Shown piece after piece: positions 1-64,000 of a stretch of 64,000 nt of DNA; positions within the stretch are counted from its first letter, which is position 1, and every line of letters begins with the position of its first letter. The position numbers and the translations under genes were made by a program. Where the stretch lies: positions 1-64,000 of the IMG/VR virus record IMGVR_UViG_3300027387_000003. One strand, given 5' to 3'. The notes beneath the pieces are model-generated. The model made no database searches. It was not told the DNA's origin and saw only the letters and a program-made list of their open reading frames with translations. The stretch comes from a virus.

Positions 1-81
1 ATCAGAACACAGTCAGTTGCAGCAGCAACAGCAAATGTTCTTTCAACAGCAACAATTACAATCACACCTTGGGCTGCATAA
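1..81 (+). CDS. 3' end of a gene truncated by the window edge, possibly PASTA-like C-terminus
   Basis: Open frame IRTQSVAAATANVLSTATITITPWAA* ending TAA at 79-81, followed by a terminator; QS..A...V.....ITI pattern resembles the end of a PASTA repeat. Confidence 0.4.
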   Translation: MRTQSVAAATANVLSTATITITPWAA

Positions 82-94
82 TAAACTCCCAAGC

Positions 95-127
95 AAAAAG
101 CCCCCAGCCATTGGCTGGGGGCTTTTT
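95..127. terminator. bidirectional intrinsic terminator
   Basis: AAAAAGCCCCCAGCC-ATT-GGCTGGGGGCTTTTT hairpin with A and T tracts between convergent genes. Confidence 0.9.
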
Positions 128-141
128 AGTTTAAAGGTATA

Positions 142-675
142 TTAGTTTGGGAACTCCCTTAGGAAGCTCTCGTATCTTTCTCCATTTTTCTGGCCTGGGT
201 ATACTTTCCAGGAGGACCAGTCTGAGCCTCCGTTTGACATGTAGTGCGCAATTTGCGCATTAGTCACGGGGTCCAGAAGTTCCTTATTTGATTTGAGGTC
301 AAATTTCTCCCGTCGGTCTTCTCCGAGACTTCCCAGCATATTAATCTGGAACATCCCGTAGGAGTTGTCGCCTGTATTGACGTTTCCGTTGTGGGCTAAG
401 GGGCGACCGTTAGATTCTTTCTTAGCAACCGCGTAGGCGACCTTGAGAGCTTTTCCCTCAAAACCAACCGCTCTAAGCAGGTCAACTAATTCTGTATCTG
501 ACAGTTCTTTTGCTCCTTTGTACTTCTCTAGTGGGTCCACAGCGATTTCTTGTACTGTCACAGTTGGAACTTTCTCATCCGCATTAGCTAGCGTGTGAGG
601 TATTCCCCCTATTAACAGTGCATACATTGAAAACACCGCCACTTTATCCATTGTTTCTTTTCTGATATTGAACAT
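142..675 (-). CDS. lytic transglycosylase / lysozyme-like (SLT) cell-wall hydrolase with N-terminal hydrophobic segment
   Basis: Catalytic 'KKESNG' Glu, 'SYGMFQIN' and 'LLDPVTNAQIA...W..W' motifs; ATG at 675 has GAGGAG RBS (ORF track start 696 is probably too long). Confidence 0.8.
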   Translation of the reverse strand: MFNIRKETMDKVAVFSMYALLIGGIPHTLANADEKVPTVTVQEIAVDPLEKYKGAKELSDTELVDLLRAVGFEGKALKVAYAVAKKESNGRPLAHNGNVNTGDNSYGMFQINMLGSLGEDRREKFDLKSNKELLDPVTNAQIAHYMSNGGSDWSSWKVYPGQKNGERYESFLREFPN

Positions 676-895
676 TTCTGCTCCTCTCAGTAGCAAAAGG
701 CTCCATTACTGGAGCCTTTCAAGAACTAGAGTGCCACAGTGTTACAGCGAGAGTCAAGCCGAAGTAAATATATTTTTTATATTGAGACAAATTAAGTATT
801 TACGTATTTAATAGATACACGTATTTCCGCATTTGTATATGCGTAATGGACAACATATATCTACATTCTAATTTAAACTAGAAAATGAGAGACAT

Positions 896-1141
896 ATGTC
901 AGTAGCAGAGTGGGCTGGAACACTAGCTGGATTTGCAGCTTTTGGAGCAGCAATTATTACAGCCACATCATGGGTATTAAAATCTTACCTAAAGAACTAT
1001 GTACATGAACTTAAGCCCAACGGCGGGGGCTCGATGAAAGATACCGTCAATAAAATTCATGCCGAGATGGTAGACCTGCGCGTCTCTGTTGCTCGTCTTG
1101 AAGGTCGCTTTACACAGCACCTAGACGAAACCGAGAAGTAG
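896..1141 (+). CDS. membrane protein, holin-like/lysis-associated (1 TM + coiled coil)
   Basis: N-terminal TM, 'ELKPNGGGSMKD' motif typical of small actinophage membrane proteins; next to lysin. Confidence 0.55.
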   Translation: MSVAEWAGTLAGFAAFGAAIITATSWVLKSYLKNYVHELKPNGGGSMKDTVNKIHAEMVDLRVSVARLEGRFTQHLDETEK

Positions 1142-1188
1142 TAGTACTCTTTTATTAATCCCCCACACACGGGGGTCTAAGGAGAACC

Positions 1189-1383
1189 ATGAACAAAGAA
1201 CAGCTAACAGCAGCACTTGGCACATACCTACGTGCAAGCGCGGCATCAGTCGTCGCCCTATACATGAGCGGCATTACGGACCCAAAGACTCTGCTTAACG
1301 CATTTATTGCAGGTCTCATTGGCCCTCTAGCAAAAGCCGTAAATCCTAAAGATAAGGCATACGGAATCGGCGCAAGTAAGTAG
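1189..1383 (+). CDS. putative holin (2 TM)
   Basis: 64 aa, two hydrophobic helices, basic C-terminus 'NPKDKAYG'; AAGGAG RBS. Confidence 0.65.
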   Translation: MNKEQLTAALGTYLRASAASVVALYMSGITDPKTLLNAFIAGLIGPLAKAVNPKDKAYGIGASK

Positions 1384-1431
1384 AATAGGAGGAGGCGGGT
1401 GACCCCCGCCTCCAACTATTAGGAGGATATT

Positions 1432-1662
1432 ATGGCGAAGCCAAAGTGTGATAATTGTGAACTAGACGCTGCTTATACATGTGCAGACCCAGGGACTAAC
1501 CCAGTTAATTATTGCCACAACGATTTACCAAAGTGGTTACAGGAACGTGCTGATTCTGGTCACTTCCCATTAGTTGAAGCAGTTGAAGAAAAGCCTTCTA
1601 AGAAGAAAGCCGTTCCTGCTGAAGATAAGGCAGAGGAAGTCCCTGCCGATGAAAGTAAGTAG
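1432..1662 (+). CDS. hypothetical protein with Cys/His Zn-finger
   Basis: CxxC...C..H pattern; AGGAGG RBS. Confidence 0.6.
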   Translation: MAKPKCDNCELDAAYTCADPGTNPVNYCHNDLPKWLQERADSGHFPLVEAVEEKPSKKKAVPAEDKAEEVPADESK

Positions 1663-1912
1663 AAGACAAGCAATACAGGTACATCCAGTACCTGACCGAA
1701 TGGTGGAGCCACAGGGCCCATTTCCTAGGGAACTCTTTAGAGAGCCTAAAATTGTCATTGATGAAGATGACCCGTACTCTGATGATGGTTCAAACCACCC
1801 ACTAGGCGCTACAGTACAAAATAACTTTACTCCAGAGAAATATCTTCGTTGTTCACGCTGTTTTTCACGTGTTACAGAATCGGAGACTAAGAACCACAGT
1901 TGCGAGGAATAA
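1649..1912 (+). CDS. hypothetical protein, C-terminal Zn-finger
   Basis: ATG 1649 overlapping upstream gene; CSRC...HSC. Confidence 0.55.
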   Translation: MKVSRRQAIQVHPVPDRMVEPQGPFPRELFREPKIVIDEDDPYSDDGSNHPLGATVQNNFTPEKYLRCSRCFSRVTESETKNHSCEE

Positions 1913-2397
1913 TGGCTAAGCCAGACCCAAAGTTAGAGTTAGCCGCTAAACAACGCGAAGAACAAAAGAATAGAATTCTTAACCTTGGTTTAAGAGCGCA
2001 AGAAAAACTATTAATTGATAGCCCTTTTCAAGAGCAATTCAAAGTAGTCTTGCCTTCTGAGTTTCGTCACGCTAACACAATAAATTCTTCACGCCCACGT
2101 GCACATGCTATAGGGTATAACTACGGGTCTAGAACTCTGTACGTTGTATTTAGAGATGGTACACAGTGGCAGTACGATAATGTAGGTGCTAACCACTGGG
2201 AAGCTATACAGGTAGCAGATTCGACTGGTCGATACCTTGCGTCTAGCGGATTAGATAAGTGGCCTACAATGGGACCTGCTAACTCAGATGATATATCTCC
2301 AGAAGCTCAGGAACGTCTGTCACAAACGGCAGCAACTGCTAGTAGAATACAGAAAGTAAGAGAAGACTTTAAAATCCCATTTTCAGGTAAAGAGTAG
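1912..2397 (+). CDS. KTSC domain protein
   Basis: 'AIGYNYGSRTLYVVFRDGTQWQYDNV....W..I..ADSTGRYL' matches the KTSC pattern; TAATG coupling. Confidence 0.75.
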   Translation: MAKPDPKLELAAKQREEQKNRILNLGLRAQEKLLIDSPFQEQFKVVLPSEFRHANTINSSRPRAHAIGYNYGSRTLYVVFRDGTQWQYDNVGANHWEAIQVADSTGRYLASSGLDKWPTMGPANSDDISPEAQERLSQTAATASRIQKVREDFKIPFSGKE

Positions 2398-2399
2398 AT

Positions 2400-2690
2400 A
2401 TGAAATCATACGGACCACTATACGGCGGAAAACTTCGTTACTGGCATAGAAAAGCTTTACCTATAATTGAGGTAGGCAGTACTCAAGAGACAGAATATCC
2501 ATATAGAAAAGGTAAGTGCCTAGTGTTCAGGCTCCCATTTACAGAGCCTGGTTTATATGCAGGAGTTTTCTACCATACCCCAGATATTATGTGGGATGAC
2601 GAGGACGCTGTTGATAAGCTACTATCTGATGCTATGAAAGGCCGTGAAGCCTGGAAACCCAAGGATGGAGCATATGATGAGTTTTTTTAA
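2400..2690 (+). CDS. hypothetical protein
   Basis: ORF in tightly packed operon. Confidence 0.6.
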   Translation: MKSYGPLYGGKLRYWHRKALPIIEVGSTQETEYPYRKGKCLVFRLPFTEPGLYAGVFYHTPDIMWDDEDAVDKLLSDAMKGREAWKPKDGAYDEFF

Positions 2691-2922
2691 GAAAGAAGCT
2701 TGGACTAAGCCTTTTCCTGAAAAAGTAGCCAGAAGAGTATCTAAGATTCCAACTGGGGAACTAGAGATGTGGGCAGACCAAGCTATTACTGAAATTGGTC
2801 GTTGCCTTTCTGGTTATACTAAAAATAGAGACGCTGTTTACCTAAATGAAGCTCTTAAGGGAGCCGAAGCTTTACATGCAGTTGTTGACCAGTTACACAC
2901 TAGAATGAGCAAGCCTCTTTAA
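2674..2922 (+). CDS. hypothetical protein upstream of terminase
   Basis: GGAG RBS before ATG 2674/2677; helical 82 aa protein. Confidence 0.6.
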   Translation: MMSFFKKEAWTKPFPEKVARRVSKIPTGELEMWADQAITEIGRCLSGYTKNRDAVYLNEALKGAEALHAVVDQLHTRMSKPL

Positions 2923-2952
2923 TTATCCTATTAGTTATGCTAGAATTATCCT

Positions 2953-3020
2953 TGCCTCTCTTCCTCTCCCCGTGTGATGGCATCAAAAGGTCCTGGGTAT
3001 AACTACCCAGGCTTTTTGTT
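2953..3020 (+). ncRNA. candidate small RNA with CU-rich loop and intrinsic terminator
   Basis: Extended -10 TGC-TAGAAT (2938-2946); TGCC...GGCA stem enclosing CTCTCTTCCTCTCCCC; terminator CCTGGGTA-TAAC-TACCCAGG-CTTTTT. Confidence 0.45.
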
Positions 3021-3041
3021 TTATATTAAACTAAGGTTAAT

Positions 3042-4637
3042 ATGGACAACAACATTGTTTTAGAAGAAGACGAAGATGACGAGTTCTTCCCTGAGGAAGA
3101 GCTCGAAGAAGGCCTGCCTGAAGAAGAAGAAGATATTGAGCTTGATGAGCTCTCTAAAGAGTTTGTAAAAAAGCTAATTGATAGATGTATTGAGTTCATG
3201 AACGCTTTAGTAGGCCATGAGCTACACCCTTATCAAATGCCTCTTGCCCGTCGCATCATTGAGTCCGTAATTATCAATGACGGTGAAGAAGTAACAGCGT
3301 TAGCCGCACGTCAGTCAGGTAAGTCTGAAACAATTGCTAATACCGTAGCAACGCTAATGGTGCTTTTGCCACGCCTTGCAAAGATGTATCCAGACCTATT
3401 AGGTCAGTTTAAAGAGGGCATCTGGATTGGTATGTTTGCTCCAGTTGAAGGTCAGGTAGAAACTCTCTTTGGTCGCACTGTTAATAGGCTTACTAGCGAA
3501 CGTGCTTTAGAGATTTTAGGTGACCCTGAGATTGATGACAGCCTAGGTAAAGTTCCAGGCGTTACTAGACAAATTAAATTAAAGAACTCTGGCAGTAGCC
3601 TTATGATGATGACAGCTAACCCACGTGCAAAGATTGAATCTAAGTCTTTCCACCTTATTGTTATTGACGAGTGTCAAGAAGCAGATGACTTCGTGGTATC
3701 TAAGTCTATCTCTCCTATGCTTGCGTACTACTCAGGAACCATGGTTAAGACTGGAACTCCTACTACGCATAAAAACAACTTCTATCGTTCTATCCAACTC
3801 AATAAGCGTAGACAGACAGGTAGAGGAATTCGCACTAACCACTTTGAGTGGGATTACAGAGATGTAAGTAAGTGCAACGCTAACTACGCAAAGTTCATTA
3901 AAAAAGAAATGCTGCGTATTGGCGAAGACTCAGATGAGTTCCAGATGTCCTACTGCTGTAAGTGGTTGCTGGAACGAGGTATGTTCGTAACCTCAGCTAT
4001 GATGGATGAGCTTGGAGACACATCTCAAGAAACCGTTAAGGCTTGGCACCGTTCCCCAGTTGTAGTAGGTATTGACCCTGCTCGTAAGATGGACTCCACA
4101 GTTGTCACGGTTGTTTGGGTTGACTGGGATAGGCCTGATGAGTTTGGATATTTTGACCATAGAATTTTAAACTGGCTGGAGTTACAAGGTGATGACTGGG
4201 AAGACCAATACTTTCAAATCGTTAATTTCTTGGGGAGTTACGACGTACTTGCTGTTGGCGTTGACGCTAACGGCGTGGGTGATGCGGTTGCACAAAGACT
4301 CAAACTCCTCCTCCCAAGAGCAGAAGTACATTCCATAGGAAGTAGTCAACCAGAGCAATCAAAGCGTTGGAAACACCTTAAGGCTTTAATTGACCGCAGA
4401 TTAGTTGGTTGGCCTGCACACGCAAAGACAAGGCGACTACGGACCTGGAAGCGTTTCTACCAACAAATGACAGACTTGGAAACTAAGTTCACAGGACCTA
4501 ACTTCCTTGCTCATGCGCCAGATGAGGCGCATGCCCACGATGACTATGCGGACAGCCTTGCAATAGCCGTATCTTTAACTTTAGATATGACTATGCCTTC
4601 GGTTGAAGTATCTACCTCCCCGTTCTTCAGTAGGTAG
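3042..4637 (+). CDS. terL: terminase large subunit
   Basis: Walker A 'ARQSGKS', Walker B 'IVIDE', C-motif 'GTP', nuclease 'GIDPA' and 'HDDYADS'. Confidence 0.95.
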   Translation: MDNNIVLEEDEDDEFFPEEELEEGLPEEEEDIELDELSKEFVKKLIDRCIEFMNALVGHELHPYQMPLARRIIESVIINDGEEVTALAARQSGKSETIANTVATLMVLLPRLAKMYPDLLGQFKEGIWIGMFAPVEGQVETLFGRTVNRLTSERALEILGDPEIDDSLGKVPGVTRQIKLKNSGSSLMMMTANPRAKIESKSFHLIVIDECQEADDFVVSKSISPMLAYYSGTMVKTGTPTTHKNNFYRSIQLNKRRQTGRGIRTNHFEWDYRDVSKCNANYAKFIKKEMLRIGEDSDEFQMSYCCKWLLERGMFVTSAMMDELGDTSQETVKAWHRSPVVVGIDPARKMDSTVVTVVWVDWDRPDEFGYFDHRILNWLELQGDDWEDQYFQIVNFLGSYDVLAVGVDANGVGDAVAQRLKLLLPRAEVHSIGSSQPEQSKRWKHLKALIDRRLVGWPAHAKTRRLRTWKRFYQQMTDLETKFTGPNFLAHAPDEAHAHDDYADSLAIAVSLTLDMTMPSVEVSTSPFFSR

Positions 4638-4642
4638 TTACC

Positions 4643-4679
4643 CGTTTAGCCTGACTTTACGACCAATAAGTAGGACACT
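4643..4679 (+). promoter_or_regulatory. putative late promoter (CGTTT-N3-CTGACT-N17-GACACT)
   Basis: Same geometry recurs at 7256 and 9746 before structural genes. Confidence 0.45.
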
Positions 4680-4718
4680 TTTACACGAGGTCCTCAACCC
4701 TTATAAGGAGTATAAAAA

Positions 4719-5117
4719 ATGGCAATTGCCCCAACACCTAAGTTCCCTGAAAAGCCAGGAACCACTTACGACCGTAAGATGGCTTCTGCAACACCAGGAC
4801 AACGTGGCCCACTACGTTTTGAAGAAGGTCTTGCAACTGATACTGACATTCCTAGCGAATTCACTAACGGTGCAATGCATGGATACGAACCTGCACCAGG
4901 TCGTCCAAACCGTAACAAGCCTGTTCACACAAAGACAGCAGAAGAAACAATGCGTGAACGCGCACACGTTGGTTCTGCAGCATGGGTAGAAGCACCAGCA
5001 AGCCTTACTGATTTTTCAGCAGGCGGATTTGCTGACCATGGAGATAACCGCATTGAGCGCGTAATTCGCAGCGGTGCAAACCAAAAAGCATCTAACCCAG
5101 CAGTAGTAAACGATTAA
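4719..5117 (+). CDS. hypothetical protein, probably virion/head-associated
   Basis: AAGGAG RBS; lies between terminase and portal; 'GPLRFEEG.ATDTD' motif. Confidence 0.65.
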   Translation: MAIAPTPKFPEKPGTTYDRKMASATPGQRGPLRFEEGLATDTDIPSEFTNGAMHGYEPAPGRPNRNKPVHTKTAEETMRERAHVGSAAWVEAPASLTDFSAGGFADHGDNRIERVIRSGANQKASNPAVVND

Positions 5118-5189
5118 TTAGGTTTCCTACCCCCGTTCAGCATATTTGAAAAGCTGCGGGGGTAGGTTCCTCATTTCTAAGGATTAACA

Positions 5190-5495
5190 ATGGCACTTAT
5201 CTCAGGTAAAGAAGTAAAAAAGACGGAAGAGCGCGTAGCCGCAAATCCTAAACTTTGGAACATGATTACCGCTCAAGCGGGAGCAAAGTTCTCTAAAAAC
5301 TCACCTGCCCGTGGTCACTGGATTCATGCTAAATACAATCAAATGGGTGGTCAATACGTCAACTCTAAAAGAGAAGTAGACCCACGTTTTCGAGATTACG
5401 CACACGAAGAGATAGAAAAAAAAGAAGAGCAGCAAAAAAAGAAGGTTGTTAAAAAAGTTGGCAAGGCCAATATCCGCGGCGAGCGTATTCGCTAA
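5190..5495 (+). CDS. hypothetical basic protein
   Basis: ORF with RBS; Lys-rich C-terminus. Confidence 0.65.
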   Translation: MALISGKEVKKTEERVAANPKLWNMITAQAGAKFSKNSPARGHWIHAKYNQMGGQYVNSKREVDPRFRDYAHEEIEKKEEQQKKKVVKKVGKANIRGERIR

Positions 5496-5547
5496 CCTTA
5501 TTTAATTGTGGTAGTCTTTGTCTATATGTAAGAAAAAGGTGGAATAG

Positions 5548-7254
5548 TTGAGCGGTATTGATTTTTCTCCCCCCTCTTATAGGGCGGCGTCTAGCGACCT
5601 AACTATCTCCATTTCTCCACTAGGTTTAGTGGAATTGGCTGATGAAGAATTTGAAGTTCACGGTCCTCGTCTAAATCGCTACTCCCTTAACTGGGCTATG
5701 TACCTTGGTCACCACTACTCATATCGTCGCCAGGTGGGTGATGCACAGCTAGTACTTAACTACTACCGTGCTTTTACAGATTTTATTATTAACTTTACTT
5801 TTGGTAAGGGCGTTAACTTCCGCTCACCAAAGGAGACCGAAGCTATTGTTCCTGACCTACTTGAAAGAGTGTGGGAAGTAGATAACAACAAAGCAACAAT
5901 TTTATGGGAGATGGGCCAGCAAGGTTCGGTCTCTGGCGATTGCTTTATTAAGGTAGCTTATGAAGAAGCATGGGTTGACCCATCAGGTATGGCGCACCCT
6001 GGACGTGTTCGCATTCTTCCCCTTAATGCTGCTTTTTGTTTTCCAGAGTTTCACCCACATGACCGCGAGCGCCTTATACGCTTTAAGTTAAAGTATCGTT
6101 TCTGGGGCACATCACTAGAAGGTACTCGTCAGGTATTTACTTACACTGAAATTCTTACAGAAGATGTGATTGAGGAATACATCAACGATGAACTTATTGA
6201 TTCTCGCCCTAACCCGCTTGGTACTATTCCCATTGTTCATATTCCAAATGTTCGCGTTAGTGGTAGCCCTTGGGGTCTTAGCGACGGTCATGACATTATT
6301 AATATTAACCGTACTTATAACGAGACTGCTACTGACATCGCTGACATCGTTAATTATCATGCTGCTCCCGTCACAGTCATCATTGGTGCCAAAGCTTCAC
6401 AATTGGAAAAGGGCGCTAACAAAGTCTGGGGCGGTCTACCGAAAGACGCGAGGGTAGAAAACCTAGAAGGCGGTGCACAAGGACTTAAGGGAGCTATGGA
6501 CTTCCTATCAATGCTTAAGAAGTCTATGCACGAAATGATTGGTGTTCCTGAGACCGCCCTTGGTCAAGCACAGCCAATCTCTAATACATCTGGCGTAGCG
6601 CTATCTATCCAGTTCCAGCCTTTGATGAACCGCTACCACCAGAAGATTGTTCAGTACGCACGTGGACTAGAGCTTGTTAATCAGCTTATCCTACGCAGCC
6701 TTGCGGTCAAGGAGCCAGAAAGCTTTATTTGGGACCCAACAACTAATACAAAGCTTAAGAAGGGTCAGGTCGACCGTCTAGACCCTAATGACCCACTTAC
6801 CTATTTAACTTACGTACATTTCCCACAGCCACTTCCACTAGACAAGTTGATTGCCCTTAACGAAGTTCAATCTATGCTTTCACTAGGGTTGGAGTCTAAG
6901 GAAGGTGCTCTTCGTACCCTTGGTGAAGAGTTCCCTACAGAGAAGCTTAATGAAATCCGTCAAGAACTTATGGACGATGCAGTTGCTGATGGAGCCCTTA
7001 AGCTCCTACAGACTCAGATTGAGCAAGAAATTGCTGAACTTACAGGCACTATGCCTAACCCTGAAACTGGAGGCGCTCCTGGCGCCCCTAGTGCAGCTGG
7101 TGCTCCTGGAGCCCCAGCAGTACTACCACCAACAATGGATGAAGCGCTAGGTGCCGCCAATATGGGCGAAGCAGACCTACGTAACAAGTTGGTAACTGAA
7201 GCTTATGGCACCGTTCTCCCACAGAGACGTGTACCAGAAGAATACGAAAAATAA
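5548..7254 (+). CDS. portal protein (SPP1 gp6-like)
   Basis: Position after terL; 'NPLGTIPIVHIPN', 'SGVAL' motifs; TTG start with AAGGTGG RBS. Confidence 0.9.
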   Translation: MSGIDFSPPSYRAASSDLTISISPLGLVELADEEFEVHGPRLNRYSLNWAMYLGHHYSYRRQVGDAQLVLNYYRAFTDFIINFTFGKGVNFRSPKETEAIVPDLLERVWEVDNNKATILWEMGQQGSVSGDCFIKVAYEEAWVDPSGMAHPGRVRILPLNAAFCFPEFHPHDRERLIRFKLKYRFWGTSLEGTRQVFTYTEILTEDVIEEYINDELIDSRPNPLGTIPIVHIPNVRVSGSPWGLSDGHDIININRTYNETATDIADIVNYHAAPVTVIIGAKASQLEKGANKVWGGLPKDARVENLEGGAQGLKGAMDFLSMLKKSMHEMIGVPETALGQAQPISNTSGVALSIQFQPLMNRYHQKIVQYARGLELVNQLILRSLAVKEPESFIWDPTTNTKLKKGQVDRLDPNDPLTYLTYVHFPQPLPLDKLIALNEVQSMLSLGLESKEGALRTLGEEFPTEKLNEIRQELMDDAVADGALKLLQTQIEQEIAELTGTMPNPETGGAPGAPSAAGAPGAPAVLPPTMDEALGAANMGEADLRNKLVTEAYGTVLPQRRVPEEYEK

Positions 7255-7255
7255 G

Positions 7256-7292
7256 CGTTTACGCTGACATTTTTTGTGTTAAGCAAGAAAAT
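7256..7292 (+). promoter_or_regulatory. putative late promoter (CGTTT-N3-CTGACA-N17-GAAAAT)
   Basis: Shared geometry with 4643 and 9746. Confidence 0.45.
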
Positions 7293-7369
7293 ATATACAA
7301 CGTTCGGTCATATGTGTTACGCCAGTAATGGCATTCGGAAAACGACCTCTAGGAGAAAAAGGAATCTTT

Positions 7370-8149
7370 ATGGATACAGCAGAAGTTAATGCGGAGGCCT
7401 TTGCGGTCGAAGCAGGAGTTGTTCCAGTTGTAGCTGAGTCTTCAGACAACGCAGTTGTCGCTGACGCACTTACTACTAAGGCAACTTCCAAGTTTTATAC
7501 GGAAGATGACTTGGCTCGTGTACGTAGCCAAGAAAAAGAAAAACTCTACCCTCAGATTGATAAACTGAAGGAAGAACTAGATGGCATTAAGAAAGAGCGT
7601 GAAGCAGAACTTGCTGCACGTGCTGCAGATGCAGAAGCGAAAGCTAAGGCTGAGCAGGAAGCTCTTGAAAGTGACATGGATGTTCGTACCTTGCTTAAGA
7701 CCAAGGAAACAGAGTGGCAGGAGCAGTTGGAGCGTGAGCGTCAAGAACGTGAACGTGCCTTCGCTCTACTGGAACGCGAAAAGTCTTTTGCTGACCTACA
7801 GAACTACCGTTCACAACGTGTAGACGCAGAACGTGAAGCTATTATTCCTGAACTGTTAGACCTAATCAGTGGCAATACCCCTGAAGAAGTTGACGCAAGT
7901 ATTGCAGGCTTGAAGGAACGTTCCGCAAAGATTCTTGAATCGGCGCAGTCTGCTATGCAGAATGCACGGAAAGAAATGACGGGGACAAGGGTAACCACGC
8001 CCCCGCTCGGACAAATGGACACCAATATGGACCAACGCTCGTTAACGGCTGAAGATATTCAGTCAATGTCGATGAATGATTATGCAAAATACAGAGAGAA
8101 AATCTTGGGCGCTACAGCTCGAGGTAAGTCTCGCGGCTTGTTCGGGTAA
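7370..8149 (+). CDS. capsid scaffolding protein
   Basis: Long Glu/Arg/Lys coiled coil directly before MCP; AAGGA RBS before ATG 7370. Confidence 0.85.
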   Translation: MDTAEVNAEAFAVEAGVVPVVAESSDNAVVADALTTKATSKFYTEDDLARVRSQEKEKLYPQIDKLKEELDGIKKEREAELAARAADAEAKAKAEQEALESDMDVRTLLKTKETEWQEQLERERQERERAFALLEREKSFADLQNYRSQRVDAEREAIIPELLDLISGNTPEEVDASIAGLKERSAKILESAQSAMQNARKEMTGTRVTTPPLGQMDTNMDQRSLTAEDIQSMSMNDYAKYREKILGATARGKSRGLFG

Positions 8150-8193
8150 ATCCCACAATCCCAAATCCAACCAACAAGGAGTAAACAACTAAA

Positions 8194-9264
8194 ATGGCAT
8201 CTGGTATTACGGGTACTGGCAATCTAGCCGCAGCCCCAACAGCGTACTCAGGTACAAACACACAGTTGACTCAAGCGATTCAGACAATCTGGTCTAAGGA
8301 AATCCTTTTCCAGGCTATGCCTATCCTTCGCTTTGAGCAGTTCGCAGTCAAGAAGACTGAACTCGGTGTTGCACCTGGTCTACAGATTAACTTCATGCGT
8401 TACAACAACCTCGGCTTTGCTAACGCACTTGTCGAAGGTGTTCGTATGCAGACAAATGCGCTTACAGCACAGCAGTTCTCAATCACAGTAACAGAGCATG
8501 GTTATGCTCTTGCTGTATCAGAGCTATTGCTTAATGCTTCATTCGATGACGTAATGGCTTCAGCCTCACGTCTTCTTGGTCGTAACATGGCTATCTATCT
8601 TGACCAGCTATCACGCGACACACTATATGCAGCGACTTCAACAATCTACGGTGAAGACCGCTCATCACTCACAGCTGTAAACAACTGGTACGCAGATGGA
8701 ACAACAGCTTCATCTCGTGCAGCTATGACAGGTACCTACTACTTGACACCACACACAGTCAAGGACGCAGTAGAGACCCTAGCAACAAAGAACATCCCTC
8801 GCCTTGGTGAGACATATGTTGCTTTCGTTCACCCACACCAGTCACGTAAGCTACGTGACAATCCAGAATTCATCGAAGTAACCAAGTACGCAGCTCCAGG
8901 TAACTTCATGCTTGGTGAAATCGGTCGTTTGTACGACACAGTATTCATTGAGACCACACAGGTTCTCAAGGTTGCTGGCGGTGCTGGTACTTCTTACACA
9001 ACTGACACAACTGTTGCTAACCCAACTGTAACAGCTGGTGGTGGCTACATCACTCCTGCTACAAAGACAGGTAACGGTGGTTCAGACCGCTACGCAGCTA
9101 TCTTCATTGGAGATAACGCATTCGGTCACGCAATCTCTCTTCCAGTTGAACTCCGCGATGGCGGTATTCTTGACTTCGGTCGTGAGCATGCTCTTGCTTG
9201 GTACTCAATCTTCGGTCTTGGTCTAATCACTGACCAGTCTGTAATCATTGCAGAAACCAACTAA
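8194..9264 (+). CDS. major capsid protein (N4-gp56 family, HK97 fold)
   Basis: 'YVAFVHPHQSRKL', 'GEIGRL', 'DFGRE..LAWY' motifs; strongly biased codon usage; strong RBS. Confidence 0.93.
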   Translation: MASGITGTGNLAAAPTAYSGTNTQLTQAIQTIWSKEILFQAMPILRFEQFAVKKTELGVAPGLQINFMRYNNLGFANALVEGVRMQTNALTAQQFSITVTEHGYALAVSELLLNASFDDVMASASRLLGRNMAIYLDQLSRDTLYAATSTIYGEDRSSLTAVNNWYADGTTASSRAAMTGTYYLTPHTVKDAVETLATKNIPRLGETYVAFVHPHQSRKLRDNPEFIEVTKYAAPGNFMLGEIGRLYDTVFIETTQVLKVAGGAGTSYTTDTTVANPTVTAGGGYITPATKTGNGGSDRYAAIFIGDNAFGHAISLPVELRDGGILDFGREHALAWYSIFGLGLITDQSVIIAETN

Positions 9265-9279
9265 GCACTAATGTGCTAA

Positions 9280-9309
9280 TGGGGGAGGGCTACGGCCCTC
9301 CCCCACTTT
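9280..9309 (+). terminator. terminator/stabilising hairpin after MCP
   Basis: TGGGGGAGGGC-TACG-GCCCTCCCCCA-CTTT. Confidence 0.75.
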
Positions 9310-9335
9310 AACAGACAATAATTAGGAGAATATAA

Positions 9336-9701
9336 ATGGCAAGTAAAGTAAAACCATCTGATGTCACAGGTCGCGCTCGTGAAGCGCAGATTTCTGATAA
9401 TGCAGAAGCATTGCAGTCTCGTTCATCAGAAATGTCAATGGCTACCGCCAACGCTCAGATTAAACTTGAGACCGAGGTCCTAGACGCTACTACCCCTAAT
9501 CGGGCAACAGTAATCGTTGATGAAGCTACAGTTGTAAGCAAGGGAGATGACACAGTTGTCATCCGTGTTGTCGAGGATATCGAAAACATGACCCTAGGTG
9601 CTGGCAACTTCTATAACTTCAAAGCAGGACAGAAGTACAAGGTTGACAAGCAAGTAGCCCAGCACCTTGAAGAAAAAGGTTATTTAGCTGGCGTTATCTA
9701 G
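9336..9701 (+). CDS. head-associated hypothetical protein
   Basis: Follows MCP; AGGAG RBS. Confidence 0.7.
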   Translation: MASKVKPSDVTGRAREAQISDNAEALQSRSSEMSMATANAQIKLETEVLDATTPNRATVIVDEATVVSKGDDTVVIRVVEDIENMTLGAGNFYNFKAGQKYKVDKQVAQHLEEKGYLAGVI

Positions 9702-9719
9702 CATTAATTTTGGCGGATT

Positions 9720-9745
9720 AGCGGGCACATTGATGCCCGCTTTTT
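9720..9745 (+). terminator. intrinsic terminator
   Basis: AGCGGGCA-CATTGA-TGCCCGCT-TTTT. Confidence 0.8.
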
Positions 9746-9782
9746 CGTTTGTACGGATTTTTTGTCCATTTACTGACACCAT
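9746..9782 (+). promoter_or_regulatory. putative late promoter (CGTTT-N3-CGGATT-N17-CACCAT)
   Basis: Directly after a terminator; shared geometry with 4643 and 7256. Confidence 0.4.
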
Positions 9783-9808
9783 GTATCAGTAGCGTTAGGA
9801 GTAAATGA

Positions 9809-10867
9809 GTGGCCCTCTTATCGGATTTGGTATCTCGCGTTCGCCTAGAACTTGGGGACCAAGGTAAAGAGTTTACTTTTACTGCACTTGGAGATGGTGT
9901 AACAAAAGAGTTTTATTTAAACAATAAGCCTATTGACGCATTTACCCTTACAGTCACGGTTACCGAAGAGTACATTCCAGCACCTACTGGCTACAAGCTA
10001 GAGGTAGACCAGGGAATCATTCGTTTTCAAAATCCAATCGCTGACGGGTCACTACTTACAGTCCACGGTACTGCTTACCGTTATTTTTCTGACTCTGACA
10101 TTGAGCGCTTTATTGATACAGCGGTGGGTCAGCACTTACATGAACGCACAGACGCTTACGGAAGCAGAATGTCAATCGGTGCTATCCCAGCAGTTGAAGA
10201 GTATCCAGTAGCTATCCTTTCAACTATTGAAGCTCTATGGGCCCTAGCTACTGACGCATCTTTTGATATTAACATCACTGCCCCAGATGGAGTGGTAATC
10301 CCACGTAGCCAGCGCTGGCAGCAATTGACTTCAATGATTCAACAGCGTCAAGAACAATATAAGCAGCTTTGCTCTGCTCTCAATATTGGCCTATGGCGTA
10401 TTCAAATGGGTACCCTACGTCGCGTTTCTCGTCACACCAATAAGCTTGTTCCTATCTATATGGCACAGGAGATTGACGACTCACGTAAACCAGAACGTGT
10501 GTATCTACCAAACGATTTAAATGGACGCCAAGTATTCCCAACTACAGTTCAGGCATACGATTTAGTTCTATATCAGGGTGACAGCTTTAGCCAAGACTTT
10601 GTTCTAGGAGCATCTGTTACTGGATTGGTATTTAAATCAGAGCTTAGAACCTACCCTAATTCACCCGCTAGATATGCGTCCTTTACTGTTACAATTATAG
10701 ACGCCGCAACTGGACGTATAAGAATTACGCTTACTCAGTCCGCTACTAAATATCTACCAGTGCGACTATTCTGGGATTTGCAGGCTACATCTACTACAGA
10801 TGCAACATTCCAAAAGACATTTTTGCGAGGTCAAGTGTTCGTAACCCAACAGGTATCGGTGGATTAA
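9809..10867 (+). CDS. head-tail adaptor / neck protein with C-terminal Ig-like domain
   Basis: '[10 protein letters not shown]' N-terminus and '[10 protein letters not shown]' typical of head completion proteins; GTG start with AGGAG. Confidence 0.65.
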
Positions 10868-10868
10868 C

Positions 10869-13697
10869 GTGGCAGATATAATTATTGTTCCGCCAGATAA
10901 TGGCAACTGGTTCCCTACCCCAACGGGTCCTACAGGTATTTTAAACGGCCCTACTGGCCCTACTGGAGCAACAGGCCCTACAGGTCCACAAGGAGATTTT
11001 TCACAGTTCCTTGGTACCTTTGCAACTCTTACAGCTTTAACAACTGCGTACCCAACCCCAACACCTAATCAGTGGGCGTTTGTACGCATCACAGGTGATA
11101 CTGCAAATATTCGCGTCTATCGTCGCAGTAACAATGCTTGGGTATTTGACACACTTCCACTACCTGCTGGCGCAACAGGAGCAACTGGTCCTACTGGACT
11201 TACAGGTGCAACAGGCCCACAAGGTAATCAAGGTAACGCTGGTGTAACTGGTCCTACTGGTCCACAAGGTGTATCTGGTTTAGCTGGAACTACAGGCCCT
11301 ACTGGTGCCCCTGGTCAAGGTTTAAATCTTCTTGGAGAGTACGCAACACTTGCAGCATTGCAAGCTGCACGTCCAACAGGTACAGCTGGTGACGCTTGGT
11401 TACTTGCTAACGGTAATTTAGTTATTTGGGATACCGTTACTTCAGCATGGAAGAACGTTGGAAACTTAGAAGGCCCTACTGGTGCAACTGGTAGTACTGG
11501 TCCTACAGGTGCAACAGGACCTCAAGGAGCGCTTGGTCCTCTTGGACCACAAGGTGCACAAGGTGCTACGGGTGCTACTGGAGCACAAGGACCTACAGGT
11601 TTAGCTGGTCCTAAGGGTGACACTGGTGCTGCAGGTCCTCAAGGTATTTCAGGTTTACAAGGTCCTACTGGTCCTATTGGTCTTCTTGGACCTACAGGTG
11701 GTCAAGGACCTCGTGGTGTTGGTTATGGAAACGTAACTTCTGTAACCGCTCTTTCTTATACTCTTGGTAGTAAAGTTTTCACTTTATCTAGCGCTGACCA
11801 CGCTTTTATATCAGGCATGAGAGTACGTGCAGTTCTTCAATCTAACTCAGGTATATTTCTTGAAGGTCGTGCAACAGTAAGTAATGGTGGACTTACCCTC
11901 ACTATAATTGCTGACAACGGTCAAGGTGGAGACTTTAACGGGATTTACAGCGGTTGGGTTTTTGCAGCAACTGGTGAAGTTGGTGGTATCGGTGCTGTTG
12001 GTGACACTGGTCCAACAGGACCTACAGGCGCGGCTTCAACAGTCGTAGGACCCACAGGACCTGCTGGTACATCTGGCGGTATTGATTTAACAGTAACCGC
12101 AGACTCCACACCTAATTATGTAATCAACGGATTAACAAATCCAACTATCACTGTTATCCGTGGTCTTCGTTATCGTTTAACTATTAATACAGTTGGAAAT
12201 AGATTTAGAGTACAGACTACACAAGGTGCGTATAACGCTGGTACTCAATACACAACTGGCTTTACTAACCTAGGTATTGAATCTGGAACTATCTTCTGGG
12301 ATGTTCCATTTACAGGCCCAGCTACTTTATATGTTGTTTCTCAAGACAATTCTAATTTAAATGCAGTCTTTACTCTAACAGCTGCTGGTCCACAGGGTGC
12401 AACGGGTCCAACTGGTGCAACAGGTGCTGCTTCTACAGTAGCTGGCCCAACAGGTCCACAAGGAGCTGTTGGTCCTACAGGCGCAGTTGGTGCAACTGGT
12501 CCACAAGGAAATACTGGTTCCCAGGGTATTCCAGGTCTTCCTGGTGCTCAAGGAGCAACAGGTCCACAAGGTCCACAAGGTATTGCAGGTTCTACTGGTA
12601 CTCCAGGTGCTGTGGGTACTGCAGGTGCTACTGGTGCTGTTGGACCTACAGGTGCGACTGGTGCTGCTGGTGCATCTATTTATGTACTTGGAACTTACAA
12701 CAGTTTTGCAGAACTTACCTCAGCTCAACCATTTGGTGCTGTTGGAGATGGTTACCTTGTAAACGGAAACCTCTTTGTATGGGGCGGTTCTTCATGGATT
12801 AACGCTGGGTTTATTCAAGGACCTACAGGTGCTACAGGTGCTCAAGGAGCACAAGGTTTACTTGGTCCAACAGGTGCTCAGGGTAATCAAGGTACACAAG
12901 GTGTTCAAGGTGTCCAAGGTCCAGTCGGCCCTACAGGTGCGGTTGGTCCTACAGGAGCAACTGGCGCACAAGGTATTCAAGGTGTTGTAGGTCCTACAGG
13001 TGCTACTGGAGCTGCATCAACAGTTCCTGGACCTACAGGACCTCAAGGTGTTGGTCTTCAAATCAAGGGAACATTCAATACTTTTGCTGAACTTCTATCA
13101 GCGGTTCCAACAGGTGTTACTGGTGATGGCTATCTTATTGCTGGACAGCTTTATGTTTGGCAGGGTGTTCAGTGGGTCAATGCTGGAACTGTTCAAGGAC
13201 CTACTGGTGTAATTGGTCCACAAGGACCAACAGGTGCACAAGGTGTTATTGGTTTAACTGGTGCCACAGGTGCAACTGGTGCCACAGGTTCTACAGGTGC
13301 GGCTCCATTTACAATTATTGGAACTTGGCAGCAAGGTATTACTTATTCTCCAGGTCAAGCAGTCTTCTACGACACCCCTACATTAAAGGGAACTTATGTT
13401 CGTAGAAACAACGCTTCAACTCCTGGAATCACACCTTTAGAAGACCCAGCAAACTGGTTAGCTCTTGTTGCTGCAACTATTGGTAATACAGGTCCTACAG
13501 GACCGCAAGGTTTAACTGGTTTACAAGGCCCATTAGGACCTACAGGTATTCAAGGACCAACTGGTCCTACAGGAAATCAAGGTTTACTGGGTCCAACAGG
13601 CCCTACAGGCACTACACTACTTAACGTAGATGCTGGGACTCCAACTACTAACTATGGTGGAGTTGATGTTATCGACAGCGGAGGAGTCATTCAGTAA
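10869..13697 (+). CDS. collagen-like (Gly-X-Y) fibre protein
   Basis: Extensive GPT/GAT/GPQ triplets interspersed with repeated ~50 aa globular modules. Confidence 0.9.
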
Positions 13698-14110
13698 TGG
13701 CAATTAAAGTACAGTTACGTCGCGGAACAGCGTCGCAATGGTCAACAACAAACCCTCTGCTTGCAGAAGGTGAGCTTGGTCTTGAACTAGACACTGGAAA
13801 ATTTAAAATTGGCAACGGTACACAGCTTTGGAATGCGTTAGTATATGCCAGTGGTATTCAAGGTCCAACTGGACCTGCAGGTGTTGCTGGTGCAAACGGC
13901 GCTACTGGACCCGCTGGTGTAGATGGCGTTGCGGGACCAACAGGACTTCGTGGACCTACAGGTGTTGCAGGACCAGCTGGTGATGGTGGACGTGGTGAAG
14001 AATTAGTTATGGATGCTCAATTAGAGCTAGGACTATTTTTTCCTCGTTACTCTCAGACCAGAACAACAACAGTTACATCAACCGTTATTCCACCGATAGC
14101 GTTAATTTAG
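13697..14110 (+). CDS. short collagen fibre protein with Mtd/hyaluronidase-type N-terminal domain
   Basis: 'IKVQLRRGTASQW...NPLLAEGELGLELDTGKFKIGNG' followed by G-X-Y repeats. Confidence 0.8.
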   Translation: MAIKVQLRRGTASQWSTTNPLLAEGELGLELDTGKFKIGNGTQLWNALVYASGIQGPTGPAGVAGANGATGPAGVDGVAGPTGLRGPTGVAGPAGDGGRGEELVMDAQLELGLFFPRYSQTRTTTVTSTVIPPIALI

Positions 14111-14122
14111 GAAGGTAAGTGA

Positions 14123-17100
14123 ATGGCACGTAATATTGCTCCAGAGGCGTATGTATTTAATCCGACTCTTAAAACAATCACTATTAATCGTTATATCCAA
14201 GAGAAGCACATCTTCCTTATTGTTAACTCAATCTTTAACAAAGTACTATTTAACTTCTCTGACCCAACATTAACAGCAACAGTCTCTTACATTTACCCAA
14301 CTTACAGTATTTCAAACACTACTGCTGAAACCGTTTATAAGACGGTCATCACTTTGACAGGCTCTGGCTGTGACACCACAGGCATGACATCTGGTGACGT
14401 TCTACAGATTATTCTTGATGACGAAGAGCAAAAAGTAACTTTTGAAGATACATTTATTGACGGAGCACAAAAGCTTCGTACCTCAACTCCACAGTCTCTT
14501 ATGGATACTGACTTTGAATACTCAGTACAGCCATCTAAGTGGGAGTCTTTATTCTTAGCTAATGGCTACCCTTCATTCTTTGCAAAGGGTACTGGTGGTA
14601 ACTCATTTGATGTTCTTACAGTAACTGGTGATGGTATTCGCCCTCGTTCAACTATTACAGTAACAACAGCTCTTCCTCACGGTCTATCTGCAGGTCAGAT
14701 TGTTTCTGTTCAGGAAACACTTAACTATCTTGCAGAAGGTACCTCTCTTGTAACAGCTGTTCCTTCAACAACCACTTTCCAGTACACAGCTCGTGGAGCT
14801 GTATCTGGTGATATTCAATCTGGAAGTCTTACATCTATCTACGGTGGAGATATCTTTGATGGAGCTCACATCCCTGGCGGTAACTTCCCAATTGGCGGTG
14901 TTAACACGCTTAATCGTTGGAGAGCAACTACAGATGGTGCTGCACCAGTATCAACAGTAACAGTTATCTTTGACCAGCCACACGGAGTATTTCCAGGAAA
15001 CCTTATCGTTGTTTCTGGTACTAACAGTATTGATGGTAACTGGCAGGTAACTAAAGTTGCTACACAGACAAGCTTGGAATTCCAATTGTCTCGTCAGCAG
15101 TCCGCTGTATCAGTCCCTACTACAGCTCTTATCTTTACTAAGGGCGACTCATACGTTGTACACCGTCCATATGACGGCGGTGTTTCTATTTCTACTGCAA
15201 CTAACTCAATGGGTTCTCAAGTTATTCGTCAAACCCGCCGTTACTTCCGTTACCAGTCAGGTAAGGGAATGCAGTTTTCAACAGGTGCACAGCTAACTCC
15301 TGTATACGATGTAGAGCAGCTATTTATCAATGGTGGTTCTGTTGGTCCAGCAATTGTTACAGTTAAAACTGTACAAGACCACGGTATGCAGGCAGGCGTG
15401 AAAATTGATATTGAAGGCGTTAAAACACGCTTTGCTTACAACCCATTTAATGGCGATGATATTACTGTTACTCGCATTATTGACGTTAATACATTTGAGT
15501 ACGCAGTAACTCTTACACAGGCACTACCTGCAGTAGACTGGAACCCAGCAGGAACTAACGTCTACATCCATGCTCGTAAGTGGTATGGCGCTGTTACACG
15601 TGCTGGTATGTATGATGACCAGAACGGTTTCTACTTTGAGTACGATGGTCAGAAAATTTATGCTTGCCGTCGACATTCAGAAAAAGAGGGTATTGGTCGC
15701 GTAAACGTAACTAAGAATTCAAGCTTTGTTACTGGATTAAATACTCAGTTCCGTAAGCAGTTAACAGTGGGTCAGTCTATTGTTATCAAGGGTGCTTCTT
15801 ACAAGATTGTTTCAATCAACAGCGCAACCTCTATGAATATCTCCCCTGCTTATCGCGGAGCTACTGGTACTCGTACTCGTTACCTACTTACACAGTCTGA
15901 CCGATTCCCTCAAGAACTTTGGAACGAAGATAAGTTTGATGGTACAGGCGCTTCAGGTTACAAGCTTGACATGGGTCGTATGCAGATGATTTACATCGAC
16001 TACACATGGTACGGTGCTGGAACTATCCGCTTCGGTATGCGTGGTCCTAATGGAAAAATTTACTGGTGCCACCGTATGCCACAGAACAACGTTAACAACA
16101 GCGCATACCAGCGCTCTGGTAACTTGCCTGCTCGCTACGAGGTTTCTAATGACCCATCAATCTTTACTAAGATGATTGCTGGTGCTGCTGGAACTCTTGG
16201 CGCTCAGCTTGCTCCTAACGACCTAAGCTTATGGGTAGAAGACGCTAGCGCGTTCCCACCTGCTGGCTTCATTTATGTTCGTGATGCAGTGAACTGTGAA
16301 ATTATGCGATATACATCTATCGATGCATTCAATGCAGCACCTGGCGGATACAGGATTAATCTTGCGCAACGTCGTGCGTCTATTACACAGGTTTACCCAG
16401 ACCTACCGTTCACTTACTCTGGAACTACAACTCCAGTAACATTTACTCCAGACTCATCTATTACAGGTGTTGGTGGAGATGCTCAGGTTGCAGTTCAGTC
16501 TATTACTCAAAACTGCGCACCTATCATCAGCCACTGGGGTTCTTCAGTAATCATGGATGGTCGTTTTGATAACGATGCTAACTTCATCTTTACTGGTGGT
16601 ATGACAAAGCTTCTTAATGTGGCACCTGGTGTTACTCGCCCACTGATTGCTATTCGTTTGGCACCATCGGTAGACAACGCTATTGCTCGTAACTTTGGTA
16701 TTCGAGAGCTTGCTAACCGCATGCAGCTTCAGCTTAACTCTATCGGTGTTTCTACAAACGGACAGTTCCGTATTGATGGAGTTCTTAACCCTGCACAGAT
16801 TCTTTACAACTCCTACACACCAGCTAACCTTACAACTACCCGTTCATCCGTAACTGGTACTTCTGGTCAGATTACTATCACTATTGCTGATACAACTGGT
16901 ACTACAGGTATCATCCCAGGTATGTTGGTATCAGGAACTGGTATTGGCGCTGGAGCTCAGATTTCCTCTGTAACAGCTAACATCATCAGCCTATCTGTTC
17001 CTAACAGTGGAACAGTATCTGGAACCATTACCTTCACCCCACGTTCGGGCTTTATCGGACTTCCTGATGACTGGAGCCGTGACCTTGTTGGTTCTGGTTC

Positions 17101-17419
17101 TTTGGCTCAGGTTATCTACTTTGATAACTCAGGTCCTGGAGCGGGTAACGTTCAGGCAGCCTCTGGACGTGTCCTTGGTGGAGACTCTGTAGCCTCATTC
17201 TTTACTGAAAACGGCGGTGGTGGTACTAACTACAACGTCTCTAACTACGACCTTCGTACCGTCCGCGACCTTGGTAACTCAATTATCTCTGGCGATGGAA
17301 ACGTCTCAAGCCCTTCATACCCTAACGGCCCAGACGTTTTGGTCCTAACAGCGACCAATATCGGAGCTGCAACCGCCAACATTTCAGCTCGTATCTCATG
17401 GATTGAGGCACAGGCATAA
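14123..17419 (+). CDS. large virion structural / fibre protein
   Basis: 1098 aa beta-rich; repeated 'TVTT..PHGL..GQ.V' modules; 'RQTRRYFRYQSGKG' motif seen in aquatic phage structural proteins. Confidence 0.7.
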   Translation: MARNIAPEAYVFNPTLKTITINRYIQEKHIFLIVNSIFNKVLFNFSDPTLTATVSYIYPTYSISNTTAETVYKTVITLTGSGCDTTGMTSGDVLQIILDDEEQKVTFEDTFIDGAQKLRTSTPQSLMDTDFEYSVQPSKWESLFLANGYPSFFAKGTGGNSFDVLTVTGDGIRPRSTITVTTALPHGLSAGQIVSVQETLNYLAEGTSLVTAVPSTTTFQYTARGAVSGDIQSGSLTSIYGGDIFDGAHIPGGNFPIGGVNTLNRWRATTDGAAPVSTVTVIFDQPHGVFPGNLIVVSGTNSIDGNWQVTKVATQTSLEFQLSRQQSAVSVPTTALIFTKGDSYVVHRPYDGGVSISTATNSMGSQVIRQTRRYFRYQSGKGMQFSTGAQLTPVYDVEQLFINGGSVGPAIVTVKTVQDHGMQAGVKIDIEGVKTRFAYNPFNGDDITVTRIIDVNTFEYAVTLTQALPAVDWNPAGTNVYIHARKWYGAVTRAGMYDDQNGFYFEYDGQKIYACRRHSEKEGIGRVNVTKNSSFVTGLNTQFRKQLTVGQSIVIKGASYKIVSINSATSMNISPAYRGATGTRTRYLLTQSDRFPQELWNEDKFDGTGASGYKLDMGRMQMIYIDYTWYGAGTIRFGMRGPNGKIYWCHRMPQNNVNNSAYQRSGNLPARYEVSNDPSIFTKMIAGAAGTLGAQLAPNDLSLWVEDASAFPPAGFIYVRDAVNCEIMRYTSIDAFNAAPGGYRINLAQRRASITQVYPDLPFTYSGTTTPVTFTPDSSITGVGGDAQVAVQSITQNCAPIISHWGSSVIMDGRFDNDANFIFTGGMTKLLNVAPGVTRPLIAIRLAPSVDNAIARNFGIRELANRMQLQLNSIGVSTNGQFRIDGVLNPAQILYNSYTPANLTTTRSSVTGTSGQITITIADTTGTTGIIPGMLVSGTGIGAGAQISSVTANIISLSVPNSGTVSGTITFTPRSGFIGLPDDWSRDLVGSGSLAQVIYFDNSGPGAGNVQAASGRVLGGDSVASFFTENGGGGTNYNVSNYDLRTVRDLGNSIISGDGNVSSPSYPNGPDVLVLTATNIGAATANISARISWIEAQA

Positions 17420-17494
17420 TGTTAAAGGTTTACAGTGCCCCTTTTTTAAAAAACGCTATACTTTTAATAACCTCGGAAGGTAGGTAAATATAGA

Positions 17495-17833
17495 ATGCCT
17501 GATTATACATCCTTAGCTACGCAGATTGATTCCGTTAAATCGGAAATCACAACCAGCCTTGCAGCTAGTACCTATACAGCACAAGAGCTAATCTACGTCG
17601 CAAAGACACTTGAAACTTTAGGCACCCTTCTGGGCGTCAATGACATTGTTGCTGCAACCGCTGACCGCGTAACAGCAATCACTACTGCTGGTACAACACA
17701 GGTTACTGCTGTTAATACCGCAGGCACAACACAGGTTTCTGCAGTCAACACTGCGGGAAATAACAAGGTAGCGGCTATTCAAGCAGAAGCAGCTAATCTA
17801 ACCAATCTAGCGTATATAGGAGTACTAGCGTAA
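17495..17833 (+). CDS. virion structural protein with 11-aa repeats
   Basis: Tandem 'TAGTTQV.AV.' repeats. Confidence 0.65.
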   Translation: MPDYTSLATQIDSVKSEITTSLAASTYTAQELIYVAKTLETLGTLLGVNDIVAATADRVTAITTAGTTQVTAVNTAGTTQVSAVNTAGNNKVAAIQAEAANLTNLAYIGVLA

Positions 17834-18138
17834 TGCCAACAACAGTAACACGATTTAGAGCGGGTACAGCTGGTACTTCAGATGCAAGTGCCTATACAAT
17901 CCCAGCTTCTAACACAGCAATCATCACTAACATCATTCTTTCAAACAAGACCGCTGCTACCCGTACGGTAACAGTCCTTACTGGAGGAGTTTCATTTTGC
18001 ACAGGTCTACAGGTTCCAGCAAACGGTACTGTAAACTTTGATGCTCGCACCGTATTAAACGCAGCGGAGACGATTACAGTAACAGCAGACCAGGCGTCAG
18101 CTGTTGACTTCTTAATCTCTGGCGTATTGATTTCTTAA
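17833..18138 (+). CDS. small virion structural protein
   Basis: 'YTIPASNTAIITNIILSN' beta-sandwich pattern common in fibre modules; TAATG coupling. Confidence 0.65.
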   Translation: MPTTVTRFRAGTAGTSDASAYTIPASNTAIITNIILSNKTAATRTVTVLTGGVSFCTGLQVPANGTVNFDARTVLNAAETITVTADQASAVDFLISGVLIS

Positions 18139-18163
18139 TTAAGAAAAGGACAGGTAACTATCA

Positions 18164-21100
18164 ATGGCAATTTCCTCAAGTAAAGACTTTATCGTCTTCC
18201 CGAATGACAATTCGGGTCGCTTGTTCATCAATGAGGCCACTTTTACAGCCAGTGGTACCTGGACTGCGCCTGCGGGCGTAACAAGCGCACAAATTATTCT
18301 CGTAGGAGCAGGCGGCGGAGGCGGCGGCGGTTCACAAGATATCGCTGGTGGCGGTGGCGCTGGTGGACAGGTAATCGTAAAGAACCTTTCTGTCACACCT
18401 CTTACAACTTACAACGTAACAATCGGTGCAGGTGGACAGGGTGGTCAGGGTGCTATTAACGGCGCTGCTGATACAACTAACACACTTCCTGGTGGTAACG
18501 GTTCTGCTACCGTATTCGGTAACATTACAATCGCTAACCTCTTAGTTAACTCTGATTTTGATTACAACATTAACTCATGGGATGCAGCAACCTACTACCG
18601 TTCAGCAACAGGTATCTCAGGTCAGTCTGCTATTACTGTATATCCAAACGCATCTGGTCTAGCGACTGGTCAGTTTGTGACAGGTACTAACCTTGGTACT
18701 AACGCTCAGATTGTTTCTATCTCAGGAAACACCGTTACTCTTTCTGTAGCTAACACAGGTACTGTGGCAACAGTTGTAGGTATTGGACAGGGCTCAACAG
18801 TAGTTCGTCCATCTAACGTATACTTCTACAACATATCTTCTGCGGGTTCAGACATTACAACTAACCCACAGACAGGTAACACTGCTGGTAGCCCATACTT
18901 TACAAATCTTTCTAACAACATCATGCAGCCAGAAGTAGCGCAGCTTGAAGAAGCAGCTATCCTTACTAACAACTATATTCGTCAGTATGGTACTGCGTTG
19001 TCTTCATTCTCAATCACAAACGCTGGTGTTCCTACAAAGCTTCCAGAAATGGTTGGTGGATACAGCAAGGTAATTAGCACTGTACTTAACTCAACAACAG
19101 TTACAGTAGACTCTACTCTTAATATTTATCCAAACATGTACATTGTTGGTAACATGTTTGCTTCAGGTACAGTTGTTCTTAGCGTTGATAGCTTAACGTC
19201 AATTACAGTATCTGCTGCAGCAACTTCAAACCAGACTAATCAGACAGTAACAATTTCTTACTCTGGTGCGTTTGGTATCAACGGCCTTATCGCTGGTACA
19301 AGCTCATCAACATCTGCTGGTGCACCTACATGGATTCAGTTCTCAACAATGAACTCAACCACAACATCTAACGGTACCCAGACATCTACAAGCTTCCAGG
19401 GTGTTCCTTACATCCCAGGTCAGACATATACAATGACTGCTTATATTTCAACTAACGTAAATATCAGCACATCAACCCCAATCCTCTTCCAGATTCGTTC
19501 TGCAGGAGCTTCATGGAATGCTATCTCAAGCACTTCATACCTTGGCGGTTCTAACTCTGGTACAACTAACTCAATCGATGCTGGTCAGGCTAACGGATTC
19601 TTCGTACGCCAGACAATCCCTGCTACATTGACTAACTACGGTGGAGCTTTCACAGCTAGCGGTACAGGTTCAAACGGCGCAACAGTAATTACTGTTGATA
19701 ACGCTACAGGTATCTTGATTGGTATGGCTGTAACAGGCTCTGGTATTCAGTCAAACACTGTTGTATCTAACCTTGTTGGAACAAGCGTAACCTTGTCTCT
19801 AGCTACTAACGCACCTCTATCAGGTACAAGCCTTACATTCGGTAACCCATCTGGTGTTCAGATGCTTGGTTCTAACGTAACTGTTGGTCAGAACGGATGG
19901 CGCCGTCTTTCAGCAACATTCTCAACACCAGCTATTGCTTCAGCTCTTGCTAACGGTACATACCAGTGGGGTTCAACACCACAGTTTATTCACCCTGTAA
20001 TCGTCTTCCAGCAGCCATCAGTTAACTTCTGGATTGACAACCTACAGCTTGAAGCTGGTAACACAGCTACTACATGGCGTATGCCAGTCTACCGTGAGGC
20101 TCAGTCAATGCTCATGCAGACTAACTCAACAAACGGTGCAAACCTTGAAACTTCACACCGCTTTGTTCGCGTTACTCCTGGAGTACAGTACTCAGGTTCT
20201 GCGTTCGTAGTTGCTACAGGTACAGCTAACCAGTACCGCCCAACTCGTGCGTACATTGAGTACTTCGATGCTGATTACAACTCAATCCTTCGTACAGAAG
20301 GTAACAACGTCTTTATTCCAATCTCTGGTGTAGCAACAGCTACACAGCAGATGCCATCAGTTACTTACCCAGTACGTGTAGCAGTTAACGGCGTTGCCGC
20401 ACCTACAGCAGCACGTTTTGCTAAGTTTGGTATCTTGAACTTCCAGGGTGCACAATCTGCAACTGGTACTGTTTCTGAATACCACATCCTTGCTCCACAG
20501 CTAGAGCCAGCAGCGGTTGCAACTACATACAAGAAGGTTGATAACGTCAACTTCTTCTACGCAGGACAGGCTGGTCTAACCCCAATTGTTAACTCACTTG
20601 GAACTCTATCTGCAGAAGGCGGTGGAGGTGGTGGTACTTGGAACACTAACTCTCGTCACTGGCAGTATGGTCTTCAGGGCGGTAACAACGGTGGACACGC
20701 AGCTCAGGGTTCTTCAACATTCACAACACTTGCAGGTGGCGGTGCGGGCGCAGGCTCAGTGGGTCAACCAGCAATTATGTACGGAACACCTGTATCAAGC
20801 TCTAACTCAGTTGACCAGTACCGTACAACAGCTGGTTCTTCACAGCAGATTTGGCCTATGCGTGGTCACCAAGGTGGCTTTGCTGTATGGCACACAACTA
20901 CAACTGGTACAGGACACGTTATGGGTCGCGCAGGCGATGGTGGTACTGGTGTTCTACTTAATGGTCTTAACTCAGGCTCACCTCTAGGTCTACCACTTGG
21001 TGGTGGCGGTGGTGGTGCGGGATGGAACGCGTCTAACTCTCAGACACAGGCAACACCTGGTATGGGACAGAACGGTGGCGGTAAGGGTGCTCCAACATGG

Positions 21101-21835
21101 ATTTCAACCCAAGCTTCTACTACACAGGATTACTACGCACGTGGTCTTGATGCTATCCAGAACACTGGAGCAGGTGGCGGTGGTGGTGGTTCTAACTGGA
21201 CTAACACTCCACAGACACTTCTTACACACAACTCTGCACAGGTAGCGGTTAACTACGAAGCAATTACATCTGAATTCTTTAAGTGGAATCCAGTTTACAA
21301 CGCAGTAACCAACATCTCAGCACAGGCTGGCTTCTACGGTTCAAACGTTCTACGTACAGTTATTCAGGATACAGGTAATGCCAAGGTTACAACTTCATGG
21401 CAGTCATTCCCAATCCTTCCACGTATTGCGCTAGTATTCCCTGGTGTGGCTGCACGTCTAACAACTGCTCCTGGCGGTGTTACATCTGCACAGTTCACTG
21501 GTCTACCAAAGCGTGTACGTCCAACAGTTCGCTGGAAGAACCAGAGCAACGTCATCCTACGCGAAGACCGCCCTCCATTTGACATCGTGTTCTCAGGTAC
21601 TAACACAATTACCTTCCTTGGACCAACAGGTGCTACATCTGGTTACTGGCAGACACTTGCAGCTCCTGCAGAAGCATCATTCTTTGATGTGACATGGGAG
21701 TACCTATACATGGATGCTGGAGACGTCGTTGACGTTGACCTTAACGGTTGCCAGTACTTCGGATACCAGAGCTTTGGTGGAAACGGCGCAGATGGCTTTG
21801 CTATGATTCGCTGGTTCGACAAGGCAGTACTCTAA
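18164..21835 (+). CDS. glycine-rich tail fibre / receptor-binding protein with carbohydrate-binding-like modules
   Basis: 'TFTASGTWTAPAGVT...VGAGGGGG' Gly-rich domain at both ends; 'WRRLSATF', 'IDNLQLEAG' CBM-like segments. Confidence 0.8.
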   Translation: MAISSSKDFIVFPNDNSGRLFINEATFTASGTWTAPAGVTSAQIILVGAGGGGGGGSQDIAGGGGAGGQVIVKNLSVTPLTTYNVTIGAGGQGGQGAINGAADTTNTLPGGNGSATVFGNITIANLLVNSDFDYNINSWDAATYYRSATGISGQSAITVYPNASGLATGQFVTGTNLGTNAQIVSISGNTVTLSVANTGTVATVVGIGQGSTVVRPSNVYFYNISSAGSDITTNPQTGNTAGSPYFTNLSNNIMQPEVAQLEEAAILTNNYIRQYGTALSSFSITNAGVPTKLPEMVGGYSKVISTVLNSTTVTVDSTLNIYPNMYIVGNMFASGTVVLSVDSLTSITVSAAATSNQTNQTVTISYSGAFGINGLIAGTSSSTSAGAPTWIQFSTMNSTTTSNGTQTSTSFQGVPYIPGQTYTMTAYISTNVNISTSTPILFQIRSAGASWNAISSTSYLGGSNSGTTNSIDAGQANGFFVRQTIPATLTNYGGAFTASGTGSNGATVITVDNATGILIGMAVTGSGIQSNTVVSNLVGTSVTLSLATNAPLSGTSLTFGNPSGVQMLGSNVTVGQNGWRRLSATFSTPAIASALANGTYQWGSTPQFIHPVIVFQQPSVNFWIDNLQLEAGNTATTWRMPVYREAQSMLMQTNSTNGANLETSHRFVRVTPGVQYSGSAFVVATGTANQYRPTRAYIEYFDADYNSILRTEGNNVFIPISGVATATQQMPSVTYPVRVAVNGVAAPTAARFAKFGILNFQGAQSATGTVSEYHILAPQLEPAAVATTYKKVDNVNFFYAGQAGLTPIVNSLGTLSAEGGGGGGTWNTNSRHWQYGLQGGNNGGHAAQGSSTFTTLAGGGAGAGSVGQPAIMYGTPVSSSNSVDQYRTTAGSSQQIWPMRGHQGGFAVWHTTTTGTGHVMGRAGDGGTGVLLNGLNSGSPLGLPLGGGGGGAGWNASNSQTQATPGMGQNGGGKGAPTWISTQASTTQDYYARGLDAIQNTGAGGGGGGSNWTNTPQTLLTHNSAQVAVNYEAITSEFFKWNPVYNAVTNISAQAGFYGSNVLRTVIQDTGNAKVTTSWQSFPILPRIALVFPGVAARLTTAPGGVTSAQFTGLPKRVRPTVRWKNQSNVILREDRPPFDIVFSGTNTITFLGPTGATSGYWQTLAAPAEASFFDVTWEYLYMDAGDVVDVDLNGCQYFGYQSFGGNGADGFAMIRWFDKAVL

Positions 21836-21846
21836 GGAGATAGATA

Positions 21847-22146
21847 ATGGCAAAATACGCATTCGTTGATAACGACATCATTACTCAGGTAATGGTTGCA
21901 AACTCAGAGGCTGACCTAGGAGCACTAGGTCAGTTATTTGAGGTAGTTAATATCGATGGTCTGAACCCAGAACCATCACGTGATTGGACCCGCGCTAACG
22001 GCGTATGGTTCCCACCTTCAACTCCAGAAGCAGCTAAGGCTCTTTGGAATGGCGCTGGGTTTGATGACCCAGATGCACCAAAAGCAGTAGAAGCTCCAGA
22101 AGAAGAAGAAGAAGAAGACAAACCTGCTAAGAAAGCGAGCAAGTAA
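21847..22146 (+). CDS. tail fibre assembly-like small protein
   Basis: Follows the fibre gene; 'YAFVDN.I.....V' N-terminus. Confidence 0.55.
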   Translation: MAKYAFVDNDIITQVMVANSEADLGALGQLFEVVNIDGLNPEPSRDWTRANGVWFPPSTPEAAKALWNGAGFDDPDAPKAVEAPEEEEEEDKPAKKASK

Positions 22147-22529
22147 TGGCAATTTCCTCACAGCCAACGGTGTTGGCACAGTCTAACGATGCCTACATCA
22201 ATGTGGGGGTTACAGGCCGTCTTCAAAATCTTGTAGGACAGACAGGCGCTGTATCTATCAATCCAACAAACGGTTCATTTATCCGTATTGCTAACCCAGT
22301 AGGTGCTGTAACAGTAACCTTCACTGGTGTGCCATCAGGATATGGAACACGTTGGCAAGTAGAAGTTGCAAACCGTGGCGCTAACGCTGTGGCTTTCAAT
22401 GGTGTTACTTGGGATGGCGGCTCAGCCCCTACTATTGCATCAGGTACAAACAAGTCAGTTCTTGTATTCTACTCACCAGATGGTGGAACAACCATCTACG
22501 GTCGTCTAGAGTTTGCAACACTAGCTTAA
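22146..22529 (+). CDS. fibre-associated structural protein
   Basis: 'W.GGSAPT.......VL.F...DGGTT.YG' motif typical of phage fibre C-terminal domains. Confidence 0.65.
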   Translation: MAISSQPTVLAQSNDAYINVGVTGRLQNLVGQTGAVSINPTNGSFIRIANPVGAVTVTFTGVPSGYGTRWQVEVANRGANAVAFNGVTWDGGSAPTIASGTNKSVLVFYSPDGGTTIYGRLEFATLA

Positions 22530-22544
22530 TAATTAAGATTAGTT

Positions 22545-22583
22545 CCCCACCGTCCTACGGGACTGGTGGGGCTTTTCTTTTTT
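22545..22583 (+). terminator. intrinsic terminator
   Basis: CCCCACCGTCC-TACG-GGACTGGTGGGG followed by T-rich tract. Confidence 0.8.
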
Positions 22584-22600
22584 AGGAGTATAATAAGCGT

Positions 22601-23656
22601 ATGAAAATAGCCGTATACACTATCGCCCTCAATGAAGAGCAGTTTGTAGAACGCTGGTATGAGTCTTGCAAAGACGCTGACTACCTAATGATTGCTGATA
22701 CTGGTTCTATAGATGGCACAGTTGAAAAAGCACGTGCCTTAGGAATCAACGTACATGTAATAAGCGTACGACCATGGCGGTTTGATGATGCTAGAAATGC
22801 GGCTCTTGCCCTACTCCCAGATGATATTGATATATGCATCTCTTTGGATATGGATGAGCTCTTAGCCCCAAACTGGCGTAAGGAGATAGAGAAAGCTCCT
22901 AAGGGAACTACCCGTATTCGATACAACTACACATGGAACTTTAACCCAGATGGCTCTCCTGGATTAGTATTTGGTGGTGACAAGATTCACGCTCGTCACG
23001 GTTACCGTTGGGTACATCCTGTACACGAGTGTCTATACACAGACCGCTTAGAAGAAAAAGAGTATTGGTCTCAACTAGGGCTGTGGCACAAGGCGGATGA
23101 CAGTAAATCTCGCAGTCAGTACCTTCCACTACTCAAACTATCGATAGAAGAAGACCCACACAACGACCGTAACGCCTACTACTACGCTCGTGAACTGTTC
23201 TTCCATGGTCGCTTAGAAGAAGCTAAAGCTCAGTTTGAACGACACCTATCTCTACCTAAAGCTGTATGGAAAGCAGAACGTGCAGCATCTATGCGTTATA
23301 TAGCTAAGTGCTCTATTGATGAGGACGAGAAGCTTAAGTGGTGGAAGCTAGCTATGCAGGAAGAGCCTGGCAAACGTGAAGCCTATGTTGAGCTAGCCCA
23401 GTTCCATTACGATAAAGGCCGCATGTCAGAGTGCTACACGCTCTGTAAGAAGGCAATCAATATTAAAGAACGTCAATTAGATTATTTAAATGAAGCATTT
23501 GCCTGGGGCCATATTCCATATGACCTAGCTGCAGTATGTGCGTATTGGCTAGGTGAAAGAGAAAAGGCTTTGGAGTTTGGACAAAAGGCAGTGGAGCTTA
23601 GCCCTACAGATGAACGATTACTTAGTAACCTAGAGTTCTACAAACAGGGAGTCTAA
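22601..23656 (+). CDS. glycosyltransferase family 2 with TPR repeats
   Basis: 'IALNEE', 'DTGSIDGT', 'FDDARN', 'LDMDE' (DxD), 'VHE'; C-terminal TPR-like helices. Confidence 0.9.
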   Translation: MKIAVYTIALNEEQFVERWYESCKDADYLMIADTGSIDGTVEKARALGINVHVISVRPWRFDDARNAALALLPDDIDICISLDMDELLAPNWRKEIEKAPKGTTRIRYNYTWNFNPDGSPGLVFGGDKIHARHGYRWVHPVHECLYTDRLEEKEYWSQLGLWHKADDSKSRSQYLPLLKLSIEEDPHNDRNAYYYARELFFHGRLEEAKAQFERHLSLPKAVWKAERAASMRYIAKCSIDEDEKLKWWKLAMQEEPGKREAYVELAQFHYDKGRMSECYTLCKKAINIKERQLDYLNEAFAWGHIPYDLAAVCAYWLGEREKALEFGQKAVELSPTDERLLSNLEFYKQGV

Positions 23657-24177
23657 TGAGAGCTCATAAGCCAGGCGGTAGATTTGACGCAGACTTTGAG
23701 ACTACCGCCATCCTTAAAGGCGTTGACACAGACCTAAAACATCCAGTAGGAACAAATGCTGACTGGTGGGTTTTTGATTCGGTCAATACAGAACTAGACC
23801 CCATCTATGACGTTGGTCAGGATATTACATCCTCTGTAGGTGGCAAGGTTTGGACTGGCCCATACTCAGTCCCAGTAGTAAGAGCCGTCATCAAGCAAGG
23901 TGAGGCTAGGACTTCAGCAGTGGGTTTCTATAACTCAGACACTTTGCACCTAACTTTCAACATTGAAGACGTACAGAAGTTTGCACCTAACATTATTATC
24001 CGCCCAGATATCAACAACCGTGACCGTGTGGTCTGGCGTGGTCAGGTATACCGCCCATATGCTATCCAAGAGCGCGGAATTGTTGCTGACAGATTTACCA
24101 TCCTCAGCGTAGAATGTATTCAGCTGATGCCTGAAGAGATGGTCAACGACCCTCAATTTGCTCAGTACGCTAACTAA
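23656..24177 (+). CDS. head-closure / neck protein
   Basis: Beta-rich; 'DRVVWRGQVY' typical of head-tail joining proteins; position before tail genes. Confidence 0.55.
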   Translation: MRAHKPGGRFDADFETTAILKGVDTDLKHPVGTNADWWVFDSVNTELDPIYDVGQDITSSVGGKVWTGPYSVPVVRAVIKQGEARTSAVGFYNSDTLHLTFNIEDVQKFAPNIIIRPDINNRDRVVWRGQVYRPYAIQERGIVADRFTILSVECIQLMPEEMVNDPQFAQYAN

Positions 24178-24186
24178 GGAGTCTAC

Positions 24187-24480
24187 ATGGCTGTTATTCA
24201 TGATGTGTTCACCGTAGGAACAAGTCCTACGCTTATCTGTGAAATCCCAAAGAAGTGCCCTCCCACTGCTGTTTTAATCTTTAATGATGACAACAACCCT
24301 ATTTATATTGGGGATATAGATATAGCTACCTCTGGCAGTAGTCTTGGATTAAAGGTACCTAAGTCAACCGCTACTACACAGGTGTGGCTAAACGCTGGTG
24401 ATAAGTTATACGCTATTTCTTCTGCAGGAACATCTGCAAATGCTATAGCTGTTCTATGGTCAAAGGTGATTGCGGATTAA
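24187..24480 (+). CDS. hypothetical structural protein
   Basis: AAGGAG RBS; small beta-sandwich pattern 'IYIG...G..LYAIS'. Confidence 0.6.
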   Translation: MAVIHDVFTVGTSPTLICEIPKKCPPTAVLIFNDDNNPIYIGDIDIATSGSSLGLKVPKSTATTQVWLNAGDKLYAISSAGTSANAIAVLWSKVIAD

Positions 24481-24481
24481 T

Positions 24482-24622
24482 ATGGCTAAAGATACTAACC
24501 CTTGCTGGGATGGATACGTCCAAGTAGGTATGAAAAACAAAGGTGGCAAGAAAGTTCCGAACTGCGTTCCTGCAGGTTCTGGCAAAAAGAAGGTCTCCAA
24601 ACCAAAGAAAGCGAGCAAGTAA
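24482..24622 (+). CDS. small basic protein with PCWDGY...GKKVPNCVP motif (not in ORF track)
   Basis: Hand translation MAKDTNPCWDGYVQVGMKNKGGKKVPNCVPAGSGKKKVSKPKKASK*. Confidence 0.7.
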   Translation: MAKDTNPCWDGYVQVGMKNKGGKKVPNCVPAGSGKKKVSKPKKASK

Positions 24623-24623
24623 T

Positions 24624-24788
24624 ATGTGTGCTACATGTGGATGTATGGGAAAGAAGAAGGCTGCTAAGAAGGTCGCTAAGAAGGCGGCTCCAAAGGGCAT
24701 GTCTCCAAAGCAGAAGAAACTTGATGTTGATAAAGACGGCAAGCTAGAAGGCTCTGACTTTGCTGCCCTACGAAAGAAGAAGAAGTAA
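24624..24788 (+). CDS. small Lys-rich protein, MCATCGC N-terminus and EF-hand-like loop
   Basis: MCATCGCMGKKKAAKK...LDVDKDGKLEGSDFAALRKKKK*. Confidence 0.7.
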   Translation: MCATCGCMGKKKAAKKVAKKAAPKGMSPKQKKLDVDKDGKLEGSDFAALRKKKK

Positions 24789-24928
24789 TGTGTGCTACCT
24801 GCGGCTGCGGTAAGCCAAAAGATAAGCACGGAATGAAGTCCCTAAAGGACGCTAACAAGAAGTTTGCTAAGAAGGCTGCGCCTGCAAAGGCTAAGAAGTC
24901 TTCTATGGTACGAAAGAAAGGCATGTAA
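24788..24928 (+). CDS. small Lys-rich protein, MCATCGC N-terminus (not in ORF track)
   Basis: MCATCGCGKPKDKHGMKSLKDANKKFAKKAAPAKAKKSSMVRKKGM*; TAATG coupling at both ends. Confidence 0.7.
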   Translation: MCATCGCGKPKDKHGMKSLKDANKKFAKKAAPAKAKKSSMVRKKGM

Positions 24929-25212
24929 TGGCTACACCATCATTTATGAAGGGCAAGTACACTAAGTCTAAGGACGAGAAGATGGACTCCCGCTTGCTTA
25001 AGAAAGCTGGTCTTACCGATAAGGAAGAGAAAGCTAAGTTTGAAAAGGCTGACAAGGCTCACGGCAAGAAGAAGAAGCCAGCCACAATTGCTGAAGACCG
25101 TAAGAAAGACGATGCAATTATTAAGAAGATTAAGTCCAAGGAAAAAGCCCATGAAGCCAAGGAAGGCAAGAAGGGCGAAAAGGCTGAGGACAAACGAGAG
25201 AAAAAGAAGTAA
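24928..25212 (+). CDS. Lys/Glu-rich small protein
   Basis: Highly charged 94 aa; TAATG coupling. Confidence 0.7.
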   Translation: MATPSFMKGKYTKSKDEKMDSRLLKKAGLTDKEEKAKFEKADKAHGKKKKPATIAEDRKKDDAIIKKIKSKEKAHEAKEGKKGEKAEDKREKKK

Positions 25213-25218
25213 TCGCTT

Positions 25219-25240
25219 AGGGGCCGAAAGGCCCCTTTGT
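25219..25240 (+). terminator. intrinsic terminator
   Basis: AGGGGCC-GAAA-GGCCCCT-TTGT. Confidence 0.75.
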
Positions 25241-25319
25241 GCTTTATCCTAGTACTGAGTCCATGCGGGACTCAAAGCTTCACCCTTGCGATGTACCTTG
25301 CTAACTCTATGGAGATGTC

Positions 25320-25478
25320 ATGCCCGAGAATAAGAAAATAGACAAAGCGTCTGATATCGAATTCCGCGAGCAGATAACAGAAAACATCCCTGGAGAAATT
25401 GCCAGTCGTATAGTGTGGACTGGAGCTTTAGCATCGTATCTTGTAGGGAAGAAGCTTCGTGCAAAAAGACATAAATAG
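25320..25478 (+). CDS. small hypothetical protein (not in ORF track)
   Basis: GGAG RBS; MPENKKIDKASDIEF...KKLRAKRHK*, 52 aa. Confidence 0.55.
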   Translation: MPENKKIDKASDIEFREQITENIPGEIASRIVWTGALASYLVGKKLRAKRHK

Positions 25479-25794
25479 TTCTGAAGAGCTCGCTACTCTT
25501 TACGCTGAGTCTGCTGCCAAAGAGCTTACTTTGGAGCTTCGAGACCTGGCAGTAGCTGCAGGATGGCCTGCTGATGTGGCTCGTTCCCTTTCCGTTGTTT
25601 TAAGTAACGGCAGTTTAAATATAGATTATCCAGAAAACATGGATAAAAGAATCCAAGATTTAGAGTACGGCAATTCTCAAACCCCTCCTAAGAGCGTGTT
25701 AAGAAAGTTCATGTATCGCACAGAGGGTGTTGCTTCAGCCATTTTAGGTGGAGAAGTGTTAGACCAAATCGTCATGGAAGCTGAGGTGTTCTAA
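25459..25794 (+). CDS. tail completion / neck protein
   Basis: 'LEYG....PP..VLR' motif resembling HK97 gp10-like proteins. Confidence 0.55.
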   Translation: MQKDINSSEELATLYAESAAKELTLELRDLAVAAGWPADVARSLSVVLSNGSLNIDYPENMDKRIQDLEYGNSQTPPKSVLRKFMYRTEGVASAILGGEVLDQIVMEAEVF

Positions 25795-26426
25795 TGGGTA
25801 ACCCGTTTATTGTTGCTGAAGACCTGGCTTTAAAAAGCCATGTTCAAGGCATGCTTGTAGGGGACGAAAAAAACGCCGAACGCCCAGTAAAGGTGTGGTT
25901 TGGATACCCTGATGTTGAAGTACGTGCACAAGAATTCCCGTTTGTAACAATTGACCTTATTGATGTAATCCCTGCAAATGACCGCCAAAACTCTGGCTAC
26001 CTATACGACACTGATAATAGGGGAACAGTGGCTCCAGAAGCTGGGTTTACCTATGTATATGAGATACCAGTTGCTTACGACCTTGTGTATCAAGTAACAA
26101 CATACGCTCGTAATCCTCGCCATGATAGAGCTTTGCTTTATCAGATGTTTAATAAGTTTCCATCTAAATACGGAAAGATAGCTGTGCCAAATGAACTTGG
26201 CACAGAAATTGGCTATCGTTCTATGTTCGTAGATGGATTTGTAAAACGTGATGCAGTAGACGGTGAAACAGGTAATCGCCGTACTCTTCGTAACGTTTAC
26301 ACAGTACGAGTGGTTAGTGAAATGACCCCATCAGTAGCTGCTAAAAAGCTATCTACTGTTGAGGAAATTATTATTAACCTTCCTCAAAACAATTCGTATA
26401 TCCCTTCCGTCTACGAAATCTTGTAA
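25794..26426 (+). CDS. tail terminator / sheath-capping protein
   Basis: Directly before sheath; 'FPFVTIDL', 'DLVYQVT' motifs. Confidence 0.55.
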   Translation: MGNPFIVAEDLALKSHVQGMLVGDEKNAERPVKVWFGYPDVEVRAQEFPFVTIDLIDVIPANDRQNSGYLYDTDNRGTVAPEAGFTYVYEIPVAYDLVYQVTTYARNPRHDRALLYQMFNKFPSKYGKIAVPNELGTEIGYRSMFVDGFVKRDAVDGETGNRRTLRNVYTVRVVSEMTPSVAAKKLSTVEEIIINLPQNNSYIPSVYEIL

Positions 26427-26464
26427 CACATGTTCATTCTGTCTAACTTAAAGGAGATTATCTA

Positions 26465-27967
26465 ATGGCATTTCAACGCCCAGGGGTATACGTCGAAGAG
26501 ACACTAAACCCTATTCAACCAGTTGTTGGAGCTAACTCAGACTCTGTTGCTGCCTTTATTGGTGCAGCTGATAGAGGTCCAGTTGGTGTTCCAACTCTAG
26601 TAACATCTTGGAGCCAGTATGTTGCAGCATTTGGTTCTTGGAACTCAGTAGCAAGCAACGACTTGCCACTTGGTGTCTATATGTATTTCTCAAACGGTGG
26701 AAACCAAGCGTACATTGTACGTGCAGCAAACGCTGCAGTTTTAGCAACACGTTCATTAAATGACCGTGCTGTAAGCCCGTCAGCAACATTAACAATTGCA
26801 GCTAACAGCCCAGGTGCATGGGGAAATAACCTAAACGTTAGTATTGTTAACTCTATTACTACAGGTTATTTTGATTTAATTGTGTACGCTGGTGGAACAA
26901 CAGACTCTAACGTTGTTGAGCGTTTTACAGACCTTAGCATGACACTTTCTGATAACCGTTACGCAATTACATCTGTAAACGCTTCCTCACAGTATGTAAG
27001 ACTAACTGACCTTAACTCAGGTAACACAGGAGCTACACGTAACCCAGCAGTAGTAACCAACCAAGCACTAGCATCAGGTTCAAATGGAAATGCAATTGCT
27101 GGGTCTGACTACTCAACTGCAGCAGCTACCTTAGATACCGTTCTACAATCTTTGGTACTTAACGCTCCAGGAGTAACTGCAGCAGCTACTGTAAATATTT
27201 TGATTAACTATGCGGCTAGCCGTGAAGATGTGTTTGTAGTAATCGATGGTCAAGATACCACCCCAGCTACACAGCTAGCGCTTGCTGCTACCTATACACC
27301 TTCTTCACTTGCAGCTGTTTACTACCCAGCATTAGTAATTGCAGACCCAACAGTCACTATTGGCTCAGCAGCTGGTTTAACAAAAACTGTTGGTGCTGGA
27401 GCTGCTGTAGCTGGATTAATTGCTGCAACTGATTCAGTACGTGGAGTTTTCAAAGCTCCTGCTGGTTTGCAGGCTCGTCTTGCTGGCGTTGTTTCTGCTC
27501 GTCAGCTTACAAATGCAAACCTTGACGCTCTTAACTCAGCTGCTGCTCCAGTAAATGCAATTAAGTTTGTACCTGGTAACGGCTATGTAGTTATGGGCGC
27601 ACGTACTCTTAAGGCTGGTTACGTGGATAAGTACGTACCAGTACGTCGCACACTTATCTACCTACGTAAGTCTCTTACAGACCTAACACAATTTGCAATC
27701 TTTGAGCCAAATGACGAAGCTCTATGGCGTCGAATTGATGCAACTCTTGAAGGGTTCTTAACAGCATTTTGGGCAGAAGGCGGCCTTCGTGGCGCAACTC
27801 CTGACTCAGCGTTCTTCATTAAAATCGATGGGGAAAACAATCCTCAGTATTTGATTGACAATGGAGAAGTGCATATTGAAGTTGGTGTTGCTTTGCAGCG
27901 TCCAGCGGAATTCATTGTAATTAAAATTGGTCAGTTTGACGGTGGAACCACCGTTACTGTGGCGTAA
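26465..27967 (+). CDS. contractile tail sheath protein
   Basis: 'PGVYVEE', 'YFSNGG', 'GVFKAPAG', 'GARTL', 'YVPVRR', 'FEPND', 'PAEFI' motifs. Confidence 0.95.
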   Translation: MAFQRPGVYVEETLNPIQPVVGANSDSVAAFIGAADRGPVGVPTLVTSWSQYVAAFGSWNSVASNDLPLGVYMYFSNGGNQAYIVRAANAAVLATRSLNDRAVSPSATLTIAANSPGAWGNNLNVSIVNSITTGYFDLIVYAGGTTDSNVVERFTDLSMTLSDNRYAITSVNASSQYVRLTDLNSGNTGATRNPAVVTNQALASGSNGNAIAGSDYSTAAATLDTVLQSLVLNAPGVTAAATVNILINYAASREDVFVVIDGQDTTPATQLALAATYTPSSLAAVYYPALVIADPTVTIGSAAGLTKTVGAGAAVAGLIAATDSVRGVFKAPAGLQARLAGVVSARQLTNANLDALNSAAAPVNAIKFVPGNGYVVMGARTLKAGYVDKYVPVRRTLIYLRKSLTDLTQFAIFEPNDEALWRRIDATLEGFLTAFWAEGGLRGATPDSAFFIKIDGENNPQYLIDNGEVHIEVGVALQRPAEFIVIKIGQFDGGTTVTVA

Positions 27968-27981
27968 AGGAGACCCAATAA

Positions 27982-28689
27982 ATGCCAAATCAAGCTAGTA
28001 TCATAAATCGCTTCTCTACATTAGCGTCTGACCCACTTCGTTCGTTTAGGTTTTACGCGGACTTTGTGCCACATAAGGGACAAGATGTATTTGATAAGCG
28101 AATCCTTAATCAAAACAGTGCAAAGCTTCCTACCACAGGTAAGTCTGAAGGTTGGATTGGTGGCTTCAGCCAGATTTCTGGTCTAAGCATTAATACCCAA
28201 TCTATCCAGTATCGTGAAGGCGGCTACAACACCACTGTTCATCAGATTCCTGGTATGACCACATTCACACCTATCACTTTCCAGCGTGGAGTTATCTACG
28301 GTAACGACCAAGCTCAAACATGGATGCGCGGTCTTTTTGGCGCAGTGTCAGGAGAAGGTCTTCGTACCGCTACTAACGCAAAGAGCTTCCGTGTAGATAT
28401 TAATATCTATGTAATGGACCACCTAAGCGGTCCAGGTGCAAGCGATAAGAACGTTGAAAAGATGGTCTTTAAAGTTCACAACGCTTGGATTTCTACACTT
28501 AACTACACAGACCTAAATGCTGCTGACGGAGCGATTCTTTTTGAATCTATGTCAGTTGTACACGAAGGTTTGTCAGTTTCATATACACAAGGTGGAATTG
28601 GAACAACGGGTTCAAGTACAGGTTCTAGCGGTAGCAGCGGCGGTAGCAGCGGTGGCGGCAGTGGTCGTCCTTCTTACCGACCAGTATAA
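27982..28689 (+). CDS. tail tube protein (T4 gp19-like)
   Basis: 'DPLRSFRF', 'GFSQISGL', 'YREGG', 'ITFQRG'; follows sheath. Confidence 0.9.
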   Translation: MPNQASIINRFSTLASDPLRSFRFYADFVPHKGQDVFDKRILNQNSAKLPTTGKSEGWIGGFSQISGLSINTQSIQYREGGYNTTVHQIPGMTTFTPITFQRGVIYGNDQAQTWMRGLFGAVSGEGLRTATNAKSFRVDINIYVMDHLSGPGASDKNVEKMVFKVHNAWISTLNYTDLNAADGAILFESMSVVHEGLSVSYTQGGIGTTGSSTGSSGSSGGSSGGGSGRPSYRPV

Positions 28690-28720
28690 TAAAAGCATTA
28701 AAAACTAAAAGGAGAATAAT

Positions 28721-29515
28721 ATGGCAGAAATCATTACAGATGCACAGCTAATCGAACAATTTGCAGCTCAGGCAATGGAGGAGCCCGCGGCGGTCATTAA
28801 GACGCGGGCACCTTCAGAGTCAGAAGTAAAACTTCCAGGAGGTCATATTGACCAAAATGGGGAGCTTCACATGACAGCAGAGGTTAGAGAACTTACTGGA
28901 GCGGATGAAGAGGCAGTGGCTAAAGCTGGTTCTTCAGGCAAAGCTCTTAATGTTCTTTTAGCAAGAGGTTTAGTAAAGATTGGACCTAACAAAGCTACTA
29001 ACGATGACTTAGACACATTGCTGTCTGGAGACAGAGATGCAATCCTTCTAGGTGTTCGACGAGTAACTTTTGGTCAAACTACTGAACTAATGGTTCGTTG
29101 TAGCCACTGTTCAGATGAGCACACTACAACCCTAGATTTATCATCTGATGTTCCAACTACTTATTTAAAAGATGCAGTAGAAGATAGAACATGGGATATG
29201 GAAACAAAGTCTGGGGTAGTTACCGTAGCTCTACCTAACGGTATTACACAAAAGCGATTGATGGAGAACTATGACAAGACTCCAGCTGAGCTTAATACCT
29301 TACTACTATCTGGATGCATTGTTTCACTAGACGGATACCCATCAGTAGGTTCAGGAACAGCTTTGTCTTTAGGCATGGCTGACAGAAACAGAATTGTAGA
29401 TGAAATCCTTAAGCGCAACCCAGGCCCTCGCCTTGGGGAGGTGACCAAGGCTTGTAAGGCATGTGGAGAAGAAATCTTCCTACCACTGTCCTTGTTAGAT
29501 TTGTTTCGTCTATAG
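28721..29515 (+). CDS. tail assembly chaperone / baseplate hub assembly protein (gpG or T4 gp26-like)
   Basis: 'VRELTGADEE', 'GDRDAILL', two CxxC pairs; between tube and tape measure. Confidence 0.75.
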   Translation: MAEIITDAQLIEQFAAQAMEEPAAVIKTRAPSESEVKLPGGHIDQNGELHMTAEVRELTGADEEAVAKAGSSGKALNVLLARGLVKIGPNKATNDDLDTLLSGDRDAILLGVRRVTFGQTTELMVRCSHCSDEHTTTLDLSSDVPTTYLKDAVEDRTWDMETKSGVVTVALPNGITQKRLMENYDKTPAELNTLLLSGCIVSLDGYPSVGSGTALSLGMADRNRIVDEILKRNPGPRLGEVTKACKACGEEIFLPLSLLDLFRL

Positions 29516-29660
29516 CGAAGCTGATTACGAAGAACTGTTAGACCAGTTTGAAGTTCTCACAAGAACTTTTACGGGTTGGACACTTTCAGACATACGTGCA
29601 CTATCAGTTAGAGAAAGAGCTAACTGGATGGAGCGCTCTAAGAGAACGGTTAGGAGGTAA
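29505..29660 (+). CDS. +1-frame extension of the tail chaperone (gpT-like), probably made by frameshift
   Basis: FVYSEADYEELLDQFEVLTRTFTGWTLSDIRALSVRERANWMERSKRTVRR*; 'GW....I..L...ER..W' is the gpT-type pattern; no usable ATG/GTG/TTG start. Confidence 0.7.
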   Translation, partial: FVYSEADYEELLDQFEVLTRTFTGWTLSDIRALSVRERANWMERSKRTVRR

Positions 29661-29665
29661 GGCAG

Positions 29666-31900
29666 TTGCTTAATTTACCAAGCGGTAAAGCTGGCTCGGT
29701 TATCTCTGATATTGCATCAGGTATATCCCAGTTAAGACAACAGATGCAGGGTCTTAAACAAGACACTAGCGGATGGGTAAACACCTTAGGCGGAGCCACC
29801 TCTAAATTCGGTTCAACTGCTGGGGGAGCTACTAACCAAGTAGCGCCATACCCAAAATTTAGCGTTGACGCTGACGGTGTTGTTAATTACCAGGGAACAA
29901 CAAGCGGTAATACAGGCCTAGTTTTTCAGCAGAATGCTTTACAACCTTACGTTAATCCAACCTATGCAGCGCCACCACCAACTGGAAGAACACCTTCGGG
30001 TGGCGGGGGTGATTATCGAGCTGCCATGGCTGCGGGAGCACTTGGTGGTATGCAGGCAATGCCTGGTACAAAAGAGTCTGTTGATTATCAGCTTGCTCTT
30101 AGTCGTATGGTTTTTTACCAGCAAGCTCCTAACGCAACTGCTGGTAGTGGAAGTATCTTTAGTCGCCTTGGTATAGGTAAGGGTGACCCAGGAAGAGCTG
30201 GCGCACGTATTGCTGCAGAGCAACTGATGGCTGGTGGAACTGCAACTAATAAATTTGATGCGGTTAATGCTTACGCTACAGCAGCTCAGTACGGTTTGTC
30301 TGGACCTAACATGCAACAGATGATGATGGGCAATGCTGCTATGTCTAACCTTACTCCTGGTATTGGACTTGAAGGTTCCACACGTGCCTACGGAGCTATG
30401 CAGCAAGCGCGTAACGTTAACATGCTTCGCGGTATTGGTATCAAGATTCGTGGTGAAGATGGTTCTATGAAACCTATGCCACAAATCATTGATGAGATTT
30501 GGCGCAAGCTTAACCGTGAAAAAATTGGTGGAGCTGCCCTTAGCGTAGAAGATGTTCGTATCTCTTTACAGCCTGGTAATGCTCTTGCTTCTATGCTTGA
30601 CCAGTACTTTGGCAATGACCCACTACTTCGTAAGCAAGTAGAGGATGGTCTTATCTTTAAAGCTCGTACTGGTGGCGGAGCCATCAAGAGCGGTGCGGAA
30701 GGTAAACGAGCAGCTGAACAAGCTGGTGCTACTACTGCCGCTGTATCATCTTTGTCTAATAGAACTGCAGAAGCATCTAAAACGCTTGGTCAAACAGCTG
30801 ATGCTAACGCTGCTGGGTTTACTCAAGCTAACAATGTTATTAAAACTATAACTGGAATTGTAAATCTTTTTGATAGAATTACTGGAGTACTAAAGCTAAG
30901 CGGGCTCTTTAAAGGATTTGCAGACACTATTGCAAGTGCTGGAAACTTTGCATTTGCTGGCCCAGCTGGAGTTGTCAGTGCTCTTGGAGGATTGTTTAAA
31001 GCCGAGGGTGGACCCGTAGCAGGAAAGTCTCCGTACATTGTAGGTGAGCGTGGACCTGAGCTCTTTGTTCCTAAGACTGACGGAAAGATTGTTCCTAACC
31101 ACGAGCTAGCAAACTACCCGTTCCGTGCTGGTGGCGGTGGCGTAAAAGCTGGGGGATATGGACTAGGGGATAAATCTAGCCCAGAAGATTGGGCTAAAGC
31201 AATGCTAAGAGCTTTGGGTGCCCCAGAAAAACAAGACTCTATTGATGCTCTAAAGACCTGGGCTAGATTTGAGGGTGGACACTTTTCAAACAACGGAAAC
31301 CACGGAGCTAGATTTAATCCATTAAATACAAGTTTGAAACTCCCAGGCTCTGGCCCTATGAGCGAGAAGAATAAACTTGTTCAAAGATATCAAAACTGGG
31401 ACCAAGGTATTGACGCTGCTGTAAAAACTCTTACAGGAAACAGGGCAGATGAACGTGGTTACTCTGCAATTGTTGAAGCACTTCGCAAGGGTGCCGATAA
31501 AGATGCAATCCTTGCTGCAGTAAATAAATCTGCTTGGGTACATGGAGAAGGAAAAAATAGTAACTACAAGTTTGCAGGCTCTAGCTCTAAGTATGATGTT
31601 GACTTTAAACCTGGTAGTAGCTCAACAGTGTTTAATAACGGAAACAGCGAAAGCAGCGGAAGAGTAACTTTGCGCTCTTTGATGGAAAGAGAAAAAGAAA
31701 GTACAAAAACTTTGCTAGCTGATTTAACAAAAAATATGGGAGAGTTCAATAAGAGCTCAAGCGCGTCTACTGGTCACACCTATAACTATGGGGGAGTTCA
31801 AATTAAGATTGATGGAAGTACTAACCCTAACGATACTGCTGCAGCTCTGAAGGCAGCTTTATCAAGTCAAGATACTATTTCAAAGGCGGCTAAATTCTAA
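29666..31900 (+). CDS. tape measure protein with C-terminal lysozyme-like domain
   Basis: Ala/Gly-rich helical; 'AEGGPV....PYIVGERGPELFVP'; 'W.RFEGG...NPLNT' muralytic-type segment; TTG start with AGGAGG. Confidence 0.85.
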   Translation: MLNLPSGKAGSVISDIASGISQLRQQMQGLKQDTSGWVNTLGGATSKFGSTAGGATNQVAPYPKFSVDADGVVNYQGTTSGNTGLVFQQNALQPYVNPTYAAPPPTGRTPSGGGGDYRAAMAAGALGGMQAMPGTKESVDYQLALSRMVFYQQAPNATAGSGSIFSRLGIGKGDPGRAGARIAAEQLMAGGTATNKFDAVNAYATAAQYGLSGPNMQQMMMGNAAMSNLTPGIGLEGSTRAYGAMQQARNVNMLRGIGIKIRGEDGSMKPMPQIIDEIWRKLNREKIGGAALSVEDVRISLQPGNALASMLDQYFGNDPLLRKQVEDGLIFKARTGGGAIKSGAEGKRAAEQAGATTAAVSSLSNRTAEASKTLGQTADANAAGFTQANNVIKTITGIVNLFDRITGVLKLSGLFKGFADTIASAGNFAFAGPAGVVSALGGLFKAEGGPVAGKSPYIVGERGPELFVPKTDGKIVPNHELANYPFRAGGGGVKAGGYGLGDKSSPEDWAKAMLRALGAPEKQDSIDALKTWARFEGGHFSNNGNHGARFNPLNTSLKLPGSGPMSEKNKLVQRYQNWDQGIDAAVKTLTGNRADERGYSAIVEALRKGADKDAILAAVNKSAWVHGEGKNSNYKFAGSSSKYDVDFKPGSSSTVFNNGNSESSGRVTLRSLMEREKESTKTLLADLTKNMGEFNKSSSASTGHTYNYGGVQIKIDGSTNPNDTAAALKAALSSQDTISKAAKF

Positions 31901-33069
31901 TGGCTGGACTATTTAAAAGACCGACTCCAAATAAAAAAACTTCTGCTGTAGCACCAAAGCCACCTAATGTTGGTGCAAGCGTTGGTAGAGGCTACCAACG
32001 CTTTGGTCAAAACCCTGGTATTAACACTAACCCGTCCCCAGCTGGGCCTGCGCAACCTAGAGGAAACACAACCATAAAAGACCCTGTAACTAAAATAAAA
32101 CAGGACCCACCAAAAAACAAAAATACAAGAGGCTCAACTATAACTGCGAGAAATCGCAAGTCTCGTCCTGACCTAGATACTAATTGGAACTTACCGCCTT
32201 GCGCTGCAAGCCTTCCAGTAAGAGCTGTAGAGGTAGTTGGTTACGAAACCGTTTTTAGTCAAGACTTAGCTAGCATGCATAGATACCGCAGAGGAGCTAT
32301 TTGGTTTTACGACACTGGTGCAGGCGTATCTAGTGTGGACAGTTCTGGTAACGTGCAGAATGCTGGCGACGCTGTTGAGGAGAAATACTCCGAAGATAAA
32401 GTCGCTAAACTTGGCTCAAAAGATAAAGACAAGATTCCTGAAAATGCATACGGTAAATATGGTTTTCAATTCTTATGGAATCCAGACCAGATTCAAGTAT
32501 CTGTTGCTCGAAACATGGATGTAACTCCATCTAATGCTGACCGTTTACGCGGTGTGGCTGGAGCGTTTCCTGGACAAGAGTCTTTATCTTTTACTATTAT
32601 TTTAGATAGAGTTAATGATTTTGCGTTGTTTAATCGTGCTGCTAATGGTGGAGCTGAAAAAGGCTCTAGAGTTGCTTACCCAACTTACAGCAAAGAACTA
32701 TTAAAACAGTATAAATACGGATTAGATGTTGAAGGTTCAGCAACAGAGTCTAAGGTTAAAAAGCTTTATGACCTACATACATATGGAACTATGGCTGATT
32801 TAGAATACCTATTTAAATGTATTAATGGAACAGGTACAAACGCGGGTTCGTGGAAAACTCTTTTAGGTAAAGAGACCGCGGATATTGGATTCTTGTCTCC
32901 AACTTTATTAGCTTTTAGATTTGGAGAAAACGCAAAGACAGCGCTTTCTTATGTTGGTTGGATTACAAACCTGTCTATTAGCCATACGATGTTTACAGAA
33001 GAAATGATTCCTATCCGTACCTCAGTTAGCTTTAGTGTTGACTGTTTTGCTGGTTCTACAATTATCTAG
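31900..33069 (+). CDS. baseplate tube-initiator protein
   Basis: 'FQFLWNP', 'YVGWITNLSISHTMF...M.P' pattern of contractile-tail tube initiators. Confidence 0.65.
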   Translation: MAGLFKRPTPNKKTSAVAPKPPNVGASVGRGYQRFGQNPGINTNPSPAGPAQPRGNTTIKDPVTKIKQDPPKNKNTRGSTITARNRKSRPDLDTNWNLPPCAASLPVRAVEVVGYETVFSQDLASMHRYRRGAIWFYDTGAGVSSVDSSGNVQNAGDAVEEKYSEDKVAKLGSKDKDKIPENAYGKYGFQFLWNPDQIQVSVARNMDVTPSNADRLRGVAGAFPGQESLSFTIILDRVNDFALFNRAANGGAEKGSRVAYPTYSKELLKQYKYGLDVEGSATESKVKKLYDLHTYGTMADLEYLFKCINGTGTNAGSWKTLLGKETADIGFLSPTLLAFRFGENAKTALSYVGWITNLSISHTMFTEEMIPIRTSVSFSVDCFAGSTII

Positions 33070-33077
33070 GAGGCGTT

Positions 33078-33359
33078 GTGACTATTTATTCAGGTTCTAG
33101 GTACGAGTACTCTCTTATTGATTTCTTTTCAACAAAAGAAAACGGGGATGAGAACCCAACTGTTTTTTACACAATGACTGACTTAGGCGTAGTTACATAC
33201 GCTTCACATTATTATTTGGACGGTGAAAGGTTAGATACCCTAGCTTATAAGTACTACAAAACTCCATCGTTTTGGTGGGTAATTGCTGAGTTTAATCCAG
33301 AGATAAAAGACTTTACAAACATTCCAACTGGAACAATACTTAGGATTCCTAGTGTTTAG
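33078..33359 (+). CDS. LysM-like baseplate protein (P2 gpX / T4 gp53-like)
   Basis: 'GERLDTLAYKYY..PSFWWVIAEFNP.......IPTGTILRIP'. Confidence 0.8.
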   Translation: MTIYSGSRYEYSLIDFFSTKENGDENPTVFYTMTDLGVVTYASHYYLDGERLDTLAYKYYKTPSFWWVIAEFNPEIKDFTNIPTGTILRIPSV

Positions 33360-34683
33360 TTATATCTCAGTTAACTTTGAAGACTCTGTAGATTTTCCTA
33401 AAAGAGTATACAGCGCTACTTTGTATCAAAAAAACTATGAGCATGAAATGATGAGCATCATGTTTAGAGATTGGGATGTTGACTACGACGTTGTAAAACC
33501 AGGGTCACCCGTATCTGTTAGCATTAAGGGAGCAACCTCTAGAAGAAATTTTTACGGGTACATTCATCACATTGAACCTAATAGAACTCCTGGAACTGCA
33601 TTTACAGAAGTTGTTTTAATTGGTGGTTCTTTTCCTTTAAAGCAAGCTTCTCAAAAAGTTTATAGGGACCACACAGCTGACCAGGTGGTTAGAGACCTTG
33701 CTTCAAAGCACGGGCTTACTTATTACGGGGTGCCTCACCCACGTGTTTTTGAACAAATTTCACACACTGGAAGTACCGATTGGCAGATGTTGGTACGACT
33801 AGCTAAACAAATTGGTTACACAATTAGAACCCAAAACACAGAGATTTACTTTGAACCTATGATGGAAGACTTTAAAAACTATAGAAGTGAAGCTTCTACA
33901 CTTGTAATGAGAGACGAAAGCAGCACTGATGGGTCTAACCTGTACAGCTTCAAACCCATTATTAGTGAGTCAATATCATTTGATGGGGACGACATGAAGG
34001 CTGCTCATGCAGTGCAGGGAGTGGACAGACTAGCAAAGTCTCCAATATCTATTACTAAACAAAAGCGACCTGCTAAAACAAAAGCTATAACTCAATTTGA
34101 AATGTTTGACCGTTTTAATACAGCAATTGTTGCTCCTAATGCTGAGATAGCTGCGTATGAAGCCGAAGCGGCAGACCTACGTGCCTCTTTTCCATATAGA
34201 GCTTCTGCTATTGCTCTTGGAGAACCAGACCTACGACCTAACATGCCTGTATACCTAGAAGGCATTGGCTCTACTTACAGCGGTTACTGGGTAATCCTTA
34301 GTACTCAGCATAAGTTCATTGAAACAGAAACTAACGTATTTTCTTATGTAACTGAGTTATCTCTAGGTACAGACTCTTTAGGTAAAGCTGTAAGTTTTGG
34401 CGGGTCTTTGGTATCAGTGCCACCATCAACTAAGATAAGAAAAATTGACCCTGGAATTAAACAAACTAAAGTGGTTCCAAAGTCTAAAATAATAAAAAAT
34501 AACGTTGTATCAAATAAACGTAATACGGTAAGCTTTGGTAAGATAGGAAACAGAGCAAAACCAGTGGCTGGTGTTAGAGCCCCTTCTTTATGGAAAACAA
34601 CAGCACCTGTTAAAAAGGTGACGTTTGTAGAGAAAAGAAGACCTCAAACGATTACTACAAGATTGCAAAAGAAAGCTAATTAA
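33352..34683 (+). CDS. baseplate hub protein (P2 gpD / VgrG N-terminal-like)
   Basis: 'TDWQMLVRLAKQIGY', 'GEPDLRP...V.LEGIG..YSG.W.I....H'. Confidence 0.8.
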   Translation: MFSYISVNFEDSVDFPKRVYSATLYQKNYEHEMMSIMFRDWDVDYDVVKPGSPVSVSIKGATSRRNFYGYIHHIEPNRTPGTAFTEVVLIGGSFPLKQASQKVYRDHTADQVVRDLASKHGLTYYGVPHPRVFEQISHTGSTDWQMLVRLAKQIGYTIRTQNTEIYFEPMMEDFKNYRSEASTLVMRDESSTDGSNLYSFKPIISESISFDGDDMKAAHAVQGVDRLAKSPISITKQKRPAKTKAITQFEMFDRFNTAIVAPNAEIAAYEAEAADLRASFPYRASAIALGEPDLRPNMPVYLEGIGSTYSGYWVILSTQHKFIETETNVFSYVTELSLGTDSLGKAVSFGGSLVSVPPSTKIRKIDPGIKQTKVVPKSKIIKNNVVSNKRNTVSFGKIGNRAKPVAGVRAPSLWKTTAPVKKVTFVEKRRPQTITTRLQKKAN

Positions 34684-35216
34684 TGGATGAGTTAAAGTTC
34701 TACGGTATCTATCAAGGTATCTGCGCTGACGTTGACGACCCAGAAAACGATAGCCGTATCAAGCTTCAAGTTCCCCAGGTTATGGGGCAGGAGATTACTG
34801 AGTGGGCTAGACCATGCCTTCCAGTAATTGCTAACTCTAACCACCCTGACCATAAAAAGCACTTGGCGGCTGAGGTAGCTGCCCTGCTTAATGCTCATGG
34901 AGACCACTCAGTTTCGGTATCAGGTACTACAGGTGGAGCAACGGTAAGCACCTTTGGTTCCCACACTCATACCTTCAGCGCTACCCAGACTTTAACTCAT
35001 ACTAATAACCACACAGGTAACAGCCTTAGCCTTGACCATGAGCACGAAACTGCCGAGGATAAAGACGAAAAATGGAATGATGACCAAGAGACAAACCAGA
35101 CTCCTGAGCATACACCCCATAGACTTGTACCTAGAGTTGGTCAAAAAGTATGGGTTATGTTTATAGGCGGAGACCCTAATTATCCAGTATGGATGGGAGT
35201 TGAGTTAGATGGCTGA
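34683..35216 (+). CDS. baseplate spike (gp5/gpV OB-fold) with His-rich insertion
   Basis: 'DDPENDSRIKLQVP', 'WARPC', 'PRVGQKVWVMFIGGDPNYPVWMG'. Confidence 0.85.
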   Translation: MDELKFYGIYQGICADVDDPENDSRIKLQVPQVMGQEITEWARPCLPVIANSNHPDHKKHLAAEVAALLNAHGDHSVSVSGTTGGATVSTFGSHTHTFSATQTLTHTNNHTGNSLSLDHEHETAEDKDEKWNDDQETNQTPEHTPHRLVPRVGQKVWVMFIGGDPNYPVWMGVELDG

Positions 35217-35619
35217 ACAACGCGCTATATCCCTGCCCTTCTCCTTTAATAGTGCTGGAGAAATTTCTTACACAACAGACTTGAAAAAGATTATTCAAGA
35301 CAGAGTAGTTTTAGCTGTAATGACTAGCTTTGATGAAAGAGTAATGAGACCGACCTACGGTTCTTATGTTCATAGAGCGGCTTTTGAAAATGAAAATGAC
35401 GCAATTGCTAATGTGGAAAATGCCGTTTCAGGATGTTTTACTACATGGTTTCCATACCTTACATTAATTAGCGTTAACCCAACTGTTACAGATAATGGGT
35501 TAGAGTTTGAAGTATTTTATAATATGGGTGGCGACAGCATTATCCAAGATTTAAACATAAAAACAGACTTGCTTACAAGAGCAGGGGAAATTATAAGGGA
35601 GATACCAACAAATGGCTGA
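35209..35619 (+). CDS. baseplate wedge subunit (T4 gp25 / P2 gpW-like)
   Basis: 'ISLPF', 'T...ERVMRPTYGS'. Confidence 0.85.
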   Translation: MAEQRAISLPFSFNSAGEISYTTDLKKIIQDRVVLAVMTSFDERVMRPTYGSYVHRAAFENENDAIANVENAVSGCFTTWFPYLTLISVNPTVTDNGLEFEVFYNMGGDSIIQDLNIKTDLLTRAGEIIREIPTNG

Positions 35620-37324
35620 TAACTTTGTGCCTCAAGTAGACTATACATCTAGAGATTACGAAGCTGTAAGAGCAGACTTAATCAACCTTATCCCTAACTT
35701 TGCGCCTCAGTGGACTAACCGCGACCCTTCAGACTTTGGTATGACACTGATTGAACTGTTTTCATATGTTGCTGATGAGCTAAACTTTTATATTGACCGT
35801 TCACTTAATGAGTCATTTTTGTCTACCGCTAGCCAGAAAAGCAGCGTACTTAATATTGCAAAAATTCTTGGGTATGTTCCTACAGGAGCAACTCCAGCAA
35901 CTGTACTTCTTACATTTCAGAACTCTACTGCGGACCCAATTACAGTACCAGCAAAGACTCAGGTAGCTACTAGCGTAGTAAACAACGGACAAAGAACTCA
36001 GGTTATATTTGAAACAGATGTGGCTGTAACTGTGCCAGCAAAAGTTGGGGCATTAAACGGTTCAGCAACTGTAGCTGCAACTCAAGGTGAGACAGTTACT
36101 AATGAAGTTATTGGAGTATCTAACGGTACCCCTAACCAAATATTTGAATTAGCTCAAAGCCCAGTTATTAACGGAAGCGTATCCTTAACTATTGCGGGAG
36201 TTAACTACTCTCAAGTTCCCTACCTAATTGATTACCAAGAATTTGACCCAGTATTTATTGCAGAAGCTGATGCTGATAACGTTACATATGTAACGTTTGG
36301 AGATGGAATCAGCGGTCGTATTCCAGCTAATGGTGCTCAAATTACTGCTACCTACCGTGTAGGCGGAGGAATTCAAGGAAACGTATCAGCTAACACTATT
36401 AAGTTCATTCTTACAAACCAGGTAACTGGGTTGACTGTTGTGAACCAAAACGTGGGTGAGATTTCTGGAGCAGCATCTGGTGGAGCGGACCCAGAAACAA
36501 CTGACTCTATCAGAGTAAACGCTCCGCAAAGTATCAGAGCTTTAAGCCGTGCTGTATCGTTGGCTGATTATTCATCTCTTGCTGTTCAAGTACAGGGAGT
36601 GGCTAAAGCAATTTCTATTGCTGAAGTTTATAGCAGCATTACTATTTACTTAGCTCCTTATGGAGACTCTGGACTTCAGTCTGATGGTTTGACCGCATCA
36701 ACTGTCTTTAACAACTTAGTTGAGAAAGTTTATACCTTTTTCTCAGATAAGACTCCTCCAGGCACAACGTTGACATTCCAACCACCTAAGTACGTACCTG
36801 CTCAACTTAAACTTGACTGTGTTATCTTACCGCAATATGTTAAAGCTAAAGTTACAGCAGACATTCAGTCTGCTATTCAAGAGTTGTTTGCTTTTGACAA
36901 CGTGGCATTTAACGACCGTATTAATCTACAAGATGTTCTAAGCTCTGCTAATGCAGTGGCTGGTGTATCAAGAGCCTCTGTGATTAAGATGGTACGAGGA
37001 GATGAAGAACAAACGTTCTCTATTAATAACAAGATACTTACAAGTAACGTAGCCACACTAACTACGTCCGCTACTCACAACCTATCTGTAGGTCAGACCG
37101 TACTTATCACTAACGTTGATGATACGTTTAATGGCACATACGTTATTACGGCTACAGCCCCAACAACATTTAGCTACGTATGTATTGCTACTAACGTACT
37201 TACTACTGCTGTAACTGGACTAGCAAAGGTAACAGTTCTTACCGTTCGAGATATTATCTGCTCAACTAATGAGCTTCCTCAACTAGGTACCTTTGACCTA
37301 ACGGTAACTGGAGGCATCGAATAG
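35612..37324 (+). CDS. baseplate J / T4 gp6-like wedge protein
   Basis: 'DYTSRDY', 'DFGMTLIEL', 'FGDG..GRIP', 'GGADPE', 'RAVSLADY'. Confidence 0.9.
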   Translation: MADNFVPQVDYTSRDYEAVRADLINLIPNFAPQWTNRDPSDFGMTLIELFSYVADELNFYIDRSLNESFLSTASQKSSVLNIAKILGYVPTGATPATVLLTFQNSTADPITVPAKTQVATSVVNNGQRTQVIFETDVAVTVPAKVGALNGSATVAATQGETVTNEVIGVSNGTPNQIFELAQSPVINGSVSLTIAGVNYSQVPYLIDYQEFDPVFIAEADADNVTYVTFGDGISGRIPANGAQITATYRVGGGIQGNVSANTIKFILTNQVTGLTVVNQNVGEISGAASGGADPETTDSIRVNAPQSIRALSRAVSLADYSSLAVQVQGVAKAISIAEVYSSITIYLAPYGDSGLQSDGLTASTVFNNLVEKVYTFFSDKTPPGTTLTFQPPKYVPAQLKLDCVILPQYVKAKVTADIQSAIQELFAFDNVAFNDRINLQDVLSSANAVAGVSRASVIKMVRGDEEQTFSINNKILTSNVATLTTSATHNLSVGQTVLITNVDDTFNGTYVITATAPTTFSYVCIATNVLTTAVTGLAKVTVLTVRDIICSTNELPQLGTFDLTVTGGIE

Positions 37325-37325
37325 G

Positions 37326-39875
37326 ATGTCACGTTACGGTCTTGATTACTACAGCTCCCCTAGTTTCCCCCTAAGTTACTATGGTAGCGATAACCCATTA
37401 ACTTTTGATGCTTCTCCAGTAACGGCTATCTCTTCTGGATACCTGCAGATAACAATTAATTGGGCAAAACCAGTCGGAGACTGGGACACCCTAAAGCTGA
37501 TGAGAAGCCCGTACGGATTTCCAGTAAACATAACAGATGGTATAAACGTATTTACTACTGAAAAATCAGATAACGATGTTTCATATGTTGATACTGTAAA
37601 TTTACAAAAACCAAAGTTTTACTACTATTCTATTTTTGTTAACGAAACTGTACAGGACACTTGGGTTCTAGCGGGTAAAGTTATTGGGTTTGCTGTACCT
37701 AACTATGGTGGCGGAAACCGACTATATGATTTAATGCCTGAAATTACAAAGATAACCACTCCCTATGTAGCGTCTTCAAATTACGACAACAGTGATTTAA
37801 GAGAGTTTTTATCTTTGTTTGGTTATCAATTTGACTACATTAAGGGCACGGTTGAAACTCTATTTGAAAGATTTAACTTTGAACAGATGTCTAACACTGT
37901 TATTCCTTTGTTGTTAAATCAGTTTGGTATTAACTTTGAACCTGAGATTGGGTTTCAAAACTCAAGAGTATTAGTACGTGACTCTGTGCAGCTATCAAAA
38001 GAAAAAGGTTCCTCACAAGGTGTTAGACAATACGTAAAAGCATTTACTGGATGGGCATGCCCTTCTCCAATTGAAGGGTCTATCAACCCTGTAGTGGAGG
38101 GTATTACATCAAGTCACAACTTAATGCTGGACTACAACGACTCCTCGTTTGAAGAGGGTATTGGACGTTGGGCATCTACAGACAACAGCGGTACCTTACG
38201 CCAGATTAAGTCTTACACGGTTAACTCTTTCTTTGTAAACTCCAATACCGTTCACTTAAATATTGGAGCTAATGGATATGCTGTTGGAGATTCTGTAACA
38301 TTAAGTGGTTTTAAAATTCCTAAGTTTAATTCTGCTACCCCTGTTGCTATTACAGGCTCAGACCCAACAGGTATTGACGTAAATATTGTGGCTCCTAATA
38401 TTGCATTGGTGTCAGCATTTAACCCAGACACTCAAAGCTACCCAACTGTTACCCCATACCCAGCAGCTCGTAATGAACCTACTGCTCCAGCCTTATACCC
38501 AAACAAGCAAAAAGGCTATCTATCATTAAGTAACGCTGGTTCAACTGCAGCAGTAGTGACCGCTAGTTGTGGAACATCTAACCCTATTGTTTACGGCATT
38601 CCAATAACATCTGGAGACCAATACACCTTTAGCGCGTACTCAGCCGCTAGCGTAACCTCTAGAACTTTTACTGTGGGTATTAGTTGGTACGACCGTCTTG
38701 GTACCTTTATGTCTACAACTACTGGTAACTCTGTATCTAACGTTGCGGGTTCATTCTCTGCAAGAGGGGTAGTGTCTGCTTCAGCTCCATGTAACATTAC
38801 CTTTAACCCATATAACACTACAGCTGGAACCTTATATACAGACGGAACATATGCAAACGTGCCGTTAACCTACGTATCTGGAAAACAACCTACGATTCTT
38901 CCAAGAGTTAACGTAACTATATTTGGTGGAGCTGTTATTTCTATTGCCGTTATTAACGGTGGTAAAGGTGCGGATACAACAACAGTCTTTACTTTAAATA
39001 AGACAGACATTGGTAGCGCTAATGGTTCTGGGTTCCTTGTTACTACAAAACTTGTTCAAGAGTCTTACTACGCGGTTCCTGTTATTACGGTTTCTAACGT
39101 AGCTAACGCGGCATCTAATGAGCGCCACTATTTTGACAACTGCCAATTTGAACAAGCTAGCAGTGTTACTGACTTTGATGAGGCTCGTCAATCACACATC
39201 ACTCTTAAAGCTAACCGAATCAATGAGTTGGTTAACCCTGTTCTTTTTAACGTAAGTAGCAACTTTGCACCTTGGTCTATTGTAAACGGTACTATTACAC
39301 GACCAGCGGATATTACAACACTAACATCAACTGCCTCTGGTGTTGTGACTCTTCGCTCTTTTACTAACAACACTCAGTATATGAAGATTTTTTATCCTAC
39401 TTCTGCCTACACATTTAGCTTGTATGTTAAGGGTGGGACTCAAACTAGCGGTAGTGGTTCTATAAACATCTTATGGTACGACTCATCAAAGACTTTACTG
39501 TCTACTAACACTCAGGCTATTACATTTACTAGCGCTGACTACTCGCGTCCAAGCGTCTCTGCCCTGGCCCCAGCTACGGCAGCCTATGCAACCGTTAGTT
39601 TAACTTGGACAGCAGACGCGTCTTCTAGAACTGTTTTGGTTAAGGAAGCTCTTTTTGAGAACTCTGGTTTAGTACTAGATTATTTTGACGGAACTAATGG
39701 ACGTATTATCCCTGGCTCTGACCTGTTCTGGGAAGGTAATGTCCCTAACCAGGCTCGTAGCCACTACTACAAAAACTGCAGAGCTATCCAATCTCGTTTA
39801 GTTAAAGGTGCTTTGGACGACTGGGTTACCAGCGGCTCTACCTACGCCATATACCTAGCACAGCCAAATACGTAG
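37326..39875 (+). CDS. baseplate wedge/tail protein (P2 gpI-like) with carbohydrate-binding-like domains
   Basis: 'LYDLMP', 'L.EFL..FG', 'KEKGS..G...YV..FTGW'; CBM-like C-terminal half. Confidence 0.7.
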   Translation: MSRYGLDYYSSPSFPLSYYGSDNPLTFDASPVTAISSGYLQITINWAKPVGDWDTLKLMRSPYGFPVNITDGINVFTTEKSDNDVSYVDTVNLQKPKFYYYSIFVNETVQDTWVLAGKVIGFAVPNYGGGNRLYDLMPEITKITTPYVASSNYDNSDLREFLSLFGYQFDYIKGTVETLFERFNFEQMSNTVIPLLLNQFGINFEPEIGFQNSRVLVRDSVQLSKEKGSSQGVRQYVKAFTGWACPSPIEGSINPVVEGITSSHNLMLDYNDSSFEEGIGRWASTDNSGTLRQIKSYTVNSFFVNSNTVHLNIGANGYAVGDSVTLSGFKIPKFNSATPVAITGSDPTGIDVNIVAPNIALVSAFNPDTQSYPTVTPYPAARNEPTAPALYPNKQKGYLSLSNAGSTAAVVTASCGTSNPIVYGIPITSGDQYTFSAYSAASVTSRTFTVGISWYDRLGTFMSTTTGNSVSNVAGSFSARGVVSASAPCNITFNPYNTTAGTLYTDGTYANVPLTYVSGKQPTILPRVNVTIFGGAVISIAVINGGKGADTTTVFTLNKTDIGSANGSGFLVTTKLVQESYYAVPVITVSNVANAASNERHYFDNCQFEQASSVTDFDEARQSHITLKANRINELVNPVLFNVSSNFAPWSIVNGTITRPADITTLTSTASGVVTLRSFTNNTQYMKIFYPTSAYTFSLYVKGGTQTSGSGSINILWYDSSKTLLSTNTQAITFTSADYSRPSVSALAPATAAYATVSLTWTADASSRTVLVKEALFENSGLVLDYFDGTNGRIIPGSDLFWEGNVPNQARSHYYKNCRAIQSRLVKGALDDWVTSGSTYAIYLAQPNT

Positions 39876-39887
39876 TAGGATAGGCTC

Positions 39888-40169
39888 ATGCTTGAGCTAC
39901 TTCTTATCGGATGCTTTACAGGGTTCTTCCTAGCTGCCATACGTTCTTTGCTAGATGTCCTTAGTATCTTCATAGGTATTCAAATATTAAATGCTGGGTT
40001 CTCTATCTTATTCTCAGCAGTAGCTGTGTATTTAGTTGAAGTTTCAACTACTAAGAGCTACATCCTCTACACCATAGCGGGGGCATTCCTGGGGGCATCT
40101 TTACTAGCCCTTGTAGAAAGGGTCGCCACCTACAAGCCTGCCGTCATCAATAGCGCTCGCGAAGAATAG
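39888..40169 (+). CDS. membrane protein (3 TM), probably leaderless
   Basis: Hydrophobic helices; TAGGAT exactly 6 nt before ATG. Confidence 0.65.
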   Translation: MLELLLIGCFTGFFLAAIRSLLDVLSIFIGIQILNAGFSILFSAVAVYLVEVSTTKSYILYTIAGAFLGASLLALVERVATYKPAVINSAREE

Positions 40170-40201
40170 GTGTAGTATGTGGGCCACCTAAGGAGGTCCA
40201 C

Positions 40202-40882
40202 ATGGACAAGTACTATGTACTGGTAGCAGGAAACGGTGCGACAAGTCGCGCAAACATTGAGGCATTAATGGAAGACCATTACTATGCCAATGGTGAAGAC
40301 GGCATTGTTGTTATGCCAATCTTTGGTAACCCAACACCGTCACAAGTTTTTGTTGCACAGTATGCAAAAGAAAAAAACAAAGAGGTTGTTTACGTAGCTT
40401 CAGAAGGAGCTAACCTAACTAACCTACCCGCTGGCTCTATGATTAATGACCCAGACCCAATAAACAAAGCTGTTGAAATCATTATTGGAGAGAAGACAAC
40501 TGCTTTTCTTCTCTGGTCTGATGAAGATAATACTTCTTTAGACGTTCTAGTTGCATGTAAGAAAGCTGATATTAAGTGCTTTGACCTTACTGACGGCCTA
40601 GTCCCAATCAACCCATCTGCTGATATTAAAAAAGCGGAGGTGATTGACTTCCCAGAAAAAGAGCGCGTAACTAAAAGTGCAAAGGAGGACGAAGACGATG
40701 GCGCGGAGGAGGAAGAAAGCGGTGAAGAAGAAGAAGATGACGAAGAGTACGAAGACGAAGACGAAGAAGACGACGAAGGTCTTGAAAATCTCTACGCGGG
40801 GGTCGAAGAAATAGCCCGCATCTTTGCCCGTGCCTTCAAGGAGGAATTTAGCCGTAATGACACAGACACACCTAAGCCCTAA
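40202..40882 (+). CDS. hypothetical protein with acidic C-terminal tract
   Basis: AAGGAGG RBS; poly-D/E tail. Confidence 0.7.
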   Translation: MDKYYVLVAGNGATSRANIEALMEDHYYANGEDGIVVMPIFGNPTPSQVFVAQYAKEKNKEVVYVASEGANLTNLPAGSMINDPDPINKAVEIIIGEKTTAFLLWSDEDNTSLDVLVACKKADIKCFDLTDGLVPINPSADIKKAEVIDFPEKERVTKSAKEDEDDGAEEEESGEEEEDDEEYEDEDEEDDEGLENLYAGVEEIARIFARAFKEEFSRNDTDTPKP

Positions 40883-41765
40883 GGCTTTGGGGCTGCTCCT
40901 ACACGTGTACGCACAGGGGGCTTCAGGAGGCTCCAAAGGCCTCTCAGAGGCTCTTGGGGTGGGTAAGGACTATGTTTCCTCAGGCTTGATAGAGCTGCGC
41001 TCTAACGACCTGATAGCCCTGATTAAAGGGAAAACGGACAAAGGGAACTTTTGGTCCACTGTGGAGATTACCCAGAAGGGTGTTGACATCCTCAAGAAAC
41101 ACATGAAGGATGGGAAGAACCGTGGCGGAAAACCCGCAACGGCACCGTTGCGGAAAACCCGTCCCTCTATATCACAGAATAGCTATCTAGCTAATTATCC
41201 TAATAGCATAGAAGCATATTCAGTTAACCAAGGGGACGCACTAAGTGCGTCCCATAAAGAACAAGAAGAATTTATCGAAGGAGTCGACATGTGGCTAGAC
41301 CCAGATGACTTAGCAGCAGAGATAGAAAAGGACCGTAAGCGCAAGGCTGAGGAACGCACAGAGGCTAAACAGAAGAAGCACACTGACCGTCAGAAGATTA
41401 GGGCTTCACGTCCCGTTGAGAAGTGGACCCCTACGGATGTAGTTAATTACTTTGCGGAAGTGGTTAAGACTGTGTGGCACATTAGTGAGGTCACCACCAA
41501 CCAACGTCCCGCGTTTATTAGTGCCATGAAAAATTTCCGTGCAGACTTTGATACTACTGGCGATATTGAAAAAGAAATTCTTGACCGTTGGATTGACAGT
41601 CAGAAGCACGATACAGATAAGCGAAGCCCAGACGCTCTCTTCTTTGGATTTATAAAGTATGCTCCCACCATGTTGGAAGAGGCAAAACGTGCACTGGCGC
41701 CAGAAGACCTATCACGTGTAGAGTCTGTTAAAGCAAAGCGTCGTGCACAGTTAGGAGTTGAGTGA
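40857..41765 (+). CDS. replication initiator (winged-HTH)
   Basis: 'LSPKALGLL......' HTH N-terminus; precedes DnaC-like loader; internal repeats. Confidence 0.7.
   Translation: MTQTHLSPKALGLLLHVYAQGASGGSKGLSEALGVGKDYVSSGLIELRSNDLIALIKGKTDKGNFWSTVEITQKGVDILKKHMKDGKNRGGKPATAPLRKTRPSISQNSYLANYPNSIEAYSVNQGDALSASHKEQEEFIEGVDMWLDPDDLAAEIEKDRKRKAEERTEAKQKKHTDRQKIRASRPVEKWTPTDVVNYFAEVVKTVWHISEVTTNQRPAFISAMKNFRADFDTTGDIEKEILDRWIDSQKHDTDKRSPDALFFGFIKYAPTMLEEAKRALAPEDLSRVESVKAKRRAQLGVE
41125..41230. repeat. putative replication origin inside initiator gene
   Basis: GCGGAAAACCCG at 41125 and 41150; inverted repeat CCGCAACGG-CA-CCGTTGCGG (41134-41153); adjacent AT-richer stretch. Confidence 0.55.
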
Positions 41766-42451
41766 TGTACAAACTTGAAGACCAGAAGGTTCGTCGTCGT
41801 TCATGGATTAAGGCTGCTGGCATACCAAAGGCTCGTCTAGGTTGGACAGTAGATGATTGCAAAGACACTGACAAAGATGACATTGCAGATATTAAAAGCT
41901 GGCTTAAAGTTTTTGACAAAGGTGAGAACGTCCGTGCTTCTTCTAGTAAGTATTGCGGTAAGGGATTGTTGTTAGCTGGAAAGCCTGGTCGTGGAAAGTC
42001 AACAGTGGCTGCATCTATTATCCAGACCATCATGCTTAACTCCCCTATTGATGCTTTTGATGTTGAGGAAGGTGGGGTTTTAATACGTCCCTGCTACTTT
42101 ATGACCTTTAATGACGTCTTGGCCCTACAAGGTCGCATGATGGATAGCCCGACAGACTGGGAGGAGGTCCTCTACTATGGTGTCTTAGGCGAGGCGCATG
42201 ACTCCTACAACATCCGAGTCCTAGTGATAGATGATGTAGGCAAGGAACACGCTAGCCTAAGCGGGTGGCAGAAGAACGTGTTGCACCACGTACTACGTAC
42301 ACGGTTCAACCAAGGACTGCCAACCATAGTGACCACCAACGTCATGCTTGACGATTGGAGTAGTCTTTACGGAGACGCTACCGAAAGCTTTGCCAAGGAA
42401 GCATTCCTATATTATGAAATGGTTACTAACAAAGGAGACCTACGAGAATGA
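41762..42451 (+). CDS. DnaC/IstB-like AAA+ helicase loader
   Basis: Walker A 'GKPGRGKS', 'LVIDDVGKE', 'PTIVTTN'. Confidence 0.85.
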   Translation: MMYKLEDQKVRRRSWIKAAGIPKARLGWTVDDCKDTDKDDIADIKSWLKVFDKGENVRASSSKYCGKGLLLAGKPGRGKSTVAASIIQTIMLNSPIDAFDVEEGGVLIRPCYFMTFNDVLALQGRMMDSPTDWEEVLYYGVLGEAHDSYNIRVLVIDDVGKEHASLSGWQKNVLHHVLRTRFNQGLPTIVTTNVMLDDWSSLYGDATESFAKEAFLYYEMVTNKGDLRE

Positions 42452-42756
42452 GCAAGGTAATGGATACTAAACTTGTACAAGTATTTCTAAGTCAATCCCA
42501 GACCCCTGGTCCAGGAATCTTTGAAGTGTCTGTTGATGACGACAACAAGTTCTATTGCACATGCCAAGGATACAAAGGTCGCAGCACATGCAAGCATGTT
42601 AAGTTTGTACAAGCCCGTGTTAAATCTAACGGTGGAGACAACTACCCTTTAGAGTTCTCTAGTCGAGCTACTAAAGATGACGTGTTTAAAGCTAAGCAAT
42701 CTAAAGAAGACTTCCGTGACTTTGTAATTCGCTTCGGTAAGATAGAAGTCTTTTAA
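42448..42756 (+). CDS. SWIM zinc-finger protein
   Basis: 'CTC........CKH'. Confidence 0.75.
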   Translation: MSKVMDTKLVQVFLSQSQTPGPGIFEVSVDDDNKFYCTCQGYKGRSTCKHVKFVQARVKSNGGDNYPLEFSSRATKDDVFKAKQSKEDFRDFVIRFGKIEVF

Positions 42757-43164
42757 ATGAAGCACGGGGATATCAGTAACGAACTCCCCAAAAGGTTGTT
42801 AGTTACAACAGACCTGATTATGGATGTAGAAGTTTCCGTTAAGCGGAAGCTTTTAATAATCCCATCAGTAAAAATAAATAAAAAGTTTAGACGCGATATT
42901 TTAAGCTATCTATATTTATATACATCCCGTGCAGGGGTGACGCTTGAACTTGTGTCTTACAACTTAGACGAAGAAAATTTATCTGAAGCTATGGACCTAC
43001 TTGACAAGATGGGTACCAATCCCTTTAGATACTTTACGGCATACGAATCGGTTAATCATTTGGTCAACGAACTTCCCTATAGACCTGAAGTTGTTGGCGT
43101 TGTTGATGTAGACTCGCGCCTCTTACAATACGGTCGATGGGGAAGGACATTTAAGGAACTATGA
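42757..43164 (+). CDS. hypothetical protein
   Basis: ORF in replication operon. Confidence 0.65.
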   Translation: MKHGDISNELPKRLLVTTDLIMDVEVSVKRKLLIIPSVKINKKFRRDILSYLYLYTSRAGVTLELVSYNLDEENLSEAMDLLDKMGTNPFRYFTAYESVNHLVNELPYRPEVVGVVDVDSRLLQYGRWGRTFKEL

Positions 43165-44387
43165 ACAATGAAGCAAAGCTACTAAGTAAAGTACTTGCAG
43201 ACCGCAACCTAGCCCCACTATTTGATAGAGGCGTTAACGACAGTTGGTTTGTTGACCCTGATGTAAAGCGTGTATGGATATTTACACGACAGCATTTCTT
43301 TAACTATGCAGAGTGCCCAAGCTTAGATGTTATCTCGGGTAACTTCCCCGCCTATAAGTTGTTGGAAGTAAATGACAGCGTTGATTATTTAATTGACACT
43401 GTAATCTCAGACCGACGTAAGGCTGCAACCATTAATATGATGGATGAAACCATCAATATTTTGGAAAAAGAAAAAGACCATGAAAAGGCTTTACTTGTTA
43501 TTCAAGGTAACCTAGCCAAGCTAGAAGAAGACGGTCTTAGTAAGACTAGCGACTTAGACCTTACTGATAACGCACTAGAGCGTTTCAATGAGTACGAGTT
43601 TAGAAAGAACAATCCAGGCATGCTTGGAGTTCCTACTGGTTTCCCTACTATGGACCAAGCAACTAACGGCTTACAAGATGGTCAGCTAATTGTTATTGTT
43701 GCTCCACCTAAGACTGGTAAGTCAACTCTTGCTTTGCAGGTTGCACAGAACATTCACATGCAGGATAAGTGCGTGATGTTCCAGTCATTTGAAATGAGTA
43801 ACCACGAACAGCAGACTCGTTACGATGCTATGCGTTCACGCGTATCACACACACGTTTATTAACTGGTACTTTATCTGCAGAAGACGAAGCAAGATACAA
43901 GCAGAAGCTTAAATCATTAGAAAGCATGCGCAAGAAGTTCTGGTTAGTGGACTCTGCTAACGGCTCTACCGTCTCTGGTATTGCTAACAAGATTCAAGTT
44001 CTACATCCAGACATCGTGTTCATTGACGGTACCTACCTTATGATTGACGAGCAGAGCGGTGAGCAGAACACCCCACAGGCAATCACTAACATCACCCGTT
44101 CGCTAAAGCGTATGGCTCAGCGTTATAAAGTTCCAGTAGTTATTTCTACTCAGGTACTTAACTGGAAGATGAAGAAGGGTCAGGTAACTGCCGACTCTAT
44201 TGGTTACTCATCTTCTTTCCACCAAGACGCTGACGTTATCTTTGGTCTACAGAGAGAAGACGAGAATGTAGATGACACTCGTGTACTTAAGATTCTTGAC
44301 AGCCGTAACTCTGGTCGCGTAGACGTTTCACTTCTATGGGACTGGGGCACAGGTACATTCCGCGAAATTGATGCAAGTGATATCTAA
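43161..44387 (+). CDS. dnaB: replicative DNA helicase (DnaB-like)
   Basis: 'GVPTGFP', Walker A 'APPKTGKS', 'SFEM', 'VFIDG', 'QDAD'. Confidence 0.92.
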   Translation: MNNEAKLLSKVLADRNLAPLFDRGVNDSWFVDPDVKRVWIFTRQHFFNYAECPSLDVISGNFPAYKLLEVNDSVDYLIDTVISDRRKAATINMMDETINILEKEKDHEKALLVIQGNLAKLEEDGLSKTSDLDLTDNALERFNEYEFRKNNPGMLGVPTGFPTMDQATNGLQDGQLIVIVAPPKTGKSTLALQVAQNIHMQDKCVMFQSFEMSNHEQQTRYDAMRSRVSHTRLLTGTLSAEDEARYKQKLKSLESMRKKFWLVDSANGSTVSGIANKIQVLHPDIVFIDGTYLMIDEQSGEQNTPQAITNITRSLKRMAQRYKVPVVISTQVLNWKMKKGQVTADSIGYSSSFHQDADVIFGLQREDENVDDTRVLKILDSRNSGRVDVSLLWDWGTGTFREIDASDI

Positions 44388-45301
44388 TGACTATAGAGGA
44401 AATGAAAGACACTCTTGTTAGTTTAGGTCTTAGTGTCAACGACACTCGTGGCGATGAGATTCAGATTAACTGCCCTGCTCATAAAGAGCGTACAGGCAAA
44501 GAAGATAGAAACCCATCGCTATGGATAAATGCCGATAGTGGTGCGTTCATATGTTTTTCTTGTCAGTGGAAGGGAAACATCTACACACTTATAGAGCAGG
44601 TTGGTGGTGTAGCTGGTGGTGGCAATTTAGATTTAGCAGCAAGAGTTGAGTCATCTTTGCGTTCTCGTTTTCAACGCCTTACAAACCCCAAAGACCAAAA
44701 GCAAGAAGAGCCAGTTATCATCCACGAGTCTATGCTTAGTGCGTTTAAAGGAGTGCCTGGAGCTACATGTTTAAGTAGAGGCTTGTTACCAGACCTTGTT
44801 TGGAAGTATGGCGTACGTTGGAACTCTACTGACAAGTCTTGGATTATTCCTATTAGAGACCCACTAACTAATAAGCTTATGGGATGGCAGGAGAAAGGCC
44901 ATGAACGTCGCATTTTTAAAAACACTACACGTGTAAAGAAAGGCGACGCCTTGTTCGGTTACGACCTCTACGAGGGCGGAGACATGATTGTTGTTGAATC
45001 ACCTTTAGATGTTATCCGTTTAGCTTCTGTGGGTTTTCCAGGGGGCGTAGCGGTATATGGATGCATAGTCTCTGACATGCAGTTTAATTTAATTCGCGGT
45101 GGTCAGCGTGTAATTTTTGCAATGGACAATGATAAGGCTGGTAATGAGGCTACTCGCGACCTGCTTAAGCGGGCAAAAGAGTATGGCCTTGAGTGCTGGT
45201 TATTTAACTATTCGCAAACAGATATGAAAGACGTTGGCGGAATGTCTCAAGCTGAGATAGTCTGGGGACTTGAAAACGCCACCCATATGTTAAGGAGTTA
45301 A
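44387..45301 (+). CDS. DNA primase (CHC2 Zn-finger + TOPRIM)
   Basis: 'CPAH...CFSC', 'VVESPLD', 'MDNDKAG'. Confidence 0.9.
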   Translation: MTIEEMKDTLVSLGLSVNDTRGDEIQINCPAHKERTGKEDRNPSLWINADSGAFICFSCQWKGNIYTLIEQVGGVAGGGNLDLAARVESSLRSRFQRLTNPKDQKQEEPVIIHESMLSAFKGVPGATCLSRGLLPDLVWKYGVRWNSTDKSWIIPIRDPLTNKLMGWQEKGHERRIFKNTTRVKKGDALFGYDLYEGGDMIVVESPLDVIRLASVGFPGGVAVYGCIVSDMQFNLIRGGQRVIFAMDNDKAGNEATRDLLKRAKEYGLECWLFNYSQTDMKDVGGMSQAEIVWGLENATHMLRS

Positions 45302-45302
45302 A

Positions 45303-45839
45303 ATGATTATTGGTCTATGTGGATATGCACAGTCAGGTAAAGATTCAGTTGCTGAGATACTGGTTAATAATTATGGGTACACCCGTGTTGCTTTTGCTGA
45401 CCCTATCCGAGAACTTCTGTATGAGATGAACCCTACAGTTAAAGATGGTGGCTACAGACTTCAAGGAGTTGTAGATGGTTATGGTTGGGATGTAGCAAAG
45501 ACTGCTTTCCCTGAAGTCAGAGCCCTTCTACAGAACCTAGGCGTAGGCGCTCGCAAAGTATTTGGTGAGCATTTCTGGGTACATCAAGCTTTGCGTCAAG
45601 TTCATTGGGAAGGCAACTTTGTTATTACTGATGTCAGATACCCTAACGAAGCTAAAGAAATTAGAGAGTACGATGACGCACAGATTTGGCGTATAAAGCG
45701 CACAGGTATAGAACCAGTAAACACTCATGCATCAGAGACTGCTATGGATGGTGAAAAGGTTGACCAGATATTCCTCAACAATGGTACGCTTGAAGACTTA
45801 GCGGTATTAATTGGAACAAGAATGAGAGCTTACGTATGA
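45303..45839 (+). CDS. deoxynucleoside monophosphate kinase
   Basis: 'IIGLCGYAQSGKD', 'FADP', 'TDVRYPNE', 'HASE'. Confidence 0.9.
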   Translation: MIIGLCGYAQSGKDSVAEILVNNYGYTRVAFADPIRELLYEMNPTVKDGGYRLQGVVDGYGWDVAKTAFPEVRALLQNLGVGARKVFGEHFWVHQALRQVHWEGNFVITDVRYPNEAKEIREYDDAQIWRIKRTGIEPVNTHASETAMDGEKVDQIFLNNGTLEDLAVLIGTRMRAYV

Positions 45840-46066
45840 TTGATTATCAGTATTGGTCTTGGTTACTAGCCGCTATTGGCGTAACTGGTATTTTCTTTGT
45901 AGGTAGAAAAACTATTTGGGGATGGCTAATCCTCTGTCTTAATGAGTGTCTTTGGATTGTCTACGCTTTAACAACAGACCAGTATGGGTTCATTGTTGCC
46001 GCTGTTGCCTACGGAATTGTTTACATCAAGTCCTATCTCCACTGGCGTAAAGATGAGCTACGATAA
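45836..46066 (+). CDS. small PnuC-like (3-TM) membrane protein
   Basis: 'RKTIWGW......LW..Y......G.......Y......W' half-PnuC pattern. Confidence 0.6.
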   Translation: MIDYQYWSWLLAAIGVTGIFFVGRKTIWGWLILCLNECLWIVYALTTDQYGFIVAAVAYGIVYIKSYLHWRKDELR

Positions 46067-46343
46067 AAACTGCGCGGGCCATTGTTGGACCTGGGCGCGT
46101 AAAGATTTAGACTGGGTTACAGAAGAGGGTAAGCACTTTAAAGGTATGTATGTGGTCTGGCGTTGTGGTCACTGCATGAAGATGGGCCAGATTTTATTTG
46201 AGTACGATGCGGTAGAGCACGAGAAGCGAATACAAGGTTCTCAGCAAGGGTTTGCTAGAGTTCACGGTAGAGGTAAGTGCCCTGCTCAGAAGTATGGTGC
46301 AAAGCCAGCACCTAAGAAGAAGGAGTATAGCTATGACTTTTAA
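46053..46343 (+). CDS. hypothetical Cys/His protein
   Basis: ORF bridging neighbours; C/H residues. Confidence 0.5.
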   Translation: MSYDKNCAGHCWTWARKDLDWVTEEGKHFKGMYVVWRCGHCMKMGQILFEYDAVEHEKRIQGSQQGFARVHGRGKCPAQKYGAKPAPKKKEYSYDF

Positions 46344-47925
46344 GGGGACTTTACTTCCTTATCAGCCAGAGGCTGTAGACCGCATGGTTGAACGTCACAA
46401 GGTGCTAGTGGCCTATGACCTAGGCCTTGGTAAAACTGTTATTACTATTGCAGCCATAGAACGTTTGATGGATGAGAACAAAGTTACAGAGCCAGGTCTT
46501 ATAATCTGCTTATCCTCATTAAAATACCAGTGGGCTAATCAGATTGAGAAATTTACCGATGGAACTTCTAAAGCTTTGGTCATTGATGGAACGCCAAAGA
46601 AGCGGGCAGCCCAATACGCAGAAGCTATGGACTGGAGGAATTCAGGGGTTGATTACATCATTCTTAACTACGAGCAAGTTGTTAACGACTGGGATACCAT
46701 CAAGGACCTACCACGAGGATTCGTTGTCCTTGACGAAGCCACAGCTATTAAGTCTTTCAAGTCCAAACGTTCCCGAGCAGTAAAGAAGCTAATCAATGCT
46801 AAATATAGATATGCACTCACTGGTACTCCGATTGAAAATGGTAAGCCTGAAGAGTTGTACAGCATTATGCAATTTGTTGACGCCAGCGTACTTGGTCGGT
46901 TTGACATCTTTGACGCTGCTTTTATTGTAAGAAACTCTTGGGGAGCACCTCAGTATTACCGCAACCTTTCTACCCTACACACAAGGATGAAGGAAGTCTG
47001 CGTACGTAAGGCGCAGAAAGACCCAGATGTGTCGCCTTATCTACCTGACACCATCCATAAAGACCCTATAAAAATTGTCTTTGATAGAGCATGCTCAAAG
47101 TTATACACACGCATCTCACAAGATTTGTTAGCGGACCTTGATGAAGCTCAAGACTTGTTTGGTTCTAACTTCAACGTAATGGCGCACTACGGCATGGAGT
47201 CCACACGTGGTGGGCCACAGGATGAGATGCGTGGAAAAATTATGTCTAAGATTGGAGCATTAAAAATGCTCTGCTCACACCCAGAGTTATTAAAGAGTAG
47301 CGCTGCAAAGTTTAAACTAATGTCAGGAGAGGGTTCTGCTTATGTCACTGAACTGGTTGATGGGGGTCTTCTTGATAGTGTTGGTAACTCGCCTAAGCTT
47401 GACTATCTTACTCAGTATGTTAAGGACTTCTTGGACCAGAATCAGGAAAACAAAGTAGTCATATTTGCTACCTACGTAGACATGCTTGACAAGATTGCCG
47501 AGGCTCTAGGGCCAGAGCAGTGCCGACTATACTCAGGGAAACTAGATGCTAAAACTAAAGAAGATAACAAAGTTGCTTTTAATAGCGACCCTACTGTTCG
47601 TGTTCTTATTTCTTCCGATGCTGGCGGTTATGGTGTAGACCTACCTGCAGCTAACATGCTGATTAACTATGACCTACCGTGGTCATCAGGTACCGCCACA
47701 CAGCGTAACGGACGTATTAAGAGAGCCTCATCAACTTGGCCCTCTATCGTAATTCAAGATATAGTTATCGCAGGGTCCATTGAAGAACGTCAATGGGAAG
47801 CCCTACAACAAAAGAGTTCTATTGCTAACGCTATTATTGATGGCGAAGGAGTAGATGATGATGAAACTAAGGTGTCAATGTCTGTAGGAAGCCTAAAGTC
47901 CTTCCTTCAGTCATCTAACGTCTAG
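46333..47925 (+). CDS. SNF2-family helicase
   Basis: 'LLPYQ', 'DLGLGKT', 'LDEA', 'LTGTP', 'GVDL', 'QRNGRIKR'; AGGAG RBS before ATG 46333. Confidence 0.9.
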   Translation: MTFKGTLLPYQPEAVDRMVERHKVLVAYDLGLGKTVITIAAIERLMDENKVTEPGLIICLSSLKYQWANQIEKFTDGTSKALVIDGTPKKRAAQYAEAMDWRNSGVDYIILNYEQVVNDWDTIKDLPRGFVVLDEATAIKSFKSKRSRAVKKLINAKYRYALTGTPIENGKPEELYSIMQFVDASVLGRFDIFDAAFIVRNSWGAPQYYRNLSTLHTRMKEVCVRKAQKDPDVSPYLPDTIHKDPIKIVFDRACSKLYTRISQDLLADLDEAQDLFGSNFNVMAHYGMESTRGGPQDEMRGKIMSKIGALKMLCSHPELLKSSAAKFKLMSGEGSAYVTELVDGGLLDSVGNSPKLDYLTQYVKDFLDQNQENKVVIFATYVDMLDKIAEALGPEQCRLYSGKLDAKTKEDNKVAFNSDPTVRVLISSDAGGYGVDLPAANMLINYDLPWSSGTATQRNGRIKRASSTWPSIVIQDIVIAGSIEERQWEALQQKSSIANAIIDGEGVDDDETKVSMSVGSLKSFLQSSNV

Positions 47926-47998
47926 TGCCCCATAGCTCAGTTGGCAGAGCATCGCACTGTTAATGCGAGTGTCCCTGGTTCGAGTCCAGGTGGGGCAG
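47926..47998 (+). tRNA. tRNA-Asn (GUU)
   Basis: Cloverleaf: TGCCCCA/TGGGGCA acceptor; TCGCA-CTGTTAA-TGCGA anticodon arm; CCTGG-TTCGAGT-CCAGG T arm. Confidence 0.95.
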
Positions 47999-48002
47999 CA
48001 AT

Positions 48003-48078
48003 GCGGTTGTAGCTCAGTTGGTAGAGCGGCACCTTGCCAAGGTGCAGGTCGCGAGTTCGAGCCTCGTCAACCGCTCCA
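48003..48078 (+). tRNA. tRNA-Gly (GCC), encoded CCA
   Basis: GCGGTTG/CAACCGC acceptor; CTTGCCAAG anticodon region; TTCGAGC T-loop; CCA 48076-48078. Confidence 0.95.
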
Positions 48079-48079
48079 T

Positions 48080-48132
48080 TCCCCATTCGTCTAATGGCAG
48101 GATTAGAACCTACTTTAGCGGTACGAGTCCTT
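48080..48132 (+). pseudogene. 5' remnant of a disrupted tRNA (Gln/Glu-type)
   Basis: TCCCCAT-TC-GTCTAATGGCAGGAT gives acceptor 5' strand and D arm; anticodon arm absent or degenerate; ends in CGAGTCCTT. Confidence 0.75.
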
Positions 48133-48154
48133 AATATAGGTATACCCTTAAGGC

Positions 48155-48634
48155 ATGAAACCTTGTTCCAGATGTGGCAAAGATAAACCACTAGAAAGCT
48201 ATAACAAAAAACGAGTCAACAAAGACGGTTCTATTGGTTATCAGCCTTATTGTAAAGAGTGTCAAAAGTCCTGGTACTCCAAGTACTACCACACTGACCC
48301 TGCTGAAAAAGCTAGGCTATATAACAGAAATAAGACTAATCGCCTAGCTCTTAGGGATTTGGTTAATAAAGCTAAAGACAAACCTTGCGCTGATTGTGGG
48401 GTTCAATATCCTTATTATGTTATGCAGTTTGACCATTTGGACCGCAGTCAAAAAAGTTTCACCATCTCAACCGCCTCTAGAAATGGAACTACCTTAGCTC
48501 GTATGGTTGAAGAGATATCTAAATGTGATGTAGTATGCGCTAATTGCCACATGGAAAGAACATTCGGGCATTTAAACCCAATGGCAGATGGTGTAACTGG
48601 CAACACGCCTGGCTCTGGACCAGGAGACTTCTAG
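48155..48634 (+). CDS. HNH homing endonuclease with N-terminal Zn-finger
   Basis: CSRC...CKEC; 'PCADCG...MQFDH...KCDVVCANCH'; leaderless (TACCCT-N6-ATG). Confidence 0.9.
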   Translation: MKPCSRCGKDKPLESYNKKRVNKDGSIGYQPYCKECQKSWYSKYYHTDPAEKARLYNRNKTNRLALRDLVNKAKDKPCADCGVQYPYYVMQFDHLDRSQKSFTISTASRNGTTLARMVEEISKCDVVCANCHMERTFGHLNPMADGVTGNTPGSGPGDF

Positions 48635-48655
48635 GTTCGACCCCTAGTCTGCCAG
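48582..48655 (+). tRNA. tRNA-Gln (CUG), overlapping the HNH 3' end
   Basis: TGGCAGA/TCTGCCA acceptor; CCTGG-CTCTGGA-CCAGG anticodon arm; CTAGG-TTCGACC-CCTAG T arm. Confidence 0.92.
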
Positions 48656-48658
48656 CTT

Positions 48659-48678
48659 TTCGAGTCCTTGGTGGGGAG
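48659..48678 (+). pseudogene. 3' remnant of the disrupted tRNA
   Basis: TTCGAGT-CCTTG-GTGGGGA-G = T loop, T-stem 3' strand, acceptor 3' strand pairing with TCCCCAT at 48080, discriminator. Confidence 0.75.
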
Positions 48679-48683
48679 CGTTT

Positions 48684-48715
48684 ACACCCAACACCTATTG
48701 TTGGGTGTGTACACT
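48684..48715 (+). promoter_or_regulatory. palindromic operator adjacent to a leaderless -10 element
   Basis: ACACCCAACA-CCTAT-TGTTGGGTGT perfect 10-bp inverted repeat, then TACACT-N6-ATG. Confidence 0.55.
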
Positions 48716-48721
48716 TATACA

Positions 48722-48868
48722 ATGCCTAACGCACCTAAGACTCCGACGCGTACCATCCGCGTATCAGACCAGCTATGGACTGCTGTCCAGAAGAAAGCTG
48801 CAGCTGAAAAGATTACGGTTACCAGCATTATCATTGATGCTTTAGAAACCTATATTAAAGAAGACTAA
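48722..48868 (+). CDS. ribbon-helix-helix DNA-binding protein
   Basis: 'TPTRTIRVSDQLWTAVQKKAAAEKITVTSIIIDAL' Arc/CopG-like pattern. Confidence 0.8.
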   Translation: MPNAPKTPTRTIRVSDQLWTAVQKKAAAEKITVTSIIIDALETYIKED

Positions 48869-48872
48869 TCAA

Positions 48873-49016
48873 ATGGGAAAACACCACGATAAGATTGCTA
48901 AGGCTTTAGAACAACGCCAGGCAGCTACTCCTAACGGAGCTGGCTACAAGAAGCCAGGCTCTATGAATAAAAAGAAAACAGGTTTTAGAGGACATCGCGC
49001 TAAGGGTGCTAAATAA
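48873..49016 (+). CDS. small basic hypothetical protein (not in ORF track)
   Basis: MGKHHDKIAKALEQRQAATPNGAGYKKPGSMNKKKTGFRGHRAKGAK*. Confidence 0.55.
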   Translation: MGKHHDKIAKALEQRQAATPNGAGYKKPGSMNKKKTGFRGHRAKGAK

Positions 49017-49017
49017 C

Positions 49018-49046
49018 TTGACAGCCTTCTAGGCATCCATTAAGTT
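49018..49046 (+). promoter_or_regulatory. sigma-A/70 type promoter
   Basis: TTGACA-N17-TAAGTT upstream of the SSB/PolA block. Confidence 0.75.
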
Positions 49047-49077
49047 CTGTCCTAACAACCTAAACGTTAGGAAACTT

Positions 49078-49470
49078 ATGAATCAAGATGCCGTAGTAGA
49101 AGATGTAAAACAGTTTACAGTTCTCAAAGACCAGATTACACAACTGACAGAACGTCAGACAATTATTAAAAAGCGCCTCACTGAAACTATTGATGAGTTT
49201 GGTGTAGAAGACGAAAAAGGTCACATTGTTCTTAACTACAATGAAGACCAGCAGATAATGAAGCAACGTCGTGTATCTAAAAACCTAGACCTTGCTGCTG
49301 CAGAAATTATTCTTAACAAAAAAGGTATTAAAGATACCTGTATTAAAATGATTCCCACCCTTGATGAATCAGCAATCATGGCTGCGTTTTATAACGGTCA
49401 CTTGTCAGAAGAAGACATTGATACTATGTTCCCATCTAAGGTAAGTTACGCGTTCATCGTAGGGAAGTAA
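49078..49470 (+). CDS. hypothetical protein (coiled-coil N-terminus)
   Basis: ORF after consensus promoter. Confidence 0.65.
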   Translation: MNQDAVVEDVKQFTVLKDQITQLTERQTIIKKRLTETIDEFGVEDEKGHIVLNYNEDQQIMKQRRVSKNLDLAAAEIILNKKGIKDTCIKMIPTLDESAIMAAFYNGHLSEEDIDTMFPSKVSYAFIVGK

Positions 49471-49926
49471 ATGACCGATAAGATTGACAACTTCTTATCT
49501 GATTTGGATGAGTACTATCCAAACAGTAAGCGCAAGCGTCGCGTAAAAGAAGAGAAGGTAAATAAAAAAGATTCTGATTGGACAATCAATCCAATTAAGA
49601 AGACGTTACCTAATGGTAGGGACATGGAGTTCTACACCATTGGTGCGTTAGCGGTAGCGTTAGGTCGCCCACTTGTTACTATCCGTTACTGGATGAAAGA
49701 GGGTTATCTACCTGCTCCCTCTTATCGCTTAGGTGATAAGAAAGATGCCACGGGAAAGGAAATCAAAGGCCGTAGGTTATACTCACGGTCCCAGATTGAC
49801 GCAGCAGTTACGTTGTTTGGAAAGGCTGGCGCCCTAGATAAAACTAGGATAAAGTGGCCCAACCAGCAATTGACTGATGCAATTGCAGAGGCGTGGAGTA
49901 ACATCCGCGCAGAAGAAACTAAATAA
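49471..49926 (+). CDS. MerR-like HTH DNA-binding protein
   Basis: 'YTIGALAVALGRPLVTIRYWMKEGYLP....R....GRRLYS'. Confidence 0.75.
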   Translation: MTDKIDNFLSDLDEYYPNSKRKRRVKEEKVNKKDSDWTINPIKKTLPNGRDMEFYTIGALAVALGRPLVTIRYWMKEGYLPAPSYRLGDKKDATGKEIKGRRLYSRSQIDAAVTLFGKAGALDKTRIKWPNQQLTDAIAEAWSNIRAEETK

Positions 49927-49950
49927 AAACCACTAAAACAAAGGAAACAA

Positions 49951-50616
49951 ATGGCTATCAATAGAACAGATGAATACATGCCTGCTACTGATGACTTTAC
50001 AATCGACGCAGTTGTCGAGGGTCGTCCAGAGCAAGCAACATCTTCAGCAGTACAATCAGGTTGGGATGCAGCAGATAAGCTCTCAACTTCTTCAGGTGAC
50101 TTTCCAACAGAGTTTAAGTTCACTGATGGTGAGTTCACAGTAATTAAGTTCATCGACCAAAACGGTCCTTTTGCAATTTACAAGCAACACTTCCTACAGC
50201 AAAAAACTGTTGGTAAGCGTTCATACGTTTCTCTTGGGGCTAACGACCCATTGTGCACAAAGCTTGGCAGCAAGCCTGAAGACAAGCGAGCATTTACAAT
50301 TGCCGTTATTACACCCTCAGGTGTACAACGTCAGATGCTAATTGCAAGCCCACGTTTGTATAAGACACTTCACTCTGCAGAGTTTTCACCACAAGGTCCA
50401 TTGACCAAGAACTACTGGGCAATCAGCCGTACAGGCAAGATGCAACAGACTGTTTACAACCTTAACTCAATCAAGCCACGCGACCTCCTAGAAGACTGGG
50501 GCATTGATGAGAAGATGGCAGAAGATGGCGTAGCAGCTATCAAGCCTTTCGAGCGCTCTGTAATTAAGGAGCACACTTGGGAAGAGCTTGAAGAAATTGC
50601 CAACTCCCTTCTCTAA
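49951..50616 (+). CDS. single-stranded DNA-binding protein (gp32-like)
   Basis: Position before PolA; 'Y.QHF', 'DPLC', 'YWAISRTG....T.Y'; acidic termini. Confidence 0.65.
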   Translation: MAINRTDEYMPATDDFTIDAVVEGRPEQATSSAVQSGWDAADKLSTSSGDFPTEFKFTDGEFTVIKFIDQNGPFAIYKQHFLQQKTVGKRSYVSLGANDPLCTKLGSKPEDKRAFTIAVITPSGVQRQMLIASPRLYKTLHSAEFSPQGPLTKNYWAISRTGKMQQTVYNLNSIKPRDLLEDWGIDEKMAEDGVAAIKPFERSVIKEHTWEELEEIANSLL

Positions 50617-50627
50617 TTTCTAGTAGT

Positions 50628-50668
50628 AGGCTGGGGGCAACACGTGCTAAGACCCCCAGCCTTCTTCT
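50628..50668 (+). terminator. hairpin / putative terminator
   Basis: AGGCTGGGGG...CCCCCAGCCT-TCTTCT. Confidence 0.55.
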
Positions 50669-50681
50669 ATTTAAGGAACCT

Positions 50682-52655
50682 ATGAACATTATTACGACTA
50701 AAGAACAGTTAGATGAGATGGTGGCTTACTATCTTAAGCAGGACGCGTATGCGTATGACTGCGAAACAGTAGGCCCACGCCGTGGAGTCACAGTAGTTAA
50801 TGAAGTGCTGTGGTTAAGCTTTGCTACACATGGTCGTGGAGATGTAATCCCAATGGGACATCCCAATGGTGAGTTTATTGAAACTATACGTCCGCTTACA
50901 GGACAAGGGCAAAAGCGCAAAGACAAAGGTTTAGAAGTACGAGAAGCGGATTACTCGGCTGACGATAAGAAAGCCACGCAGGTCTTTGGTCCAGCCCCAC
51001 AACAGCTATACCCAACAGAGGTATTTAAAGCTTTAGAGCCGTTGTTTTTTAACGAAGAGATTTTAACTATAGGTCACAACTTAGTCTTTGACCTTACATC
51101 TGTAGCAAAGTACTTAGGTGGTCGTATTCCATCAGGTCCTTATTTTGACACCATGGTTGGCTCGTTTATCTACGACAACCGCAATAAGAACAAGTGTGGT
51201 TTAGATGATTGCTTAGAGCGTGAGCTTGGGTACAAGATGACTAAGGGTGTTGGAGCACAGGTAGAGATACATGCTTTTGATATTGTTGCTAAGTACGCGT
51301 ATCTAGATGCTAAGTACACCTTTGCTCTATGGAAGGTAGTAAAAGAAAAGATTAATGCTGCAGATGTAGACAACATCATGAAGCTAGAGATGGACGTGCT
51401 AGAAGTCCTTTGCCATATGAAGTTGGCAGGAGCACCTATTGATGAGAACGCGCTAGGTGATTTACATCAGCAGTTAGAAAAAGACATTGAGGCAACAAGA
51501 GAGACCATCTACTCAGTAGCTGGTCGTGTGTTTAATCTTAACTCTAATCCAGAGAAGCAAGAGTTGCTGTACACATCTAAGGACATGGGCGGTCGCGGAT
51601 TAAAGCCTAAGGTTCTTACAGGCAAAGGTATTAAGAAGGACATGGAAGGTAGAGAGTTAGAAGTATCTGACTACTCTGTATCAGCAGAGGCGCTTGAGCC
51701 ATACCGTGAGAAGGACCCATTAGTAAAAGCATTGCTGGAGTACGCAGACCTTAACAAGTTGTTAAGCACCTACGTAATCCCATATCTAGGAGGCGAAGTT
51801 GTCAGAACCACAGGTGGAAAATCTAAGATTGAAGTCAAAGACAGTCTCCTCGTCAAAGGTCGTTTACACTGCGACTTCATCCAACATGGCGCAGAGACTG
51901 GTCGTTTCTCTAGCCGTAACCCAAACTTACAGAACGTACCAAATCCAGCCACAGCTCACGGAAAAGCTATTCGAAACCTCTTCTACGCTCCAGAAGGCTA
52001 CAAGTTAGTAGTTGCTGACTACTCACAGATTGAGCCACGAATCATTGCGTCGATGTCTCAGGACCCTATTATGTTAAAAAACTATAGAGAAGGTAGTGAT
52101 ATCTATACAACCGTTGGTGATGTAATGGGTGTTAATCGTCAGGGTGGTAAGACTTTGGTGCTTGCTATGGCGTATGGTGTAGGTCCAGACAAGATTGCTC
52201 GTTCTATTGGGTGTTCTATTACAGAGGCTAAGAACCTGCTCAGTGACTTTGCTGTTAAGTTTGCCAACATTAATCGGTACAGGGTTAAAGTTATTGGCGC
52301 TACTAAGGTCAAGAACTACGTCACCACTATCATGGGTCGTAAGCGCTACATCCCTGAGATTAACTCTAAGAACTTTGGGGAGAGGGGTAGCGCTGAGCGC
52401 CAGGCGTTTAATACACGCATCCAAGGCTCTGCTGCTGACATCATGAAGCTTGCTATGATTAGGGCACACCAGATGATTCCAAAAGAATCACACATCCTAT
52501 TGACAGTCCACGATGAATTGGTCACCATTACACCTGACCATCTAGTTGATGAAACAAAGGAAGCAATTAGAGAAGCGATGGAAGGAATCAATATGCTAGA
52601 CGTACCGTTGATTGCAGACGTTAAGGTCGTACAACGGTGGGGAGAAGCCAAGTGA
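50682..52655 (+). CDS. polA: DNA polymerase family A (3'-5' exonuclease + polymerase)
   Basis: ExoI 'YDCET', 'GHNLVFD', 'TGRFSSRNPNLQN', motif A 'DYSQIE', motif C 'VHDE'. Confidence 0.95.
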   Translation: MNIITTKEQLDEMVAYYLKQDAYAYDCETVGPRRGVTVVNEVLWLSFATHGRGDVIPMGHPNGEFIETIRPLTGQGQKRKDKGLEVREADYSADDKKATQVFGPAPQQLYPTEVFKALEPLFFNEEILTIGHNLVFDLTSVAKYLGGRIPSGPYFDTMVGSFIYDNRNKNKCGLDDCLERELGYKMTKGVGAQVEIHAFDIVAKYAYLDAKYTFALWKVVKEKINAADVDNIMKLEMDVLEVLCHMKLAGAPIDENALGDLHQQLEKDIEATRETIYSVAGRVFNLNSNPEKQELLYTSKDMGGRGLKPKVLTGKGIKKDMEGRELEVSDYSVSAEALEPYREKDPLVKALLEYADLNKLLSTYVIPYLGGEVVRTTGGKSKIEVKDSLLVKGRLHCDFIQHGAETGRFSSRNPNLQNVPNPATAHGKAIRNLFYAPEGYKLVVADYSQIEPRIIASMSQDPIMLKNYREGSDIYTTVGDVMGVNRQGGKTLVLAMAYGVGPDKIARSIGCSITEAKNLLSDFAVKFANINRYRVKVIGATKVKNYVTTIMGRKRYIPEINSKNFGERGSAERQAFNTRIQGSAADIMKLAMIRAHQMIPKESHILLTVHDELVTITPDHLVDETKEAIREAMEGINMLDVPLIADVKVVQRWGEAK

Positions 52656-53125
52656 GTTTCTTTGACCGCTTTAAAAAAAGAGAAGAAGACTTTCAGATAT
52701 TTACTAGGGACATTCCTCTTAGCACCATCCTTCGTTGGTATATCTATGACACAGAGTTAGGAGAACCTAACGAGGTTGTAGAAATCATGGGCCTTAATAG
52801 GGCTAGTGAAGAAGGTGACGAGAAAGAGCGTGAAGACTCTGATGAGCGTATGGATAACATCGCCTACTTACTTCCTTATTTAAATGCCATGGCTGACATT
52901 GCAGCAGACGTTATTACTGGTGTACAGGTAGATGAGATTACTAAAGACAACCCTAACAATGCCGACGAAATTGAGCGTGAATTAGACACTATGCGGGTGC
53001 TGTATAAAGTTGTCAGCTTATCCGCTATCATGGGAGCCTTCGCTTCGGCTATGGAAATAGGTTTAATTGAGCCAGGCGATATACAGAAGACCGAGTGGGA
53101 GAATCGAGTACTAGATGAGCAGTAA
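52652..53125 (+). CDS. hypothetical protein
   Basis: GTG start overlapping the polA stop. Confidence 0.65.
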   Translation: MSFFDRFKKREEDFQIFTRDIPLSTILRWYIYDTELGEPNEVVEIMGLNRASEEGDEKEREDSDERMDNIAYLLPYLNAMADIAADVITGVQVDEITKDNPNNADEIERELDTMRVLYKVVSLSAIMGAFASAMEIGLIEPGDIQKTEWENRVLDEQ

Positions 53126-53474
53126 TTGGTGGGCAAATAAGTTAGGCACACAAGCACCACAGCAAGCAGCCCCAACACCACAGTATGTAGCTCCACAGCC
53201 TGCTACATACATTCAGCCTTCACAGCCACAGTATCCGCCTACACAGCAAGCAACACCGCAAGCAGAGCGTTGCCCAGGGTGTGGCAGTGGTAACTATGGT
53301 GGCGCAACACCTGAATCACGTAAGCGATGCTACGATTGCGGATATCCAATTACTCAAAGTGGTTCGGGTATGGGTAAAGGTGTTGTAGGTAATCAAGGTG
53401 GAGGACCTACTCAAGCAGCAAAGCAAGTTTCATCTGGTGGATTTAACCCAACTACAATCATTGGACACATTTAA
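53115..53474 (+). CDS. Pro/Gln-rich Zn-ribbon protein
   Basis: 'CPGCGSGNY...RCYDCGY'. Confidence 0.65.
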   Translation: MSSNWWANKLGTQAPQQAAPTPQYVAPQPATYIQPSQPQYPPTQQATPQAERCPGCGSGNYGGATPESRKRCYDCGYPITQSGSGMGKGVVGNQGGGPTQAAKQVSSGGFNPTTIIGHI

Positions 53475-54535
53475 TGAATGCCGAACTAACTAAACTAATA
53501 ACAAAGATTAATAAGAAGTACGGCTCTGACACCATCGTTATCGGTTCAGAGATTACCGAAGGCATTGGTCGTTTGACTACTGGCTCAGTGTCATTAGATG
53601 TAGCCCTAGGTGGTGGGTGGCCTACCAATCAGTGGCATGAGATTATCGGTGAAGCGAGCAACGGCAAGACCGCTATTGCATTGAAGACTATTGCTGCTAA
53701 TCAAAAGAAGGACCCTAACTTTACTGCGGTATGGATTGCAGCAGAGCAGTGGGTTCCAGAGTATGCAGAGCTTTGCGGTGTAGATGTATCCCGTCTATAT
53801 GTAGTTTCTACTAACATCATGGAGGAAGCTTATGAAACAGTCATCGAGATTACTGGGTCTAAAGCGGTCGATTGTATTGTTATTGATTCGCTACCTGCCT
53901 TGGTCCCTTCAGCAGAAGACGATAAGGAGATGGAGGAATCTACTGTAGGACGCTCAGCGCTTCTTACTAACAAGTTCTTCCGCAAGGTAGGTAAGGCATC
54001 TAAGCGCTCCCTCATTGAGGCTGAGCGCCCGTTCATTGGCATCCTAATCAACCAGTGGCGTTCAAAGATTGGTGTTATGTATGGCGACCCTCGCACTACC
54101 CCAGGTGGCCTAGGCAAGGACTACGCTTTCTTTACTCGCATGGAAGTACGTCGTGATGAGTGGATTGAGGTTGGTACTGGGCAGGATAAGCGCCGTGTAG
54201 GACAGAGTATTAAGGCTAGAGTTATCAAGAACAAGTCAGCCCCACCATCACAGGTTGCTGTCTTTGATTTCTACTTTGCAGACGGTGGAGAAATCCCTGC
54301 TGGAGAGATTGACTTTGGTAAAGAGATTATGGCTATGGGTATCCTTAACAAGGTTATTACCAGAGCAGGTGCTTACTACCGCTACGACTTCCAAGGCGAG
54401 ACTCGACAGTGGATGGGACAGGATGCTATGCTTGCCTCCATACGGGAAGAGTTAGACCTTAAAGAAACTTTAGAACGCGACGTGCTGGACTCTATTAAAG
54501 CAGGGTCTAAGTTTGTAGCATCCGATGAGGACTAA
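53474..54535 (+). CDS. recA: RecA recombinase
   Basis: 'TGSVSLDVALGGG', Walker A 'GEASNGKT', 'VIDSL', 'INQ.R.KIGVMYGDP.TTPGG', 'KNK.APP'. Confidence 0.95.
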   Translation: MNAELTKLITKINKKYGSDTIVIGSEITEGIGRLTTGSVSLDVALGGGWPTNQWHEIIGEASNGKTAIALKTIAANQKKDPNFTAVWIAAEQWVPEYAELCGVDVSRLYVVSTNIMEEAYETVIEITGSKAVDCIVIDSLPALVPSAEDDKEMEESTVGRSALLTNKFFRKVGKASKRSLIEAERPFIGILINQWRSKIGVMYGDPRTTPGGLGKDYAFFTRMEVRRDEWIEVGTGQDKRRVGQSIKARVIKNKSAPPSQVAVFDFYFADGGEIPAGEIDFGKEIMAMGILNKVITRAGAYYRYDFQGETRQWMGQDAMLASIREELDLKETLERDVLDSIKAGSKFVASDED

Positions 54536-54866
54536 AGGACAGAAAGAGTCTAAGAAGCACGAGGACCGACTTGCAAAGGCAATTGGTGGACAGCGTTCAG
54601 CTGGAAGCGGTGCCTTTTGGAGTCGTAAAGGCGATGTTCGGTCTGACGATTTGCTCGTAGAGCATAAGTGGACTGGCAAAACCTCCGTAACCATTAAGGC
54701 TGCGGTTCTAAAAAAGATTGTCAACGAAGCAATCGTTGAGAGTCGGATGCCTGTCCTCGGCTTTCACCTTGATGGTGAGAACTACGTAATGTTAACCGAA
54801 GACGATTTCCTGGAGCTGCGCCACTACCTCCAGGAGTGTAATTGTACGAAGACATCGGGCACGTAG
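54525..54866 (+). CDS. PD-(D/E)XK nuclease, Holliday junction resolvase-like
   Basis: 'E..LAK..GG.R..GSGA....KGDV......VEHK'. Confidence 0.75.
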   Translation: MRTKGQKESKKHEDRLAKAIGGQRSAGSGAFWSRKGDVRSDDLLVEHKWTGKTSVTIKAAVLKKIVNEAIVESRMPVLGFHLDGENYVMLTEDDFLELRHYLQECNCTKTSGT

Positions 54867-55159
54867 AAGGATGGCGTCATAACGCTAAGTGCCGTGGCAT
54901 GGATACCGAGCTTTGGTTTCCACCAAGAGACAAAGCAAAATATAAAAAGATAGCAACCATTTCTAAAGCTACGTGCTATGGAAAAGATGGGTTGCCAGAG
55001 TGCCCTGTTCGTAAGCAGTGTCTTTTGTACGCAGATAGCATGGATGAGCAGCATGGTATCTGGGGTGGAATGTCACACCGTGAACGCAACGCATTAAAGC
55101 GCAAAGCAAATAAAGAAGGAAAAACATTTAAAGAATGGGTATCAGAGGAGAAGTTGTGA
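54842..55159 (+). CDS. whiB: WhiB family transcription factor
   Basis: Four Cys, 'C...D..LWFP', 'CPVR..CL.YA', 'GIWGG....ER'; TTG start with AGGAG. Confidence 0.92.
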   Translation: MYEDIGHVEGWRHNAKCRGMDTELWFPPRDKAKYKKIATISKATCYGKDGLPECPVRKQCLLYADSMDEQHGIWGGMSHRERNALKRKANKEGKTFKEWVSEEKL

Positions 55160-55171
55160 TAGGTTGTTGCA

Positions 55172-56029
55172 ATGAAAGCAAACAAGCCCCAGCAAATTAC
55201 TGGCTCCCTGAAAGCATTCGTCGACGTGGCTAAAAAGAACAGCAGAGTAATAGGTTCTGTAGAGCGTCATCTAATCTCTAAGCCCCGTGATATGAGCCGT
55301 AGAACAGACGTTCTACACCCCTCCGATATGGTCAGTGATGAGTGGTGCTACCGTGCTTCTTACTTCCATTTAAAGGGTCATGCACCAATAAGCAACCGTG
55401 TTATGAGGTTACAGACACACTCCGTGTTTGCTGAAGGGCATGCTATCCATGCTAAGTGGCAGAAGTGGTTTCAGGAAATGGGAACCCTATATGGCAAGTG
55501 GTATTGCATTGAGTGTGAAGAAGAATTCTGGGGCGGGTCTGATTGTCATGATGGTCCGTTGGAGTATCGTGAAGTTCCATTGTTTTATGAGCCACTACGC
55601 ATTTCAGGACACTCAGATGGTTGGCTAGTTAATCTAGGTAATCCACTTATGTTAGAGATTAAGTCTATTGGTGCTGGCACTATTCGCTGGGAAGCACCAC
55701 AGTTAATGGCTCAGCATGGCGGAGACATGACTAAGGTATGGCCTGATATTAAAGCGCCATTTGAAAAGCACGTTAATCAAGTACAGATTTATATGAAGTT
55801 GGCAGAGCTAATTGGGTATCCAGATGTACCACAGGAAGCTGTGCTTATTTATGAAAACAAAGCAGACCAATCAGCTAAAGAATTTGTAGTACCTAAGTCT
55901 GATTTTGCTATTGCGCCACTGTTCGAGGCTGCTGCTATGATTGTAGAAGCAGTTAAAAATGACACGCCACCAACATGTAATATTGATGCCTGGGGACAGT
56001 GTTCAAGATGCGGAGGATACAATGACTGA
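55172..56029 (+). CDS. Cas4/RecB-like PD-(D/E)XK exonuclease
   Basis: 'HPS.....WC', 'GHSDG', 'EIKS', 'QVQIY', C-terminal Cys cluster. Confidence 0.8.
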   Translation: MKANKPQQITGSLKAFVDVAKKNSRVIGSVERHLISKPRDMSRRTDVLHPSDMVSDEWCYRASYFHLKGHAPISNRVMRLQTHSVFAEGHAIHAKWQKWFQEMGTLYGKWYCIECEEEFWGGSDCHDGPLEYREVPLFYEPLRISGHSDGWLVNLGNPLMLEIKSIGAGTIRWEAPQLMAQHGGDMTKVWPDIKAPFEKHVNQVQIYMKLAELIGYPDVPQEAVLIYENKADQSAKEFVVPKSDFAIAPLFEAAAMIVEAVKNDTPPTCNIDAWGQCSRCGGYND

Positions 56030-56516
56030 TTTAGTAGCAACAGGTATTAGCGAAGAAGTGCTAAAGGTATTGGAAAACCAAGGTCTTCCTATCAAGCGCT
56101 CTATGAAGCTGGAGCTTCCTGATTTTCCAGAAGACATCACAGCTATTGATGAACAGCAGCTAATGATTATGGCTAGCAAGTACATGGAGAACCTAAACTT
56201 CATTCGTACACAGGTAGCCTGCGCTACCCTCGCAGAGGCTGAAGCTGACAGTGCATATGACATGACTGTAGCCAAAGGTTTACTAGGTAAGACAACGGGC
56301 AAGAGCACAGAGAAGTCTGTGATGCTCAAGGCAGCCGTTGTAACAGAGCCTGAGGTAGTTGAACTAGCCAAGGCTAAGGACTTTGCCTACGCCTATCGTA
56401 AGCTGTTAGAGACCCACCTAGAGAACTTAGAGCGCTACTACTCCCTCACTAGCCGTGAGTTGACACGTCGTACCTCAAACGCTCGCAGTGGTTCGTTTAA
56501 CAGATATGTCCCTTAA
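56022..56516 (+). CDS. helical protein, possible recombination mediator (UvsY-like)
   Basis: All-helical; 'SRELTRR' C-terminus; within recombination cluster. Confidence 0.45.
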   Translation: MTDLVATGISEEVLKVLENQGLPIKRSMKLELPDFPEDITAIDEQQLMIMASKYMENLNFIRTQVACATLAEAEADSAYDMTVAKGLLGKTTGKSTEKSVMLKAAVVTEPEVVELAKAKDFAYAYRKLLETHLENLERYYSLTSRELTRRTSNARSGSFNRYVP

Positions 56517-57051
56517 AAAAACTGAAGGAGGCCTCGACCTCACTGACAGTAGCCCAGTTTATTTAGGTATAGACCAATCCTTTACAGGGTTTGCTATGTG
56601 TGCGTATAAAGACGATAAGTACTACGCAGAGGTTTATAAATCCAATAATAAAGGTATGCCACGTATGTTAGATATACGTGCTTTTATACGTGACTGGTTA
56701 TCTAGGGTAGAGATTATCGATGTAGCCATGGAAGGCTACGCGATGGGGGCTAAAGGCAAGGTATTCCATCTAGGTGAGCTTGGTGGCCTAGTTAAGATGG
56801 AGTTGGCAGATATTGACAAGTACCCATTGATAATTCCACCAACTACGCTAAAGAAATATGTAACAGGTGCAGGCACGGGACAGAAGAACCAGATGATTTT
56901 GCATACCTACAAAAAGTGGGGGCCAACATTTACTGACGATAACGCCTGTGATGCATATGGACTTGCAAGGCTATGCTCAGGGGATGGTACGCTTGCATAT
57001 GAAAAGGCTATTTACCAACAGGTACAAAGTCCAGACTATAGGGAGATTTAA
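56506..57051 (+). CDS. RuvC-like Holliday junction resolvase
   Basis: 'LGIDQS.TG', 'AMEGY', 'PPTTLKKYVTG.G...K', 'DNACDA'. Confidence 0.85.
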   Translation: MSLKKTEGGLDLTDSSPVYLGIDQSFTGFAMCAYKDDKYYAEVYKSNNKGMPRMLDIRAFIRDWLSRVEIIDVAMEGYAMGAKGKVFHLGELGGLVKMELADIDKYPLIIPPTTLKKYVTGAGTGQKNQMILHTYKKWGPTFTDDNACDAYGLARLCSGDGTLAYEKAIYQQVQSPDYREI

Positions 57052-57222
57052 ATGCCTATGTACGATTTTTCATGTATGAAGTGTGACCGCACTGTAGAGA
57101 TGCACTTTGCATTTGACTCTGTGCAACGCCCTACATGTGAAGGGTGCGGAGAATTTATGGTAAAAAACTACACACCACCTGCTGTTCAATTTAAAGGCGG
57201 AGGCTGGGGAGGTCAAGGATGA
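57052..57222 (+). CDS. FmdB-family zinc-ribbon protein (not in ORF track)
   Basis: MPMYDFSCMKC...PTCEGCG...FKGGGW. Confidence 0.8.
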   Translation: MPMYDFSCMKCDRTVEMHFAFDSVQRPTCEGCGEFMVKNYTPPAVQFKGGGWGGQG

Positions 57223-57449
57223 GTAAGACACAGGAAAAACGCGCTCGCCGTGCTGCAGAACGCGACGCTTTTATTAAAGAGCGTCGCCAAGTACAACTAG
57301 CAGTATTTGAATCTAACTTCAATGTAGGGCTTGAGTTCTTTGAGGCCAATAAAGATAAGATGAGCCCAGAAGAGATTGCACAGGTAGAAGAAGAGATTGA
57401 GAAGAATCGTAAGCTCATTGAAGAGTGGAAGGAGAAGTGGGATGCGTGA
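57219..57449 (+). CDS. hypothetical coiled-coil protein
   Basis: ATGA overlap; GGAGG RBS. Confidence 0.6.
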   Translation: MSKTQEKRARRAAERDAFIKERRQVQLAVFESNFNVGLEFFEANKDKMSPEEIAQVEEEIEKNRKLIEEWKEKWDA

Positions 57450-57609
57450 ATACCCAGGAATGAAAGATATGGGACTTGAGTTACCAATCCTAGTAGCTGA
57501 TGATGACTTTATTGAGCACCTTCACGAAGTAGGTTTTGAAGGAACTATTGATATTAATGACCTAATCTTTGAGTGGATTGATTGGGAATCCGATAATGTC
57601 GAAGCATAA
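57442..57609 (+). CDS. hypothetical acidic protein
   Basis: AAGGAG RBS. Confidence 0.5.
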   Translation: MREYPGMKDMGLELPILVADDDFIEHLHEVGFEGTIDINDLIFEWIDWESDNVEA

Positions 57610-57820
57610 AGATAAAGAACTACGAGAAGACGGCTGGATGACCGTTGATGAATTTATGGCTCAATTAACCCCAGGACTTACAGAGTACCTGCGGGAAAAC
57701 TGGGGTCTTAGAGATAACGAGGCTTTGCACCACCCTACAGACCTGTTTACCAATGCTTCTGTATATATGGATATTGCATACCGTATATCTAACGACTTTA
57801 TTAATTGCAAACATGGCTAG
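57596..57820 (+). CDS. hypothetical protein
   Basis: Overlapping-start operon ORF. Confidence 0.5.
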   Translation: MSKHKDKELREDGWMTVDEFMAQLTPGLTEYLRENWGLRDNEALHHPTDLFTNASVYMDIAYRISNDFINCKHG

Positions 57821-58034
57821 GAATATTAGAGAGCTAAAGCCCGATTTTACAGGGACTATGGCCTATGAGCACGTGGTTTGCCATGAGTGCCCTAACTGTG
57901 ACTCCAGCCTATGGAACATCAAGGCTAGCTTCCAGGACTACGAAATATCCCAATACCTGTTGGATATGGAATGCTCAATTTGTGGCAGTTATGCCAAGGC
58001 ACCCACACCTTTAGACAGACCTAATTTAATATAG
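57813..58034 (+). CDS. small Zn-finger protein
   Basis: 'CPNC...YLLDMECSICGS...APTPLD'. Confidence 0.65.
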   Translation: MARNIRELKPDFTGTMAYEHVVCHECPNCDSSLWNIKASFQDYEISQYLLDMECSICGSYAKAPTPLDRPNLI

Positions 58035-58084
58035 CCTTCATAATTGTACCTACGGGGCTCCACTATACGTAAACCGAGGTACAC

Positions 58085-58369
58085 ATGACCGAGCAACAAC
58101 CACAAGAAGAACACATCCTGCGTGTAAGCGCGGGCAGTAATCCCCAGGCCGTGGCATCTGCCATCGCCCATAGCATCTACGAAACTCGCACTTGTAAAAT
58201 CCGTGCAGTTGGAGCAGGTGCTATCAATCAAGCAGTAAAGGCTATCGCTATCGCACGTGGCTACACAGCCCCACGCGGTTTAGACCTAACTTGCATCCCA
58301 GGTTTTACCAGTATTGAAAGCCATGACGGGCAGATTTCTGCCATTATTTTTGATGTCAAGGCGACTTAA
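58085..58369 (+). CDS. spoVS: SpoVS family protein
   Basis: 'LRVSAGSNPQAVASAIA...IRAVGAGAINQAVKAIAIARGY...IPGF' closely matches the SpoVS consensus. Confidence 0.9.
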   Translation: MTEQQPQEEHILRVSAGSNPQAVASAIAHSIYETRTCKIRAVGAGAINQAVKAIAIARGYTAPRGLDLTCIPGFTSIESHDGQISAIIFDVKAT

Positions 58370-58430
58370 GACTGTATTTCCCCATTTAATAGCCTACTCT
58401 GTTAGGTAATCCTAGGCCAAAGGAAAACAA

Positions 58431-58763
58431 ATGACAAAAGATTCAACAAAGAACTCAGCACCGATTGCTCCGACATCTGCGGAACCATCAAACGCTGCAG
58501 GTTCAAAGCCACAAGTTGCTAAGCCTGTAAAGGGAACACTTGTGAAGAAGACTGGTAATGCTAAGGGTGGAACAGACCCATACACACAGGCAAAGCCGTC
58601 ACGTACTAAGATTACTGCTACAGGTGGAGCACGATACGGTATCCGTGTTAAGTTCCAAAAGTCCACAGCTCCAGAAGCTAGCTCTACACAGAGCAATGGA
58701 CGTATCCTTTCTTCAGCGGTAAAACGCTCAGCGCCTAACTTCAAAGATGGAATGGCTGGGTAG
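58431..58763 (+). CDS. basic low-complexity hypothetical protein
   Basis: AAGGA RBS; followed by hairpin. Confidence 0.6.
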   Translation: MTKDSTKNSAPIAPTSAEPSNAAGSKPQVAKPVKGTLVKKTGNAKGGTDPYTQAKPSRTKITATGGARYGIRVKFQKSTAPEASSTQSNGRILSSAVKRSAPNFKDGMAG

Positions 58764-58779
58764 TTACAACTAAATAGCG

Positions 58780-58807
58780 CAAAGGCCCCTGTAACTAGGG
58801 GCCTTTG
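58780..58807 (+). terminator. terminator hairpin
   Basis: CAAAGGCCCCT-GTAACT-AGGGGCCTTTG. Confidence 0.7.
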
Positions 58808-58895
58808 GCATTTCATTTGCAAGTAAATGTACCTTTTCTTGCATATAAAAGAATTAAGGGAATATATTCTAAATTAGATTGTTGTATACTATTGC

Positions 58896-58948
58896 TGACC
58901 GCTCACTAGGAGGGTCACAAAAAGTTATATCGTCTAAGGAGATATATT
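58896..58948 (+). promoter_or_regulatory. structured 5' leader of hsp20 (thermometer-like)
   Basis: Two hairpins each with a bulged G opposite an AGGAG; the second occludes the SD. Confidence 0.45.
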
Positions 58949-59452
58949 ATGGCTTCAGGCTACCCAATGGGTGGATATCCAAAGCATGAATGGAATCTAC
59001 CAAAGCAAGTACCACACACTACCGCGCTAACAATTACAGACCCATTTAAGGCGCTACACAATATGCTAGACCCGTGGACATTCGGGTTTGAGCGTCACCT
59101 AGAGTTCATGCAGAACCTAGATGACGTCCGTATTAAGTCCAACTATCCCCCATACAACATCAAGACTCTACCCGATGATAAAGCTGAGATTGAGCTTGCT
59201 ATTGCTGGGTTTAAGAAGGATGATGTCACTATTACCTACAAGGAAAACATCATCACAGTCGAAGGCAACCGTGGCGAGGATACTGCAGAATACTCATATA
59301 AGGGTATTGCAGCACGTAATTTCGTACAGAAGTTTGCTGTTGCGGACGACGTAATTGTGGGAGAGGCAAAGCTTGCCGATGGGTTTTTGACCATTGAGCT
59401 GCAGCGCATCCTTCCAGAAGGCAAGAAAGAAAAGACAATCAAGATTAAATAA
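58949..59452 (+). CDS. small heat shock protein (Hsp20/IbpA-like)
   Basis: 'NYPPYNI', 'IELAIAGF', 'YKGIAARNF...F', 'A.LADGFL.I.L....PE.KK...I.I'. Confidence 0.93.
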   Translation: MASGYPMGGYPKHEWNLPKQVPHTTALTITDPFKALHNMLDPWTFGFERHLEFMQNLDDVRIKSNYPPYNIKTLPDDKAEIELAIAGFKKDDVTITYKENIITVEGNRGEDTAEYSYKGIAARNFVQKFAVADDVIVGEAKLADGFLTIELQRILPEGKKEKTIKIK

Positions 59453-59467
59453 GGCTGTCAACCAAGG

Positions 59468-59496
59468 ACCCCCACCTAAATTAGGTGGGGGTTTTT
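59468..59496 (+). terminator. intrinsic terminator
   Basis: ACCCCCACCT-AAATT-AGGTGGGGGT-TTTT. Confidence 0.8.
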
Positions 59497-59564
59497 CATT
59501 GTGCATACCCAAATACTGTGTTAGGCTGGTATTGTTTGAATCACGATGACGACAAGGAGAGCTC

Positions 59565-59795
59565 GTGCTAGACGTATTAAATAAGCACTTAACAACAAAA
59601 CCCGTTATATGCGTTGTAAGTCAGTGGATAAGCGAGTTACCTCAAGAAGAACAAGATGCATTTATTGAACTGCGTAATAACAATAAAGTAGTAGTTGCAT
59701 CATTATATAAAGATTTAAACAAAGAAACTGAATTGCCATTTAAATTAACTGCCTTCCGCTCACACTTAAGAGGTTATTGCACATGTCGAAATTAA
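59565..59795 (+). CDS. hypothetical protein (C...H...CxC)
   Basis: GTG start with AAGGAG; 'H.RG.C.C' end; coupled to phosphoesterase. Confidence 0.6.
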   Translation: MLDVLNKHLTTKPVICVVSQWISELPQEEQDAFIELRNNNKVVVASLYKDLNKETELPFKLTAFRSHLRGYCTCRN

Positions 59796-60985
59796 ATGCT
59801 ATTACTAAAGCACTAATTAATGCCGAACTAAACGGCGCAGAAGAAGAAGTAAAGAGAGCCAATACGCCACCAGAATTTAGGGCGCGTATGGACATTGGTA
59901 CAGATGGTGGATTTTTTGTATCCACACCACGTACAGCAGGAGAGCTCCCAGATGCGGTTGAGCTGTTTAAAGATTTTGATTTAGACCCATCAGTATGGAC
60001 TGTAGTAAGTATTCGTAAGAGTCGTTGGCAACGTTATGACGGAGAGTGGCTAGAGGCTGCACGAGTTAACGTAAAGCCAGCAGACCAGTTTGTTAACGGT
60101 AAAGATTTAGATTACGACGCATTAGTTGCAGAAATTAGCAAGTGGAAGCCAGGAAAAACAGACGCAACAACTGGCCCCTTGTATGCCATATATGCAATTG
60201 GTGATACGCAGTACGGTAAGGACGCAGGCGGTGGAACAGAGGCAACTGTTGCACGAGTCATGCTTGGTATTGAAGAGTCTGTAGCACGTCATAAAGAGCT
60301 GTTAAAGCTCGGTCGTAAGATTGGCACAGTTGTACTACCACAACTTGGCGACTGCATTGAAGGCACTACTTCACAACACGGCAAGGTGATTGGTCGTAGT
60401 GACCTTGGAGTCACACAACAGGTGCGCCTTGGACGTCGCATACTTATGGCTTGGGTAAAGGCGTTTGCACCATTGTGTGAAGAGCTAATCGTTCCAGTTG
60501 TTCCTGGAAACCACGATGAGCCACATCGCATCATGATGATTGACCCAACTGACTCATGGCAGATTGAGGTTGTAGCTGCTGTGCAAGATGCGTGTGCAGA
60601 GAACCCAGCGTTGTCACATGTTAAATTTATGTACCCTAAGTCAGACCACGCTACATTAGCGATAGATTTAGGTGGAACTATTATTGGTTTGGCACACGGT
60701 CACCAAGCTAAAGACATGGGTAAGTGGATTGCAGGACAGGCAACTGGTCGTACACCAGTAGGTTCAGCTGATGTTTTGTTAACTGGTCACTTCCACCACT
60801 TCCGCGCTGACCAAGTTGGCCCACGTTTATGGATTCAAGTGCCTGCCATGGATGGCGGAAGTGCTTGGTTCCGTGATAAGAGCGGGCTAGAATCACCAAC
60901 AGGTATTGTTTCTTTAGTAGTAGGCGAAGGTTATGACCCACGCCGTGATTTAGCAGTACTTGCGGGAGAAAACCGCTTACCATAG
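59783..60985 (+). CDS. calcineurin-like metallophosphoesterase / Mre11-type nuclease
   Basis: 'GDTQYG', 'LGDCIEG', 'PGNHD', 'AHGH', 'GHFHH'. Confidence 0.85.
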   Translation: MSKLNAITKALINAELNGAEEEVKRANTPPEFRARMDIGTDGGFFVSTPRTAGELPDAVELFKDFDLDPSVWTVVSIRKSRWQRYDGEWLEAARVNVKPADQFVNGKDLDYDALVAEISKWKPGKTDATTGPLYAIYAIGDTQYGKDAGGGTEATVARVMLGIEESVARHKELLKLGRKIGTVVLPQLGDCIEGTTSQHGKVIGRSDLGVTQQVRLGRRILMAWVKAFAPLCEELIVPVVPGNHDEPHRIMMIDPTDSWQIEVVAAVQDACAENPALSHVKFMYPKSDHATLAIDLGGTIIGLAHGHQAKDMGKWIAGQATGRTPVGSADVLLTGHFHHFRADQVGPRLWIQVPAMDGGSAWFRDKSGLESPTGIVSLVVGEGYDPRRDLAVLAGENRLP

Positions 60986-60989
60986 TGGT

Positions 60990-61529
60990 ATGGCAAATCC
61001 TAATCAAAACACCCAGAACCTAGGTGCCAATGGCATGTCAGGAACCTACACCAATTACGGTGGAGGTGGAACTCCTGTTGCACGTGGTGAACTTGACCAT
61101 TTGCGTATGGGTGTTGGTCGTCAACCTTCTGCAGAATATCCAGATGGTTATTTAGGAACTATCCGCACACGTCGTGATGACCGCGGTCGTCCTAACGGTC
61201 AATCAGAAAATGTATTAGATAGCCTCAAGGTACGTATTGGTCAACGCTCATATCAGCGTGGCGTTCACAAAGGTGAACGTATTGATATGCAAAGTTATTA
61301 TTACCCAGAAGGTTTAGAACCATACGCAGGTATTAGTCGTCAGATGAAAGCTGCACTAGATGGCAATGTGTATCGTTCAACACGCCATGCACCAGTTGCT
61401 AAGTTAGTTCCTGCTCCTCACCTTCCTAATGACGGTAAAGCAGGCCCAACAGTTAAGAGCGATTCGCCTATGCAAATCAATCAGGCTCGTCAAGACCAGA
61501 TGGCTCGTATGAAACCAGCGTGGAAGTAA
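60990..61529 (+). CDS. hypothetical protein, probably leaderless
   Basis: TACCAT-N6-ATG at 60990; 'AEYPDGYLGTI..RR.DR' motif. Confidence 0.65.
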   Translation: MANPNQNTQNLGANGMSGTYTNYGGGGTPVARGELDHLRMGVGRQPSAEYPDGYLGTIRTRRDDRGRPNGQSENVLDSLKVRIGQRSYQRGVHKGERIDMQSYYYPEGLEPYAGISRQMKAALDGNVYRSTRHAPVAKLVPAPHLPNDGKAGPTVKSDSPMQINQARQDQMARMKPAWK

Positions 61530-61530
61530 C

Positions 61531-61911
61531 ATGCCAGGTAAATATGCAGACGGTCGCTATGGTCATAAGCCCTGGGATAAAGACCGCCCTGGAATTAACA
61601 CTCCAGAGGAAGCGGCATTTCCTCCACAGGAATACCTAGGACCATTCCAATCTAATCAAGACCGCCTACTTAATCAGTCTTTGGCAACATGGACTATGAG
61701 CGGTGCAGAACTACAAGCTTTGGTACGCCCTAATCTACCTCAGATTAACCTATTTCCAGATAGATATGGTTATACAGACCAAGAATTAACTATTGAAGAT
61801 GTCATTGGATTACCTGGTGCACGTAGTGCTCAGCGTGTAGAATCAGACTTCTCACAAGCTCCTGCTGGTAATCAGAGCACTAGCCGCAACACGTTAGGAA
61901 ACACAATCTAA
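61531..61911 (+). CDS. hypothetical protein
   Basis: Operon ORF. Confidence 0.6.
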   Translation: MPGKYADGRYGHKPWDKDRPGINTPEEAAFPPQEYLGPFQSNQDRLLNQSLATWTMSGAELQALVRPNLPQINLFPDRYGYTDQELTIEDVIGLPGARSAQRVESDFSQAPAGNQSTSRNTLGNTI

Positions 61912-62156
61912 TGAACCATAATGGAAATCAGTTTGCTGGTATTGCAGATATAAAGTCAGCATATGCTGATGGAAAAATTACTATGGAAGAAGCACATGAC
62001 CTTAATCCAGCTATGGCTAAAGAAAAGAATTCACAAGGGTATGAAACCCATAAATTAAGACCTGAAGGCACTATGTCTGGCGGCATGCAGAGAAGCGAAG
62101 AAACCGCTCGTAAAGCGCATAAAAAAGCAGGACTTAAATCAGAAGGTAATTGGTAA
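61911..62156 (+). CDS. hypothetical protein
   Basis: TAATG coupling. Confidence 0.55.
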   Translation: MNHNGNQFAGIADIKSAYADGKITMEEAHDLNPAMAKEKNSQGYETHKLRPEGTMSGGMQRSEETARKAHKKAGLKSEGNW

Positions 62157-62392
62157 TGAGTAAAGACCCAGGGCTATTTACAGACAGCACAGGCGAAGGC
62201 ATGGCTGGGGCTACAGACGTGGCTTTAAGTACTCAACAACAGCTTAAAAACACCATTTATAACGGTTCTAAGACTTGTAAAGGCTGTGGTTCTACTATGA
62301 ACCCAGTACAATCGCTAAAGGACCAAAGCAATTGCCCCACATGCAATCGCCGTCGGGCCCAAAAACTATTGAAAGGACGGATGTCCCAATGA
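62156..62392 (+). CDS. Zn-ribbon hypothetical protein
   Basis: CKGC...CPTC; TAATG coupling. Confidence 0.6.
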   Translation: MSKDPGLFTDSTGEGMAGATDVALSTQQQLKNTIYNGSKTCKGCGSTMNPVQSLKDQSNCPTCNRRRAQKLLKGRMSQ

Positions 62393-62598
62393 CAGTTAAC
62401 ATCTCACGTTCACAGAACGCTGAACTCAATGAAGGTGCAACAGACGGCAAGTACCGTAAGCGTCGTCCAAACACAACTGTAGCCCCAGCAATGGGTGATG
62501 AACTTACACAAAAGAACCGCGCTGGCCTACACCCATACATGAACTATGGCTTCATTAACTCAGAAGAGCCAAGCAAAGTAAACCCAGCAGGTAACTAA
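62389..62598 (+). CDS. hypothetical protein
   Basis: ATGA overlap. Confidence 0.6.
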   Translation: MTVNISRSQNAELNEGATDGKYRKRRPNTTVAPAMGDELTQKNRAGLHPYMNYGFINSEEPSKVNPAGN

Positions 62599-63005
62599 TG
62601 GCTGCGAAACGCAGAGAGGGTGACGCTAACCGCGTATACCAAACACCTAAAAGTAATGTGAATGTGCTCAGAAACCTTTCACACAACGGTACTATGACTT
62701 CCCCAAGTTTTAAAGGAAGTCAGTTTTCTTTGACACCTTCTTTAGGTAGCGGTCAAGCTAGCTTAAACAAATGGTTAAATGATGGTAAGCCTGAAGTTAC
62801 TGCCAATATGGGACGTTCAGTAAAGAAGGCAACTGGAGATACTACATCTGAGGCTCGTCAGAAGGCGTACAACGCTGCTTCAACAGAGCATACAGATGAC
62901 CTTAAAAGTGGAAAGTATGCACAACAGGAGATGAATTCCACATTTGTAGGGATGAATAAACAGCCTGCAATTAAGATTAATACAGACCCAGCAAAAGGCA
63001 AGTAA
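62598..63005 (+). CDS. hypothetical protein
   Basis: TAATG coupling. Confidence 0.55.
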   Translation: MAAKRREGDANRVYQTPKSNVNVLRNLSHNGTMTSPSFKGSQFSLTPSLGSGQASLNKWLNDGKPEVTANMGRSVKKATGDTTSEARQKAYNAASTEHTDDLKSGKYAQQEMNSTFVGMNKQPAIKINTDPAKGK

Positions 63006-63688
63006 TGGGATTAAAAGATATTGGCAAGATTACCGCTAATGCGGAAAAGCGCGAGAACTTGCGTGAGTCTGTATTATCCTTGCCACAGCCACAGACTGTA
63101 GGCGGTCGTCAATTTAGCGACGAAACAAAGAAATTGTCAAGAACTATTAAACCTCGCACAAGCACACCTGATGATGTCTCAGGGCATAAAGGTCTTAAGC
63201 TTGATATGAAAAACCCTTTTCATAAAGATTTACTTAACCATCTTTATGATAACGGTGATATTGGCGATTTAACTTTTCATCAAGGCGGAGCAGTATCCCT
63301 GCCTAGAGCCGTTGCTTACAATGAAAAAAACTCTAAAAAGTTTGAAGTAGCAGCAGAAACTGGTGGTGGAGAAAAGTCCTACAGCGGATTGACTCCAAAG
63401 CCGTCAACTGCGGTGGCTCCTGCGCCACGTAAATCAGAAAAAGATTCAACAAAGCCTGGGGTACGCCCAGCAGCCCCACGCCCTACCAAACCTGTAAGCC
63501 CTATCAAAGCGGTTGCAAATAACATTGGGTCAGACCCTAAGTCAGAGATTGCATCCCTATTTGTTGGTGGTAACGCCCGCATTACTCCAGAATCCATTGA
63601 GATGGAGAAGAAAAAGAAGGCGGACGCAGAGGCAGCGGATAAAGCCGAAAGAGCCAGATTACGTAAAGAACGGCTAGCAGAAGACTAA
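63005..63688 (+). CDS. hypothetical low-complexity protein
   Basis: TAATG coupling. Confidence 0.55.
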   Translation: MGLKDIGKITANAEKRENLRESVLSLPQPQTVGGRQFSDETKKLSRTIKPRTSTPDDVSGHKGLKLDMKNPFHKDLLNHLYDNGDIGDLTFHQGGAVSLPRAVAYNEKNSKKFEVAAETGGGEKSYSGLTPKPSTAVAPAPRKSEKDSTKPGVRPAAPRPTKPVSPIKAVANNIGSDPKSEIASLFVGGNARITPESIEMEKKKKADAEAADKAERARLRKERLAED

Positions 63689-63710
63689 TCTAGTGTGGTA
63701 GGCTACCGTC

Positions 63711-64000
63711 ATGGGTAACATCATTGACGAACTAGAGCCAGATAGAATGAACCTGCTTGTATGTAAGCAGTGTAAGACTATCCAAGAAATTCCATACACC
63801 AAGACTGGTAAGGCATTGGGTGAGGGTCGATATGACCAATCCGATAATCCTTTTATTGAGCAGTTTATTGGAACCTGTCAACAAGCAGGTCACTTTGGTG
63901 TTTTAACAGACTGCCTTACTGTTGCATGGATGGGTAACGCTCCACTTAAAGAACAGATTTTAAATCAGATTAAAGAGCAGATTTTAGGTGGCGGGTCTAA
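63711..64000 (+). CDS. hypothetical protein truncated by window end, probably leaderless
   Basis: TGG-TAGGCT-N6-ATG; MGNIIDELEPDRMNLLVCKQCKTIQE..., open to the edge. Confidence 0.6.
   Translation, partial: MGNIIDELEPDRMNLLVCKQCKTIQEIPYTKTGKALGEGRYDQSDNPFIEQFIGTCQQAGHFGVLTDCLTVAWMGNAPLKEQILNQIKEQILGGGS

Follow-up and report, generated by a model that had tools for sequence, protein, structure and literature searches.

A Probable Programmed +1 Ribosomal Frameshift at UUU_C in a Phage Tail Assembly Chaperone Gene and Its Relatives

The window analysed in this work comprises the first 64 kb of the 80.6-kb IMG/VR virus record IMGVR_UViG_3300027387_000003. The 3′ end of a putative tail assembly chaperone gene in this window is overlapped by a second ORF that has no start codon of its own at its beginning, which raises the question of how this second ORF is translated. 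According to Xu, Hendrix and Duda (2004), as cited in PMC5009743, the frameshift in tail assembly chaperone genes is conserved in long-tailed phages, and a preliminary description of this locus, made from the sequence alone, had suggested a +1 shift at TTT-CGT. The comparison of related loci indicates that a programmed +1 ribosomal frameshift very probably makes a G–T fusion protein here and that UUU_C at 29504-29507 is most likely the site of the shift.

The genes of the region follow each other in the order sheath, tube, chaperone, T ORF and tape measure (Table 1), and the same order is found in Streptomyces phages. Judging from its sheath gene, the phage has a contractile tail. Since the gene at 28721-29515 is flanked by the tube and tape measure genes of a contractile-tailed phage, it occupies the usual position of a tail assembly chaperone gene. 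Its 3′ end reads GAT TTG TTT CGT CTA TAG, with the stop codon at 29513-29515. In the +1 frame, a TAG at 29496-29498 is followed by a frame that stays open from 29499 to the TAA at 29658-29660; the sole ATG, GTG or TTG in this ORF is an ATG ten codons before its end. The start of the tape measure gene (29666) lies 5 nt past this TAA. The other alternative frame closes 8 codons past the chaperone stop. Given the +1-frame TAG at 29496-29498 and the frame-0 stop ending at 29515, the frame change is confined to 29499-29515. The preliminary description had given the same chaperone end, the same upstream boundary of a gpT-like ORF, the same lack of start codons up to the last ten codons, the same distance to the tape measure gene and the same shift interval, and all of these were confirmed.

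Table 1. Features of the chaperone locus, with positions counted from the first letter of the window.
Feature	Position	Strand	Basis
Tail sheath gene	26465..27967	+	phrog_23 tail sheath, E 1e-49; Pfam Phage_sheath_1C
Tail tube gene, immediately 5′ of the chaperone gene	27982..28689	+	Pfam Phage_T4_gp19, E 1.6e-22; phrog_4542 tail tube
Frame-0 chaperone gene ("G" product), 264 aa, C-terminus ...DLFRL, two CxxC motifs	28721..29515	+	PF12322
27-nt block conserved at synonymous sites, codons N233-V241, SD-like GGGGAGGTG	29417..29443	+	Codon columns, 62 relatives
Predicted 7-bp hairpin	29419-29437	+	RNAalifold, 42 sequences
Tentative long-range helices, ending 1 nt before G UUU C	29439-42/29499-502, 29448-51/29490-93, 29463-65/29484-86	+	RNAalifold
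Proposed shift site UUG_UUU_C	29501..29507	+	TTG and TTT each 62/62; TTT_C kept in distant loci
+1-frame "T" extension, 50 codons + TAA	29508..29660	+	TTTC read as one step, giving the predicted 312-aa fusion P0123
Frame-0 stop TAG, end of the short product	29513..29515	+	
Tape measure gene, 744 aa, TTG start at 29666 behind GGAGGT	29666..31900	+	Position; weak phrog_10574 and phrog_5062 matches, both tape measure

The 264-aa product matched the Pfam family PF12322 T4_baseplate (gp26/gp51) over residues 93-200 with 33.0 bits, against a curated gathering cut-off of 24.5. At least 745 relatives of the protein were found, and the best 120 of them are almost all 261-266 aa long and all carry PF12322. 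The AF2 model of the chaperone, built on 34 relatives, had a pLDDT of 87.7. The exhaustive structural comparison of this model gave the HK97 tail assembly chaperone 2ob9 as the top match (rmsd 3.5, 92 aligned) with Z 7.4, a middling value of the kind that can reflect merely a common arrangement. The next matches were 3fgx (Z 5.8) and the B. subtilis prophage protein YqbN 3klu (Z 5.7), after which the scores dropped to Z 4.2. Foldseek also singled out 2ob9, with a probability of 0.85 and an E-value of 0.45, which is not significant. The model thus gives moderate support for a chaperone fold, and the position of the gene together with its predicted fold supports the assignment as a tail assembly chaperone that the preliminary description had made. 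In an hhalign comparison of the chaperone family with the T4 proteins, gp26 reached a probability of 8% and gp51 of 1%, with the CxxC region (knuckle) alone aligning. The two halves of the chaperone, compared by BLASTP, showed no significant similarity that would point to an internal duplication.

The blastn search of the region against GenBank phages gave no match, and its relatives are detectable at the protein level alone. Two scans of IMG/VR yielded 84 further loci of 59-91% identity, which together with the window and two Streptomyces phages make up 64 unique sequences. Codon columns were counted in 62 unique close relatives, and the RNA alignment contained 42 sequences. The set of closest relatives is partly ascertained by the peptide PGPRLGEV, a search pattern in the second IMG/VR scan. 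One of the loci (L068) is truncated; in another (L067), an additional in-frame stop lies further upstream in the gene, and the 3′ end is the same. The same arrangement was found in 12 distant IMG/VR loci (seven distinct sequences). The scan of prokaryotes, with one genome per species, gave 16 loci, 15 of them in Actinobacteria, namely in Streptomyces, Kitasatospora, Saccharothrix, Terracoccus and a Lysinibacter MAG. A locus search started from the single protein P0141 returned no locus.

The closest cultured relatives, at 36-40% identity, are five Streptomyces myoviruses in six records, namely BRock (two records), LuckySocke, Alone3, GiJojo and pSt2308. The four examined (BRock, LuckySocke, GiJojo and pSt2308) have the same layout with a small downstream ORF in the +1 frame, and the similarity of this ORF to the +1 ORF of the window reaches upstream of any annotated start, back to the chaperone stop. 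None of the annotations of these four phages joins the two ORFs, and the small ORF of pSt2308 is unannotated. Altogether, about 100 related loci from IMG/VR phages, Streptomyces phages and actinobacterial genomes have their second frame at +1. The preliminary description had proposed looking for such a +1 downstream ORF in homologues, and it is kept at all these loci.

The +1 frame is open for 46-53 codons past the stop in the 64 unique sequences and for 71-76 codons in the Streptomyces phages; the +2 frame at the same loci closes after 1-38 codons. The 37-codon core of the T domain has pS 0.77 and pN 0.18 in the +1 frame, which gives a pN/pS of 0.24 and indicates purifying selection, whereas the ratios for the other two frames of this DNA are 0.93 and 2.47. 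As the low value is found in that frame alone, we conclude that the +1 ORF encodes a protein. Its conserved residues are Y7, E15, G23, W24, L26, R35, R37, W40 and R43, and the AF2 model of the T domain consists of three helices (pLDDT 85). When 29 divergent T ORFs, whose starts had been called further upstream in the +1 frame, were aligned, the Phe corresponding to the TTC codon proved to be invariant. Alignments of the divergent T ORFs varied too much to be used in pattern scans.

The search of 1.84 billion representative proteins with the T-domain profile gave 117 matches, all of 31-84 aa except two longer repeat proteins, which were judged to be false hits. None of these matches was an in-frame fusion of the chaperone with T, and a word-index search of longer proteins, which is weak evidence, also found no such fusion. 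The two-frame state is thus maintained, since the T domain is never fused in frame; this is expected if both products are needed. The prediction of a complex between the tube protein (residues 1-205) and the T domain had a score of 0.00, which gives no verdict and speaks neither for nor against binding.

Inside the interval 29499-29515, re-pairing of a P-site tRNA in the +1 frame is possible at TTT_C alone, and 29504-29507 is the sole in-frame instance of TTTC in the chaperone gene. The constraint on this site is seen at the nucleotide level. In the unique close relatives, Leu261 is TTG in 62/62 and Phe262 is TTT in 62/62, whereas other conserved Leu columns use 3-6 codons each and Phe117 uses both Phe codons. 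Arg263 is encoded solely by CGN in the same 62 relatives, although about one third of the codons in other Arg columns are AGA or AGG. An AGR codon at this position would remove the C after TTT, so its absence fits a constraint on this C. The tails of the distant IMG/VR loci read TTA TTT CGT, ATG TTT CAG, CTA TTT CGA and TTG TTT CGG. The codon before TTT thus varies in distant loci (TTG, TTA, CTA, ATG, CTG, CTC, ATC, ACG), and so does the codon after it among relatives (CGT, CGC, CGA, CGG, CAA, CAG, CCG, CTC). Of the TTT-CGT site and the TTT-CG conservation put forward in the preliminary description, TTT followed by C therefore stands, invariant in the relatives, and the G and the complete CGT codon do not.

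TTT_C is also kept in the Streptomyces phages, and at 14 of the 16 genome loci NNN TTT C precedes the stop by three or four codons and a T domain lies in +1. In the 14 actinobacterial loci (61-68% GC), the gene contains 16 TTT codons in total, 14 of them at the slip site, versus 99 TTC codons. The only locus with a T ORF that lacks TTT_C is L118, which ends with CTT CTA TTC and may slip on CTT_C instead. Another locus, L116, has no detectable T domain and no TTT_C either. The -1 slippery heptanucleotide XXXYYYZ was not found, as the preliminary description had noted; the second frame is +1 at every locus, and TTT_C is the sole conserved site of re-pairing. Neither a stop codon in the A site nor an SD-like sequence at the 3-nt spacing of prfB is present at UUU_C, and RNAalifold predicted no conserved downstream RNA structure in the 42 sequences.

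In the genes of the window, in-frame TTT is followed by C in 38 of 443 cases, as against 69 of 231 for TTC. This depletion fits the avoidance of a shifty site, and codon-pair bias could contribute to it. As the window genes contain 37 further in-frame copies of UUU_C, the tetranucleotide alone cannot give efficient shifting, and either the level of shifting is low or further context is needed.

The anticodon of tRNA-Phe is GAA in bacteria generally. In the proposed mechanism, most ribosomes would stop at the TAG at 29513 and release the 264-aa chaperone, the presumed counterpart of lambda gpG, and a minority would slip forward by one base with UUU (29504-29506) in the P site. The tRNA-Phe would then leave the G.U wobble on UUU and re-pair with UUC (29505-29507), gaining a G-C pair. 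Decoding would resume at GUC in the +1 frame and add 50 residues, which would produce a 312-aa G–T fusion with the junction ...LLDLF-VYSEADY.... Translation with TTTC read as one step gives the same junction peptide as that predicted in the preliminary description. By analogy with the G and GT proteins of lambda, the N-terminal part common to both products would coat the tape measure protein, the small basic three-helix T domain would recruit tube subunits, and a fixed low ratio of the fusion would be set by the slip frequency. From the sequence comparison, we infer that the ribosome is the agent of the frame change, as we do the efficiency of the shift and these roles of G and T.

Further context for the shift might be provided by a conserved block upstream of the site, in which the SD-like GGGGAGGTG lies 60 nt 5′ of the slip codon. 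Four codons of this block, CGC, GGG, GAG and GTG, are each found in 62/62 relatives, in contrast to the 2-6 codons per column at other conserved positions; two of the four, GGG and GTG, are rarely used in this phage, yet they are frozen within the block. The invariance of the block at the amino acid level is in part due to ascertainment by the search pattern PGPRLGEV, but its invariance at the codon level is not, and four loci found with other search patterns carry the same block. We also considered a minus-strand ORF at 29269-29448 as the cause of the synonymous constraint and rejected it, because codons 183-232 vary normally.

In the predicted hairpin overlapping the block, almost all of the variation in the alignment falls in the loop or the bulge or consists of changes compatible with G.U pairing, and 2/294 cells are unpaired. 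In some sequences, an alternative hairpin with GGAGGTGA in the loop is possible. The tentative long-range helices have compensatory changes in three pairs, according to the pair counts in the 42 sequences. The covariation score was 0.198 versus 0.146 in shuffled alignments (0/500 reached 0.198) and at most 0.057 in slid controls, although an alignment of related sequences may score above its shuffles even if no structure exists. The fold energy of the single sequence is ordinary both upstream (z -1.15) and downstream (z -1.51).

The block is partly kept in two further loci (L088 and L090) and is absent from the more distant and the Streptomyces loci, which retain the two-frame arrangement; it is therefore not a general requirement. 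In a bacterial in vitro system, upstream refolding duplexes and pairing of an SD sequence with the ribosome stimulate +1 shifting, and such 5′ stimulation is so far known mainly from engineered constructs (PMC6321510). With these effects in mind, a clade-specific stimulator is a reasonable hypothesis, under which the 27-nt block may stimulate the shift in this clade.

Expression of the T ORF by slipping on UUU_C has to be weighed against other ways of reading the same data. The T ORF might be translated independently from a non-canonical start, e.g., the ATT at 29499-29501, helped by the SD-like GGGGAGGTG, which the RNA fold between them would place near this codon. The SD-like block and the covarying fold, which end just before the site, agree with such a start, and the +1 ORF opens with ATT in the window and in 36 of 42 close relatives. 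An AUU start lies within gene 26 of T4, and the SD sequence of gene 25, downstream of it, is split by a hairpin. However, the codon is ACT in 6/42 close relatives, no start-like codon is conserved at this place in distant or Streptomyces loci, and the upstream block is missing from both of these lineages. Canonical start codons (ATG, GTG or TTG) are missing from the entire +1 ORF of at least 15 unique relatives; in other relatives, they are scattered and have no Shine–Dalgarno sequence. An independent start also leaves unexplained why TTT has to be followed by C, even in genomes of 61-68% GC. The preliminary description had named a separate start with its own ribosome binding site, or initiation at ATT, as findings that would speak against a frameshift; no such start is conserved among the relatives, and we consider independent translation very unlikely.

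The ribosome could instead shift at the stop codon itself, i.e., at a prfB-like "shifty stop" CTA_TAG_C, which the preliminary description had kept as its alternative. The TAG is only two codons past TTT, slow termination is a known stimulator of +1 shifting, and in a few relatives the stop is preceded by CTT or TTT. However, the last sense codon is highly variable, with at least nine forms (CTA, GTA, TTA, ATA, ATT, CTT, TTC, CTC, TTT, GAC, GAA, CTG, ATG and others), most of which cannot re-pair in +1. Moreover, all three stop codons occur among the relatives and it is TTG TTT C rather than the last codon that is under synonymous constraint, which leaves the shifty stop extremely improbable. 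Equally little weight can be given to transcriptional slippage or a -2 ribosomal shift in place of the +1 slip of tRNA-Phe. These would reach the same frame, and the sequence cannot tell +1 from -2; yet the longest homopolymer at the site is T3, known transcriptional slippage needs longer runs, and a -2 shift would land tRNA-Phe on UGU or a variable equivalent without pairing. As for the overlap being a compositional accident with an unexpressed +1 ORF, one open frame of 53 codons is possible by chance at 44% GC. The comparative data contradict this explanation, as the ORF is conserved in about 100 loci with a pN/pS of 0.24 in that frame only and the T profile matches only at such loci, so that its probability is practically negligible.

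The locus resembles the lambda gpG/gpGT pair in its position between the tube (major tail) and tape measure genes, in the start-less second ORF overlapping the 3′ end, in the two predicted products sharing an N-terminus and in the preservation of this arrangement despite sequence divergence. It differs from lambda in the direction of the shift, which is +1 and not -1, and in having no XXXYYYZ heptamer. In contrast to the small gpG of lambda, the chaperone here has 264 aa, belongs to the T4_baseplate family and contains two CxxC motifs, and its products are predicted from the sequence. As the position, anatomy and conservation are those of the class and the -1 heptamer is absent, we regard the system as a variant of the G/GT chaperone class.

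Several +1 systems invite comparison. The cassette of influenza A PA-X is UCC_UUU_CGU, whose A-site codon CGU is rare and decoded slowly. The window likewise has UUU_CGU and a predicted +1 shift, but the E-site codon at the loci studied here is UUG, CUG or others, not UCC. The analogy with the slow codon, which the preliminary description had drawn, fails because CGT is not rare in the window, where it is the commonest Arg codon (20.6 per 1000), and because the codon after UUU varies. In prfB (RF2), the +1 shift takes place at CUU_UGA with an SD sequence 3 nt upstream. [quoted passage not shown] Unlike in prfB, the A site contains no stop codon, the stop being two to three codons away, and the SD-like block precedes the slip codon by 60 nt.

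The sequence UUU_Y is +1-prone in bacteria, as in the +1 error at UUU_Y in argI, and programmed +1 shifts occur in YopN-TyeA, apparently at UUU_Y (UUU_Ynn), and in FseA (msi172/msi171) at a UUU codon (PMC5009743). The site described here shares with these three the UUU followed by a pyrimidine, the likely re-pairing of tRNA-Phe from UUU to UUC and the lack of a stop in the A site. It differs from them in belonging to a phage tail gene, in being invariant across a large actinophage family and in having a conserved upstream RNA block in one clade. The G–T genes of the haloarchaeal myovirus HSTV-2 are also predicted to use +1 frameshifting (PMC5009743). Both viruses are contractile-tailed and have a chaperone pair linked by a predicted +1 shift, but HSTV-2 has an archaeal host and the sequences are unrelated.

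T4 has been cited as an exception without G–T frameshifting (PMC5009743). Like T4 gp26/gp51, the chaperone of the window passes the PF12322 threshold; unlike the chaperone gene, however, the T4 genes are not adjacent to the tube gene. Considering PF12322, the chaperone-like fold and the G–T arrangement found here, gp26/gp51 could be the diverged chaperones of T4. We link this idea with that of the block and its fold acting as a natural 5′ stimulator of +1 shifting, either as a refolding duplex or as an SD mimic, and offer the pair as a tentative and rather doubtful proposal. A 5′ stimulator would explain how one UUU_C among 38 becomes programmed.

The chaperone frameshift is among the most conserved recoding events in phages, and both annotation software and most annotators search for -1 heptamers. 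Our limited literature search found no prior description of a chaperone family that uses +1 UUU_C. It is already known that +1 chaperone frameshifts are predicted, in HSTV-2, and that UUU_Y is +1-prone (PMC5009743). The family with the proposed +1 UUU_C shift spans freshwater phages, hundreds of metagenomic phages, cultured Streptomyces myoviruses and elements in actinobacterial genomes. It suggests a rule for annotation, namely to search for NNN TTT C at a distance of two to four codons from the stop and, behind it, for a +1 ORF that contains the GW...RER..W motif, and it links the Pfam T4_baseplate family to a probable chaperone role. With TTT in GC-rich hosts found almost only at the slip site, this family would be a natural test bed for +1 frameshifting in bacteria.

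The chaperone encoded at 28721-29515, upstream of the tape measure gene, has a predicted structure in which strands and helices follow one another in an order that occurs twice, at residues of about 35-139 and 157-253. Each repeat is closed by a CxxC motif (C127/C130 and C245/C248) and all four cysteines are invariant. This repeated order together with the invariant motif ending each copy suggests that the protein may be a tandem duplication in which one four-Cys metal site would be formed. The comparison of the two halves with each other by BLASTP revealed no significant similarity.

A codon-by-codon comparison of 62 unique relatives of the chaperone gene showed a block in which the synonymous sites are nearly invariant. 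A strong Shine-Dalgarno-like sequence, GGGGAGGTG, lies within this block, where a hairpin is also predicted. A Gly/Ser-rich tail forms the C-terminus of the tail tube protein; it is absent from most relatives, whose tube proteins have 201-234 aa.

Coordinates of the described features
Feature	Position	Extent
Block inside the chaperone gene	29417-29443	27 nt
Gly/Ser-rich C-terminus of the tail tube protein	28588-28686	about 30 residues
Chaperone locus of an IMG/VR relative	L067:1501-2292	

The in-frame codons of the 67 plus-strand ORFs of the whole window were also counted. TTT was followed by a pyrimidine in 83 of 443 cases and TTC in 141 of 231, a strong context bias consistent with the avoidance of shift-prone UUU_Y.

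The IMG/VR relative L067 carries an in-frame TAA directly 3' of the first CxxC motif of its chaperone gene; the 3' end of the gene, the TTT_C site and the +1-frame T ORF are all intact despite this early stop. The TAA may be due to a sequencing error, may mark a pseudogene or may be read through. In the Lysinibacter MAG (L118), the T domain still lies in the +1 frame and CTT CTA TTC GGT TGA replaces TTT_C, so the slip may occur there on CTT_C. In the locus of Streptomyces sp. AP-93 (L116), the T domain and TTT_C are both absent, and the element there may have decayed.

The GenBank annotations of the Streptomyces phages LuckySocke, BRock, GiJojo and pSt2308 were inspected as well. The chaperone is named there as "hypothetical" or "baseplate protein". 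Annotation of the T ORF either begins at an internal start or is lacking, and a joined CDS is given in none of the four. The tape measure homologue of BRock is labeled "endolysin".

Pairs of the chaperone and T of the same family were also found on large contigs of actinobacterial chromosomes (L103-L117) from the genera Streptomyces, Kitasatospora, Saccharothrix and Terracoccus; these are prophages or phage-tail-like elements. The phage of the window has a GC content of 44%, and its relatives in IMG/VR come from metagenome-derived contigs. The presence of the same-family pairs in actinobacterial chromosomes suggests that the host of this phage is an actinobacterium.

Follow-up and report, generated by a model that had tools for sequence, protein, structure and literature searches.

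A putative homing cassette of an HNH endonuclease gene and a spare tRNA-Gln gene within a phage tRNA-Gln gene

Background

The closest published case to the locus described here is SegB of phages T4 and T6, a free-standing GIY-YIG homing endonuclease encoded in a tRNA gene cluster (PMC2330249; PMC13096335). In the sections of these two papers drawn on here, SegB finds tRNA genes by their T-loop motif, GGTTCRANTCC, and drives inheritance of the tRNA genes next to it, and processing of tRNA-Arg separates the stop codon from the segB reading frame (PMC2330249). The breaks made by SegB are repaired via microhomology between the 5' region of a tRNA and the 3' region of segB (PMC13096335). The present locus lies in a stretch of 64,000 nucleotides, called the window below, which comprises positions 1-64,000 of a metagenome-assembled viral contig, IMG/VR record IMGVR_UViG_3300027387_000003. 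As far as those sections describe SegB, the two systems are alike in having a free-standing nuclease gene in a phage tRNA cluster with tRNA genes as targets (predicted for the nuclease of the window), in the co-inheritance of neighbouring donor tRNA genes with loss of recipient markers, in a reading frame whose end abuts a tRNA so that tRNA processing cuts the mRNA (again predicted for the window), and in the use of microhomology between a tRNA and the nuclease gene in repair. The mode is alike, but the nucleases belong to different families, GIY-YIG and HNH. SegB lies between intact tRNA genes, whereas the site in the window is inside a single tRNA gene and is accompanied by a spare with the same anticodon. 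Stubs of a destroyed target around a nuclease gene and a spare tRNA are not described in the sections of PMC2330249 and PMC13096335 concerned with SegB.

A phage tRNA cluster with reading frames for HNH-type site-specific endonucleases was reported in 2004 (cited in PMC2330249), and their primary transcript is believed to be processed in a way that keeps expression of these frames down (PMC2330249). They resemble the nuclease of the window, in a comparison by description only, in being of HNH type and in residing in a phage tRNA cluster; the portion of PMC2330249 that deals with them describes neither tRNA stubs nor pairing with a same-anticodon tRNA.

The genes of MobE and the Seg proteins of T4 lie beside their target genes; their donor alleles are presumed to resist cleavage, and conversion extends into the flanking DNA for varying distances (PMC2790892). 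The same arrangement is seen or proposed here, with a nuclease gene adjoining its target, a donor allele thought to be resistant and co-converted flanks. The targets of the T4 enzymes are, however, protein-coding and are repaired homologously without scars, whereas the target here is a 72-nt RNA gene and its first repair would have been non-homologous. In the 'fractured genes', as presented in the part of PMC2677866 drawn on here, free-standing homing endonuclease genes split protein genes, the function of which is rescued by split inteins. Those cases, so far as that account goes, share with the present one a nuclease gene placed within a host gene without an intron, and a function kept by another device. 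The device there is protein trans-splicing of the halves, whereas in the window the old gene no longer works and an entire substitute gene comes with the nuclease.

Integrase-type islands and prophages that enter tRNA genes bring an integrase with att repeats, and they rebuild no more of the tRNA gene than its 3' end. A tRNA gene is the landing site for them and for the present element, and in both cases tRNA function is kept, but the window has no integrase, its insert measures 559 bp, and the tRNA that comes with it is complete and unrelated to the old one. The element in the window is probably the gene of a free-standing HNH homing endonuclease, mobile as a unit with an adjoining tRNA gene.

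Organization of the locus

All features of the locus are on the plus strand. The left flank is the gene of a SNF2-family helicase (46252-47925; Pfam SNF2-rel_dom, E 5e-36, and Helicase_C, E 4.6e-20). It is followed by intact genes for tRNA-Asn(GUU) (47926-47999; ARAGORN; Rfam 68 bits) and tRNA-Gly(GCC) (48003-48078; ARAGORN; Rfam 69.3 bits), and then by the 5' remnant of a resident tRNA-Gln(CUG), TCCCCATTCGTCTAATGGCAGGA (48080-48102), which matches the L003, L086 and L085 alleles of related phages and comprises the 5' strand of the acceptor and most of the D arm. The cassette proper consists of a 52-bp leader read from the sequence (48103-48154), an open reading frame for a 159-residue HNH (His-Me finger) endonuclease with matches to PHROG HNH families (48155-48634, stop codon TAG at 48632-48634), and a complete 'cargo' tRNA-Gln(CUG) of the 'TGGCAGA type' (48582-48656; ARAGORN; Rfam 56.4 bits, E 2.5e-11). 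The right junction falls, in an alignment of the window with L003, L030 and L037, at the T residues 48657-48658; these can be counted with the donor (GC-TTT) or with the remnant and so represent a microhomology of 1-3 nt. The 3' remnant of the resident tRNA-Gln (48659-48679), which includes TTCGAGT-CCTTG-GTGGGGA-G at 48659-48678, is identical to L003 at 21/21 bases and comprises the T loop, the 3' side of the T stem, the 3' strand of the acceptor and the discriminator.

An inverted-repeat hairpin (48684-48708) stands 3' of the tRNA cluster. It belongs to the host phage and lies outside the cassette, since empty-site relatives have a hairpin of the same form after their intact tRNA-Gln. The right flank is the gene of an Arc-like repressor (48722-48868; phrog_6506, E 8.5e-15). 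The sequence, ARAGORN and Rfam agree with the sequence-only reading on the position of the features, and the acceptor pairing that it proposed between TCCCCAT and GTGGGGA extends over 7/7 positions with one G-U.

Replacement of the resident tRNA-Gln gene

With the helicase gene as bait, 592 related stretches were collected from IMG/VR. The relative L003 is identical to the window over 46420-48099 (about 1.7 kb on the left) and over 48659-50658 (2.0 kb on the right), and at the site of the cassette it carries an intact 72-nt tRNA-Gln(CUG) gene, 1 nt after tRNA-Gly. The two tRNA fragments of the window, which had been taken to belong to one tRNA, are the two ends of this intact gene. The 5' remnant agrees with L003 at 20/20 bases and with the L086 and L085 alleles at 23/23, and homology to L003 picks up again at 48659. 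The 31 central nucleotides of the resident gene, which make up the 3' side of the D stem, the anticodon arm, the variable loop and the 5' side of the T stem, have been exchanged for 559 bp (48100-48658), and what remains of the gene is a 5' stub of 20-23 nt and a 3' stub of 21 nt. The tRNA gene is split, as had been proposed, but by replacement with a loss of 31 nt rather than by plain insertion.

The expectation that relatives without the HNH gene would carry an intact tRNA after tRNA-Gly, with the predicted 5' and 3' sequences, was borne out. An intact tRNA-Gln directly follows the preceding tRNA in 29 of the 40 relatives that have a tRNA-Gln at this place, and the preceding tRNA is tRNA-Gly in all of these but L036. 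Since the anticodon of the resident gene in intact relatives and that of the cargo are both CUG (Gln), the swap is like for like, as the sequence-only reading had suspected.

The cargo is a complete tRNA-Gln(CUG), on which ARAGORN and Rfam agree, and is unrelated in sequence to the resident tRNA-Gln(CUG), in keeping with the very different sequence first ascribed to it. It matches the resident tRNA-Gln of the related phages L037-L040 at 74/74 bases and has one extra T. The description of the element as intron-less and integrase-less also stands: the only Rfam matches within 47850-48800 are tRNAs, and the nuclease is the single reading frame of the insert. A group I intron is contradicted by the lack of any intron family match at the locus and by the loss of the 31 nt that include the anticodon arm; an insertion by an integrase is contradicted by the absence of an integrase and by a 9-bp repeat that lies away from the left edge of the insert.

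The nuclease

The nuclease reading frame matches the PHROG HNH families phrog_2255 (E 3e-32) and phrog_3106 (E 3.6e-27), in keeping with the HNH endonuclease that had been read between the tRNA pieces. The window frame reached no Pfam family at E 0.01, PF01844 included, and PF01844 was reached by only 2 of 13 nuclease relatives, at E 7e-4. All nuclease matches in Pfam and PHROG are of HNH or endonuclease VII type, and the GIY-YIG family is absent among them. In an alignment of 13 relatives, residues C78, C81, D93, H94, C128 and N130 are invariant, C131 and H132 are nearly so, and the window nuclease has the complete CxxC, D-H, N, CxxC-H motif. Its N-terminus carries a zinc ribbon.

For a beta-beta-alpha-metal fold, the AlphaFold model of the nuclease was examined; it has a pLDDT of 80, with the tail (residues 146-159) below 50. 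Structural comparison with VIA-align gave matches that agree in kind with this fold but are middling in Z, namely the Gme HNH nicking endonuclease for residues 66-145 (Z 5.1; 62 residues at rmsd 2.9) and the N-terminal zinc ribbon of Hpy99I for residues 1-41 (Z 6.5, rmsd 0.8); Cap5, T4 endonuclease VII, the Cas9 HNH domain and McrA followed at Z 3-4. Foldseek returned no match in the PDB at E <= 0.001, its top weak rows being HNH nucleases, and a PDB sequence search with the profile of the nuclease family gave nothing meaningful.

The nuclease gene is present in a single copy in the 80.6-kb record. The frame begins at a start codon of its own, with no in-frame fusion to a host protein. It overlaps the cargo tRNA by 53 nt, so that the tRNA sequence encodes about its final 17 codons and contains the stop codon. 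All copies of the cassette are identical, and selection on the frame therefore cannot be read.

The leader and the 9-bp repeat

The leader contains two -10-like hexamers, TATAGG (48135-48140) and TATACC (48141-48146), the second of which is 8 nt upstream of the nuclease ATG. There is no usable Shine-Dalgarno spacing in the leader before this ATG, and a sigma-70 consensus scan upstream of the frame found no promoter. The leaderless promoter of its own that had been ascribed to the nuclease thus finds weak support within the window; among 60 nuclease relatives, 13 have a TATAAT-like box ending 5-7 nt upstream of the ATG. A regular-expression search for the leader motif elsewhere in the window showed a loose likeness upstream of the Arc gene only. 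The motif, being nearly absent elsewhere, is not a repeated phage promoter.

The leader has no homology to the deleted tRNA segment. The possibility that 48103-48132 is a decayed form of that segment was rejected for the first 18 nt, of which 5/18 bases match by eye. The 13-mer at 48120-48132 is T-loop-like, equal to the resident T-loop at 12/13 positions, and contains the left copy of the 9-bp repeat. This repeat, CGAGTCCTT, is present at 48124-48132 and 48661-48669 as first noted, but it does not bracket the insert. Because the left copy sits 21-24 nt inside the insert, the repeat is not a target-site duplication.

Distribution of the cassette and exchange of its flanks

Copies of the cassette in 4 IMG/VR contigs, which come from different samples, are 100% identical, and they lie in at least three flank combinations within one phage population. 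The window and L083 show 0 differences over 46109-48671 and diverge by 20-35% from 48672 on. The breakpoint between window-type and L008-type sequence falls at 48660-48671, within the T-loop remnant that forms the first 12-13 nt of the 3' stub, and is common to L083, L082 and L084. On the right, L083 equals L008 over 1498 bp (100% identity), and L008 carries an intact tRNA-Gln of the TCTCCC type; on the left, L083 is 99.2% identical to L003 and 88.8% to L008. The stubs no longer pair in L083, L082 and L084, the 5' TCCCCAT facing a 3' GGGGAGA. The spacer between tRNA-Asn and tRNA-Gly in L082 has the L008-type GAT marker, a single SNP that suggests an L008-like left flank in this contig. Within the window itself, G48100 agrees with the L086 allele and not with L003.

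Both states of the gene are found side by side. Runs X1 and X20 each have a contig that spans the cassette (0 differences for the one of X1) as well as a contig that passes from tRNA-Gly into an intact TCTCCC-type tRNA-Gln. The depths of the cassette and intact-allele contigs in X1 are 22.7 and 27.3, respectively, and both types of right flank occur in this run. The contig depths hint that the cassette is also on an L008-like left flank in X1, where linkage across the shared k-mers is unreadable. Independently assembled Logan contigs of 4 runs have the same junctions, with 0-3 differences over 48049-48679. The locus occurs in 20 runs from 2017.

The features seen are of the homing type, namely a presence/absence polymorphism and swapped flanking markers whose breakpoints coincide with the border of the element. 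When 50,697 phage records were searched at the nucleotide level with 47900-48760, generic tRNA matches alone came up and no relative. The donor of the cassette was not found among the IMG/VR and JGI metagenome sequences, in which the next nuclease relatives are 45-47% identical; the JGI contigs contain the same cassette and relatives of at most 64% identity in partial matches and at most 46% over most of the nuclease.

Relatives of the nuclease in other phages

The HNH family has at least 587 confirmed relatives among at least 600 matched stretches in IMG/VR, of which 80 were examined. Because Rfam cmscan leaves internal tRNA fragments unreported even at a permissive threshold, a covariance model of the tRNA 5' half was built. 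Orphan tRNA 5' halves ending 15-44 nt upstream of the nuclease start were detected with this model at nine loci (L107, E 4.6e-6; L137, L146, L123, L093, L153, L152, L159 and L120), and none at that position at 51 nuclease loci (143 kb) with few or no ARAGORN tRNAs.

The layout predicted from the window, an orphan 5' tRNA piece, the nuclease gene and an abutting complete tRNA with the same anticodon, recurs at 12/12 readable loci, some of which were typed from degenerate or partial remnants. The anticodons are Gly UCC (two loci), Asn GUU, Arg ACG (three), Pro UGG, Pro CGG, Lys CUU, Gln UUG (two) and Gln CUG; the chance of an anticodon match is 0.033 per locus. Six amino-acid types and nucleases 35-65% identical to each other, from unrelated phages, are thus spanned by one layout. 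The whole architecture is found again in L153, including a 3' stub, ACGACGC, that pairs with the 5' GCGTCGT. The cultured Streptomyces phage Spilled was considered as a model of the full design and rejected: it has an HNH gene after tRNA-Arg(ACG) in a tRNA cluster and no spare tRNA.

Alternative explanations

The alternative that survives best, although it is unlikely, is that a tRNA cluster prone to recombination acquired the cassette by ordinary illegitimate and homologous events, with the HNH protein as a passenger or in another role and not as the maker of the break. The phage group is highly mosaic, its flanks being 7-35% divergent between contigs, and the mosaicism of the cassette flanks could have this source too. 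In related phages a cobalamin adenosyltransferase gene, without any nuclease, occupies the same place and is fused likewise to the same type of tRNA-Gln. Chance joining of this kind is hard to reconcile with a layout that holds at every readable locus of the family, with breakpoints that fall exactly at the tRNA stubs, or with the conservation of the catalytic residues of the nuclease.

It is very improbable that the window is the ancestral state and that L003 came by its intact tRNA through a later loss of the cassette. Presence and absence alone give no direction, the cassette-bearing and empty genomes being otherwise identical, but the 31 nt that complete the tRNA of L003 are missing from the window, so that excision could not have restored it, and intact genes of the L003 type are the majority across diverged relatives (29/40).

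More improbable still is an interrupted tRNA that continues to work, either as an intron-like insert that is spliced or by pairing of the halves in trans. At two loci, L093 and L123, the nuclease gene lies in the variable loop of a tRNA with intact, complementary halves, and no spare tRNA accompanies it; a working split tRNA is conceivable at these loci. The window, in contrast, is without the whole anticodon arm, shows no Rfam match to an intron family, and has an insert almost entirely taken up by the reading frame, which leaves no room for a ribozyme. An assembly chimera, conceivable for a metagenome-assembled contig since k-mers common to tRNA genes can mis-join contigs, has next to no likelihood when the same junctions occur in the 4 IMG/VR contigs from different samples and in the Logan contigs of 4 runs.

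Proposed mode of spread

The best reading of the locus is intronless homing of an HNH endonuclease together with a donor tRNA allele, in which repair of the break leaves scars of the recipient gene. In the donor, the nuclease gene would be located directly 5' of a divergent, presumably uncuttable, tRNA-Gln allele. The nuclease is predicted to cut the resident-type tRNA-Gln gene, probably near the variable loop, because this is where most of the relatives are inserted. The tRNA-Asn of the same cluster shares the T-loop GGTTCGAGTCC with the resident tRNA-Gln and is undisrupted, so the T loop alone cannot be the target. The break would be resected and then repaired by copying from the donor. The donor and recipient tRNA alleles are probably too unlike for a homologous crossover, so that the first event would be sealed by microhomology and the ends of the old gene would be left as scars. 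During later spread, as in L083 and L082, the stubs and the flanks would serve as homology arms.

The phage retains a tRNA-Gln(CUG), and the cost of occupying the gene should therefore be small. Since the stop codon of the reading frame is within the tRNA, processing by RNase P should cut the nuclease mRNA and hold expression low, which would parallel the proposal made for SegB of T4.

The balance tips slightly towards a widespread class of such cut-and-replace cassettes in phages, each consisting of an HNH gene head-to-tail with a spare tRNA gene and acting as a natural, toxin-free cleave-and-rescue drive for RNA genes. Members of the class would attack, in related phages, the tRNA gene with the same anticodon, typically just past the anticodon stem, and would insert at the cut. 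The old gene would be killed, and their own divergent tRNA would keep the phage supplied.

Conclusions

Homing endonucleases usually spare the host gene, either because they reside within a self-splicing intron or an intein or because they lie beside the gene. The case in the window would be a third way, suited to a gene too small for an intron-encoded reading frame, in which the gene is destroyed and a substitute is brought along. It has the look of a natural gene drive that works by cutting and replacement and is directed at an RNA gene. The system offers an isogenic empty site, two invaded allele types, a crossover mapped to a 12-nt stub and coexisting alleles, and with these the recognition of a specific tRNA gene by an HNH nuclease becomes directly testable.

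The design would account for orphan tRNA fragments in phage tRNA clusters and for the quick turnover of phage tRNA alleles. Phage tRNAs counter bacterial tRNA-cutting defences, according to the sections of three papers drawn on here, and the turnover of tRNA alleles bears on this role (PMC13096335, PMC11555353, PMC11464382). The dose of the nuclease may be held low by RNase P, which would cut the mRNA inside the tRNA. Cassettes of this kind would be a motor for swaps of phage tRNA alleles, and the swapped alleles possibly escape the tRNA-cutting defences of the host.

Replacement of the resident tRNA-Gln gene

The window belongs to an 80.6-kb uncultured-virus record. Upstream of its tRNA cluster lies a SNF2-family helicase gene (46252-47925), which is followed by tRNA-Asn (47926-47999), tRNA-Gly (48003-48078) and a 23-nt piece resembling the start of a tRNA, the 5' stub (48080-48102). 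A 52-bp leader separates this stub from a nuclease ORF of 159 codons (48155-48634), the final 53 nt of which are overlapped by a complete tRNA-Gln(CUG), the cargo tRNA (48582-48656). Two or three T residues lie between the cargo tRNA and a 21-nt tRNA-end-like piece, the 3' stub (48659-48679). A hairpin and an Arc-like repressor gene come next. Every coordinate of the sequence-only reading proved correct.

Eighty related loci were taken from IMG/VR via the helicase, and 40 of them have a tRNA-Gln at the locus. In 29 of the 40 it directly follows the preceding tRNA, with a gap of 1 nt in 28 loci and of 47 nt in one; the preceding tRNA is tRNA-Gly in all of these except L036, and the tRNA-Gln begins TCCCC, TCTCC or TCCCA. 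One relative has about 260 nt of unknown sequence between tRNA-Asn and tRNA-Gly (L029:5659-5919).

The near-identical relative L003 agrees with the window at every position of 46420-48099 and 48659-50658. The first 20 nt of its 72-nt tRNA-Gln(CUG) are the 5' piece of the window and the last 21 nt the 3' piece. The central 31 nt, which run from the 3' strand of the D stem through the anticodon arm and variable loop to the 5' strand of the T stem, are missing in the window and are replaced by a cassette of 559 bp (48100-48658). Because L003 carries an intact tRNA-Gln(CUG) at the site, the objection that relatives without the HNH gene might have no tRNA here falls away, and CUG can be assigned as the lost anticodon. 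The swap, earlier thought probably like for like, is so: Gln CUG for Gln CUG.

Evidence for movement of the cassette

The cassette is found in several contexts: it is identical base for base in the window and in the carriers L083, L082 and L084, the flanks of which are unlike. The window and L083 do not differ at all over 46109-48671, and from 48672 on 20-35% of positions differ. Over 1498 bp the right flank of L083 shows 100% identity with L008, a relative with an intact TCTCCC-type tRNA-Gln, and the match starts in the T loop of that tRNA. Since the left flank of L083 is instead L003-like (99.2% identity, versus 88.8% to L008), the crossover falls inside TCGAGTCCTTGG, the 12 nt with which the 3' stub begins. 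Pairing of the stubs is lost in L083, L082 and L084 (TCCCCAT versus GGGGAGA), and the Asn-Gly spacer of L082 has the GAT marker of the L008 type. L082 (reverse strand) also has a private 42-nt near-perfect palindrome or hairpin (ATTGACAC...GTGTCAAT) between tRNA-Gly and the 5' stub, absent from all other fetched loci. G48100 agrees with the allele of loci L086 and L043 and not with L003, a hint that the window itself may not have been the first insertion site.

The flanks could have been shuffled by ordinary recombination instead of homing. Homing predicts that occupied and empty alleles coexist, and they do so in at least two lineages, since contigs of both types occur in the same sequencing runs. 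Logan contigs of four 2017 runs cover the cassette and show 0-3 differences. Runs X1 and X20 also contain a separate contig that joins tRNA-Gly to an intact tRNA-Gln of the TCTCCC type, and X1 has both right-flank types.

The cargo tRNA

The cargo tRNA had been described as very different in sequence from the resident one, and no special likeness between the two was found. The tRNA-Gln of phages L037-L040 matches it at 74 of 74 bases, the cargo having one extra T. This TGGCAGA type is the sole tRNA-Gln in L037-L040 and L030-L035, and the spare tRNA was therefore drawn from this phage group's own gene pool. In these ten phages it is preceded by a cobalamin adenosyltransferase gene (PF01923, E ~1e-56), which occupies the slot from tRNA-Gly to tRNA-Gln (L030:5750-6359 and L037:4836-5444; also in L031-L035 and L038-L040). 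Like the HNH ORF, this auxiliary metabolic gene has no stop codon of its own and runs into the tRNA-Gln, being joined at the same tRNA 5' boundary.

The cargo tRNA has U1-A72, G2-C71, G3-C70 and G73; the acceptor and D arm of the resident tRNA-Gln (L003:2134-2205) resemble those of tRNA-Glu (C2-G71, C3-G70). Judged by the identity elements of E. coli GlnRS, the two tRNAs might differ in how they are charged.

The nuclease and its expression

The nuclease is present as a single copy in the 80.6-kb record, and the protein matches phage HNH families. Alignment with 13 short-form relatives shows that the conserved columns (CxxC, DH, N and CxxCH) are all kept. The predicted fold (pLDDT 80) comprises an N-terminal zinc ribbon and a domain aligning to HNH nucleases at middling Z; residues 146-159, the tail encoded within the tRNA, are predicted to be disordered. 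Outside the four contigs with the identical cassette, the nearest relatives in IMG/VR and JGI metagenomes are 45-47% identical, and no close source was found in either collection.

What underlies the 9-bp repeat said to bracket the insert is a T-loop-like 13-mer in the leader, GGTACGAGTCCTT (48120-48132): it lies outside any tRNA, and 12 of its 13 positions match the resident T loop/T stem (GGTTCGAGTCCTT). This 13-mer may be left over from an older junction, or it may be a site at which the nuclease binds its own promoter. In L153, L093 and L120, GTTCRA-like motifs can likewise be made out by eye in the stretch that separates the 5' remnant from the nuclease start.

The leaderless promoter proposed by the sequence-only reading is better supported in the family than in the window. 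A TATAAT-like box ends 5-7 nt upstream of the ATG in 13 of 60 ATG-start nuclease loci, which supports leaderless transcription within the family; the window ORF has just TATACC 8 nt upstream, and a search for a consensus promoter there found none. The Arc-like gene looks leaderless too, because its ATG directly follows GTACACTTATACA (48707-48724) and in relatives TATAAT lies 6 nt upstream of the ATG. The nuclease leader GTATACCCTTAAGGC-ATG (48140-48157) loosely resembles that upstream sequence. As the stop codon of the nuclease lies inside the cargo tRNA, RNase P is expected to cleave the mRNA 53 nt ahead of it; down-regulation of this same kind is proposed for segB and tRNA-Arg in PMC2330249.

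Recurrence of the design

Eighty further nuclease loci were fetched, and about 35 distinct loci lie within tRNA clusters. At many of these the ORF lacks its own stop codon and ends 9-14 nt into the downstream tRNA, at a D-arm TAG or TAA; throughout the family the ORF-tRNA junction is exactly at tRNA position 1. A covariance model built from tRNA positions 1-43 detected orphan 5' halves ending 15-44 nt upstream of the nuclease start in L107, L137, L146, L123, L093, L153, L152, L159 and L120; at the 51 nuclease loci (143 kb) with few or no ARAGORN tRNAs it detected no such half in this position. BLAST and inspection added the window type, L090, L100, L113, L133 and L115.

The sequence-only reading had called for a survey of HNH genes followed by a full tRNA and flanked by split tRNA halves. 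In 12 of 12 readable loci, where the remnant type is legible (some remnants being degenerate or partial) and a complete tRNA abuts the ORF, remnant and spare share an anticodon: Gly UCC (L107, L152), Asn GUU (L146), Arg ACG (L120, L153, L133), Pro UGG (L100), Pro CGG (L113), Lys CUU (L159), Gln UUG (L090, L115) and Gln CUG (the window). The chance of a shared anticodon for two random tRNAs of these loci is 0.033. The whole architecture recurs in L153, where the 3' stub carries CCA and its ACGACGC pairs with the 5' GCGTCGT; in L137 the 3' half has been lost.

The majority of remnants stop just past the anticodon stem and so suggest that cutting or insertion takes place close to the variable loop; the shorter stubs of the window would then reflect extra resection. 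The nuclease gene lies inside the variable loop of tRNA-Arg(UCG) in L093:1414-1925 and of tRNA-Asn(GUU) in L123:1141-1640. In both, the tRNA halves are intact with perfectly complementary acceptor strands, the ORF stop codon is within the T stem, and no spare tRNA is nearby. The covariance model also gave tRNA-like starts overlapping the ORF end by 9-14 nt in L117:1567-1650 (Arg UCU), L124:1603-1680 (Gly UCC) and L182:1458-1535 (Gly UCC), where ARAGORN called none; these are probably unusual spare tRNAs overlooked by the standard finder.

Possible mechanism and related systems

In the proposed mechanism the nuclease would cut a resident-type tRNA-Gln gene, the break would be resected, and one or both ends would be joined by microhomology to a copy of a donor unit consisting of the nuclease and its own tRNA. 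Microhomology at the right junction amounts to 1-3 T residues only. Later spread would proceed by homologous repair with the stubs and flanks. By analogy with intronless homing, the donor tRNA would be the donor's allele of the target gene and would be expected to resist cutting.

The nearest published system is SegB of T4/T6, a free-standing nuclease in a tRNA cluster that recognises a tRNA T-loop motif and is co-inherited with neighbouring tRNA genes, recipient genes being lost (PMC2330249); SegB breaks are repaired via tRNA/segB microhomology (PMC13096335). SegB, however, is a GIY-YIG enzyme and not HNH, so the window element acts like SegB but stands outside its family. HNH nucleases occur in the tRNA region of T5 (cited in PMC2330249), and HNH genes within the tRNA clusters of both mycobacteria and mycobacteriophages have been described as likely movers of tRNA genes (PMC6582537, PMC6409571). 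Full-text searches of literature outside subscription journals brought up no account of a nuclease-plus-spare-tRNA unit splitting a tRNA gene.

The locus is a real, recent and well-documented nuclease-plus-spare-tRNA cassette, classed as a new form of intronless homing and not as a system of a new kind. It is valuable mainly because it offers a clean test case, in which the empty site is isogenic, two alleles have been invaded and a crossover is mapped.
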